Shown here: positions 1 through 64,000 of the stretch, piece by piece | How the letters are laid out: each line of letters starts with the position of its first letter | How positions within the stretch are numbered: the first letter of the stretch is position 1 | Assembly: GCA_964016885.1 (NCBI GenBank) | Contig: OZ024740.1 | Location: 294,686,001-294,750,000, forward strand | DNA: 64,000 bases | From: Eledone cirrhosa | Taxonomy: Eukaryota | Direction: 5' to 3' | The notes under the pieces: model-generated | Seen by the model: only the letters and a program-made list of their open reading frames with translations | What the model was told of the DNA's origin: nothing | Databases searched by the model: none | Position numbers and translations under genes: made by a program

Positions 1-261
1 TAAATGTAGATAATATTAATCTATTGCAATTAATTAACTATTAATATAGATATAAAACGAAAACTTTAATGCTTACATTCTAAACTGTATTGCCAAAAAT
101 ATTTAAAAATATTTTCCTATAAGAATTGAAAAAAACATTTGTAAAATAACATTATTATCAAATATTTTCTGATTAAACAATTTGTCATGACAATATGAGT
201 CTTTAAAAAAAACGAACTTAATTATAACGTGTGTGTGTGTGCATGCATATATTATATATAT

Positions 262-870
262 ATATTATTCAAAATATGAAGACGTTGACATAATCAAATT
301 ATATATATTTCAGAGGTACTGTGCTGTTTTTTCAGTACGTCCTCATCAGATAAAATATATGAATTGATGTATGACATACTTCAACTGTCTTGATGGTTCA
401 ATTCCAGTATTGGCAGTGATTTATTACAACAAATCTCAATATTTATATACACAAATAATAACATGATAAACTTAAATATGATGAAGAAGAAGATGTGGAG
501 CGAGATATAAGTATAAGGAGAGGGTGAGTATGAGAAAATGTAAGAAGAAATAAATAAATAAATTTATTTATTTCTTCTTACATTTTCTCATACTCACCCC
601 CTCCTTATATCTCGCTCCACATCCTCTTCTTCATCATATTTAAGTTTATCATGTTATTATTTGTGATATATAAATATTGAGATTTGTTGTAATAAATCAC
701 TGCCAATACTGGAATTGAACCATCAAGACAGTTGAAGTATGTCATACATCAATTCATATATTTTATCTGATGAGGACGTACTGAAAAAACAGCACAGTAC
801 CTCTGAAATATATATAATAAAACATTTTGATTATGTGAACGTCTTCATTTATTAATATTTTGAATAATAT
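262..870. repeat. Long foldback (inverted repeat, ~300-bp arms, almost no spacer), probably derived from a Penelope-like element end
   Basis: 262-560 is the reverse complement of ~563-870 with a few indels (e.g. cagaggtactgtgctgttttttcagtacgtcctcatcag vs ctgatgaggacgtactgaaaaaacagcacagtacctctg); carries a hammerhead motif. Confidence 0.9.
761..822 (+). ncRNA. Type I hammerhead ribozyme motif
   Basis: ttttat-CTGATGA-ggacgtactg(loop)cagtacctct-GAAA-tatata-TA-ataaaa: stem I ttttat/ataaaa, 10-position stem II with one mismatch, self-complementary stem III. Confidence 0.75.
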
Positions 871-1039
871 TAATAACTCCAGAAAACTTCTTTGTAGAGT
901 GATTTTAATCTATTGTAAAACTATATTCATTGAGTAATCAATGAACCATATTAATCTTTGGTTATATATTATATATATATATATATATACAAACATGTAC
1001 TTCATCATTAGAGAAAAGCAGATGTATGATGATGATGAC

Positions 1040-1105
<66 letters not shown>

Positions 1106-1239
1106 ACAAGTACAATTTCTCCTGGACAAGTAAGAATAGTGGAGTGAAGTAGGCATACCATTGGTAGAGAAATGGATAAAGTAATTGAGGTAGTGAGAGT
1201 AAGTGACAGAGTTAGCTTAGACTTGTCATAGGAAATGCA

Positions 1240-3284
1240 ACAACTGTTATCTCTATATGCCACACTTCAGAGACAAATGAGTAACAAGACCCTTTCTATA
1301 AGGTCCTCTTGTGTATCACTGGGCAGCACCATGATGGCTACTCTGGAGTATATGGTGGCTATGAATATGATATGAATAAGGATTATAGATCCTGGAGTTC
1401 TCTGATGCAAATGACTTAATAATCTGCAACACTAATTTCAGAAAAGTGATGATGAATACTATGTCTTACTCTGGAGAAGGATGCACCACACAACACAGTT
1501 TAGTGATTAGTGACTTTAGATTAAGATGTACTCATAGATGGACTTATACACAAGACAATCGGGAAAAAGATGGTGTGGAAACTGAAAGATTTGTCTATAA
1601 ACCTATAGATATAGGTCCTCTAGATAAAGTGTATGATGAAAAGGAGGAGGAAACAGACTTATTATACAGAGGACAACTAGGAATTTCTACAATAACACCA
1701 GCTGCTGGCCATGACTGAGATCTGTAGTTGAAGCAAGGTAGCAACTAGATGAAAGGCGACATGATGGAGAAATAGTATTAAAGCCATAAAAAGTAAAAGC
1801 AGGCCTATAAAGGATTAAAGAAAAAGGCCAGCAAAAGACTATAATGTAGCTAGGGAAAAAAATAGACATCAGGCTTTCATAGTATGCTGTGAGGTTGAAA
1901 GCAAGAGGCTTGCCAATGTTCAGCAGCAAGAGAATCTGAAACATGAGGTGTTTTAGATTGCATGTTAGTGTGATGGTAGTGGAAAATTGTGTTTGGGATG
2001 ACAATGGCAAACTGATAGTGAGAAATGTTATTTTGAGTGGTTGCTGAATATAAAGAATGTGTGAGAGGACGAACTACTTCAGGTAGAAACCTGCTACTGA
2101 AATTGAGAGAATGTGAGAGGAAGATGGACTATCTCAGGTAGAAACCTGCTACTGAAATTGAATGCGAGAGGAAGATAGACCACCTCAAGTAGAAACCTGC
2201 TATTGAAATTGAGAGTTATATCATGGAAATGGTCATTAAGGATATGAATGCAGGAAAAGCTGCCCCACCATCAAGGATAGTCACTGAGAGACAGCCTTTG
2301 ATAGGATATCTCACTTTGTACTCTGGTGTTCTATTAAGAAATTAGGTATAGATAAATGGCTTGTGAAAATGGTGAAAGACATACAGGAAAGTTGTCATTG
2401 TGAGAGTTGTAAATGAGTTCAGAGAAATTTAGTGTCTATTAAAGCTTAATTTCCAGCCCCACTCCTATTTATTATAATGTTCTAGGCCATAATAGAAGAG
2501 TTTCAGATTTGCTGTTTGTGGGAACTCCTCTATTTTGATGACCTAGTACTTCTAGCCGAATTTGTAAAAATTTAAAGAATAAAACACAGTTGTGGAAATG
2601 AAATCTAGAATTGAAATGCTTCAAAGTAAACTTAAGAAAGACTAAAGCAAGAAAAAAGACAAGGATTCTGCTGTATCAGGAAAATGGTCAGGTTCAATAT
2701 GTAGTGGTTTTCATACAGAGTATCTAATGTAAACTATTAGCATACAAGAAGCACAGCAGAATCATAGGCAAGCTGACAGAGAAGGTAGGTTTTATATGTA
2801 GTTTAGCAGTAAGAGTACCAGCAAAATAAATTCTATCCAATGCTTGGAAGGTTTAGAATCAATAGTTTCTTTTATCTAAGTGATGTAATTAGCAGCAGAG
2901 GTGAGTCTTCCAAAAATATAGTATCCAGAATATGAACTGTTGGTGGAGGGTAGATTTTATGATGCTTGTGTATGAAATATTATATTGAATGCAGAGGATA
3001 AGTAAAGGGTGAGAAGAAATGAAGTATTATCCATTGGAAGTGTAATGTTAGTGTTTAAGAACAAGACACAGAACTGAGAAAAAAAACTGGGAATAATAGA
3101 AACAAGATGTAGTATTGTATGGATGGTGACAGGTGGTTAAAAATATCCAGAGAAGTGCTGGAAGTTGACCACAGAATGTTGAATCTCATAAAGGAGATGA
3201 CAAATGAACATGATAAGAGATGAATGAAATGCAGCGGTAAAGAGAAAAAACATAAAAATTATGATATCATCATCACCGTAAATG

Positions 3285-3290
<6 letters not shown>
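1240..3290 (+). mobile_element. Highly degenerate RTE-clade LINE fragment
   Basis: Broken peptides TTQHSLVISDFRL, ..AIIEEFQICCLWELLYFDDLVL.. and gatgcttgtgta match the better-preserved RTE copy at 6480-7857; internal ~55-bp triplication at 2040-2215. Confidence 0.7.
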
Positions 3291-3322
<32 letters not shown>

Positions 3323-3726
3323 ATCATCATCATCATTTAACATTTGCTTTTCCATGCTGATATATATATATATATAGATGCATGCTTTTGCCTACTCCTA
3401 GTCTTTGGCATAAAACTTTCCACTATTTATGTCTGTCATAAGTTACATCTCTAGAGGAGCTTACATTTACTGTTAATAACTAGGAGAGAGAGAGAGAGCA
3501 AAAAGAACTGAGGTGAAAATAACTTCTGAAGCCATGTCCCCTTTCTATATTATATAGTTATAATTCGTTGTTCATCATATATCCAAATAAGGCACTTGGT
3601 CTTTGTTTTTCATATATTTTAAACATATTTTGTTACTTGGAATCTGAAGAAATAGCTATTTAAAATATCTGACAAGACTATAACATTTAAAACAACTAAC
3701 TTCCTCTATTAATCCTCTACAATATA

Positions 3727-3941
3727 TTAACCCTTTAGCATTTAAACCGGCCATATCTGGCCAGAATTCTCTTACCTCTTTCTGTTCAAACCAGCTGTAA
3801 CTGGCCACTCATACTTATATTAAGGTATTGTTCTGAAAATAAATATCAAAATCTCATAGATTCGATATTATGTGAAATAAAGCCTTTACTGCAAAAATAC
3901 AATAGTATATATGTTGAGTAATGTAAATGCTAAAGGGGTAA
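3727..3941. mobile_element. TTAA-flanked (piggyBac-like) MITE, family A
   Basis: Termini ttaaccctttagcattt ... aaatgctaaaggggtaa; related copies at 27136, 39873, 43667. Confidence 0.75.
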
Positions 3942-5180
3942 TCCTCATTCTTTCCACAAACACATTACATTATTCTGAGTGTAGAACACTTGATTTTGTT
4001 TTTGTAGAAATCTCTATAAGATTAAGAGGATGGAACATAAGTTGTTTAAGAAATAACTCTGGTCTAAAGGATTTTACAGCAGTTTTCAGTTGTCCTGTTG
4101 ATATTCAATAACTGAACATGAAATTGTAAAATCTAGGATTATTATTCTTATTTAAAATTAAATTTTTTCAATCATAGGAATTTTGTGAACTGAAGAGAAA
4201 TTTCATTAAATGCTTAATAAAATGAGAGAAACCTTAATTTTTTGTTTTTCACCTAAATATGGAAAGGAACCAATCATTAGATTGGACAGTGGAAATAGAC
4301 TATCAACTGGTTAGTCTAGGAATCAAACCCACAACCTTATGATCATGAGTCTAATACACTAACCACTAGTCCACATGCCTTCAACAATATAAAACGTTTA
4401 TAATCTTGTATGAACTAAATTTTTAGAACTACTGCAAATAATGTAAAGGCAGGAGTTTATGATAGTAACAGTAGTTGCACTTTCTGAGATAAAATATAAA
4501 ATAGCACTGAGTAAAAGAACAAAAATGACAACTGAAACAGATAAACAGTTAAAAACCCGTTTTTTTCTGTGTATTGGCAGTAGTGGATTAAACTTGCTTG
4601 GTTCCTGGCAGACATTTTAATGGAGTCCTTGCATATTATTTACGATAGCCCCAAAATTAATTAGAGCCACCTTTAAATATTGCAGGGTCAAGTCAGCCTC
4701 CCACCTCAATCTGCCACTGTGTATCGGAATAAGATACATAAATTAATTTTATCTACAGAAAAATTTGCTTCTGAAACCATAAGGATTGCATTGTAACATA
4801 ATTTAAAAATTTTCTAAAAATATAAGTTTTATTATTAAAAGTAAAATATTTGACAGCAACCTACCACATCTGTTCAACATTTGTTAATGAAGTGAAAATG
4901 GAAAAGTTCAAGAACATTGGTAAGAAAATGTTCATAAGGATGCTTCAAAGAAATAAAAATTATTAATTAAAAATTGGCACATAGGATAAAGTATTCCATT
5001 ATGCAAGCAGTTAAAAAAAAACTTTCATACATATTTAGATTAAGGCATATATTACTGAGATCAACAAACAAGGTGTACAGGTGAACAAACGTTTTAGAGA
5101 AATAATACTACCAATTTCCAGGTTATCCATCTATCTCTCTTTCTCTCAGTATATATTATATATTGCAAAATTCAGTACAA

Positions 5181-5221
5181 CTATTACTCTGAGTTTGGTG
5201 CTACGAGCAATCTTCAGATAA
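5181..5221 (-). ncRNA. Degenerate hammerhead-like motif
   Basis: Minus strand ttat-CTGAAGA-ttgct(cgt)agcac-cAAA-ctc(a)gag-TA-atag; the G of GAAA is replaced by C. Confidence 0.35.
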
Positions 5222-5407
5222 GAAGACCACTCCCATTTAATGGGATACTTGGAAAGTTATGTTAAGTTTTTTTCCCTTGAAATATATATTCACATTATTT
5301 TTTAAAATATTTAATACTCTTCTTTATTTTCCAACCATAAAAAAGAGCTATACTATACACACACCAACGCACAAAAGTTATACAATTGTATAGTAAAAGG
5401 TATTTAG

Positions 5408-5438
<31 letters not shown>

Positions 5439-6368
5439 ATATTTCTTTTGTGATCCAAAGTGCTAATTGACATGATCATCATCATTTAACGTCTATTTTC
5501 CATGCTAGCATGGGTTGTTAATAGCAATTAAAATAGTAATAAAATATAGAAAAATTTAAAAAGAAATGTCAAAAGCAGGATAAAAGTGATATTGAAGATA
5601 GACACAAAAATAAATATTTCAATGATATAGGGTATTTAACAATTGCAATCAATTATTTAATAATGTTAAAGCATTTTTTTTTTATAGATTTAAAACATGG
5701 AAAACTTAGGCTTAATAACCAGCGTTTAGATAAGGCACAATATCTACATATCTGGGTAAGATGAAATGTTAGAATTACGCATACAAAATTCTAATGAATA
5801 AGTACCAAAGATTCTATAGTAAAAATATATGTAATGATTGAATTTTTACCATTTCTTCAAAACTCATCATTCAAATTATATGATTCAGTTTACAATCTGA
5901 TTTACAGTTATATTCACAGTGTACCTAAGGGTGTTAGTTTTACTTTACAAATAAAATTTCACAAAGCAACATTAGTAGTTGTTTGCCAGCACCATTTTTA
6001 TCAAATGTTACACACACATGCACACACTTTTCTTTTTAAACAATTGTAACATTGGATGTTGAAGTAAATTTATAAAAAAATTTTAAACATAAAAAAATGT
6101 TATAGATGACTTTGAAAGAAGGAAAAACTAAATATTCCAACCATTAGAATTATCAAAATAAAATGCAGATAATATATGAAATGTGCACTCAGTTAAGTAT
6201 TTCAATAATTGTTTAACTGATAATAAATCTGAAAAATATGTTTTCAATTTGATGCTCATTTCCAATACCTAATTTCAAACTTTCAGAAATGAGAATACAT
6301 TTTTCCTCTTAGTATATACCCACCCCCATAAAAAAAAGTGAAACACTTATAACAAAATTCCTACACAA

Positions 6369-6408
<40 letters not shown>

Positions 6409-6479
6409 CACACACATATTCTGTGAAACATTTACAATACTTTTTCAAAAGTCAAAAATAATTTTAACTGCAGGACCAC

Positions 6480-7857
6480 ACATCTGATTCCCCACTTTTC
6501 CCTGCTTGCAAGGGTTGGACAGGTCCTATTCAGCACAGCATCTCTCCACTTGTCACGGTCCTTCGTCATCTCCTCCGTGAGTTTCAGCGATCTGAGGTCT
6601 GCTCTCACCACCTCCGCCCATGTTTTTCATGGTCTACCTCTACTAGGATTTCTTGGCACTTCCTTACCCAGCGGTCATCCTCCATGCGCATCATATGTCC
6701 ATACCATCTCAGTCTTCTCTCCCGCACACCACAACTTATCCCTTTTATATCCAGTTTCTTTCTCAACTCATCCATGCTTGGTCACGCACATTGACATTGC
6801 ACATCCAACGGAGCATACTTGCTTCATTTCTCTCCAGCCGTCGCACATCCTCTGCAGTTACTGCCCATGTCTCACTACCATGCAGCATCGCGCATCTCAC
6901 ACAGGCATCATATAACCGTCCTTTCGTACACAGGGAGAAACCCTTCTTTGTCAACAGAAGAAGCAGCTCCCTAAACTTCTTCCAACCCGTCCTGATTCTA
7001 GATACTATGACCTCGGAACTCCCCTCCCATGCTAATTTGATCACCTAGGTACTGGAAGCTATCAATCACTTCTATTGAACCCACCTGCATTGGGAAAATG
7101 TGTATCACTGCGATTACTACTGCCAACTTTCCCTGTACATCTACTGCATACGTAGTTTTCCCTACCCGTTAGTTTGCCTGCTATCCCACTACATCTCTTG
7201 TGTACCCAAGATCTGCATTGCGTACATTTTATGGAATTTATGCCAGTTCCTTTCCTACATATCGAACATGACCATTTCCCTGATGGAATTAGAGTATTGT
7301 CCTCTCTTCTACTTATCAACACTTTTGTCTTAGCTATGTTCACTCCCAGTCCTCTTGATTTCAACTGTTGTTTCCATAGCCAGAATTTATTCTCTATCTC
7401 CTCTACTGATTCTGCTATAAGAACCAGATCATCAGCATAGAGAAGTTCCCATGGGCATCCAGTCTTAAACTCCTCTGTTATGGCTTGGAGGACTATAATG
7501 AACAAGAGCGGTCTGAGGACGGAACCCTGATGTACACCTACTTGTATCTGGAATTCCTCACTAAACTCCATTCCTACTCTTACTTTACTGACAGCACCCC
7601 TGTACATAGCTTGCACTGTCCTCACAAGCCATTCCTCTACATCTAGTTTCCTTAGGGACCACCAAATGACAGATCGGGGCCTTCTCTAGGTCAACAAAAG
7701 CTAAGTATAGTGGTTTATTCTTCTCTAAAAATCTCTCTTGTAGTTGCCTCACTAAGAAGAGGGCATCTGTTGTACTTTTCCGAGGCACAAAACCAAACTG
7801 CATTTCATCTAATTTGACCCTTTCTCTAATCAGTTGCGCTAATATTCTCTCTGCCAC
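6480..7857 (-). mobile_element. 5'-truncated RTE-clade LINE (RT C-terminal half, frameshifted)
   Basis: ORFs 7857-7585 (QFGF..STTDA..AFVDLEKA), 7625-7062 (GVHQGSVL, LLYADDLVL, Cys-rich CSIC..CTQC..HKRC..CSRC), 7044-6763 (LYDACVRCAMLHGSETW) and a downstream W.GH-type/GRPRKTW segment. Confidence 0.92.
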
Positions 7858-8641
7858 TTTTCTTTTTGAAATGCTTTCTAATGAAATTAATCTAGAATAT
7901 TTGTAAAAAATGAATACTAAATAATGATTACTAACAAAATGTAAGAAATAATTTTCTTTTACACATGACGTAAATTAAATCTACATAGTTGACAGTAGTT
8001 GAATATAAACTTGAACACTAGACTAGTTGTATCTGAAGAAAGTTAGAAAATCCCTTTGAGAATAATTTTAACAAAATCTAAATGAAGGCTCACAATGATG
8101 TGGAGAAAAATGGAAATTTGCAGCATTTACATGTTTCCCAAGGATAGTAGCACCTCCTCCTTCACAAAAAGAGAGTAGCACCCCTTCTTCACAAAAAGAC
8201 TAGCTCATGGATTTCACTGAAACAACTACACTATCAGACAAGCTAGTTAATAAAAGCAAGTCATTAAATTTAGACTTACAATATTTCAGTCAAGTAATAT
8301 CCAGTATTGTCAGGATAATAATGCTTCTTTTTCTTCTTTATGTAAGGTTAAGATAAACATTTACACAATAGTGCTATAAGGATATCACAACATTATACCT
8401 TGAACAGGCTGAGCAATTATGTATCTCTTGATGGAAAACGGTGTATTCACACTATCAGATATATCCACAAGTAGGGAATTGATTCAAATAAGAATTCAAA
8501 ACATAAATCCAGTGGTTATTGTTGTAATACGCCTCAGAAAAAAAATAGGAATCAGCAGTTGGTACTTTGTAGTTAAATATCCTCAACTAAAATCATCAAC
8601 TTGTAGTAATCTTTCATCAAAAGCTCACATCATGTGTGAGG

Positions 8642-8675
<34 letters not shown>

Positions 8676-9286
8676 ATTCTGCAATGAAACATTTCTGATA
8701 TCACAATTTAGTTTCTTCCATTCAATACCTCAAAAGTTTATAATTATCTTTTATATGAAGGCTAAGTTTCAGATTTTAAAACAGATTTTTAAAAATGTAA
8801 AGTATATTATTAACTCAGCCAACTTTTCATTTACATAATTTTATAGAAAATCAACGTTTTCATTTTAAATTAGATAAAAAATACACTATACATACACACA
8901 AAAAAATATGTATGTGTACTCACACACACAGGCATACAAATATAAAGACATGCATACATGCATATGTTATAACTTGCATATCACTTGGAGAATAGGAAGC
9001 ATGCAACCGATTTAAAATTTCTTAGGCACTTTCTGGTCTGGTATAAACTTAAAAATAAATTTATAGAGAAATATAATTTATACAACTGAGCACATTTCTT
9101 AAGTTGCACATTATTATTAATATTTTTTAGTGCAATATGAAGTCTGTTCATGAAAAAAAAATGTTGAAATTTTGGTAATGAAATCTTAGATAAAAATACC
9201 AATAAACGTTTGCTAATAGTATTTAAAAACCGGTTTCAAGACAGGAGTTTATCATAAGATTAGAAAGAAACAATAGAGGATACAGC

Positions 9287-9528
9287 TCATATTGTCATAA
9301 TTTCATAAAGAAGAGGATTTTCTCTGAAAACAGCCCATTCAACCTTCATTGAATGTATAAGCTTAACATTCCATTCTGTAAGAGTTCGTAATGACATAAG
9401 ACGGTCAAAAATTTTTGCAAGACGTTGTTTACTTGAAGGGTCCCTCTGAGTCAAAAAATAGTCAAGACAATTGACTAATTTCAGTTGAATTTCTTCAACT
9501 TTCTTTGGTTCCTCAAGAGTGCACCTAT
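9287..9528 (-). CDS. Nuclear receptor (NR1-like), last coding exon: LBD helices 9-12 and stop
   Basis: Acceptor ttttctttccag, phase 1; (D)RCTLEEPKKVEEIQLKLVNCL...RLAKIFDRLMSLRTL...NPLLYEIMTI*; AF-2-like PLLYEIM. Confidence 0.93.
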
Positions 9529-9695
9529 CTGGAAAGAAAAAAAGAGAATGCAATTGAATACACTAGTTTTAAAATAACAAAATGAATCACAGGTTGAACA
9601 CATTAGGATTATCATATTTCTATTCCTTATAAAACAATTGTTGGCCAGCATGTTTGTACTCCAGAAAAGACAGGGTTGATCGTTTCAAGAATCTA

Positions 9696-10152
9696 TTAAC
9701 TCTTAACAACCTAATCATAATGAAATTATTGTGTACAGTGCTCAGGTGCACTACAATTCATCAAAGGTGCATGTATAGTACATACAATAATGTACAAATG
9801 TCAGGAAAGCAAACAGTGTATGAGTCATGATATACATGTGTGAGTGTGTTTGGAGGGGGAATATCAGGAAGCATGGCGGTTTTAAAGGATGCAGTGACTC
9901 AGCAGCTAAGAACTGATGCAGGTAGTTGTTCCAAAGTGGTTTCACAGAAAATATCTAAAAATGGGTTTGTTAATTCAAATGTTTAGAGTATCTTTACCAG
10001 TAGACAAATTGTTGTGAACATTTACAGTATTAAAAGTAAAGATTAATAGTCTTTACTTTTAATATTGTATAGACTCTAATGTGATGTCATAGTTCTGTTT
10101 TATACTTTTTCAATAATGTTTTTGCTATGATGATGAGGATGTTAAGAGTTAA
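9696..10152. mobile_element. TTAA-flanked MITE, family B
   Basis: Inverted termini ttaactcttaacaacct / aggatgttaagagttaa; internal cagaaaatatctaaaa..gtttgttaattcaaatg shared with 53951-54151. Confidence 0.6.
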
Positions 10153-10432
10153 TAGAATTTCTTATGTGTAATCTCTGTTCATCATTTGGAATGCTTAAAA
10201 TATCTATGACTTTAATAATGAATTGTCTCTCTCACACACAAACACAATTAGTTAAAGAAGAACACTAGGTACATTATGCTCCCAGGTTTGAGGAACATTT
10301 CAACAGGATTTAATGCCTCAACTTAGTTCTTTTTTTTCTGGAATTTGTAAAAATAGGAATCAAACAGTACACTAGGAGACCAGCTGGTACAGAAAATCTA
10401 TTTTAAAAAAGATAATGCAATTATCAACTCAC

Positions 10433-10657
10433 CAACTGACATAATACTAATAGCCTGTATCAAACCAATTTCATCACAATCCAGGTGTAATTTTTGTAAT
10501 CCTTCACTAAAATGAAATACTGCTTCCAAAAATTCGCGGTCCCATATTCGTGATATTTCTTCAAAATGATAACAAGATCCATTTTGTCCCATTGCTACTT
10601 TCAAAACCGGGTTCAGCATATTAAAGTTGCCAAGATACCAAAATTCAAATCGAGATG
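10433..10657 (-). CDS. Nuclear receptor coding exon: LBD helices 5-8
   Basis: Acceptor ttcttcattttag, donor G|gtgagt, phases 1/1; (A)SRFEFWYLGNFNMLNP...EFLEAVFHFSEGLQKLHLDCDEIGLIQAISIMSV. Confidence 0.92.
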
Positions 10658-10815
10658 CTAAAATGAAGAAAAAAAGATATATATAAAAAAAAAGCTAAAA
10701 CATTTACATATAAAGAAACTTTGAATGGCTTGGGGAAGCTGCACAAATCTTGTACACAGATACTGTTAGTAAGGGGAACTATAGCAGCTGTGTACACAGA
10801 TATTGTTAGTAAGGT

Positions 10816-11548
10816 TGTAGCGAAATCTGTCCACACCTTGACCCCTGGGTGACATTTAACGGTCATTTTGTGGTTTATCTCTTTTTAGGCGTCAACATAT
10901 CTAAGAGTGGATGACCTCTAAAGTTCAACCCTTTGTTCTCAAGGCTTGGAGACAGAGGAAGCAACATAGATAAATAGCCTGCATTATATTAGACCAGGCA
11001 GCAGTTCGGAGCGGTTCTTGATAGAGTAAACATGTAAAACATTTGCTTTCTACAGACTCCTTGGGGTTTTACAGACTCTTACTCTCTCTCTCCTGGTTTT
11101 ACAGACTCTTGCTTTCTCTCTTAGTTTTACAGACTCTTATTACTCTCTCTTTCACTCAATCTCTATCTCTTGGTCTCTCTCCTAACCAAGCCAGTGAAGT
11201 TCATGAAGTTTTCTTGGTAAATACAATTTAATTCTACTTTTGCAAACAAACAAAGACCATAATTATTGTGTATTTTTCGTATAGTTTCGGCGAAAGCTAT
11301 TTTCAATAAATTAATAATATAGCAGATTGGTGTCATCGTGGTTCATTTATATATATTCATTTTCTGCGTGGTCAAGGAACTATCATAGCATCATCATCTT
11401 AATGAACACTTACTTACCTGCACACATGCAACCTCTGGTCACACTGTATCACACAACAGTGACCACATGACATAGCAAGCTACAAGTGAGCACACACATG
11501 CAACAAACAAATCAACACCACAACATGACCCATTAAACAATCGCTATA
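10816..11548. mobile_element. Probable solo LTR inserted into a 40-bp minisatellite
   Basis: Termini TGTAGCGA...TCGCTATA (TG..CA-like), 4-bp duplication aggt at 10812-10815 and 11549-11552, minisatellite units on both sides. Confidence 0.6.
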
Positions 11549-11960
11549 AGGTGAACTATAGAAGCTGTGTACACAGATATTGTTAGTAAGGGGAACTATA
11601 GAAGCTGAGTACGCAGATACTGTTAGTAAGGGGAACTATAGAAGCTGTGTACATATATACTGTTAGTAAGGGGAACTATAAGAGCTGAGTACACAGATTC
11701 TGTTAGTAAGGGGAACTATAAGAGCTGAGTACACAGATTCTGTTAGTAAGGGGAACTATAGGAGCTGAGTACACAGATTCTGTTAGTAAGGGGAACTATA
11801 GAAGCTGTGTACACAGATACTGTTACTAAGGGGAACTACAGATACTGTTACTAAGGGGAACTATAGAAGCTGTGTACATAGATACTGTTAGTAAGGGGAA
11901 CTATAGGAGCTGTGTACACAGATACTGTTAGTAAAAAGAACTATAGAAGCCACAGATATT
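11549..11960. repeat. 40-bp minisatellite (about 10 units; about 2 more at 10735-10815)
   Basis: Unit tgttagtaaggggaactatagaagctgtgtacacagatac. Confidence 0.95.
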
Positions 11961-12189
11961 GTGAGAGCAATGATTTCAGTGAAGAATTTAACATACAAGT
12001 AGGTGTCAATTGGGGCTTGATTCTTTGCTCCCTCCTGTTTATTATAATTCCTTAGGCCATAACAGAGGAATTTTATGGCTGGCTGTCTGTGAGAACTTCT
12101 GTACATCAATAATCCAGTTCTCAAGTTGAATCTATCAAAGTATTAGAGATATGGGAGTCAAACTCCACCATTGATTTGTACTATCACTT

Positions 12190-12468
12190 CTGTTCATTAT
12201 TTACATGAATTGAGAGATTACAGCTTTGATACTATGGGCATGTGGTTAGAATATCAGGAAAGAATTGCTGGACAGATTTTACAGGCAAAACCAACTGGCA
12301 GGAGAGCCAGGGATAAACCCCGAGAAAGATGGTTGGATCACATCCATGAGCTTGGCTGGTCTCATCTGGGGATCTAGCTGGAGACAATTGCTTCTGACAA
12401 GACCCACTGGAAGGAGTGTTTGAGGAATCTGCCCCCTCAACCCTCTCAGGAATAAGTGGAGAAAGAAG

Positions 12469-12470
<2 letters not shown>
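12190..12470 (+). mobile_element. RTE-clade LINE 3' end, second family (copies also ~24660-24960 and ~53300-53560)
   Basis: GHVVRM.QERIAGQIL.AKPTGRR..G.PR.RWLD-type C-terminal RTE peptide followed by a (GAA)n-like tail. Confidence 0.75.
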
Positions 12471-12511
<41 letters not shown>

Positions 12512-12632
12512 TTGACAAAAATAGAGAGTATTCTTAACAGTATATATTTTGCAATATTTTTTCAAAGATTATAAGAGAGGGTATGTTGCTGATAAAGCTA
12601 CCTCTACTGAATTTGAAAGACTTCTAACATAC

Positions 12633-12861
12633 CTTTGATTAAACTGCTCTGGTCACTTATTGTCAAATTCTGAAAACTTGGAATAGATTTAGAAAAATTT
12701 ACAAAACGACGGACATTTTCTTCCATTGATTTGGCATATACTTCCATTAGATGGATTCGGTTATCTAAGTCAATGCCTGTGGAATGGTAGAATGAATGAT
12801 ATTCCTCTTTGGATATTGCTGGTAATTCACCAAACACAGACTCTTTCAGTTTATACTCTTC
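12633..12861 (-). CDS. Nuclear receptor coding exon: LBD helices 2-4
   Basis: Acceptor tctttctag, donor G|gtatgt, phases 0/1; EEYKLKESVFGELP...RRFVNFSKSIPSFQNLTISDQSSLIK matches the F.K.IP.F..L...DQ..L.K NR signature. Confidence 0.94.
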
Positions 12862-13071
12862 CTAGAAAGAAGTAGAAATAACCCAATGAATAAGTTTATT
12901 TATATTTTTGGAGTTTACACTTTAAATATACAGAAAACCTACAACATAAGCCTTCATACCCTCAGTTGAACAATAAATCTAAACTATAATAAAGGAAGGT
13001 CTGCGGGACTGTGTACGGTTTATTTTTTTATCCCGTTAGTAAAATAAGTTGGATTACTTTGAATAAATAAT

Positions 13072-13255
13072 TGTTTCTACTTTAGGCACAAGGCCAGCAA
13101 TTATCCAGTGCATTACTGGTACTTTATTTTATTGACCCCGTAAGGATGAAAGGCAAAGTCAACCTCGGCGGGATTTGAACTCGGATCGTAAAGGGACATA
13201 ACTATGCTGGAAAGCATGGCGTCCGACCCTCTACCGATACTGCCAATCCACCGCC
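13072..13255 (-). mobile_element. tRNA-derived SINE with 18-bp target-site duplication
   Basis: A-box TGGCAGTATCGG, B-box GAGTTCAAATCC, central gcctttcatccttacggggtc..aaaataaagtaccag; TSD ttactttgaataaataat at 13054-13071 and 13256-13273. Confidence 0.9.
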
Positions 13256-14105
13256 TTACTTTGAATAAATAATGAATGAATATTACATAATTTATTTACT
13301 AAATTTCGTAAAAATAAATAATTTAAAATCGACTTCTTTTCAAAGTTGCACTTCCGGTATATCGTTGCCACCACCATCACCACCACTTCAACTACCATAT
13401 ATATAGAAAGAGAGAGTCTGTGATGTCAACACTTCCGGTGGTGATCACTTAAATAAACATACTAATTTTCTCCTAATGCAGTTTATATATAATATCAGCT
13501 CTTTTTAATATATCATGGATTACGTTACTGATTACATAAGACAGTGTAACGCAGTCTTTGTTCAATTTCTGTTTATATTGTCAATTACGATTTTATTCGA
13601 GGTATATCTACATGTACATATACTCGTATATAATATCAATATACACAGTACACATGCTAGCAGAAAACCACCCGAAGGGTGGTTTTTCTGCTAGTCTCAG
13701 TAATGCCCGATGTAATGCATGGCACACTCTGTAGAGTGCTGGAATGTTTGCTAGTGAGATGAGACCCTGGTCCATCTTACAGAGCATATATATATATATA
13801 TATATATTCCAGACCCATGCTAGCGTGGAAAATGGACGTTAAACGATGATGATGATGTATATGCTATATAGTCCAGAATTAGCCGTCGGGGTTCTACTCG
13901 TTCCTATATATATATATATATATAAAAATATAAATATATATATATATATATATATAAATATAGATTTATTATGCTCCACATTACACCCCTTTTTTTCTTT
14001 TTTCTTTTTACTTCATAAACCTTGTTTGTAAATAACAATTCTTTCTGCACCATTTCTTTAACATATCCAACATCACCAATCTACATCAATACATATTATT
14101 ATCAT

Positions 14106-14140
14106 TTGATAATGCATAAAAATGCTGAAACCGGTAATAG
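14106..14140 (+). ncRNA. Degenerate hammerhead-like motif
   Basis: tTGATAA-t-gcat(aaaa)atgc-t-GAAA-ccgg-TA; palindromic stem III ACCGGT; two core changes relative to CTGATGA. Confidence 0.3.
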
Positions 14141-14432
14141 ACTTATTAAATATATAAATAAATGCCATTGTTAATTAATAAATAAATCAACTAATACCTT
14201 AACACTTCACACAAAGTAAAATATTTCGTTTTAATCATTTTCTAACCCAGAAAAAAAGAGAAAGAAATAAAAAGGGAAAAAAAAAAATGTTTTCCTAATA
14301 GTCGTCTTTTTCTCCCTGTTTTCATATATATATATGCTATCTTTAATTAACACAAAAAAAAAACAAGAAATAATGAAAACTAAAATGAAAAATGTTTATA
14401 TAAATCACAATTAGATGAAATATAATACTTAC

Positions 14433-14644
14433 ATAATAAATTCTCTGTCGTCGTTTTATTTCTTCTTCATCAAAAACACATTCCTGTCCATAGATGTCAT
14501 GAGCTTTAGTAATGATAGCAATAAGTTCTTCAAGATCTTCATCTGAGTTACGAAATGACGGATAAATTTCAGCTTTTTGTAGACGTTTCACTTCTTGAAT
14601 ATCTTTAGTTCTCTTCTCTAAAGTGTAACGTCCGGTTTTAATGG
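14433..14644 (-). CDS. Nuclear receptor coding exon: T/A-box, hinge, helix 1
   Basis: Acceptor gtaattttag, donor TAT|gtaagt, phases 1/0; (A)IKTGRYTLEKRTKDIQEVKRLQK...LEELIAIITKAHDIY...RRQRIYY. Confidence 0.92.
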
Positions 14645-15299
14645 CTAAAATTACAAATGGAGAAAATAAAATCCTTCATTATTTGTTTATTTTTCTTCAG
14701 ATGAAGTCTTTAATCTAAAATCCTTCATTATTTGTTTATTTTTCTTCAGATGAAGTCTTCAATCTAAAATTCAAATTAATACAATTCAAAACAGATGTTA
14801 AACAGAGAATAAACAGCCACATTTCCCTCAACAATATAGATGAGTCATACTATTGGTGGAATATAATTATCAACATGACATTTCTGAGCTGGCTATCTTT
14901 ACTATATTATAGACTACTACGAGTGATCATAATATCCTTCGCACCTTTAACTAGTATAGCTGAGATTTCACCAATTTCAGTTTACTCTTCAATTCTAAGT
15001 GGTTATTCTAACTTTATCCTGTAGAATGGGAGTCATATTCACCAGCACAAGGAGAATAGTGCAAAACTATTGTGTCACCTTCAGTATGATGATTGTATAG
15101 CTCAAAGAAATATAGTGTGCAGTATTAGACGTCATCTTTGTTGTAACATGTTTTCTACTTTTATAGTTGTAATTTGTTCTACATAATGGCAGTCATATTT
15201 CAGTTACCCAAGTCTATTCAGATTTGTTTTTTTACCTGACAGTCTTTTATGCTTTTCACTTGATCCTTAAATTTTTTTATACTAACCTGCCTGGAACTG

Positions 15300-15334
<35 letters not shown>

Positions 15335-15849
15335 CATACATACATACATACATACACACACATCTAACCCATGCTAGCGTGGAAGAATGGACGTAAAACG
15401 GTGATGATGACGACGATGATATAAAAATGAGAAAACACACACACGTATATATATACATACATCTAACCCATGTTAGCGTGGAAGAATAGACGTAAAATGA
15501 TGATGATGATATAAAAATGAGAAAACACATCGCTAGAATAGCCGTTAAAACAGCTAAATGCTGTCAAGGACAGCAATGGGCAAAAATGCCTCAGAGGACA
15601 GAGCAGTGGTCAACAGAGAGACAATCGACAAGATGAGTAACAGGCAGATGAAATATAGAAAAGATTGAAAGAGGAGAACAAGGGGAAGTGTGCTGGTGCA
15701 CAGAAGTGACTGGAAGAAGAAAATAAATAAAGGCAATGTACAAGACAAGTTTACACACACACACATCTTCGCCCTCATCAGCTCTCAAACCAGCAAAATG
15801 GTTTCTCAATTAAATTGTGCAAAACCATAATCAGAATTATTTTCTAGTT

Positions 15850-16720
15850 GTTTTTTGGTTTCAGCTATAGGGACCAAATCCCTATCGAGAAGTTCCCACA
15901 GGCAGCCTGTTTTAAACTCCTTTGTTATGGCCTGAAGAACTGAACCTTGAATTCCTTGCTAAACTCATTTCCTACTCTCACTTAACTGACAGTTCCTATG
16001 TGCATAGCTTGCACTGCTCTCACAAGCCATTCTTCTACACCTACTTTCCTTAAGGACCATCAGATAATAGATCGAGGTACTCTGTCAAAGCCCTTCTCTA
16101 GATCAACAAAAGCTCAATATAGTGTCTTATTTTTGGCTAGGAACTTCCTTTGTAGTTGCCTCACTAAGAAGAGGGCATCTGCAGTACAAGCATGAAACCA
16201 AACTGCATCTCATCTATTTTGACTCTCCCTAATTACCTGTGTTATAACTCTTTCTGTCACTTCCATCACTTGATCCATTAATTTTCAAGAGCATTACCAT
16301 TGCCCTTATAGCAGTTAATGATTGTACTTCTGCACCAATCATTGGGTATGTATTACTTGATTTACTATAAGGGTTACTATTTTGACTCCTACCTCACATG
16401 ATGCTTTTAGTACTTCAGCAACTATTTCTGATGATGCTGCAGTTTTACCATTCTTCATCTCCTTGATTGTGTCTTTGACCCTAAAACTTCAATAGCTGGT
16501 CCTTCCTTTGGGTAAGTTGGGGTAGTTTCTCTTCCTCCCATTCATTCTCTACATTCAATCTCTCATTCATTTCCAGACCTCTTTCTTTTGTGCATCAGTG
16601 CTCCTATGAGCACTCCTCCATCTCACTTCTTGTACACATCATACATCTACATGTTTTCTCTCTAACAGTTCCACAATTTCACCTGATTTGCTTTTCAGGC
16701 TACTAACAGTAAGGGTGGTA
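15850..16720 (-). mobile_element. Degenerate RTE LINE fragment
   Basis: Nucleotide similarity to 7450-7850 (gaagttccca..ttaaactcct, cacaagccattc, ttgcctcactaagaagagggcatctg). Confidence 0.8.
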
Positions 16721-17138
16721 GTCCCGAGATTTATACCTTGATAGGTGATACCTTGATGTGTGATTGATTGATGACAGTTACTCTAGCCACCCCACTACTA
16801 TGTGCAGCACTAACATGACTAGTGTTAGCCCTGTGTGGAAATCATATTGGTTGTGCTTTTCATAATTTTGGTTGGGTTTTACTGGCTGGATGCCCTTCCC
16901 ATCACCAACCACTTTACAGTTTGGACTGGGTGCACTGTTCATGCCACCAGCACTAGATATATATACTTTAAAGTGGTTGGTACTAGGGAGGGCATCAAGC
17001 TATAGAAATCAAGCCAAAAATAGAATGTATGAGCAATAAATTTTTCATTAGTAAGCTGATGTTTAGAAAATTATTTAACAAAAAATTGGAAAATAAAGTT
17101 ATAATGGAAGGTTTTAATATAAGTAAAAACATTTTAAA

Positions 17139-18470
17139 ATGTGGGGCTGTCTATATTGGACAAACCTGTTGCCAACTAGTGGACCAGTTTTTCCGAGCAC
17201 TTCCATGACATCAAGCTTGGGAACCAGTCTCCGGTCGCTCAACATTTCTGCTCTGCTGGACACACTGCCCACCACTTCACTGTTTTCAACCTTGTTGCTT
17301 TCTCCAGACCTCCAGATTCATACTTGCACAGAGAGCAACAGATCATTTTTTATCTCCAGTGAAATTTAACTTAATTCCCCATCCCACATTCTCTAGCCTT
17401 TCCCATCATCCATCTCCTACCCATTCTCACACCAACTCACAGATATGAAAACACACACACACCAACACAACTAAATAATTAGTTACACCAACATGACCAT
17501 GATACACATTCAATTCTAACACCTTCACACATGCACTATCTCTAACACCTACCCACATGTCTACATGGTCACACAAACAAGAGTTTAGTCAATTACACAT
17601 ATTTCATTGTTCCTTGTGCTATTAACTAATCATATAAACAAACCCAAACATACTACACGGCCAACTCAAACGCTCACACTACACTCCTTTACTACCAACA
17701 CACACACACACTACACCATAGCTCCCATCCCATTCCTCTCTTTCACCACCACACCACACCATCCCGTACCACTTCTGCTCTTTGTACACCATACACAGCC
17801 TCTCTTCTGATCATTTCTTGAAATAGGCCATTTTTGACCACCACTGCCACAATGAACCAGGATCTTTACGAAACGCCATTCATATATACAGATCACACAA
17901 AAATCTCACCAAAGTATACACATATATATATATACATACATATATGTATATATATATATCTGTGTGTGTGTGCGCGAGCATATATACAGGTATGTCTAAA
18001 GAATCCACACACACACACATGTATATACATACACACATGCATATTCGCATAAACATATACACGCACATACATAGACATACATGCATATACCCATACATAA
18101 ACATACACATGCACACAAAAAAACTACAAAAATTCAAACACACGTGCACTTCCATCAAGGATACACAAAACACACACCTACAAAATGCATTCCATCTGCA
18201 CACACATAATACTAATGACACACCTGGACTCTCCACTTCAATCCCTATTCCTGAATGTCAGACTACATGCTCCGCTTCTCTCACCTTTCTTAAAACTCCT
18301 CTCCAAACTCATATTCTAACCGTTTCTTTTTCTCTCTGTCTGAACTCTCATTTTCCTGAAGAAGGACATATGTCTGAAATGTCAAACCCTCTTCTAATTC
18401 CTCCTAAGCATGAAATTAATAAGACTGTGTTTTTGCATATCTGTGTTTCTTTTGTCATTTTTTTAAACTA
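17139..18470 (+). mobile_element. Penelope-like element 3' remnant (GIY-YIG endonuclease C-terminal part, CA-rich tail, degenerate hammerhead)
   Basis: From 17140 CGAVYIGQTCCQLVDQF, then a 1-nt frameshift, then SEHFHDIKLGNQSPVAQHFCSAGH...REQQIIFYLQ; CTGAAGA-aggacatatgtct-GAAA-tGTC at 18356-18383. Confidence 0.75.
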
Positions 18471-19494
18471 TATACATGTAAAACAAAAAGGTGAATATGT
18501 TACCACATGAATAGGTATTAAACCTTTCATTACCATGTTTCTTATTAAAGACACTTACTGTGATTTTCAAATTATTTTGAAAATAATAATATAACTAACT
18601 TTCTTATTAATCTGGTGTTTGGAATATAACAAAGTTTCTTATATAAAGTTGTTTTAGATGAATATAAACACTTAAAAGAAATGGTTTCATGCAGTTTGGT
18701 ATCAAAACGGTTAAACCTTGATCAAAAGATATTTTGTAACAACTAAAATGCTTGCGAAGAGCTGATCCTAAGACATCTCATGCTTGTATACTTAATAAAA
18801 TTATATTTTATGGGTTTATATATTTAGTTACCATGAAAATATTTTACATTGATGAATCAAGAACAAAACAAAACAACTTTCTACAAATCTAATTAGTATC
18901 TTTTGGTGCATAGTTTTAATTACAAAAGCAAATTTGTCTGCCTTGTTGCTGATTGAAACAATTATATTGCTGCAGATGCTAGATGATACAATTATTTTTA
19001 AAGATGAATTTTAAGGGTTTTTCTTTCTTAGGATATTGATAAAACAGAAATAGAAAATATTCCAATTTTAGTAAAGCTGGCATAGCCATTAGTAGTTCTG
19101 TTATCAGTGGTAACAAAAATGAAATGAAAGGAGGAATTTATATAAATAGATAGAGGAATCAACCACAAGACAAAAATATCACTGAGTTTTCACAAATAAG
19201 ATAGAGATAAGACAGAAATAGATTTCTTTAAATATACTTCTTCCTTGCAACATTGCTAGTGGAGAAAAATACCACTCATTAGGTAGTATGGACAAGAAAA
19301 CCTGTAAAAATTCTTCAAAACAGGATAAATGGCACAAGCCACTTACTGTGTACGTTTATGGGTTAATTGTTTTTAACCATATTATGTGGCTAATTTTTCT
19401 GATATTTATGGGAAGTCAATCTTTTGGTTAATTTATTTTACTATTATTCTCAAAATTACATTTAAATTTGGAATATTGCAAACTGTTTATCTAT

Positions 19495-20057
19495 GAAGGT
19501 ATCAAATGTTCTGTTCTGGAGAGGAGATTGCGTTGGTATGGATATGTGATGTGTATGAAGGACGACAGCTGTATAAAAAAGTGCAGGGCAATGAAAATTG
19601 ATGGAAGCTACAGAGTGGGTAGACCAAGAAAAACCTGGGACGAGGTGATAAAAACTGACCTTGCTCACCTACACCTCTCTAAGACAATGATACTGGATCA
19701 AGACCTTTGACACTATGCAGTTGTACAGAAGACCCGACTGCCATTGCATACAAACCTACAGTCAGTAGGCACCTCGTAACCCAATGTACACCCTACCCCA
19801 CCCTCGCTCTTTCATTCCGTCCACTGTGTCGATGACAACAGTCCACACTGTAAGGTGGTCGTTTAGGAGACACAGTGAAAAGGTTCCCAGTCCACACTGT
19901 AAATGTGGTTGGTGTTAGGAAGGGCATCCAGCTGTAAAAAAAACCTGTCAGACGCTTCCATGCGAGCGAGACGGTCTCCCGACCATTCCCGCATCCAATG
20001 GAACAAAACCGTCTAACCCATGCTAGGGTGGAAGATGAACTTTAAACGATGATGATG
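19495..20057 (+). mobile_element. RTE LINE 3' end with 3' UTR and (GAT)n tail
   Basis: RRLRWYGYVMCM..CIKKC..VGRPRKTWDEVIK; ends cccatgctagggtggaagatgaactttaaacgatgatgat. Confidence 0.85.
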
Positions 20058-21535
20058 TCTATTTAGCAAAGATTGGAAACATTTAATAATATAACTAACT
20101 TTCTCATTATGAAGCCAGTGCTTGGAGCATAACTTAAAGGTACTTACATAAAATTACGATGAAAGGTTTTTAGATAAATATAAACACTTTGAAATAAAGT
20201 TTTGTATCAAAGAACCAGGAGCAGTTTCAGGTTGTTTAGTATTAAAAGGATTAATCCAATACAAGATCAGTTTTGATTCCTTTCAACCTGTACTGATAAT
20301 ATGGTTTTCTTTTTTGAAGATTATAAAAGGTGGCAATTTGAAGCCATTAGCCAAACAACTGAGCATAATGGTGAATTTATTTTTTTTCATATCCAGACCC
20401 AATAGTGCTCATGGTTACCGTCTTACAACCAATAGCAGCCACAGGTGTTGTAAGGGCAACATGTTATCTGTGTTTGGTCAGCATTTCTGATGTGGCAGAA
20501 GGGTTAGTTATGATTCTTTTGTAGGCCAATAATGAACTTAGGATGGTTTAGTGGTTTCTCTTCATAGTCTTTAGGAAGGTTTTGCTCTTCAGTAGTTCAA
20601 ATCCTGATGCTGAGCTGGTGTTAGTTCATAAAAAAGTAGTCCACATCTGTTTTGCCTTGAATTCGTTTATTGTAAATGCCCTTCATGTCAAAGTAGTTAG
20701 TGACAGGAAGGGTATCCAGCCATAGAAAACTTGTCAAACAAAGAGTCATTATAGACATGGAAGCTTCTCTAGTGTTGATCTACACAATAAATGCACCCAG
20801 TCCACCCTGTAAAGTAGTTGGTGACAAAAAGAGCATCAGGCCATATAAAACTAGACAAACAAAGAGTTGGGAGGACTCTTTAGTTGTGTCAAAGACAGGA
20901 CAACTCCCTAGAGCTGATGCTATGATAAAAAGCACTCAGAAGAATAAGGGATTGTATGATTGTATGCAGGCTGCCAGAGCAATCAATAGAGTATGGAATG
21001 TATGGAAGCGAGATGCAACCCCCCAGTCCATCTGAGAGGTCAGTGGCTCTGCTTGAGTAGTGACCGGTCTATGACAAACCATCCAACCCTTGCTAACATG
21101 GAAAACGAACATTAAACAATGATGATGAAACTAGCTGAATCTTCTTATAAACTTAGGTGTGTATTCTAGTAATTAATACACCAATACTGGCCATCCTTCT
21201 ATCTGTCATTTACAAATTTCAAATCATCCTCTTCTACAGGTGAGAAAAAATACCCTTTCCCCTTACCACCTCTATTTGTATTTTTGGACTTTGGTATAAT
21301 TAAGTTTATCTTGAGCTCACCTCTACAATGTGTTGTTATCGTTCACACTGAAGTTTTTCATAGTTGCTCCATTACTATGTTCAACACTGTACTTTAACAT
21401 TTTAAATTTATCTGAAGCATAGCACGTACATCTGGTAGGAAAAATGTCAGAAAATAAATGAATGTTTTAAAATTATCATTCATCATCATCATACATCTGT
21501 TTTTCATGCTGGATAATACAGACTAATCTATTATT

Positions 21536-21724
21536 AGGTGGATTAGCAGTATCATTAGAGTGTCAGACACCATGCTTTGCAGCATAGCGTTATGGGCCTT
21601 TACGTTCTGAGTTCAAATCCCACCGAGGTTAACTTTGCCTTTCATCCTTACAGGGTTGATAAAATTAAACACCAGTAATGCACTGGGATAATTGCTGACC
21701 TTGTTCCAAATGTAGAACCAATCA
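21536..21724 (+). mobile_element. tRNA-derived SINE
   Basis: Same family as 13072-13255 (gagttcaaatcccaccgaggttaactttgcctttcatcc). Confidence 0.85.
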
Positions 21725-22134
21725 TATATATATATATATACACAACAAACGTTTTAAATCTATCTCCATTGCTAAAGTAGGGGTTATCCATGAGGCCTCA
21801 TGACACTTTATTTTATCCTATCCTCTGTACCCAACACCAATACACTGGCTTTCATTTCCCCTTACATCATCTTTAGCCACATCTTTCTTGGTCTTCCTCT
21901 TTCTCTACTTCATTCCACATTCATTTCTATCATTCCCCTCACTTTCATCTTTTCTGAACACATTACTCAACCATCTTATTCCATTATTCCTCTTCACAAC
22001 ATTCATCAATGGTTCTATTCCCATCATCCTCTTCAATTCATATAACCGTTTACAGCAATTTGAGACAACCAATTCAAATGAGTAGTTTGTTTAAACTTTG
22101 ATTAGGGATGTAGTTATCAAATATTTTGTTCCTT

Positions 22135-22313
22135 GTAAGAGTAAAGGCATTTTTGGTCTCTCATGTGAGAGTAAAGACATTTTGAGCCTCTCATGTGGGA
22201 GTAAAGGCGTTTTGAGCCTCTCATGTAGGAGTAAAGGCATTTTGAGCCTCTCATGTAGGAGTAAAGGCATTTTGAGCCTCTCATGTAGGAGTAAAGGCAT
22301 TTTGAGCCTCTCA
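22135..22313. repeat. 30-bp minisatellite, about 6 units
   Basis: Unit ggagtaaaggcattttgagcctctcatgta. Confidence 0.95.
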
Positions 22314-23794
22314 ACTATTTTTTAGTGGCAACATGGATTGTTGATTTCAATTTATTAGTTTAAACTAATAGTTCTCACATAAAATATGCATTATTTATTC
22401 TTCAGTTATAATTCTGATCTCCACTATCACTCTTAGTTAAAGTAGTGAATGATTCACTTGGGAAGATGTATTCAATAAGAAAAATACTAGATTAAAGAGA
22501 TATTTATTGGGGATGGCGACAGATAATTTTATATCAATGTTTCTAGGAAGCAAACGTTTGTCTTCTTGGGATAAACAATTTAATATTCAATGTTTTGTTA
22601 CACTGTCATAAAGTGAGACTTACTATATAATTTCCACTACTTATAAGAAAACAAAATGATGAATCTACATTCATTATCTTGAAGCAATGATTGTCTTGGG
22701 CATTATATTATGTTAGTAGGTCTTTAAAATCCACACTAGAATTTGTTGACTACCATTAAACTTAGCAAGATATTGGAAAGAAATGAGTGGCAAGATGTAT
22801 TTAAAGTTGGTAGCAGCAGTATACTTAGATGGAGTTGGTAAGAACTAAAATAATGAGCTAAAGTTAAATTGTTAAGAATTATAATGGAAGTAGGTGAACA
22901 TAGATATTTGCTAACAATGTTAAATAAAACAGCCACCGAATATCATCCATCAAGCATGTACCAATAAGCATCAGCAAAAAGATGAGTGCATTGATTTTTC
23001 TCAAAGAAAGCCTTCTTTAATATGGTAGCAATGGAGTACAGTGAGGCAGAATTGAGTGCCTGATACGAAGAAAGAATCAAGTACTTACCACCATCATTGG
23101 GCAATCATCCTAAAACTCTAGGAAGATAAATGTTATATAGTATAATTCACCATACACGATCAGTGTAAAAAACTAGAGTTGTAAAAAGACTAAGCTATAC
23201 CCCCTACAAGGTAAAGACCTAGAGAAAAACCTTTTATAGTGTTGATATCTCCATCAGCAACACATCAAAATGTTACATATGTCTTAATGAGCACTTCTAC
23301 AAAAACCACCTGCCCTTGTACACAGTTCATTTCATTATAACCAGAACACTTTCAAACATATTTAGAAATAGAGACAAAAGAGAGGCAACAAATATAACTC
23401 TGGAGAGTGCTAGATAATGTACAGGCATTGAGGAATGGATTAAAGGGATACCCTGCTATAATCTTAAATAAATAAAAATAAAGGTGCAAGATAGATGATA
23501 AGGACAGAAAACTCCAATGATTTACAATGCTAACAGTCACTCTATATCTTTTGTTTCACACTTTAAGAACATAAATCCTATTTATCCCACACATATATAC
23601 ACATATGATGAGCTTCTCTGCACAGGTTCTCTTGTCTACCAAATTACCCTCACAAAATATGGGGGTGGAGGAAAATAAAGTACCAGTAAAATCCTGGGGT
23701 TGATTTAATTGACTTTTCCAACTCCTCAAAAATTGCTGGTCTTGGACATAAATTAGAAATCAATATTTCTAAAGTGATTCAGCTGTTAAAGTTA

Positions 23795-24348
23795 AAGAAA
23801 AGGTAGACAAGAGCTGTATGAAGGCGAGGCAGAGAAAAGGTAGACAAGGGCTGTATGATGGTGAGACAGAGAAAAGGTAGACAAGGGCTGTATGATGGTG
23901 AGACAGAGAAAAGGTAGACAAGGGGTGTATGAAGATAGACAAGAGCTGTATGAAGGTGAGACAGAGAAAAGGTAGACAAGGGCTGTATGATGGTGAGACA
24001 GAGAAAAGGTAGACAAGGGCTGTATGAAGGTAGACAAGAGCTGTATGAAGGTGAGACAAAGAAAAGGTAGACAAGGGCTGTATGATGGTGAGACAGAGAA
24101 AAGGTAGACAAGGGCTGTATGAAGGCGAGACAGAGAAAAGGTAGACAAGGGGTGTATGAAGGCGAGACAGAGAAAAGGTAGATAAGGGCTGTATGAAGGT
24201 GAGACAGAGAAAAGGTAGATAAGGGCTGTATGAAGGTGAGACAGAGAAAAGGTAGACAAGGGCTGTATGATGGTGAGACAGAGAAAAGGTAGACAAGGGC
24301 TGTATGAAGGCGAGACAGAGAAAAGGTAGACAAGGGGTGTATGAAGGT
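23795..24348. repeat. 39-bp minisatellite, about 14 units
   Basis: Unit aaggtagacaagggctgtatgaaggtgagacagagaaa; produces stop-free minus-strand ORFs in all three frames. Confidence 0.95.
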
Positions 24349-24417
24349 AAGTAATTATATCAAAGAATAATAGCAATTATAAAAAAAGTTAGAGAAAAGA
24401 AAATTATGCAAACTTAC

Positions 24418-24559
24418 CTTCTTTTGACATTCCCATTGAAAGACATTTTTTAAATCGACAAAAGGCACAAGCATTACGTTTTCCTGGACTAATTTCACAA
24501 TTTTCAATTCCAGGGCATTTATATTCTTCTTTTCTTTGTAGACTGCGTCGAAAAAATCC
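24418..24559 (-). CDS. Nuclear receptor coding exon: second C4 zinc finger
   Basis: Acceptor ttcatttttag, donor G|gtaagt, phases 0/1; GFFRRSLQRKEEYKCPGIENCEISPGKRNACAFCRFKKCLSMGMSKE. Confidence 0.96.
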
Positions 24560-25798
24560 CTAAAAATGAAAGAATTTATTCAAGTTTTCAAAATAGTAAA
24601 ATATTGAAATGGGGTCCCTCCGAAGGGTCTTTGGAGTAACGTTACTTGATAGAGTGCGTAACTTGGAGATCAGAGTCACTCCAGGTAGAGCTGCTACTTC
24701 TCTGAATTGAGAGACCGCAACTCTGATACTATGGGCATGTGGTTAGAATGTCTCAAGAAAGAATCGCTGAACAAATTTTATGGGCAAAACCAACCAGTAA
24801 GAGACCCATGGGAAGACCCTGAGCAAGATGGTTGGATAACATCCATGAACTTGGCCGGTGTCGTTTGGGGATGAAACCGGAGATGGTTGCTTCTGTCAGG
24901 ACTCTCTGGAAGGAGTGTTTGAGGACCCTGCCTCCACAACTCTCTCAGGAAGAAGAAGTATTGCATAATCATTCTTTTTCTGCTGTTTAATTAAATAGAG
25001 GGTTTTTTTTTACAAGATAAACCAATTCCTCTCAAGGAAAATTTAAAATAGAACTTTTAACCTTAGGTTGCTACAAAAATGGTGAATTAGCAGAGTCATT
25101 ACAGTGTTGGACAGAATGCTTTGTGGTACTTGTGCCAACTATCTGTGCTCTGACATTGTGAGTTCAAATTCCATCTTTTGATAAGTTGATATGAATCTAG
25201 GTTAAGAAACTGGTGAACAAGAACACAAGCTGCCTTAGAAGATAAAACATTCTATGATAATCTCAATAACCATGAGAGTGTTATAGGAGGAAATGACTAA
25301 TTTCTTCAATCGGTAGAGCCATATCAAAATGCTTGCTATGGAATAGATTATGGTTTTGAAGAATAAATAACAAAAACAAAACCTGTGACAAATTGTTGAC
25401 AAAAAAATGAAGTTTTATTCTACATTTAAAATTAAATTATCCAGAAATAAACAAGTCAATGGCAGTGTCCCAGCATGGCCTCAGCCTGTTGTCTGGAACA
25501 TGTAATAGAGTAATAGAATAAGTATATATTAATCAAAGCATATTTCGGTTTTACTTTTTGTTGTCAATTTGTTTTGCCATTTTTCATGACATTCAAAACC
25601 AAAAATATTAACATCGAATATAACAAGTTTCCAAAGATCCAAATTGTCTTTAAGCACCTCACACCACCAAAAAACCATAGATGCAAAAGTATCTGATTAA
25701 AAACTAAAACAATTAATTATGTAAATGTAACTAAATGAAGAAAGAGACAATGTAGTTCAGAAAGTTTCAAATGCATAAACGTGTATTAGTCAACCCAC

Positions 25799-25927
25799 CT
25801 TACATGCTTCACAGGTATTAACACCATAATGGAATCCTGAAGCTTTTTCACCACATATACGACATGGAGGTAAAACAGCCTCTGTGATTGAGCAATGACT
25901 AGCACTCTCAGTCATTTTGTAAGGTCT
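25799..25927 (-). CDS. Nuclear receptor coding exon: short A/B region and first C4 zinc finger (in-frame ATG at 25915)
   Basis: Acceptor tctttacttttag, donor AAG|gtgggt; [43 protein letters not shown]. Confidence 0.95.
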
Positions 25928-27135
25928 CTAAAAGTAAAGAAAGCATAACAAATTAAAACATAGAAACACATTTTACTTACAGAAATAGTGTTATCATCAA
26001 TGATTAAACATCCATTTGACAATTTTCAAATGGATTTAAGTTTCTAAAATTCTCTCTAATTACATAATCTCAAGTTTTCCTTGGTCTATCTTTATCTGCT
26101 GTATTTACTATCATAATGTTGTGGGTTGGATTCCTGGACCAGGTTGTGTGTTGTGTTCTTCAGCAAAACACTTAATTTCATGCTGCTCCAGTATAATAAT
26201 AATAATACTCAACTGAAAATAAATACCAGCAATAGCTAAGGGTTTAACTCTGTAATAGATGGTGTCCTGTCCAGGGGGAAGTATTGGACTCTTAGTTGCT
26301 TAATGCCAGGGAAACCAAGACAAGCAATGACCTAATGAGCTTCAGAGCTCGAGATAATCTTTAGACTTTTTTTTAGATTAGTTATGGCATTTTGTCAACT
26401 GTATCTTTGCATCCATCTCTCTGGAATATATTACCTGGGGATTACTTATTAATTATGTAATTAATTAGCAATTACGCATATGCAACATTATTTTTAGCAC
26501 AAATGACTACAGTACATTCACCATTTTGATACAAAACTGGCTGAAACTGCTCTGGAATTATCATACAAAACTTTTCAACATAATTTTATTTAGAAATTTG
26601 TCATAAGTAAAGTTATAAATATCAGCTTACTAATGAAAAACTTAGTCATTTTATTGAATTCCTCCTTTGGTTATTTAAAAAATTAATTGGAACACACAAG
26701 CAGTGTATTTTATTAGAAATATGGCAATGAAAAAGCTAAACAACAAAATCTTTCATGCAATACTGCCAATTTTCATAATACTCTGTCCACAAGTAAAGAC
26801 ACTATAAACATTTGAATAAACTAACAAATGTTTTCAGACATTTTCTGCTCAATCATTACAAGATAAGAGTAATACTCAAAAGAAAAACAGTGTAAAGTGA
26901 ACTGAAAAACTGACTGAGCATCATGTGTATTGGTTGGGGTAAGTAGGAGAAATGACTATATTGGTAATGTAATGGTAAAGTATGATCTATGCTTGATGGA
27001 ATGTAACATGAACTGATGGACATATAAATGAGATTTGTGAATGGTTTGATTTACAAATGAAGTAAGACAGTATCAAACAGATAAACAATTAGCTTTCTTT
27101 AGGAGTTTATATGACCAACTATAAGCTAACATACA

Positions 27136-27557
27136 TTAACCCTTTAGCATTTAAACCGGCTGTAACCAGCCAGAATTCTCTCACCACTTTCTGCTCAAAC
27201 TGGCTGTATTGTTCTCAAAATAAATAATTGTTTCTACTTTTGACACAAGGCCAGCAATTACCCAGTACATGACTGGTACTTTATTTTATCGACCCCGTAA
27301 GGATGAAAGGCAAAGTTAACCTCGGCGGGATTTGAACTCAGAATGGAAAGGGCCGTAACTATGCGTCAAAGCATGGCGTCCGACCCTCTACCGATACTGC
27401 CAATCCACCGCCCTAAATAATATCAAAATCTCATAGATTCAATATTATGTGAGGTAAAGCCTTTACTGTGAAAATATAATAGTGAATATAGAATAATCAT
27501 CATCATTTAACATCCATCTTCCATGCTAGCATGGGTTGGTAAATACTAAAGGGTTAA
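27136..27557. mobile_element. Family A TTAA MITE containing a nested SINE (~27228-27413, minus)
   Basis: ttaaccctttagc...ctaaagggttaa termini; SINE flanked by taaataa duplication. Confidence 0.8.
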
Positions 27558-30500
27558 AACAATTTAAATTTGCTCAATGTTTCGTAAAATGATGATGATG
27601 AATTATGTGGGAAAAAAAAAACAACAAAAAATCTTTCAATGAGAAGAAGACATGAGAAATTATTATTATTAAAAGAAACCATAACATATATCATAAATGT
27701 TTTCATATAAACCAATAGCAATATTGTTTATCACACAAGTATAAAGTTGGATATATATGTTGCGACATTTCATGCCTATAAAAATCCTTTCCATGCAAGC
27801 ATGGAAAAAGCAGGTGTAAAAATGACAATGATGATATATGTGGTTGTCATTAGGAAGAGCATTCAGTCATAGAAATCTAGCCAGAAACTTGCCTCTAATG
27901 GGACAAACCCTCAGGACAAACTTATTCAACCTGTACCGATAAAAATGAACTGGTTCATTTTTGTATGTATATAGATAGATAGATTATATCTGCAAAGTTA
28001 CACTAGTCACTCGACGATTGGGAGTTTCAAACTTCAGCACACTTGTGCATGCAAACAACTCCAAACCATTGCTGAATCTATTAATAAAGTTAATTATCTT
28101 AATGACCCAATACCACAATAAACTCATATATTCAGCCTTTAGCATCTATTGTCAATCCTTGAAAGAAAAATTAAAATAGGAAATTATTTTTATACAAGAA
28201 AACAATAACTAAGAAAATCTTATTTTCTTATCATTGAACTTCAGCAGAAATGTTTGATATATATCAATTATCTTAACAAATGTAGCTACAGTGAAACTAC
28301 TAATTAATTGAAGATTCAGAAGTAATTTACCTGAAAATAAGGCATGACTAAAGAGACAAAGTCTGCTCAGTAACCCATTTTAATGGGCAAGGGAGCAATT
28401 TGTTGGGTTTTTTTTCCACTATTAAACAGTAAAAGCATGTTAAATCATAAACTTTATTTATATATCACACTAAAACATCAATAAGTTACAAGTCTTATTG
28501 ACAAATACTCTCGGGCCCCAGATAATGCAGGGTGGATATTTGCTTAGATTCTTATAAGTGGGAAGAATTGGGAAATCAGTAATTGTATAGTGTATGTTTG
28601 TAAATTTGGGATTTCTTGTAATGTTCTTTTTTTGTCATATATAATGTTTTTTTAATGTAAATTTAAATTATTATTAGATTCTCCAGTTGCTGAATCATTT
28701 ACAATATAATTTTGCTGGAGATAGATTAGCAAAATTTAATAAGTGGAGGAAGTGTGGGAAAGTGTGTAGGGAGCATCATTCAAGACCTTGGAGTGCTTAA
28801 GATTGAATAGGTAATTGTTTTCTCTAGGATTGAATAACTACAGGATAGAGTTTTAACCCCTTCATTACCATATTAATAATGAAAGATATTGCCTATGATT
28901 TTCAAATAATTTTGAAAATAATCAAGAATTTTGAGGGATTTATTAAGAGCAATGTATTCTCCATCCTGTTCGCCGGGACCAAGAGGCTAAGGGTAAGATA
29001 GTTGGAGGTGGAAGATACTCATTCGGACGTCACACACACACACACACACACATTGGCTATGTCATCAATGTTATTAAATTGAACAATCTGAGACAACCAC
29101 AGCAGCAGTAGTAGTAGCCATGGTGGTGACAAAACAATCACCTAAATATATGCTTTGCAGTATTTGTTTCAGCTCCCTGAGTTTTGAGTTCAAATCCCAC
29201 TAAGTCCATTAACTTTCTCATTATGTGGTGTTTAGAATATAGTTTAACAAAGGCTCTTACATAAAATTATGATGGAAGGTTTTTAGATAAATATAAACAT
29301 TTTAAAGTCTTGTATTGTAGAACCAGGGCCAGTTTCAGGTGGTTTAGTAGCAAAAGAGTTAATGTCAATGTAGTACAAAATAATTTGTAGAGTGAAATAA
29401 CATTCAAGTATGCAACTATGTATTTCTTTACACTTTTGATAACAACTTCACCAATATTGACTCTGCTTCTATGAAATGAAACAACTATCTAAATTAATAT
29501 CTTTCAACATAATTTTATATAATAACTATATATTAAGTTACTTAGTAATGAGATAATTTCTGTAAATCCATCAACATTCTTCATTAACTAATTGAACTAG
29601 TATTTCATCAGAAATATGGTCATGAAAGAGTAGTATTCTGATAATCTATTTTATATTACAGTTCTAGCCATTTTAACAACTGTTTTGGTATGTTTACACT
29701 GGGAAATAGGTTTTTTTTCCAATACCACACACATGTTTACATAAACACATGGCATAGCTATCTAGTTTTGCTTTGCATGGTTCAAACTTGATGTGACACT
29801 TTGTGTAAGTTTCTTCAACTGTAGGCTTGAATTGACCAATACCTTGTGAATGGAATTCAGTAAACAGAAACTATGCAGGAGCCTGTTGTGTATATATATG
29901 TTTCTGTGTTCACACCAGTCTGGTATTATTATTATTTGTGCAGTCCATCAAAAAGGTATTGATAAAATAAGTACCAAACTGAAATACTGGGGTCAATATG
30001 ATAAGCCAAAATCCTTGAAGGTACTGTTCCAGCATGACCACAGTCCAATGATTGAAGGTTAGGTGCGTTATTTTCTAATGAAAGCAATCAATACAGTGCT
30101 ACATAATACTACAGCAAGGCACTACCTCTAAGATGGAATCATTTATTTGAAGACACCAAACAGCAACTGTCCTAAACACACTTGCAAGATAAATGTTACA
30201 ACCATACAACATTGGTGTAAAATATTGTAAAGTATTTTTCAAATGGCCTTAAATTATATTAGTTGTTTAACAAAAACAGCAAATGTGAGCTACAACTAAG
30301 TGAAAAACATGTCTAATGCCATAACTTTATAAAAATATTGTAAACAGATATAGAGAAAATGGAGCTGACATGCAATTGCTGAAATATAGAGCTTTATTCC
30401 ATACAGAGTAAAAGCCTAAAGAATGCATTGTATGAATACTGATGTCTTAGCAACAATCAACAAGCTACATTGAACTTACAAAGGACTTCTTTAAAAGCTG

Positions 30501-33500
30501 TTTGTACTAATACAGCAACTTATTCTCTTGTTGCCACCTGAAAAACACCACAGCACTTTCAATGAATATTTGGAAATTGAGAAAAAAAACAAAAAAACAC
30601 CAATATATCAGAGGCAGTGTTTGATAAAGTACAGGCATTTAGGAATGGATCAAAATGGTGCAACCTTTGTCTTAGAGAGAAACGCACCATATCCCAATCA
30701 AATAAAAAGAGTTAACTAATTTTGACTTGCTGACATATTGGAATTCTTTGGGAATTTCAAGAACAGTTCTTTCTATGACATATGACAGCCAGAAACCTAC
30801 AGCACATAAATATCATTCCTTTCCAACTTGCTGACATGTACAGTCAGCTGAAGGGCCAATCACGTGAAATTGTGGTATATATTCCCTTGGACATGTAATG
30901 TGCATGGACAATGATCACTGGGTGAAGAAGTGCCAGGAAATGGCAGTGGAAGGAAATCGCAGTAGAGGTAGATCAAGACAGACCTGGGCAGAGGTTGTGA
31001 GAATTGACCTCAAATCACTGCGATGATGACAAAGGATTGCGATGAGGACCTGTCCAACCTATTCAAGCATGGAAAAGCAGACGTGATGATAATGTTCCCT
31101 TAATATATGTCAGACTATTTACTTCTTACATAATATTGTATATATTATTATACCAATCATAGTTTGTTTATAGTTTTCATAAGACATTTTTCAAAACGTT
31201 GAGAGTTGGGATAAGTGTCTCAGATGAATCTATCTTAATGAATAATCTTGCATAGTAAAGTATATATGGCTATGTATGTGTGCATTTACATGCCAGTGCA
31301 TACAAGTATCATACATATATATATATATATATACACACATTGTTTATCACAAGATTGGGCACCTCTATATGTGTGCATGTGAAAACATGCTAGCTAATAG
31401 CTTGATTGCAATTATTCATATGTATGGTTTTGAGGTCATCATGAATATGTGAGTGATATTTCACTAGGTGCAGGTACTACAAAAATAAGCTATTCTCACT
31501 CTTGGCTGACTGTTCCTTCCACCTGCCATCTGATTGACCTTCATGTCTAAGCTTCAACAACTCTTTTTTTTCTGAGGAACTGAAACCTAATACAACAAAG
31601 TTTTGGACAGTTTTGTATATCTGCTTGACCAGCACCATCTAGCATGTTTTTGTTCTACCTCCAAATCACATAGAAGTGCCTGGCTCAATACTACATCCCT
31701 CAGAGTCAACTGGTACTCAGCTGAACAGTGGCCGTTTCTGTATCAGTGTTTTCCTGAGTTTTGGTCTTCAGATCAGCGAGTAATACAAATGCCATTCTGG
31801 ATCTATGCTAAATGCTTTCAGCCTCAGCCTTATGCCATGCCACTTCAGTCTCAGTTGCATTTCACACAAGATCATTAAGCATAACTTAGATGTAGCTTAA
31901 ACTGATGAGAAGGGATGGCAAAAGGCCAGATGGCATCACAATCTTCCAGTTCCATGGTGGTAAGCCTCTCATCTGGGATGTAACAGTCTTGTTACTCGAC
32001 AGGCTGACGACTGAAGTACCAGCTGCTTTCTAATAGGTTTATCACTGAACCTATTGTGGCATCGAGGATCCTGGAACTACTTCTATCAGAGATGGAGTTG
32101 GCCAATTGCAAGAATGAATCCCGCGAGTTAAACTGGCTACCTTTGCTATCCTTCGGAGTAACGTCTTTGCAATTCTGTCTGTTGGAACCACAAGGCAACC
32201 CCGCCGCAGAGAAACAGAATGAGAAAATAAAAGAATGTGACAATTCATTGGTTGGTCCCTACTGTTACTGTTAGTTACAATGCAACGCCACAACACAACA
32301 CATAATGTACAATGACTAGACATGTACTCTCTTGCAGTGAGCCATTATGGTTGACGATTAAACAGAAACAATGTAAGAGAAAACTATTTTGTCTTGTCAA
32401 GAACATGACAACCTCTTTAGTGTTGGTGCTATGATAAAACACACCCAGTACAATCTGTAAGGTGGTTTGTACTAGGAAGGGCATCAAACTATAAAAACCA
32501 TGCCAAAAATGGAACATACTAGCGTGACATGATTCACAATTAAAAGGGACAATAACTCTGAATAAGAGTTGACTTGGTCTGTAATGATGTATCCAATCCG
32601 TGCCAAGATTATGATGATAATGTAATATGATAAAAGTACATATGTCACTAAATAAAATTTGGTATTAATCAAATGTAGTCTGTAGCTAAGCTTTTTTCCG
32701 AGCACTTAGTATCTGTTGCTGACAGCAGTAAGCAGATTCCCAACAGAATACAATCGTATACTATAGTTGAGATTCACCAATACCAACAATAACTGCAGCT
32801 ATTATATTACAAAGGAAATCTACTTTTCACTTTGGAGAAGGTTTCATTTTTATGAACATTAAATATATATTCACTTTATGACTGATCTGATTTTCCTCAA
32901 TTTAAAATAGAAATATTTTTTATCCACTTAAAAATGGCAGAATACTGCACATAAATCACATAAATGTTCCCCAAAATCACATGGCAGAACACTGCTGTAG
33001 TTTAAAATCGATTATGTAAGCTTCTTTACTCCACTTTCCTTTATCATAGAGTATATATCTTGAGGGCAATTAAACAAACAAACATCTATCTAACAAACAA
33101 ATATCTTGTAAATATTTACATAAGCCTTTTCCTTTATATATTTGTGACAATGATAAATTGCCTTTTGATAATATTGATATGAGGGGAGTCGGTCAAATCA
33201 GGAAAGTTTTATCTCACAAAATATTACAACAGCTGATATATTTACATTAATTCAAAAATCTTCTATCTCTTAATTGTTTAATCTCCCCCTCCTCCTCTCC
33301 ACCCTTCTATTTACATAAGTTTACTGATAACATTTCTATATATAGGTCAGAAAAGTAATGATCAATTCAATATCATAGTTTTAGGAAAGCTATTAAACTG
33401 CCATTACAACAACTTTAAATGGACTTGAACATTTCTTGAAAACACACACTAACACTCTGAAAATTGAACTAAAATCTATATTTTCAAGATGTTGCTTGAA

Positions 33501-33547
33501 TGAAAGCATTTACGATATATACTTGAATATAAGCCGATCCGAATATA

Positions 33548-33715
33548 CGAGGGTCAGCTAAAAGTTCATAGGCTGACTATAAAGGAGTGATGCTAGACTT
33601 GTGAAATCTTACATGCATTAATATGATTTACAGGAACTATGTCGAAAAATAAACCTCATTTGGTCATGCCATGAGAGTATCTTGGTCAGCCTATGAACTT
33701 TTCAGCTGATCCTCG
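33548..33715. mobile_element. Mariner-type MITE with TA duplication
   Basis: TA-cgagggtcagctaaaagttcataggctgac ... gtcagcctatgaacttttcagctgatcctcg-TA. Confidence 0.85.
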
Positions 33716-33865
33716 TAAGCTATTCTGTCTGAGAAATGGGAAAAAATCCAAACCTCATATATAAACAATATATTATGTTTAGATTGTGCAGTTTTGAAAT
33801 TCTCATGAGCAGAGAATATATTTATGAAGTTTTAATATTTAAAATGTTTTAAGTGTCATTTAGAG

Positions 33866-36505
33866 CAGTGGTCGCCAACATGGGTTCCGCGGAACCTTGG
33901 GGTTCCGTAAAACAATTCTAAATAAGAACACGTTACATTCTGTTGTACTTTGCACAGAAAATATAACGCCTGTAAAGTTTCGACTACTAACAAAGGTAAT
34001 TTTGTATTCCATGCATACACTATAAACTTTGCCACACAATTATGTATTCATTTGATGACATCTGCATTCACAATTGAGAAATTACTTTATATAATAAATA
34101 TATATGTCCACAAACATTTGACTAAACTTTATTTGTTCCAATCTAATATATGTTTAACGCAGCCTAAAGCCTTCTTATATTATATCTAACTTTGAGTCAA
34201 AATAGATAGAAGATATCTGAATTAATTTCCAATACCATCGTCACATTTTCTACACTATCAGCTGATTTTCATTTTTTGCACCTATATTTACATTACCAAT
34301 AATATTTAATACGACCCTAAAGTAGTATATGCAGGAAGTGCTGGACTCTGAAAGAAATTTCTTCTAGTTGTTTATAAATTTGCACCTTTTTCAGTAACCC
34401 CTAATATTTTAATATTATTATAAGACTTTAAATAATATGTTTGCCATCCTAAAATGGAGAATTTCAATTTTTTAAATTAAATTTTTTTTAACTAGTTAAG
34501 TTTTTCCAAATATCTAAAATTAAAGTTAATTTAAGTACTTTTTGTAATAAAAAAAAAAAAATTTCTCTTGTTTATTAATGTCATATTAAAAATGTTAACT
34601 GTAGATAAATAACATTGATATGATGTCTACTGCAAAGAAGCTGAAGTTAGACAGTGGTGTGATGATTATGTTAGATATAGATTTCAAAAAGCTGACACTA
34701 AAAAAGATACACCAGATCAGCCCATGTGTTTGCTATGTTCAAAAGTTCTATCAAATAGCTGTTTAAATCCTGCAAAACTTAAAAGACACCTTGATACTAA
34801 TCACACCAATGATAAAAACAAGTCACTGGAATACTTTACATGAAACAACATCAAAAAATCACAAGCTAATATGTATGACTTGTTTTGGAAAAAGTCAGAT
34901 AGAAATAAAGCTTTAACAAGAACATCTTTTGAAATTTCACATTTGATTGGTAAAAACAAGAAACCATTTACATTAGGAGAACAGCCAAGTATAAAAATTG
35001 CTACAGAGAATTTTTTTGAAAGCTGCAGTATTAAGGACAAAGAAAAATTAAGCCAGTTACCATTGTCAGCAAATACCGTAAAAAGAAGGATAATTGATAT
35101 TTCTTCTGATATAGAAAATCAGATACTAACTGCACTAAAGAAAAGCACATGTTTTGGTCTGCAAGTGGACGAAACTACGGATATTAATAACAAGGATCAA
35201 TTAATTTGCTATGTACAGTTTGTAGACCTTGATAAAAAAGAATTAGTAGAAGAGTATTCGTTTTGTCTGGTATTAGACATCACAACTAAAGGTCAAGATA
35301 TATTCAATAAAATTGAAGAGTATTTTTTAAAAATTGGTGTATCTTGGAGCAAGTTGACTTCAATAACAACAGATGGAGCAGCTGCAATGACTGGTAAAAA
35401 TTCTGGTTTGATTGCAAAAATTAAAGAACAGACCCCAAATTGTATTTCAAATCATTGTATGATTCATCGAGAGGTTTTGTGTTCAAAAAAATTCAAAGAC
35501 AGAGATGCTCAAATATTAAATGACCAGCTGAAAGACATTGTCAAAATTATCAATTTGATCCATGCAAGAGCAAAAAATTCTAGAATGTTTGAATCTATTT
35601 GTGAATCTTCTGGAAGTAATTATAATAGATTGTTATTGAACAATGATGTGCGTTGGCTGTCTTTTGGGGATGCTATGAAGAGAGATTTTGAACTGAGAAA
35701 AGAAATAATAGTTTTTCTAAAAAAACAGAATGATGAAAAAGCAAGTGTATTAGAAACCAATGAATGGAATGTGCAACTCACTTATTTAGTAGACATTTTT
35801 GGTGAACTGAACAAACTAAATAAGTGTTTTCAGGGTAACAATGCAGATATTTTTTACTTCAATCAATTTTATTACATATTTTCAATCAAAATTAAACATC
35901 TTTATACAAAGAATTGAATCGGACAATTACTCATTACTTTAAAACCTTGAAATAGAGCTTAAAAAGAGAGAAAATTTTGACTCCAGCAATCTAAAGAAGA
36001 TTATTCTTTCTCATTTAAATGTGCTTTCCACAAGTTTTTCAGATTATTTTGACTTGATGGAAAAAGATATTGTTAGCGGAAATTTATTGATAAAAAATCC
36101 GTTCACCGAGATCGAGCAGTTAGTGTCAGAAAATGACGCTGGAAATTGTAAAAATTTACTACCTGCACAATGCTTACATCAGTTGATGGATTTGAATTCA
36201 AACGAAGACCTGAAAGTGATATTCGAAAGCAGAAAGAAAGAACTATGGATCAACTTATTCTTGATTGGGTAGTTTAATGAAATCAGCCAACTTGCATTGA
36301 AATATTTGACTTTATTCCCATCTAGCTACTTGTGCGAAAAAGGGTTTTCGCAGTTGGTAGAAATCAGCACAAAGCAGATGAATAAACTGTCAGCAATTGA
36401 CGAGTGTTTATTATTTTTTTTGAAAAGTTTTGTATTGTATAGGTTCCGGGAAGAATTCAAAATATTTAGAGGGTTCCTCGGTTTTAGAAAGGTTGGCAAC
36501 CACTG
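33866..36505 (+). mobile_element. Full-length hAT (Buster/Charlie-type) DNA transposon
   Basis: TIRs cagtggtcgccaac / gttggcaaccactg; 8-bp TSD atttagag / acttagag (nnnTAnnn); internal transposase. Confidence 0.93.
34620..36420 (+). pseudogene. Disrupted Buster-type hAT transposase (ZBED5/SCAND3/FAM200-like)
   Basis: BED-like finger PMCLLCSKVLSN..PAKLKRHLDTNH, stop near 34841, ORF 34871-35917 with LQVDETTD, TTDGAAAM, HCMIHRE, VRWLS, then frameshifted C-terminus FPSSYLCEKGFS. Confidence 0.9.
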
Positions 36506-38870
36506 ACTTAGAGTATAGTTTTTGTTTCTCAACTCCATCACAATTTTTTTACTATTTCATCAGTTTCAACAAATTTCTCAAATTTTGGTTACTCGGGGAA
36601 GATCAAAACTATGTGCAAGGGGACATAATGAATAGGGAGTAGTTGAAAGGAAGAGATTGACTAAGGGAACATTGCAAGGGTTCAGAGTAGAAGGGGAGGA
36701 GAATAACAAGCAAGAAAGAGGAGAAGCAGAGAGCAATAAAATCAAGACAGAAGTAAGATTGAAAGAAAAAGTATAATTAAGTCACTAAGAAAAACAGTCG
36801 GTGCGCATGTGTCTATGCATATATATATAGGGATATTTATGTTTTAAAAAGTTCAAATTATAAACATTAATGACGATATAGTAAATGTAGAAAATCAGTG
36901 TTTCACTGTAAAATAATCAATCAAAATATTTAGCACCTTATTTACATAGAATTTGAAGGTGAAAAATCAGCAAAATATTGATCTAAAATATAAGCTGACT
37001 CCTCACCCACCCATTTTACCATCAACTTTTTGTGTCATATTTTTCAGCTTATATCCGGTAATCTATATTATAATGTGAATCATCCCTGTCTGTCTGTTAG
37101 GCAAATGCTATAATCTAACAAAATCATTCTAAAATGTTTTCACTCATGTCGGTATTATCTGTCTGTCTGTCTGTCTCTCTCTTCAATCTATTTCTCTGTC
37201 TGTCTGCGTGTGTGTGTGCGAATTACTTACATCTAAAGATATATGGTATGTTTAATAAATTCTAATTATATATACACACATAAAATCATCACCATTATTT
37301 TACACACACAGAAACATAGTATAAAGTTCTCAAAATTATGACTGAAGGTTTTTAGATAAATATTACCACTTTAAAACATCAGCTTTGTATCATAGAACCT
37401 TGGGTGATTTCAAGTAGGTTGATATCAAAAGAGTTAAAGCACACACAGGTAACACAGAAAGAGACAACACTGATTTACAAATAGGCTAAATTCATCATGG
37501 ATTATTTCAACATTGTCTGGACACAAATCTTTCCAAAGAACACAAGTCAGCAGACTATACATTAACACAGATTGTAAACAGAGCACCCTGAAAGACCACC
37601 CAGATATGCAAGAGAGAGTTTGTTACTGCAGCAAACTCAAACTTTTACTGTTCAAATGACAACATGCAGTATTACCCCCCCAAACTCACAGATACATCTA
37701 CAACACTATCTCTCTCTCATACAATAACACATTCACTATCAATGTCTAGAGGAACAGTAATTGTTACACTGAGGAAGTCCACATTACTTGCCTTCAATTG
37801 TTACCAATATTTAACCCTTTTAATACCGAACCACTCCTGGGTCAATGCTTCAAAACTGTTTATATTTATTTAAAACAATTCTACCATAATTCTTTATAAG
37901 AACTTTTGTTAAGTTATGCTCCAAACATTAAATAATGCAAATGTTAGTTATCTAAACTTCTCCAAATTGTTTTTATTATTTCCAAAATTATTTGAAAATC
38001 AAGTAATGAAAATATAGTAATAAAAAGGTTGAAGTACAATTTGTTAGAGAAAACACACCCTCTTATAGCAATGAAATTAACAAATCCAAGAAATCACTTT
38101 GAATATTTCTACACACAATACTCAGATCATGTAACAGAGTCTTGTAAAATATCGTCTTATTTTCTCAATATTGTTTCTCCAAAGCAATGCATAAAAATTA
38201 TAATATGACATTTAAATTAAGCAGTTTGTTTCACTATATTCACAGCTGTTAGGATATTTTAATTATAAATATAAATAACCCATACTAGCATGCAAAAACG
38301 GACGTTAAATGGTAATGATAATGAAACATGTAATCACCTCCAGAATGACAAAATATTAAATTGAAAAATTATAGATGCATCTTGAACATTAAAATTCTGA
38401 TATAGAAAGAATATATAATTTGAACGAATTTCTGAAACAAAGACTTTCTTTATCCTAAATGCTAAGATAAACCAATTAGAGTAATTAATGAAACCCAGTT
38501 CTGTTAGTCAAGCTGGATAATGAACCAAATATATTTTTGATTGCATCTGGACTTTGATCAATGAATCACAGCAATATAAATACTAAATGACAAAAGTAGA
38601 CAATTCTTACACATGTAAAAATGCACACACACACACACACATTAAGTTTTAATATTGTGTTATAATAGTTTGTGAAAATAAATATAAAATGACTTGAGTA
38701 AACAGAGTTAAGTGTCTTGTTTAGAGACAAGATAATTAACTCCCAAAATAAAGTATAAGCAAGTAATGCTGACAACATGCTATTTACACAAGTTAAGCAA
38801 TGTCCTTGGCATGGTTTCAAATGAAAAACAGCACTATTAGATCAATAAAAATCTCCAAACACTTTATGAT

Positions 38871-39417
38871 TACCGTATATACTTGAATACAAGCTGGCTC
38901 ATGTCGGAGAAATAGACAAAAATCAAAGCCCTGTTTATAAGTTGAGGTAGGTAATCTATACATTATGTTTAGATAGTGCAGTTTTGAGATTCTCATGAGT
39001 GAGAATATATTTATGAAGTTTTAATATTTTGATATTTAAAATGTTTTAAGTGTCATTTAGAGTATAGTATTTGTTTCACAACTCCATTATGTAATGGTTT
39101 TTTACCCATTTCCAACCATTTTGAAAACCATATTCAGTTAAAACAAAAAAAACAATAGGAAATATGAATTTTGTGTCGAAAGTGAAACCAGTGTAATATT
39201 CACCTCTAACATGAAACTGGTGTAATAGTCACCTCAAAGTGAAACTAGTGTCATATTCATTTCCAAAGCGAAAATATTTTAGCACCTCGTTTACATAAAA
39301 TTTTGAAGTTGGTGAAAATTAGCAAAATATTGACCTTAAGTATAAGCCAACTTCTATTTTACCATCGATTTTTTAAAATCACATATTTCTTGGCTTTCAT
39401 ATGAATATATACAGTAA
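38871..39417. mobile_element. Tc1/mariner-type non-autonomous element (empty-site paralogue of 33510-37060)
   Basis: taccgtatatacttgaatacaagc ... gaatatatacagta termini; contains uninterrupted aagtgtcatttagagtatagt. Confidence 0.7.
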
Positions 39418-39872
39418 TTTATTTTTCAGAAATTTATGTAGTTTTATAAACTACTAGTAGAGGTAGAATTCAACCATGGCCTACCACACCCATAAACTAT
39501 TAGTAGAGGAACGATTAACTAATATAAAAAAAAACAAAAAACCCACCACCACTACTACATAGTCAAATATATGAATAACAAAAACAATTGCAGAGAAGGA
39601 ACTGATGTAATACGATGGTATTGCAAGACACTCCTTGTGTGTAGTTACAGAACAAAGTATCAAATTTAAAAATACTATTTCTTATAGGACTGTAAACTCT
39701 ACTTCTGTTCAGTTTCAGAAATTAAGCAGTAAAATTATATTAGAAGATATTTAACCCTTTAGTCACTACTCTGGCCAAAACTGGCTCTGGTTCTATAAAA
39801 TCCACCCACCCATTTTAAAGATTTCCAATTTAAGTTAAAATCTTCCAACATAATTTTATATCAGAACCTTAC

Positions 39873-40089
39873 ATTAACCCTTTAGCATTTACATTACTCT
39901 ATATTTACTATTGTATTTTCACAGTAAACACTTTATTTCACATAATATCAAATCTAAAAGATTTTGATGATATTTATTTTGAAAACAATATCTTAACATA
40001 AGTATGATTGGCTGGTTACGGCTGGTTTGAACAGAAAGAAGTGAGAGAGTTCTGGCCAGATATAGCCAGTTTAAATGCTAAAGGGTTAA
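39873..40089. mobile_element. Family A TTAA MITE (reverse orientation)
   Basis: ttaaccctttagcatttac ... aaatgctaaagggttaa. Confidence 0.8.
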
Positions 40090-41134
40090 GTAATTGGAAC
40101 ATTACTTAATGTAAGGTTCTGATACAAAATATATTACCCATGGTCACAAATCCTGGTTAAGGACAAAGTATACGATCACGAATACAAGTGGCTGAAGGGC
40201 AACCAGCTGTAGAAAACTTACCAAAGGGTCAAAGATGACACTTCAGTTGTGTCAAAGACATAACAACCTCAATAGCGCTAGTGCCACAATAAAATGCCCC
40301 CATTATACTGTGTAAAGTATGGAAATGTATGTAAGTGAGATGTAACCCATGTCATGTGGAAATGTGATCCCAGTCATGATCCACCCCAACTTGGTCTGAT
40401 TCATCTGAGAGGTTAGCAGCACTGATGATGAATTAAATTCCAGTTATGGGGTTTTGTTTCTTAGAAACATGTCCTTCTTTATAGAAAGATGAGAAATTAT
40501 AAAGAGATTCATATATAATGAATAATAAAGTAATAATGGATATATAATATTCTTATACAGAAACTGCGTAATTTGATGGCTGCAGCTTGAAAAGGTCCAT
40601 CTCCCTCATACTCATATTTAGGGTGGGTTAAGGGTTGGGATATATGGTTGATGTCTGAGGTAGGGATTTTGGGGGAATGCCTTAGCTCTAATATAGACAT
40701 TTAAGTCATAATTGGGTGGTTTTTATGAATGTAATGTTTACGAGTTTGGAATCCGATGCTTTGTTTATTGTTGGCATTGTTTTCTGAGTGAATTGTTTAC
40801 ACATAGGGCATTCGATGATTGCTTACGTTTGTTCTATATAAGTATAGTGTAATTGTATGTATTTTTAGGGTAGTTATTGACTGAATAGACTGGATGGAGC
40901 AATAACAGTCTTATGTATGTATATATATATGTTTATCCCAGGTTCAATCAGGGGTAACCACAGTAATATATATATATATATATATACATATTTATTTAGG
41001 TTTGTTGGTTCACCACTGGATAGAATTGGTCATTCCGTATGGTCATTCTTGATGTAATATTATGGAGAGTACTCAACGTAGTGCAGTTCACCCGTCTTCG
41101 TTTGTGTAGTTGGTGGTGCTAGTACGGAATTAAT

Positions 41135-41459
41135 TAAAATAACAGGAGGCTGGACTGGTGTAAATCCTTGAACAGTTTATTATACTATGATCATTTCAAT
41201 GACTGGGTTCCGTATGAATCCGGTGATATCATCAGGTATTCGAAATAGTCGCTTGAGGGCGACTGACTGAGGTGAAAGCAGCTAGTTGGTCAGTCGTCCT
41301 CTGTCTCTGATTTTTGGACCCATGGATTTTATATATTCCTTTGTTATATTTCAAATACCTGATGATATCACCGGATTTATACGGAACCTGGTCATTGAAA
41401 TGATCATAGTATAATAAACTTTTCAAGGATTTACACCAGTCCACCATCCTGTTATTTTA
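41135..41459. repeat. Foldback with ~112-bp arms and ~100-bp spacer, hammerhead-like motif in each arm
   Basis: 41135-41246 is the reverse complement of 41348-41459; spacer contains an additional hairpin gagggcgactgact...ggtcagtcgtcctc. Confidence 0.88.
41355..41412 (+). ncRNA. Type I hammerhead-like motif (mirror copy 41182-41239, minus)
   Basis: atac-CTGATGA-tatcaccggattt(atacg)gaacctggtcatt-GAAA-tgatca-TA-gtat; palindromic stem III ATGATCAT; base of stem II imperfect. Confidence 0.6.
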
Positions 41460-42029
41460 TTTGTAATATATATATAGAAACACACACACACGTGGTAACA
41501 TCAACAATGCAGACAAGCATAAGGATCATTAAGAAATGTGTCTGCATGTTTAGTTCTACAATTATACCATCCTAACTAAATCATTAGTTTTTATTTAACA
41601 ACTCAGATTGGATTAACTAAAATATTTCTGAGTATGTGGAATTTTGTTCCCATGATTATAGCAGACACTGACACCAAAAACACCAACTGCACAACTAAAT
41701 CTGTGAGTTATTGAAAACAGTTTAAGTATTCAGTTACTTCTTTTAGTCTTTCCAATTAAATAAAGATTTATTCTGGTGCTATCAAAAAGCCTGTGAAAAA
41801 CCTTTTATTTATATGAATGGTTAAGAAATTGTGAGGAGAAAGAAATCTACCTAAACATAAATCACAGAACAGTAAAACAGCTTCATGAACAGGCATGTTT
41901 TGTTGTCTGAAAAATGGCTATTACAAATAACATTTGTTATTCCAACCTTTAAAGTTGCCAATTTTCAAAATGCATACAAAATTTATTATAAAAGAAAGCA
42001 ATAAATATGTTAAAAACATCGTTGATATC

Positions 42030-42620
42030 ACTGGCACCATCATCACTCAACACACATGTACAATGATCTGACAGACAAAACTGAACCTTGGGGCATATCA
42101 GGGTTGATGATACAGGGTGGCTTAGAGAAAGCTCCATCAGCACACATGATGATGGTGTGATCTGACGGAGAGCCAGCTGATACAAGAAATGAAAGATGAA
42201 TAAAGTCATTAGATGGACAAATTTGTCAGGAAATTCACATGTCAGACACGGTTGAACAACGCAACAATATTTTCACAAATTTCTCAAGGGCAAGGACACT
42301 TACAAGAATAGGTTTCTAGTAGATCTGGCTTTATAAAAGCCATACTGATGGTCATTAAGGGGGCTGAGACATTCAGTAGGTTAATAAAGGTTGTTGTTAG
42401 TGGTTGCTTCCATCACTGGAGATGTTGGAAATAAGAACGATAAGACAAAGGTTGGCAGGGACATAGGGAAAGCTGCCCTTCTTCACAATGGAGCACATAT
42501 TAATGCATTCCAAACACTGTCATATATCCGTAGAGAGAGATTGGCGAGTTTGGCAAGGACAAGGGCTAGGGCTAGGCCTGAGACGCATAGTTTGAGGTAC
42601 ACTGATGATGAGAACAGATA
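42030..42620 (-). mobile_element. Degenerate CR1/Jockey-group LINE RT fragment
   Basis: Minus-strand remnants VMEATTNNNL..LNDHQYGFYKARST and DMPQGSVLS across frameshifts. Confidence 0.65.
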
Positions 42621-42808
42621 TTAGGGAGCTCTGAATAGTGTGATCAGATTTAACAACAGTGATGTGAGAGAGAAACAAGGATGATGGTGACACTGGATAG
42701 ACTGGTAGGGGTACAGTGATGGTGAAAATGGTATATATATATATATATATATATACATACATACATATGGTAGATTAACTTTGCAATTGCAAGCTTTAGA
42801 TATCCAAT

Positions 42809-42852
<44 letters not shown>

Positions 42853-43666
42853 GTGGTAGACTGCAATTGCAAGCTTTAGATATCCAATCAATCAATAATA
42901 TATATGTATATTGTCCCACTCTTGCAAGCAGGGAAAAGCAGACGTAAAATGATGGTGATGATGATGATATATATATATACACACACGTGGTAGATTGACT
43001 TTGCAATTGCAAGCTTTAGATGGTCCAATGAATATGCCATTAAAAAAATATCATGCTTTTTCTTCTTCATTATTTTGGCATGGGTTGAATGGAACTTTTT
43101 GAGGCAGTGTTTTACAATCAGATGCCCTTCCTGGTACCAACCCTTTTATTTACCTCTTATGACAGAGATATGGCGTACCTATTCTAAAAACAAAAACAGG
43201 ACACACATGATATATGTGATAACTTAAATAAATGGATATTTGCTCCAACTAGTGAAGGGGCATGGCTTAGTGGTTAGGGTAATGAGCTTATAATCATAAG
43301 GGTTGGGTTGGATTCCTTGACTAGGTTGTGTATTGTGTTCTTGAACAAGATAATTTCATGCTGCTTTTCATGACAAGACTGAGGCCCCTATAATTAAAAT
43401 ACCTAAGAAGTCTCTGGAAAGTATTAAGTAGCCTACCTTTTCAATAGTGTATGAGTGGGTGAAGACTGCATAGGATTGAAAGTTTTCAAGAAATGTGGAT
43501 TTGGTAATGAAGATGGTTTCTGACAAGATATGAACAGAGTAGTAGCAATAAAGAGATTGAAAATGATGACAGAAGCTGTTTTGATAACGAAGATTTAAAA
43601 AAAATTAACCAACATTTCCATATTTTTAATGGCGGAATTGATAAAGCATTGGATAAAATGTAACAT

Positions 43667-44075
43667 TAACCCCTTAGCAGTTAAACGGGCTGTATCCAGT
43701 CAGAATTCTCTCATCCCTTTCTGTTCAAACTGGCTGCTCATACTGATGTTAAGGTATTGTTCTTAAAATAAATAATATCAAAATGTTATAGATTCAATAT
43801 TATGTGAGATAAAACCTTTACCGTGAAAATACAATAGTAAATATAGAGTAATGTAAATGGTAAAGGGTTAAAGGTAGTGGAATGACAGAATGGATAAAGC
43901 ATTGGATAAAATGCAATTGCAGCATTTGTTCTAGCTTTTTACATTCTGAGTTCAAATCCTGCCAAGATCAACTCTGCCTTTCATCCTTCCAAGGTCGATA
44001 AAATAAAGTACCAGTCAAGTACTGGGGTTTCCCTTCCTCCAAGTTTGCTCATCATGTGCCTAAATTATAAATCAA
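43667..44075. mobile_element. Family A MITE (43667-43870) followed by a SINE (+, ~43875-44075)
   Basis: ttaaccccttagc...taaagggttaa; then gagttcaaatcctgcc..gcctttcatccttccaaggtcgataaaataaagtaccag. Confidence 0.75.
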
Positions 44076-44699
44076 TATTTTACAACAGTATATCCTATTT
44101 GTGTTATTTTTCATATTTAATAATAAATTTTTGTTTAAAAATTCTTTTTCTATACCTTAGATAATATTATTTTTTTCTTTTCTTTGGGTACTAGTTTGTT
44201 TGTTGAAGGTGATTAAGATGAATATTCCAACTAATTCAGAATTTCTGTTTCATAGAAGTGCCAAAGTGATATATATATGCTTGTGGCATTTTAAACTTGG
44301 TGGAGTCTATCTCTCTCCAGGTTTGAACACAGCCGATTTCTGCCAGTGAAGGAGAGAGAGAGAGTGAGAAAAAGAAAGTGAGAAGGAGAAATTGAAAAAT
44401 ATAGAGGAAGAATTGATTCCAGTACTAGACTGGTACTTCTTTTATTGACCTCAAAAAGATGAAAGGCAAAGTTGACCTTAGTAGGATTTTAAATCAGAGT
44501 GCAGAGAGCCAAAATGAATACTGCAAAGTATTCCATCTGACATTCTAATGCTGCTGTTTTCTAGCTTCTTATAGAGACATCAAATAATTATGTTCATTTT
44601 GATCCAATATGTTTTGTTGTAAAATAAGAGTGACTTCCTTGTATTCATGTTGCTAGTGAATGTTTTCCTGAAATCCAAGATCTATATATAGAGTAATAG

Positions 44700-46550
44700 T
44701 AATCCATCATATCAAATTTGGTAAATCTACAGAGTACTTTATTTTCTTTACTTTCAAACCACTCAAAAATGGCAGTGCTGCAGTTCTATCGTGCTTATTT
44801 TGTAATGTTAGTAATCTCAAGGTTGTGCCAAATATATGCTTACTAATTAAACTTATTTCATTTTTGGAGTAGTTTATTAATCTGCACTTGCGATTAAAAA
44901 GAATATTGTCCTTATGGTTTCTAAGCATAATGTAATGGTCTATACATGAGGTGTTCTATGTAGTCTTCTATTTTTAGCTTCTGTGTTTGTGGTGTTGTAG
45001 GAGGTGGTGGTTGTGTTTTTTTGTATCTTTTGGTAAAATTGTCTGATAAGGGTTTAGAATGTATGGAAGCAACAAATTCATTTATTTTGCCTGCAAGTAT
45101 GTAATGAATATTGAGAAATTGTTTAAAAGATTTCATGTGGTTGTTTAGGATGGTTTTAAAAGAGTGGGTGTTGTGTTGGAATTTTACTTTAATTATCAAA
45201 TTGATACAATCAAATTCAAAGTTTTCAAGTTCCTTAACCTTTGAAGTACCAAACCATCTGAAGTTGTTCATGGTTGCATGATACAAAAATAGTGTATTTT
45301 AAATTGTTTATATCTATATAAACATCATAATTTTATGCAAGAACCTTTGTTATGCTATGTTCCAAATACCAGGTTAACAATGAGAAAGTTGTCTTATTAA
45401 ATCTTCCAAATTCTTGATCTTAATTATTTGAAAATCATAGGCACGGGAACACATTTGAATCCAGATTTATCTCTAAGTAATTTAGTGGAGCCCTTTCTGT
45501 GTTTGATAATGCTCCTATTACAGAGCTTTGATGTTCTTCATACAGTAGACGAGGGAATGTTTCTCCATCTTCTGCTTTGTGATCTCGGTTTCTAGAACAA
45601 TTTCCAACCAGGGGTATGTTTGGGATTATAAAAAAAAAACAAAAAAAACAACAGAAAGCATGCAGTATTTAGTTTGATACAGCTAATGATCTACTCTGTT
45701 ACTGTTTTCATGTCATTTTTTTTTTATTAGTGCAGACTTGATGATGTTCAATGGGTCATTGGATCAGGTGTGGATGTACAAAGGGATGTTGTTTGGTTTC
45801 TTGAAGAGCTCATATAATTTTGGGTTTAGTCTAAGTATGCCATTCAATTTAGGAAGTTGACTGTTGTAAAGTTTTCTTTAACTACTACCTTCAGGACGAA
45901 TTTGTCAAATATAATAATTATACATTTCCTGATGGTGCTTGCTCATGCTGTTTGAAAGCACGAGCCTATTATCTCTGTACATACTTGTTCTATTCTTCCT
46001 AGACCAGGTAGTTCTTTTGTAAAACAAGGTGAGGTCTCCTGGCATGCATGATGATCAACAAGTTGCTTCGTGTGACATCTAGAGAAATTGATGACTTTTA
46101 GAAGATTCTTATGGATAATAATCAATAATGTTGAATTAGATACGTTTGTATTTATTTTGGTTTACTTTTGAATCAAATAACTGAAAATATGTAAAGGTAT
46201 TGGGTGATTTTATTGGTTTAAATCTAGGTTTAGTTTACATAGGAAATATTTTTCTGTTAAATTCTATTTTGAAGTTAAAAATGTCATTTTAGAATCCAAC
46301 TAGTTCTTTGTTGCATAGTGGACATTTTTAGCAATTGAATCTGGGACCAGTTTCATGTGGTTTTGTTACCTTCCTTCTTGAGGATATAGGCCATTCATTG
46401 CAGATATTTTATCTCATATGTGAGGTTGCAATTTTACTTAAAAAGATGCCAAGGTTAAGAACTTACATGTAGTTAATCAGGATTGATAAAAAATGGTGTT
46501 TTAAATACAGTTATATGAGATGTAGAAGGCTAGTCGTCTGGAGTCTGTTG
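44700..46550 (-). mobile_element. Very degenerate Penelope-like RT remnant
   Basis: Minus strand near 45740-45880 reads TVNFLN...FKKPNNIPLYIHT*SNDPLNIIK, resembling the PLE RT C-terminal motif; the rest is too decayed to read. Confidence 0.5.
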
Positions 46551-47549
46551 TGATATGAATTTGTTAACAAAATGAAAATTCAATAAGTTATGTGGTGTAT
46601 AAAAGAGAACAGTCTAGTTAAGCCATTTTTGGTGTCAAAATGAAAATTCACTACAAATAAAAACACAAGGAGGGGTAATACATATAGAAAGGAGAGAAAA
46701 AAAAACCTTTGGGGTTAAATTAAATGTGTAAAGTGAAAATTTCAATAGATTAAGTTGAGAAAAATTAAATTTTTAATTAAAAGAAAGTAATTAGATATCA
46801 TTGCAGTGTTAAATTACAAGGACAGACATTTAAATCTAAGTAGACTATTCAAGATATTTATTTATAAAAGATGCACGAGATAAGTATTGGGAATGAAGGC
46901 AGGGTGGGTTACAAATGAAATAACTTAATTCACTTTATAACATAGGGTGAAGGGAATACTGTAGTCATGCTGGAGACTTGACAAACAATCTCTAATGATG
47001 GTGCTATGATAAAATGCACCCAGTACATTCTATAAAGTGGTTAGAGTTAAGAAGAGCAACCAGTCGAAAAATCTATGCTGTAATTACAAATAAGAACTGA
47101 TTTGAACTATAACAACCTGCCCAACCCAGAATAGAAAGTGGACTTAAAATGCTGATCAGTAGAATCACTAATCATGTAGCAATAATAATTGTTATTATTA
47201 CACAAAAACAATCCATAATTTATTTAAGGACTACATAATTAGTGATTCTAGTGGTCAGCATTTTAAATCAATAATGGGGAAGATGTAGGTAACATAAGAA
47301 ACAGTATATTGTTTGTGATGGCAGTGCTAATGTTGACAGCAATGCTAATATAATATTGTGAACATACAATTAAAATAATATCTTATGCACCAATCTTCTG
47401 CTCTTTACTCCTCCCATCCTCACCTCACTAGCTAAATAACCTATACATCTCACTCATGTAAAACCTGCATACCTGTTCCCCTTCCAACTCTCACTTGCCA
47501 AACCACGCAAAAGAAAAAACAAAAAACACAAAGTCCACCCTGGTGCTAT

Positions 47550-47840
47550 AACAACAAAGCACCCAGTCCACTCTGTAATAGGGCTGGTGTTAGGAAGGGC
47601 ATCAAGTCAGAAACCATTCAGTTCACAATAATATGGCTGGTGTTAGGAAGAGCATCCAGTCATTGAAAACCCTCAGTCTATACAGTAGTGTGGTTGGTAT
47701 TAGGAATGGCACCCAGTTGCAGAAACCACCCAGTCCATCCAGTAAAGTGGTTGACATTAGGAAGGGCATCCAGCTGTAGCAACCACCCAGTCGATACAGT
47801 AATATGATTGGCATTAGGAAGGGCACACAACTGTAGAAAT
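47550..47840 (+). repeat. Five diverged tandem copies (~56 bp) of a retroelement 3'-UTR module
   Basis: Unit cccagtcca..gtaaagtggttgg(t/c)(g/a)ttaggaagggcatccagctgtagaaacca; followed by an RTE-type tail at ~47915-47965. Confidence 0.8.
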
Positions 47841-49942
47841 CAAGCCAAAATAGAGATCTGCATGAGCAAGACATGGTCACTTGACCTAAATTTTCTCATA
47901 ATGTGACAAACCCACCTAACCCATGCAAGCATTGAAAAATAGATATTAAACAATAATAATGACGATAAGGAAAATTAGAGATAGGAGATAGATATCTTAG
48001 ATTGAAGTGTGTTCCAAAATAGGGAGATACTGAAATAAAGTAATATATATGGAAGTTTTCAAAGGTAAATACATGAGTAAATATAGAAATGAGATGAGAA
48101 AGTGAATAATAAATCAATGATAAACTAATGAAAGATACATAATTAGGGCAGTAGGAGTAAATATAGATAGCGGGGAAGATGGACGTTAAACGATGATGAT
48201 GATGATGATGTATTATAAATAGATAAAAATACAGATGTGGGGAAATATATATATATAAACTATATGTATGTATGGACTTGTTGGGGCACTGACTGTCAAG
48301 ATACTTTAATCTATCACAGCTCATCCCCTCTTGAGGTCTGAACATTGCTGATCTCCTCCAGAGAAGGAGAGAGAGAAAGAATTGATCCCAGTACTGGTAC
48401 CTTTTTTATTGACCATAAAGGATGAAAGTCAAAGTTGACCTCTGCAGGATTTGAACTCAGAGATTGCAGTGAACCAGAATGAATACTGCAAAATATTCTA
48501 TTTAACATTCTAACGACTGCCAATTTGCCACCTTATATAAAATAAAGGAGGAAATAGTTAAAATTAAAGGTTTTAGTTACAGTGCCCAGGTATGTGTATT
48601 GTTTGTAACCAGTGTTAAATGAGTGGAAGTGATGTAAAGGCAGGTAAAACACACCTAATGTATACACAAACTATAACTTAACTTCATTGTAACCTAACTA
48701 AATTAGGTTACAATGAAACTGAGCATAGTAACTGAGTAATTGTCACATCCATATATTAGGATAATTAGTAGGATGAAAATGAATTTAAGTTTTAAAGATT
48801 TTGTGTTTGCAAGAAGTTCTTTTGAAGAATTTTGCCTTTAGTAAAGATTATTTCCAGGCTCTCAGATGTACAAGATAGTATGGTCTATTGTTTCTTGTAT
48901 AGGATTTCACAGTGGATCAAATATACCATTTTAGATTTGAAAGGTAGATAAATTTTTATTTTTTTAATTCTCAGGCAAAATGAGATAGAAAATTTCATTA
49001 TTTCCACAGGATTTCAAAAAGAAAGTGTATGATTGTTAAAAAGATTAGAAAAGATCCCAATACATGTATTAGAGCTGTTAGTTTGTACACTGCATTAGTA
49101 AAGAATATCAATAGACAGGATTAGGGTTGATACAATTACAATCAATAAGGGATTGATGGTTATGTAAGTTCAGCTTAGGGAAGTTTGATGAGACTGGTGT
49201 TTGTACAAAGTTTGGTGTGGTGTGTCTAAAGAGTTTCATAGTGTTTTTGTTAACATTTTTATAAAGCTTGTGCTGTGGAAGGGAAATTCTCTTGATTAAA
49301 AGAAAGATTTAGCTACTGGGGTTACAAAAGCAAAGTTAAATCAAGGATTTTCCCAATTAATGTTTTATTTTCTATTATTTCTATTTCTGTAAAGGGGTAC
49401 ACATACACTTTTCTCCAATGAAGCTTTGAGTCACAATGACACAGCTCTGCAATCAGGAAAACGTCCCACCCCTGACTTCTCATCACAGAACATTAGTAAA
49501 CCTCTTATTTTCAGTTTCTCATGAGCTACATATACCTGATGTCTAACTTTTATTCTAGTGATCAGATATTATTCTTTGCTTCCAACTTTCTCTCAATCCT
49601 CTGAGACCTACCTCTTAGTTTTTGTTTCTATCTACCATGTCTCTATACCTATACATAGGTAGCTAAGAGATTACACTAGGGTGAAATGCAAAGCTATGTA
49701 AAAATACTCAATATCGTAAATAGTAGAATAATATCTATTTAAAGATGAACCTTTGTGAGGTGAGTCACTGCTCAGGAGTTTCTTGTTACCAACAAAAAAC
49801 ACAGAAACAGATATATATCATCGTCATCATCATTTAACGTCCATTTTCCCATGTTAGCATGGATTAAAAACACTAATCAACAAGTATTCTAATAAATCAA
49901 TAAATAGATCAAACCACAGAACAAACAAAAAATGCAAATATA

Positions 49943-50157
49943 ATGGTTTCTGATTTAGGCACAAGGCTATCAATTTTGGGGCGAAAGGAAAGTGATGTAA
50001 ATTGACACCAGTGCATTACTGGTACCTTATTTTATTAACCCTGTAAGGATGAAAGGCAAAGCTAACTTCGGAGGAATTTGAACTCAGAACGTAAAGGGCC
50101 GTAACTCTATGTCACGAAGCAGGGTGTTCGATAATCTACTGACACAGCCAATCCACA
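49943..50157 (-). mobile_element. tRNA-derived SINE
   Basis: Same family as 13072-13255; other degenerate copies near 44410, 48375, 55075, 58600, 62070. Confidence 0.85.
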
Positions 50158-50805
50158 ATGCAACAAATACATTAAATCTGAAACTTATTAAAAACCCAAT
50201 CCAATACTATAGAACAGATGAACACATCTAAAAGCTCATAAAACAAACTTACAGCAAACAATAAGTTAACACTAATATTATACTTAAAAACTCCATTAAA
50301 ATTAAAAACCTAATGGAAAAATAAACCATAAACATATTTGAAAGCAAGTTATTAATGACCAGTGAAATTTATAAATTTGATTGCAAATGTGAAAGCTGTA
50401 AACTTTAGTCATACAAATATGACAAACTCCCATGACACTTCATGCACCCCACAACACAACAAAAGATGAGTGGACAACATATCTTTACAGAATTTCATAC
50501 ATAAATAAAGGAATAATGATGGAAGCAATACTGATAACACAGCCTAAAACTAAAATAAACATACAACATACATTAATGACAAACAAAAATAAACCCTGAC
50601 TGATGATGTGTAAATGTAACAATCAAAGTTCAAATTCTGACTAACATCTACACCACTCATATTAGCTCTATCTACTTTAAAGAATCAACAACCCCAGCAT
50701 CATTTCATGAACATGGGACAAAGAAAAGTTGTTCCCAACAAACTGAGAAATTTATACCTAAATATAAAAAAACTCTCAATAAAAGTGATAGAACAGTAAT
50801 AATAT

Positions 50806-52590
50806 ATCATCACTGTTTAACATCCATTTTTCAACATTAGCATGGGTTAAATGAGTTGTCCAGTTGTGAGCCAAGCCAGATCAGATGACTGTCTTGCTCA
50901 TACAGAACTGATTTTGGCTTGGTTTCTACAACTGGATGCTCTTCTTAACACCAACCTCATTTACAGTGAGTACTGAGTGCTTTTTGTCAGAACACCTACA
51001 TGACCACTTTACAGTGTGGGCTGGGTGCTTTTTGCGTGACACCTACACAACCACTTTACAGTGTGGGCTGGATGCTTTTTGTCATGTTGCCATCACGACT
51101 ACGTTAGTGTGGGCTGGACGCTTTTTGTTGTGTTGCCATCACGACTACTTTACAGTGTTGGCTTCAGCCTGTCCTCATGGTAGGGTGGTGTGGTGTGTAC
51201 TATATATATATGCTTCAGCTTGAGCCTGTGGGTCTTCTACATTACTGCATAAATGCCAGAGATTTCGATCTTGTGTCATCGTTTTTGAGAGGTGCAAATA
51301 GCTAAGGTCAGTTTTTATCACCTCATCCCAAGTCTTCCTGGGTCTCCCCACTCCAAGGCTTCCATTGACACTGAGAACTCTGCTATTTTTATACAACTGT
51401 CAACCTTTATATGTATCACATGTCCATACCAACACAATCTCCTCTCCTGCACACTGCATCTGATTCTTCTTATGCCTAGTTTCTCTCTGTTCATTTATGT
51501 TTTGCCGTTCATGTATATTACTACTACACATCCATCTGAGCATGCAAGCTTCATTTCTTTCCAATCTACACAAGTCTTCTGCACACAACGCCCAAGTCTC
51601 ACTACCATGCAACATTGCTATTCATATGTATGCATCATACAGTCTGTCTTTCATTTTGAGGGAAAAGCCTTTTGTAGCTAGCAGTGGTAGTAGCTCCCTG
51701 GATTTCTATCCCGTTCTCACTCTGGCTACTGTACTTTCAGAACACCCACCTCTGCTGCTAATTTGGTGACCCAGGTAGCAAAAGCTCTCTACTGCTTCTA
51801 CCAAACCTTCGTGGAATTTGATAGAGCTTATTTCCTGTGGCTGTTTGCTGCTTACTGCTTCATGTAAAACCAACATTCTTAGCTAAACTTCCTGAGATCC
51901 CACTACATCCCTTGTGTACCCATGGTTTGCATTTGGGGCAGAGGATAGAATTTCTACCTACACCTTTCCTACACACTGAGCAAGATCATTTCCTCTACTT
52001 ACTAGGACCTTGATCTTTGTCAGGTTGACTTTAAGACCGCTTGTTTCTAGGCCCTGCTTCCATGTTTGGAATTTCTTCTCTAGTTCCCTCATAGACTCCG
52101 ATATGAGTGTAAGATCATCTGTAAACAGTAGTTCCCATGAGCAACTGGTCTTAAACTCCTCTGTTATAGCCTGCAAAACGATAATAAACAGGAGAGGGCT
52201 AAGAACAGAGCCCTGGCAGATGCCAACTTGTACACTAAATTCCTCGCTATAGTCATTGTTAATTCTAACTTTGCTGACTGCTCCTCTATACATGGCTTGT
52301 ACAACCTTCATCTACTTGTTTTCTAAGAGCCCACCAGATTATGGCATGAGGCACTCTGTCGAAAGCTTTCTCCAGATCAACAAATACCAGGTAGAGTGGC
52401 TTGCTTTTAGCTAGGTACTTTTCCTATAGCTGCTTCTCCAGGAAGAGAGCATCTGTGGTGCTTTTGCCTAGTACAAATCCGAGCTGCATCTCATCTAGAT
52501 TTACCCGGTTCCTAATCATCTGTGCTATAACTCTTTCTGTTACTTTCATGAACTGGTCCATCAACTTGATGCCTCTATAGTTTCCTCTAG
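50806..52590 (-). mobile_element. 5'-truncated RTE LINE with 3' UTR
   Basis: VQAMYRGAVSKVR..QGSVLSPLLFIIVLQAITEEFKT..LLFTDDL; MLHGSETWAL; VGRPRKTWDEVIK; same family as 6480-7857. Confidence 0.9.
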
Positions 52591-53149
52591 TGTGTGGTTA
52601 AGATGTGACCTACCGACCCAGATACTTTCAGCAGTTTGGCAAGTATTCCCGATGAACCAGCTGCTTAAAAAAAACCGTTTTGTAAAAAGAGCTTTACTTG
52701 TGCGAATGCGTAGGTATGTGTGTTTATACGTCCGTATGAAGCTAAGAAGAAATGTGTGTGCATACGTAAGTAAAAGAGTGTGTGTGTGTGTGTGCTTGTA
52801 AGTATGAAGCTATGAGCAAAAGTATGTTAATATAAGAGTGTGTATGTGTGTATACAGAGCTGTGAAGGGAAACTAATGATTGAAGTGAACCTCATCACTA
52901 TTTAGCTAGATGTTTTGTTAAACTATATTAGTAGGAGAGATATCCTGCAAAGAAACATGTCCCAAAGTATTGAATATTCTCGGTCTGTATTAGTTGTAAG
53001 AGAACATGTTTCTGACCATAAGAGAGCCATAGGAATCTAGGGGTGAATGTACAAGCGCGTGTGTGATAATGGACGGGGTATTAAAGAAATTGGGGAGGTG
53101 AGTTGAGTCCATAAGGGAAATAGGACCCAAGGCGGTAAATCAGACTCAT

Positions 53150-53185
53150 TCTTCTGATGAAGGACTAGCGTCCGAAACGTTAAGA
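53150..53185 (+). ncRNA. Minimal type I hammerhead ribozyme (Penelope-type)
   Basis: tctt-CTGATGA-a-ggac(tagc)gtcc-GAAAC-GTT-aaga: intact core, 4-bp stem II, palindromic ACGT stem III, stem I tctt/aaga. Confidence 0.8.
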
Positions 53186-53606
53186 CCCTCTTCCTGCTAT
53201 TTCAAGCGTTAACCTAATATATTCCTTCCATATACTGTACCGATTGTTTTGTTATTTCTGTTTACCTTTTACATACATATATACACACTCACACACAAAG
53301 TCACTCTAGGTAGAGCAGCTACTTCTCAAAATTGAGAGATCACAGCTCCGAAGTTATGGGCATGTGGTTAGAATGTCTCAGGAAAGAATCGCTGGACAGA
53401 TCTTATGGGCAAAACCAACCGGCAGGAGACCTATGGGTAGACCTCAAGCAAGATGGTTGGAGAACATTCATAAGCTTAGCTGGTCTTGCTTTGGGGATCC
53501 AGCTGGATCAGTTGGAGACGGTTGCTTTTGACAGGACCTGCTGGAATAAGTGGGCGAAGAAGACATTACATATACAAACACATATATATAAACACACACA
53601 CACACG

Positions 53607-53638
<32 letters not shown>

Positions 53639-53950
53639 TAAATATATATATATAAAACAAAATATTTTTCAATCATTATTATCACCACATGAAAAGGGTG
53701 ATGATATATTAAAAAATATATTTAAAAAAATATATTAAATTAAAAGAATGATAAAAATCAAAATTTTTAAATTCCTTTAAAGCAAACAGACATAGTCCTG
53801 CTGACAATCTGTCAATTTAATTTTATAGTCAGAAAAGCTGGTATGATGGCCCAAAGCAGTTACAGTATGCATTTTATTTTTCAGCAGGACTGTGTCAATC
53901 TGTTTAAAAGAAATTAAAAAATTTATATTTCAATTTAACATTCTGTAATG

Positions 53951-54151
53951 ATTAACATCCTGTAATGATTTAGCAGAAAATATCTAAAAAGAGGTTTGTT
54001 AATTCAAATGTTTATAGTGTCTTTAGATAGAGGACAGACCATTGTGAAAATTCATAGTAAGAGTGGATAAAAGCTTTCATATTTTATGTGATGTAGTTAC
54101 AGTTTCCAAGAATTGCATGTGAATGTGTTACCATGTGGTACAGGATGTTAA
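53951..54151. mobile_element. Family B TTAA MITE
   Basis: ttaacatcctgta ... tacaggatgttaa termini; internal match to 9945-9990. Confidence 0.6.
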
Positions 54152-56689
54152 AAATTAATTTTTTTTTATAAGTACTTTTTCCTATTTTTAAAATATTGTC
54201 TACAGAGTGCACTATCTCATTTTATTATAACACCAGCACTAGGGAGGTTGTCCTCCTGACCCTTTGTTTGACAGGTTTTTACAGCTGAATGCTCTTCCTA
54301 TCACCAATCACTTTATAGCGAGTACCTTCATTATTGAATACATCTATTCTAAATTGTAGACTAATAAATGTAAACTCCTTAAACTTTTTAATCATGCTTT
54401 CAAATATCATGTTGATAATGTATAATATCAATCGTGAAATGAAACAATGGATCTCTGCTACTTTCAATGATGAATGCTCCAGTTGTTCAATCTATGGAAC
54501 ATAAGTGGGTGAGCATTCTACTCTAACGTTTTTCTCTGAGAGATTAAAGATGAGATAGTGTGTGTGACAAGTCTGGCCTTTTGAATTACAAGTACAGTCC
54601 GTGCAACAGGCTTTCAAACAGCTTGTCTACACAATTTCATTCACAAGGCATGGGTTGATCCAAGGTTATGGAAAATGACACTTTCCTAAAATACCACACA
54701 GTGGGATCAAACCGGAGACCTAATGATTGAAGTGAACTTCTTCACCATTTAGCCATGCTGTATTGACACCATTACAGACCTAGATGTTTTCTTAAACTAT
54801 ATTAGTAGGAGAGATATCCTGCAAAGAAACATGTCCCAAAGTATTGAATATTGTTTCTAATGTAGACATGAGGCCACCAATTTTGACGGAAGGCAAAGTT
54901 GATTAAATATGTATATGTATGGTCCCATAACTCTTGATGGAGTTATAGGAGCGATGTAGTAGCATATGCCCTTTCTTGGGCATTTAAAAAGCTTGGCAGA
55001 GCCTATCCCTCACCAAGTCTAAATACAACTGATTTCTTCCAGAGAAGGATAGGAAGTGAGAAAAAGATATAGTGGAAGAATCAACCCTAGTATTAGACTG
55101 GTACATTTTTTTATCAACCTCAAAAGAATGAAAGGCAGGATTTGAACTCAGTAGAGCCAGAATGAATACTGCAAAGCATTCAATCCGATGTTCTAATGAC
55201 TGCTAATTTGCAGCTCCTGTACCAGCTCTTGCAATTCTTGCACTTAATTCTGTCTTTTGTTTTCCATCACTAGTGAACACGGCCCCAAGATACTTGAACT
55301 TCTTCACCTGCTTCAGTGAAACTTCATTTACATGTAGAGTGCCCTATACAGACTTCCTTGAGAGGACGAATGTCTAAGTCTTTGTAGCACTGATTTTCAT
55401 TCCTTCCATGCAGCACTTGGCAGCAAACCTATCCAGTGCATGTCGGAGATTACCTTCGGATGAGTTAAGTCATACCATGTCATCTGCAAACTCCAACCGA
55501 TTGGTCCCACACCTTCTGGTCTCGATACCACTTCCTACCCAAATGCACATGTCAATCTTGTTTATGATACCACTTCCAACCTAACTGCACATGTCAATCC
55601 CGGTCTTGATAAACAGAAGAAGATGCATGTTATATTCTTCTACTGGTTTCAGTCACTTGACTGCAGCCATGACAGAATACCACCTTGAATGATTTTAGGG
55701 GCTCATATCAACCCCAGTACACATTTCAGCCTGGTACTAATTTTATTGATTGGTATTTCTTAAACTCGAGGTAAACTTTGCCTTTTATCCATTGAAGGTC
55801 GATAAAAAAAAAGGTCCAGTCTAGTACTGGGGTTGATTCTTCCTCTATATCTCTTTCTCACTTTCTATCCTTCTCTGGAAGAAATCTGCTTTGTTCAGAC
55901 CTGGAGAGGAGATGGGCTCCACAAAGTTATAAAATGCTCCAGAAACACCATATGTTAATATGACGCTCCTACGACTCTCTCAGGAGTTACGGGACCTTGC
56001 ATGCATTTCTTAAACTGCAAAATTATGAGACACAACCAGTATAAACAGTAACATAATTTTATACCAATATAAACATATACACTCACACACATGGTTTCTA
56101 TAAACCAAATTGCACTCACAGAATATTGGTCAAACCAAGGCAACCTGTAGATTGTGAAGCAAACACCATAACCAAACAGCCAAGATTCACCTATATATAC
56201 ATTATGTATACACAGTGTGTGTGCATGGAAAATAGATGTAAAACTGATGATGATTATATATTATAATATATATATATGGCGAATTGAAAAGTTTGCGTTA
56301 TCTAATACCAAACAAGTGTTTGCATTACAACGAAGTGATTTAATTGTATATAACTTGTCCCTCTGCCGTGTTCTCTGACCCTTTCGATATATTTTACGAA
56401 GTTTCTACAAATCCGTATATATATATATATAGAGAGAGAGAGAGGGGAGAGAAGGAGAGGGGGAGAGAATGGACCTGTGTACCCATAACATACTTGGCTT
56501 TTTGAATTAAGGTACAACACATTTTAGCTAGCCGAGTGGACTGTAGCCTAGCAACGTGAAATAAAGTATCTCGCCCCGGGAATCAAACTCACAATTGAGC
56601 CGAATAATCTAACCACTAAACTACATGCACACGTTTCATTGTCCTGTTTTATTCTTACATGTTTTTATGTGCACTTTCTCTCTCCCTCA

Positions 56690-56730
<41 letters not shown>

Positions 56731-56867
56731 GTAATTCCGGGTTGAATCGGAGGTAACCACAGTAAGTAAGGTACTCAATACATAGCAGAGTATACAAGTT
56801 TTAATATAGATGAGATTCTACAGGACTAGAACTGTTTCATTCTAGTCTTGTAGAATCTCATCTATAT

Positions 56868-57750
56868 ATATATATATATATGCGTGTATATACACATATA
56901 CACACACACATATATATATATATACACACACATACATATACAAATATATATATATATACACACACATACATATACAAATATATATATATATACACACACA
57001 TACATATACAAATATATATATATATACACACACATACATATACAAATATATATATATATACACACACATACATATACAAATATATATATATATACACACA
57101 CACATACATATACAAATATATATATATACACACACATACATATACAAATATATATATATATACACACATACATATACAAATATATATATATATACACACA
57201 TACATATACAAATATATATATATATACACACACATACATATACAAATATATATATATATACACACACACACACATATACAAATATATATATATATACACA
57301 CACACATACATATACACACATATATATACACACACACACATATATACACACACACATATATATATACACACACACATATATATACATACACACACATATA
57401 TATATATACACACACACATATACACATATATACACACACATATATATATATACACACACATATATATATATACACACACATATATATATATACACACACA
57501 TATATATACATACACACATATATATACACACATATATATATATATACACACATATATATATATATACACACATATATATATATATACACACATATATATA
57601 TATATACACACATATATATACACACATATATATATATATACACATATATATATACACACATATATATATACACACATATATATATATACACACATATATA
57701 TACACACATATATATACACACACATATACACACACACGCATATATATATA
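56868..57750. repeat. Compound (TA)n/(CA)n microsatellite, ~0.9 kb
   Basis: Higher-order unit tatatatatacacacacatacatatacaaa; source of spurious ~290-aa ORFs. Confidence 0.97.
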
Positions 57751-57771
57751 TTTATTAAAATAACAGATTAA

Positions 57772-57822
57772 AGTTTAAGCAAAGAATCGCTGCTTTCACC
57801 CTTAACGGGATCTTCTGAAACT
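57772..57822 (-). ncRNA. Hammerhead-like motif with variant core, in a small foldback (57758-57866)
   Basis: Minus strand agttt-CAGAAGA-t-ccc(gttaa)ggg-t-GAAA-gca(gcgattctt)tgc-TT-aaact; stems I, II and III all pair; core position 4 is A instead of U. Confidence 0.5.
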
Positions 57823-57950
57823 CAGTTTCAGAAGATCCCGTTAAGGGTGAAACTTTAATCTGTTATTCTAACAAATATTTGCTCTAGGGTTCTTATATAT
57901 TTATCCTTATCGAGCCCTCTTTGGATTTTAGTCTTCAAATTTATTATTAT

Positions 57951-57999
<49 letters not shown>

Positions 58000-59592
58000 T
58001 ACACTATGTTAAGGTATACATATTTAATATGTATGATGGTAATGTTTCTCAATAAATAAGCTCAATGGACCGTGGTTCAGAACATCAATAATTCAAATTT
58101 AAAAGATATATGTAGAGAAAGAGGATCATATATCATTTGAGAATATGTGTTTCTCAAACGATATATGATTCTCTCTCTACATATATCTTTTAAATTTGAA
58201 TTATATATTACACACACATCTGTATATACATGTGTGTATATCCCAGTTATCAGAATAGATACTCGAGATCCCAGAGTGTCCTAAGAAGTGACTAAAAGAG
58301 CCGGTGTTAGGAAAGGCACCCCACATTGTCTCCAACCCCAAACCGATGATAGGTGGTTTAGGATGCAGTCAGATGAGATTTTGGATTTGCTTGATTAACA
58401 AGTCTGGTGAGCAGATAGGGCTGGAGTTTGGTCTATAGCGTTTATATAGATCCGGAGCCACCAATCTGTGAAATGATCGTAACTATGTATAATCAATAAA
58501 GACCTTAATATGAAGCCTCGATTTGTTTTCAATATTTATTTATACACACACACACCTAATAGTTTTTTATACGGCAAAAGGAGAGAAATTGAGGATTAGG
58601 ATAGTTGATTAAATACTTGACGAGTACATTATTTTATCTACTGAGGTGGGATATGAACTCGGAACGTAATGAATAGGAGCAAATAACGCAAGGCATTTTG
58701 TCAGATGCTCTAATGATTCATCAATTCACTGCCTGAAATATACTATTAATGTAGGCGGTGCTTTAGTATAGACTTAGCCTTAACGGCGAAAACCAAGTGT
58801 GTGTATGTTCGCGCGCGCGTATTAAGTGTTAAACATTAACTAATCTTTTTTTTTTGAGCATCACTTATCTAACCCTATATTATCCAATGTTGTATAAAAC
58901 ATAATTTTTATGACGATAGTGCATGGATTAAGGGCGACTTGGTGTTAATTTTAGCAGATCGAGCAACCATGTTCAAATTTTCTCGGCAGCTTTCTGTGTT
59001 TTGTTTTGGTACCACATAAAATTCGTTCTTCCGTTTTTGATCTTTTAAAAATCAATAGAATATAGGGCATCTCCATCGAAATATGATAAAAACTACACAC
59101 GTATTTGAATTAGTCTCTCACTTTCCCCTCCTCCCAAGAAAACAATGTTGACAGCACAACTTTCTAAGTTCCGATTATTTAAAATATGATATTTTAGAGA
59201 AGAGAGAAATATGTTTTTAGATAAATGTATTTCGCAATACATTCTTTTTAACGTAAACAATAATTATTAATGTTTGTTGTTTGGCTTTTACTTAAAAAAG
59301 CAACAACTTATATTTACTTCTGAGATCGTCTGACATATAAGCAATACAGACCAGAATGGCCTGCAATATTTTTCTACTCTAAAAGCATAACTACAAAACT
59401 ATTACAATATACATTTAACTTTCTCACTACAAAAAGTAATTACAAGTGTAATATAGTGATGAGAAAATAAATTTTAAAAATTATAAGTGAAATAGTAAAG
59501 TATTTTACCGTACAAATGGAGCCATCCTAAAGTAAGTCACATGCCGGTGTAAACAGAATTTAGTACTGATTATATTTCAGTTCCGTGCTTAC

Positions 59593-59604
59593 CCTTTGAC
59601 TCAT
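59593..59604 (-). CDS. Candidate first coding exon of the nuclear receptor (MSQR)
   Basis: ATG AGT CAA AGG|gtaagc: strong phase-0 donor compatible with the phase-0 exon at 25927 (MSQR-RPYKM...), in a repeat-poor ~1.3-kb block; no direct transcript evidence. Confidence 0.3.
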
Positions 59605-60534
59605 TCAAGTAATTAGGTTTTCTTATTGCAATATTTTATTAGAACTATTTCAACACAGAACGAGAAATGGTTAAAAGTTTTCATACCAATATTAAAATCA
59701 TGATTTGTTTTTGTTAGATTTTTTTTTTAAAACTGAAAAGATTGTTTCATTGACAGAAATGTAATATAGGTAGGGGGGGGGGGAGGGGGGTATTTGAAAC
59801 AAGCAAACAGTCTATTTCCTCGTGATTGTCTCATTAATTAGGTCGTGGTGAGGTTTCATTTTCCTACATATAGAAATATTTATTGTAGCTACTGTTTAAA
59901 GTGCTAAGACAATCAGCTATCCATTCTTGGGCAGTAATAGATTTCAGTCTTAACAAATTTTCCATTTCACCCAAGAATAATTTTCTGTTACAACAGTAGC
60001 ATTCATAACCATTAAAATGTTGATAAGTTTAAGCCTTGGCAGGCTAATGCAGATCATTACGTAGCTTATTTCAAGTTGTTTTTTTTTCAGCCAGAAACTT
60101 GAAACAATGTTATTTAGGAAATACGAAGCCAGTTTTAAAATACATAGTAAATAGACCATTGAAAAACATGTACAAGTTGACAATTCTGTTTTATGTATCC
60201 GTTACATCATAAAAATGTCATTTCCCCCTTCAAAATTACACTTTAAGTATTGAATTTTAAAGAATGTTTGGTTCCTTAGATTTTGAGTTCAACTCTCGCC
60301 GGGGGTCGATTTGGTGTTTCATCCTTGCTAGGTTGATATAATAAATGTTTCTATTGCAGAATGCTGGATCAAGATATTGACAGTAATGCATATTCAGTAA
60401 CGAAAACATTAGTATTGTAGTCTTTCACTTTCAAACAATGTTTTTATTGACCAGACATGCATTGTGATCCTATTACAGCCGTAAACTATGTGCGTGCGCA
60501 TATATATATGCATGTATATATATATATATGTATG

Positions 60535-60872
60535 TAATATATAAGATCAAAAGATGGTTAAAGGAGTTCCATGTATTTTATTATGCGCATTTCAAAAACA
60601 AACATCATCATGCAATAATATTTGTGTTTTCATCAGATAAAACAGGAGGACATGATATGAAGGCTAAAAAACACTTGTGGATAGTGCAGTTTTAAATCAA
60701 CATATGTTGATTTAAAACTGCACTATCCACAAGTGTTTTTTAGCCTTCATATCATGTCCTCCTGTTTTATCTGATGAAAACACAAATATTATTGCATGAT
60801 GATGTTTGTTTTTGAAATGCGCATAATAAAATACATGGAACTCCTTTAACCATCTTTTGATCTTATATATTA
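60535..60872. repeat. 338-bp palindrome (169-bp arms, no spacer, no mismatch seen)
   Basis: Centre catatg at 60701-60706; arms read as exact reverse complements by eye. Confidence 0.95.
60765..60831 (+). ncRNA. Type I hammerhead ribozyme motif (mirror copy 60576-60642, minus)
   Basis: ttttat-CTGATGA-aaacacaaatatt...gatgtttgttttt-GAAA-tgcgca-TA-ataaaa; palindromic stem III ATGCGCAT. Confidence 0.8.
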
Positions 60873-61399
60873 TGTATACTCCAGTCCTACAAACTGTAGA
60901 GTGCTTCTTATCCGATATCTGCATTGCTTTATTGTACTACAATAAAACTCACCTCCTACATATATATGTATGTATATATAAACGTGTGTGATGGTGCATT
61001 GCTTAGTAGTTACGGTGTTCGGCACTTTATGTTGTCCAAGTGGCACTTTATGCCCTTGAGCAAGATACTTTACATTGCTCCAGTCTATGCAGCTGACAAA
61101 AATTAGTTGTATTTGTAATCAAAGGGCGTTGTGTTACGCCGAATCTCCCTAAGAACTACGTTAAGGCTGTTTCGTTAATCAAACAACGGGGACATCATTG
61201 AAACAGACGGAGATCCTTTCCATGTATGTTCGTATATATGTATGTATGTACGTCTCATGGTCGGATCGTTGGCGACTAAACTGGCAACCCCACCAAGGTT
61301 TCTTGGTGAGGAGGGTGACTTTGGACATAAAAACAAGACCTGTCAAAGGGTAAAGGAGCTCTTAAGAGTCAATGACCATCCAAAATCACCGGGAGAGAT

Positions 61400-61740
61400 G
61401 ACCTCTTAGTCTTTATCAAGGCAGAATTCTAGAAGGAAAACTCTGATATAACACCTGCAACTCTGATGGTATCCAATGATGTTGACTTGTTGTTCTTTTT
61501 TGGTAAATATCATCTTGGTTAAGAGAGTGGGACTGGCTTTGTGCAGTGCCTTTGTTCACTAAAAAAGCTTCACGGCACAGGCATTGTTTTATATCTGGAG
61601 ATCTCTCTGCACTTGCCACATGGTACCATGGGCCCAGCACTATGTGTCAATAATTGTCACAGGTGTAGTGTTTGTACCAGAGTTTTCAAGTCGCTGGCTG
61701 GACTAAAAAGTCACACTCGTTCAGCGCATTGGTAGGAGTT
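61400..61740 (+). mobile_element. Degenerate RTE/BovB-like LINE 3' end
   Basis: C-terminal C2H2-like CSVCTRVFKSLAGLKSHTRSAH. Confidence 0.5.
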
Positions 61741-62214
61741 CTCCTACATGGATATAAAGTAGTGGCCGTACTCGAAAACGAGTTGGCAGCCACCATGTAT
61801 GTACGTATGTATGCATGTATGTAGTGCCGAAAGGATTGCTGAAAAAATAAATAAGTTCGTATAGCTTCAAATCGATTAGTTCTAGAATTGAGGTGATTAA
61901 GTCTAGCCAGGGCTCGTTTTATGACTAGGTTCAACTGGATGTGGCAAGCGAATCGATGTGTATTTGACAATCTATGAAGACCCAGACAATCAAGGGGCTT
62001 GTCACACCGACTTGCATAAATTAGGTGACAGCTTGAATATCGATCGGATTGATCAGAGAGAGTCGAAAATAGTTGTTTCTACTTTTGGCACAAGGCCAGC
62101 AATTACTGGTACTTTATTTTATCGACCCCGTAAGGACGAAAGGCAAAATTGACCTCGGCGGGATTTAACTCAGAATGGAAAAGGCTGAGAGAGAGTCGAA
62201 AATAATGTTTCGAT

Positions 62215-62450
62215 AATAGATTTTCCCATATCTCAGAGAGAAAGATTCCAGCCTGTGGCGTTCGAGACGTTTGGTGAAATAGGGCCTCTGACAGAAGTTC
62301 TTGTCTTTACTGGCGATTCACCTTACTGAGGTGTCTGGTGATGTCCGTGAGGGTACCTGGTTATTTCAGTGCCTTAGCCTCGCCATCACCCGTGGTAATG
62401 CTGCGAGCGTGTTGGCTTCCTTGAAAGTGTGCAGGTTGGCTTGCCTAAGA
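62215..62450 (+). mobile_element. Fragment of a non-LTR element with a restriction-like endonuclease (CRE-like C-terminus)
   Basis: FQPVAFETFGEIGP then LSLLAIHLTEVSGDVREGTWLFQCLSLAITRGNAASVL. Confidence 0.7.
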
Positions 62451-64000
62451 TGTGAGGTGCGGCCGATTATCACACTTGGTGGTGAATTGGCCCCCCACCC
62501 CCTCTTTTTTTCTTTCCTTTATCATTTTTGTTCAATGAATTTATATTATTGTGTTATTATACACGGTTTAGACATTATATTTATCCTTTTGAACGAATTA
62601 CGAACAATTTATATTGTTATTTATGTATATATTTAAAACATTTGCAACGTTATTCTACTGTAAATTTATACAACTGTATTTGACTGATACTTTTTACCAG
62701 CCTTGGAAAGATGAAATGAAATAGAATTGCGTCAGCAAAATAGAGTACCAGTAAAGTGCTGGATCAGTTTAATCGTCTTTCTCCTCCACCTATTATTAAA
62801 TACACACTCATTTTATTATTTTGCTGGGCTATTCAACCATAAAACGTAATAAAATTACCAATGAAATACTGGATCAATGAAGTGGTCAAAATTGTGGCCT
62901 TGTGCCGATGTCAAAAATTATTTATTTTAAAATAGCTTTTTAAAATGTTTGTTAGTCTCTCGTATGATACTCAATAATTTTCCCGAATTATGGGAAAAAC
63001 ATGATTTTTTTGTGAAGATCACGTAACATTTTGTAAATAGTGAAAACATGAAATATATTTTTTAGTATTGAATCGTGAGGCCCAAGAAAGCTTATTAGTT
63101 ATATTTTTTAAGCACTCGCCAAATTCCGCTCATACGATATTGTTGGCCAACCCAGTGGTAGAAGACTCCACGCTGTGGAGTCGAACTCAAGCTCCTTAAC
63201 CACACAGCAATGCATGTACCCCCCCCCCCCCCAACACATATAACCGTGTTTTCCGTTTTATTAGAAATAGTTCATTTAGAGAGGTAACTGTATTTTATTT
63301 AGATTAGTCAATTATTGAAGTATTAAATAGAATTGTTCCTAATTTAGGCTCAACGCCAGCAATTTTAGCGAAAGAGAAAATCGATTAAATCGGCTCCAGT
63401 ACGTGACTCAAACTTTATTATTACTCCAGCAGGATGAAGGTTGGTTTTATCAACTTTGCCCATCCTCCAAATTTGCCTGCCTTATGCCTAAAATAGAAAT
63501 CATTATTTAGTTTGAGGAGGATGAGCAGCATCTGTGGCCTTTGCAGGCACTCCCAAACGGGTGAGGTCGATGCAGTTGATACTATGCGACTTGGAATTCT
63601 GTAGGTTGATGCAGGGAGAAAAAAACAAACTAATAAACAAGCTAACAACGGTGTTCTTGTGACGTGGCAAGCAAGATATAGCACAGGTCCGTCGCCAGAC
63701 GTTTTTTTTTTTAATATAAACTATTTTCTAAATCTAAGGGTGCACCATTGAAAATTAGTGGGCTGTGTCATCCAGTGCTCCAGCCACCTTCCTTGGCAAA
63801 AGGGGTGTTTGGGCGTGTCATATTAGTGTTGATGAAAGGAGGGAAAATATTCCTGCATCGAGTAAACTTTGGTGGAGGGCAGTTCTCTAGTTCGCAGAAG
63901 TCATTGTAAAAAGATAAAAAAGACGCATATGTGGGTATTGCGTGTTGACGAATAGAACTTTGCCAATGAGCAAGGGAGGTCTTTTTTGTGAGATGCAGTT

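Follow-up and report, generated by a model that had tools for sequence, protein, structure and literature searches.

A spacer-less palindrome with two outward hammerhead motifs in Eledone cirrhosa, likely composed of two 5'-truncated Penelope-like 3' ends

Minimal hammerhead ribozyme motifs have been described for metazoan Penelope-like elements (PLEs), and pairs of such motifs on opposite strands, 100-700 bp apart, were already reported in PMC4209133. For motifs of this kind, weak cleavage in dimeric form has been reported (PMC4209133; PMC6765202). For the insertion step, work with the Poseidon PLE protein (PMC11167929) documented that it cuts and extends both strands in vitro, with two start sites bounding the tail, that the start site is no different between the two strands, and that for Poseidon PAc ribozyme cleavage is not required for insertion. 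In PMC8557442, the formation of inverted ends and tail as well as the role of the ribozyme are stated as open questions, and section 11 of that work characterizes the Hydra clade of PLEs with a C-terminal endonuclease (EN+) by the motifs DKT, RW and CxCX5C, by CxxC/CxH and by the lack of CCHH.

Here, a 64-kb stretch of the E. cirrhosa genome (hereafter the window) was analysed, whose longest inverted repeat is the palindrome at 60535-60872. Its arms (60535-60703 and 60704-60872) comprise 169 nt each, are 100% complementary and are separated by a spacer of 0 nt, hence the perfect 338-bp palindrome without spacer that a preliminary description of this DNA had reported was recovered as such. The same description had taken the palindrome as the unit, which is right for the palindrome but not for the insertion: the latter is wider and asymmetric, ranging from 60537 to ~60959-60961 with extra element sequence on the right side only, and the whole is flanked by a 15-bp direct repeat. 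The ribozyme-bearing family to which the locus belongs is referred to as family A, and the features of the locus are as follows:
60522..60536, plus strand: left 15-bp copy of the putative target-site duplication, located within TA/TG microsatellite sequence (direct repeat)
60535..60703, minus strand: left arm, a 5'-truncated family A pLTR copy which ends at the tail-less end (inverted repeat, element comparison)
60574..60644, minus strand: type I hammerhead motif, C3 60636, H17 60582 (descriptor scan)
60701..60706, unstranded: CATATG, a self-complementary hexamer common to both arms; native pLTR sequence and family A stop hot spot
60704..60872, plus strand: palindromic portion of the right arm, a 5'-truncated pLTR copy (inverted repeat, element comparison)
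60763..60833, plus strand: type I hammerhead, stem I 60763-70 with 60826-33, C3 60771, palindromic stem III 60817-60824, H17 60825
60873..60961, plus strand: Penelope-type tail, right arm only, 83 nt past the usual tail-less end (~85 nt past the palindrome; L035 match)
60960..60974, plus strand: right copy of the 15-bp target-site duplication (direct repeat)

The flanking 15-mer is located inside a TA/TG microsatellite and is present three times in the window (3304, 60522 and 60960), so that a target duplication is consistent with the data but not proven; TA runs were found beside most family A loci. The palindrome is likely to represent two 5'-truncated Penelope-like 3' ends placed back to back in one insertion event, and this head-to-head structure, a known habit of Penelope-like elements, does not amount to a new ribozyme element class.

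A descriptor scan of both strands identified a complete type I hammerhead motif in each arm, as had been claimed beforehand, both motifs facing outward (C3 60771 to H17 60825 on the plus strand, C3 60636 to H17 60582 on the minus strand); with H17 at 60825, the cut after 60825 predicted in the preliminary description would be correctly placed. The CUGANGA, GAAA and UH core is present together with stems I-III, whereby stem I comprises 8 pairs with one G-U, stem II is long and stem III is the palindrome ATGCGCAT. This pattern is retained in 137 of 148 family A arms, 129 of these 137 possessing the palindromic stem III TGCGCA, and the pair G10.1-C11.1 is absent from the family A hammerhead, an A-U pair being found instead. 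Upon dinucleotide shuffling of the window (100 shuffles) a mean of 0.13 hammerhead hits was obtained, none with palindromic stem III, as compared to 3 real hits. The database part of the search that had been proposed for these motifs gave a different result from the descriptor scan, as no hammerhead model of Rfam matched at E<=1 and miRNA-type hairpin noise was all that was returned. For stem III, a self-duplex of -9.5 kcal/mol with six central pairs was computed, and the predicted local fold forms stems I and II, its stability not being above that of shuffles (z -1.4). Folding also reproduced the anticipated masking of the ribozyme by the opposite arm in read-through RNA, with a predicted unpaired probability of the core of <=0.001; unlike read-through, transcription starting at the palindrome centre would in this model yield a single-arm RNA.

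Among truncations at the cut site, ~39 of 100 listed (of 210) possess foreign upstream sequence, and ~16 of 100 listed (of 257) do so at a control site 3 nt away, both being hand counts; cut-site truncation is thus ~twofold over the control and tiny beside the 4,374 arms that end at the ATATG site described below. Within the palindrome the ribozymes are to be considered passengers whose natural job would be on the parent transcript, where they would probably dimerize via the palindromic stem III. Alternatively, cleavage may occur only with the protein of the element and be dispensable for insertion, as described in PMC11167929. A fifth hammerhead motif of the window, canonical minimal with a 4-nt palindromic stem III, is located at 53150-53181 on the plus strand, outside the listed inverted repeats.

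Throughout the 3.0-Gb assembly, the family A ribozyme pattern yielded 18,075 exact matches (9,073 + 9,002) and its reversed control 0, and the 34-nt perfect palindrome centre was found at 621 loci. Neighbour analysis was based on the first 100 family A matches, covering 28 Mb of one contig and requiring one intact motif; pairs within 8 kb were outward in 28, inward in 3 and tandem in 4 cases, and within 300 bp all of 15 pairs were outward as opposed to 0.1 expected. For four families outward versus inward counts of 28 vs 3, 13 vs 1, 11 vs 1 and 22 vs 1 were obtained, in agreement with the earlier observation that the ribozyme reads away from the centre. This orientation results from the position of the ribozyme within the element and needs no selection on the palindrome.

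The palindrome arm was identified as a hammerhead-bearing 3' pLTR that locates downstream of an ~800-aa ORF, and longer family A pairs flank ORFs of 738-821 codons. ORF-bearing parents are L031, L035, L036 and L048, of which L035 and L036 are direct pLTR-ORF-pLTR units and L048 shows the textbook layout with an inverted pLTR ahead of pLTR-ORF-pLTR. The tailed arm of the window is identical to L035 in 258 of 261 bases and to L031, L032, L036 and L048 in 250-255 of 261, while over 161 columns the window arm does not differ from the L035 3' pLTR; the derivation of the arms from Penelope-like element ends, suggested beforehand from the motif, is hence supported by the identity to an ORF-bearing copy. 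Family A arm lengths span from ~50 nt to 3.7 kb, ORF-bearing copies included. Large fold-backs of the family which are stable in the assembly comprise a 2.5-kb near-perfect palindrome (L040:748-3227), a copy with 1.9-kb arms (L032:833-6048) and a nested double palindrome (L033).

The element unit has a length of ~3.7 kb and appears to hold a single ORF encoding a reverse transcriptase (RT) followed by a C-terminal GIY-YIG endonuclease, as indicated by YRDDG and endonuclease motifs in alignment A1. The element protein P0001 possesses DKT in place of DKG, YRDDG and a CxCX5C linker, and its C-terminal endonuclease-like region is devoid of CCHH and carries CxxC and CxH near E and N. At the RWK position RWT was found in P0001 and RWI in P0002, most homologues having RWK or RWR. 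Database searching revealed 25 homologues of P0001 with 31-42% identity, and Atlas families resembling P0001 carry HTH_animal, GIY-YIG and RVT_1. A Pfam search of P0001 itself gave no hit and Pfam support among related ORFs was weak (GIY-YIG with E 0.007 on the L046 ORF; of 18 members, 1 matched RVT_1 and 1 matched GIY-YIG), whilst PDB sequence searches with P0001 and alignment A1 yielded nothing useful. These properties fit a parent that is an autonomous Penelope-like element with Hydra-clade protein motifs, the match being one to the description of the clade. Residues ~600-675 of P0001, in the interval between RT and linker, form an asparagine-rich insert which is missing from most homologues.

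The preliminary description had further suggested that the fold-backs constitute a separate non-autonomous, retrozyme-like class. To compare fold-back with long-arm copies, one arm each from 52 fold-back and 26 long-arm loci was used, loci with both kinds being excluded. On the resulting tree the two labels required 19 changes as compared to 19.4 upon shuffling (nearest-neighbour p = 0.35), at a resolution limited by 78 loci, 153-161 columns and unsettled bootstrap, and distances within and between the two classes were equal (10.2, 10.4, 10.2), with 17 of 52 fold-back arms being identical to some long arm. Partner arms of one insertion differ by a mean of 1.5 substitutions, as opposed to 11.5 for non-partners (52 pairs). 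The small differences between partners, together with the lack of label clustering, suggest that a single template gave rise to each palindrome and that this happened many times, in all subfamilies, and as palindromic copies are scattered among ORF-linked subfamilies, they were made anew at insertion rather than spread as a lineage; gene conversion could be another cause of the arm likeness. Among the first 100 family A matches 0 same-strand pairs were found within 300 bp or 3 kb, and the tandem layout of retrozymes is thus absent there. Given the lack of tree clustering, the continuous arm lengths and the identity to L035, the separate class was not borne out.

The preliminary description had also stated that the same architecture recurs, with largely unrelated sequence, at 262-870, 41135-41459 and 57758-57866. 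All three loci turned out to be stubs of further families, but two of them possess one complete motif each:
262..870, unstranded: family C stub (5,883 matches) in head-to-head layout, with a complete motif on the plus strand only, C3 767, ~74% to ORF-bearing L197
41132..41462, unstranded: family D stub (5,618 matches) in head-to-head layout, with C3 of the motifs at 41359 (plus) and 41235 (minus), 87-95% to L110
57758..57952, unstranded: family B stub (23,103 matches) in head-to-head layout, CAGAAGA (U4A), complete motif on the minus strand only, tail on the right, parent L189

At 262-870 a motif in each arm had been assumed, yet only the right one is complete, since the left one is without the 3' strand of stem I. 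At 41135-41459 a relaxed scan recovered two complete motifs, as assumed, the first pair of stem II being U-U. For 57758-57866 a CTGANGA core had been assumed, and stem III had been described as usually self-complementary, neither of which applies there: the core is CAGAAGA, stem III is long and non-palindromic, and only the left arm is complete. The family B hammerhead (57775-57823 on the minus strand, L189:826 and L189:4085) has a fixed U4A core, a U-U first stem II pair and a long non-palindromic stem III, and CAGAAGA occurs in both pLTRs of the ORF-bearing L189. U4A accounts for 23,103 matches as compared to 759 of the canonical CTGAAGA, some of the latter being created by junctions; U4A is not mentioned in the text of PMC3088659, section 8. 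Families B, C and D exhibit the same outward bias as family A and have related ORFs nearby, L110 as relative of family D holding related ORF pieces. In family C, three ribozyme starts in direct tandem with 65-nt spacing follow an inverted copy at L199:756-984, a retrozyme-like mini-array.

Comparison of the insertions revealed sharp rules. Exactly one of the two arms is tailed in 46 of the 49 head-to-head pairs whose ends could be classified, a sample drawn from the first 100 matches on one contig, next to which 18 further minus-strand ends remained without partner under the pairing rule, and of the loci with perfect centre (35 loci and the window examined) 32 of 33 classified ones possess one tail. 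The arm with the tail is the shorter one in 23 cases and the longer one in 9, the two being about equal in 14 (p=0.02; 20, 8 and 11 in a second classification), a modest bias in which the nested L033 was counted twice and the two scripts disagreed on L133 and L142, assigning them to opposite classes. Several tailed arms comprise 50-100 nt with little beyond the tail. As to the inner ends, 4,374 of 13,117 arms, i.e., about a third, depart from the native sequence directly after CATAT, both junction patterns demanding A or T at their final position, and the first 100 of the remaining arms include 16 perfect palindromes. A cap signature after CATAT was considered as well (C 38, T 17 and A 45 in 100 listed junctions, hand count) and is not claimed, as many of the Cs result from the partner arm.

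In twin priming as known for L1, a single RNA is primed from both target ends, the resulting cDNAs being joined head to head through microhomology. A corresponding event on one RNA, with the cDNA ends annealing at a short self-complementary site, is considered the probable cause of the head-to-head joining described here. The two-strand cutting and extension and the two start sites documented for the Poseidon protein in vitro (PMC11167929) speak in favour of it. In this mechanism, a TA-rich target would be nicked by the GIY-YIG endonuclease on its two strands, at a distance of 15 bp, whereupon priming would take place at the tail end from one nick and 83 nt farther upstream from the other; two start sites 83 nt apart imply exactly one tailed arm. 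The tail-primed enzyme would trail and thus may stop early more often, or it may displace the leading cDNA. The pile-up site ATATG may mark where a short RNA initiated in the pLTR begins, or else a strong stop, and its candidacy as transcription start is founded on the internal promoter of the Penelope pLTR (PMC2377424). Two cDNAs ending with CATAT could then pair via ATAT, giving rise to the spacer-less CATATG centre. Twin priming hence explains the one-tail, the shorter-tailed-arm and the single-stop rules, which are possibly new at genome scale; since strand bias was not seen in PMC11167929, the strict one-tail rule is not directly explained by the work presented there. No printed twin-priming account of PLE inversions was found among titles and abstract openings of the open-access literature.

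The same element could also obtain its second arm by self-priming (snap-back) of the cDNA or antisense template, with the endonuclease trimming one tail, an explanation that is doubtful but deserves some weight. Arkhipova et al. (PMC3846280) explained such junctions by self-priming with an antisense strand as template, PMC8557442 ascribed the tail to endonuclease resolution, and the near-identical arms as well as the internal microhomology of up to 16 nt used at L050, L163 and some other junctions would be in line with it. However, a target-attached cDNA copying itself cannot give a tail to the shorter arm only, the arrangement most often seen (23 vs 9), and for a zero-spacer centre a hairpin loop of <=2 nt would be needed; an unattached hairpin trimmed later by the endonuclease could yield identical products. 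Another possibility concerns the template: palindromes or 260-nt solo pLTRs might be transcribed themselves from an internal promoter and serve as main donors of new short copies, constituting a non-autonomous class which uses the Hydra protein in trans. The very strong stop at one site, the solo copies L132, L135, L137 and L148 that end at the hot spot too, the internal promoter mentioned above (PMC2377424) and the existence of such PLE derivatives (PMC8557442 section 10; bioRxiv 10.64898/2026.07.22.740005) speak for it. Yet a palindrome lineage was not detected (19 vs 19.4 changes, p=0.35, 17 of 52 equal to a long arm), the centres differ widely among copies and the same short RNA is obtainable from the 3' pLTR of full elements, which makes this possibility improbable.

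Explanations outside of Penelope-like insertion have far less in their favour. No read or contig bridging the palindrome locus and no empty site was found in a search that skipped the repeats at both ends, and the read runs X1-X3 may come from the sample of the assembly itself, so that a fold-back artefact of library or assembly has to be considered. This is very improbable in view of the unique flanks on both sides, the one-sided tail, the 15-bp duplication, a centre common to 621 loci (many of them with diverged arms), an 83-nt short-read contig across the centre (60665-60747, depth 37.8; X1 may be the sample of the assembly) and the many joints that begin at 60701-60705; perfect palindromes are retained by the hundreds in this assembly. 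Inverted repeats within a target duplication would also be in line with a DNA fold-back element or a MITE that carries ribozymes by chance, but the asymmetric ends, arm lengths continuous up to whole ORFs and retroelement arms leave it hardly credible. Returning to twin priming, its most far-reaching form would be that nearly all insertions arise by coupled twin priming of one RNA at two fixed start sites, that short capped pLTR RNAs started at CATATG give rise to spacer-less double-ribozyme palindromes, each with two back-to-back promoters for the next template, and that the U4A sister family (>23,000 copies) either represents a new natural variant that is active or proves cleavage to be dispensable; this extension is put forward tentatively, as we lean against its holding in full.

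Apart from these loci, the window contains at 45734-45985 (minus strand) what is probably a further decayed PLE, with weak similarity to a Hydra-like RT in tblastn (E 1e-4), and at 34844-35917 (plus strand) a 357-codon frame with DUF4371, a domain known from hAT-type transposases. A LINE-like fragment with RVT_1 and PHD finger locates to 7062-7685 (minus strand), minisatellites were identified at 23726-24396 (37 nt), 11507-11983 (40 nt) and 22104-22343 (30 nt), and several dispersed SINE-like families are present.

The structure itself is ordinary for Penelope-like elements and the value of the findings is that of a data set: ~18,000 ribozyme copies, a young family with ORFs open over ~800 codons and sharp rules make twin priming versus self-priming directly testable. 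If the far-reaching form of twin priming outlined above holds, these genomic fossils would record the unsolved step of Penelope-like transposition. When compared to L1 twin priming, as this mechanism is generally understood, tailed arms of 50-100 nt resemble the L1-type products, whereas here both start sites are fixed, the cDNAs usually overlap and the ribozyme region becomes duplicated. With EN-bearing PLEs (PMC8557442; PMC3846280; PMC2377424) the insertion unit shares 5'-truncation, partial tandems, the inverted 5'-truncated head-to-head copy, junction palindromes, the one-ended tail and TA-repeat targets; it differs in a tail of 83 nt as opposed to the published 30-40 and in that here a single hot spot limits both arms to 260 nt, yielding hundreds of spacer-less palindromes. 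Likewise, DKT, RW, the CxCX5C linker, the lack of CCHH, the pLTR hammerhead and the (TA)n insertion are features of the Hydra clade (PMC8557442), which is however described there as "generally" <3 kb, as compared to ~3.7 kb here, and from which RWT/RWI in place of RWK deviates. PMC8557442 describes few non-cnidarian families, in contrast to the tens of thousands of copies found here, and a Hydra-type clade can thus be a major repeat class. The asparagine-rich insert of P0001 recalls the N-rich inserts of rotifer Penelopes (PMC3846280).

As for the ribozyme, the type I core, the long stem II and the palindromic stem III correspond to the minimal hammerheads of metazoan PLEs (PMC4209133), from which family A differs by A-U instead of G10.1-C11.1 and by an 8-bp stem I, and family B by its fixed U4A core and long stem III. 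Non-LTR retrozymes (bioRxiv 10.64898/2026.07.22.740005) are similarly devoid of an ORF, PLE-derived and equipped with a type I hammerhead, but are by definition direct tandem repeats, whereas an inverted pair without a lineage of its own was found here. Poseidon PAc (PMC11167929), finally, shares two RT start sites bounding the tail and AT-rich cleavage of both strands; there, the ribozyme overlaps the ORF start, whereas here it is located ~220 nt upstream of it, and no derivation of inverted insertions was found in PMC11167929.
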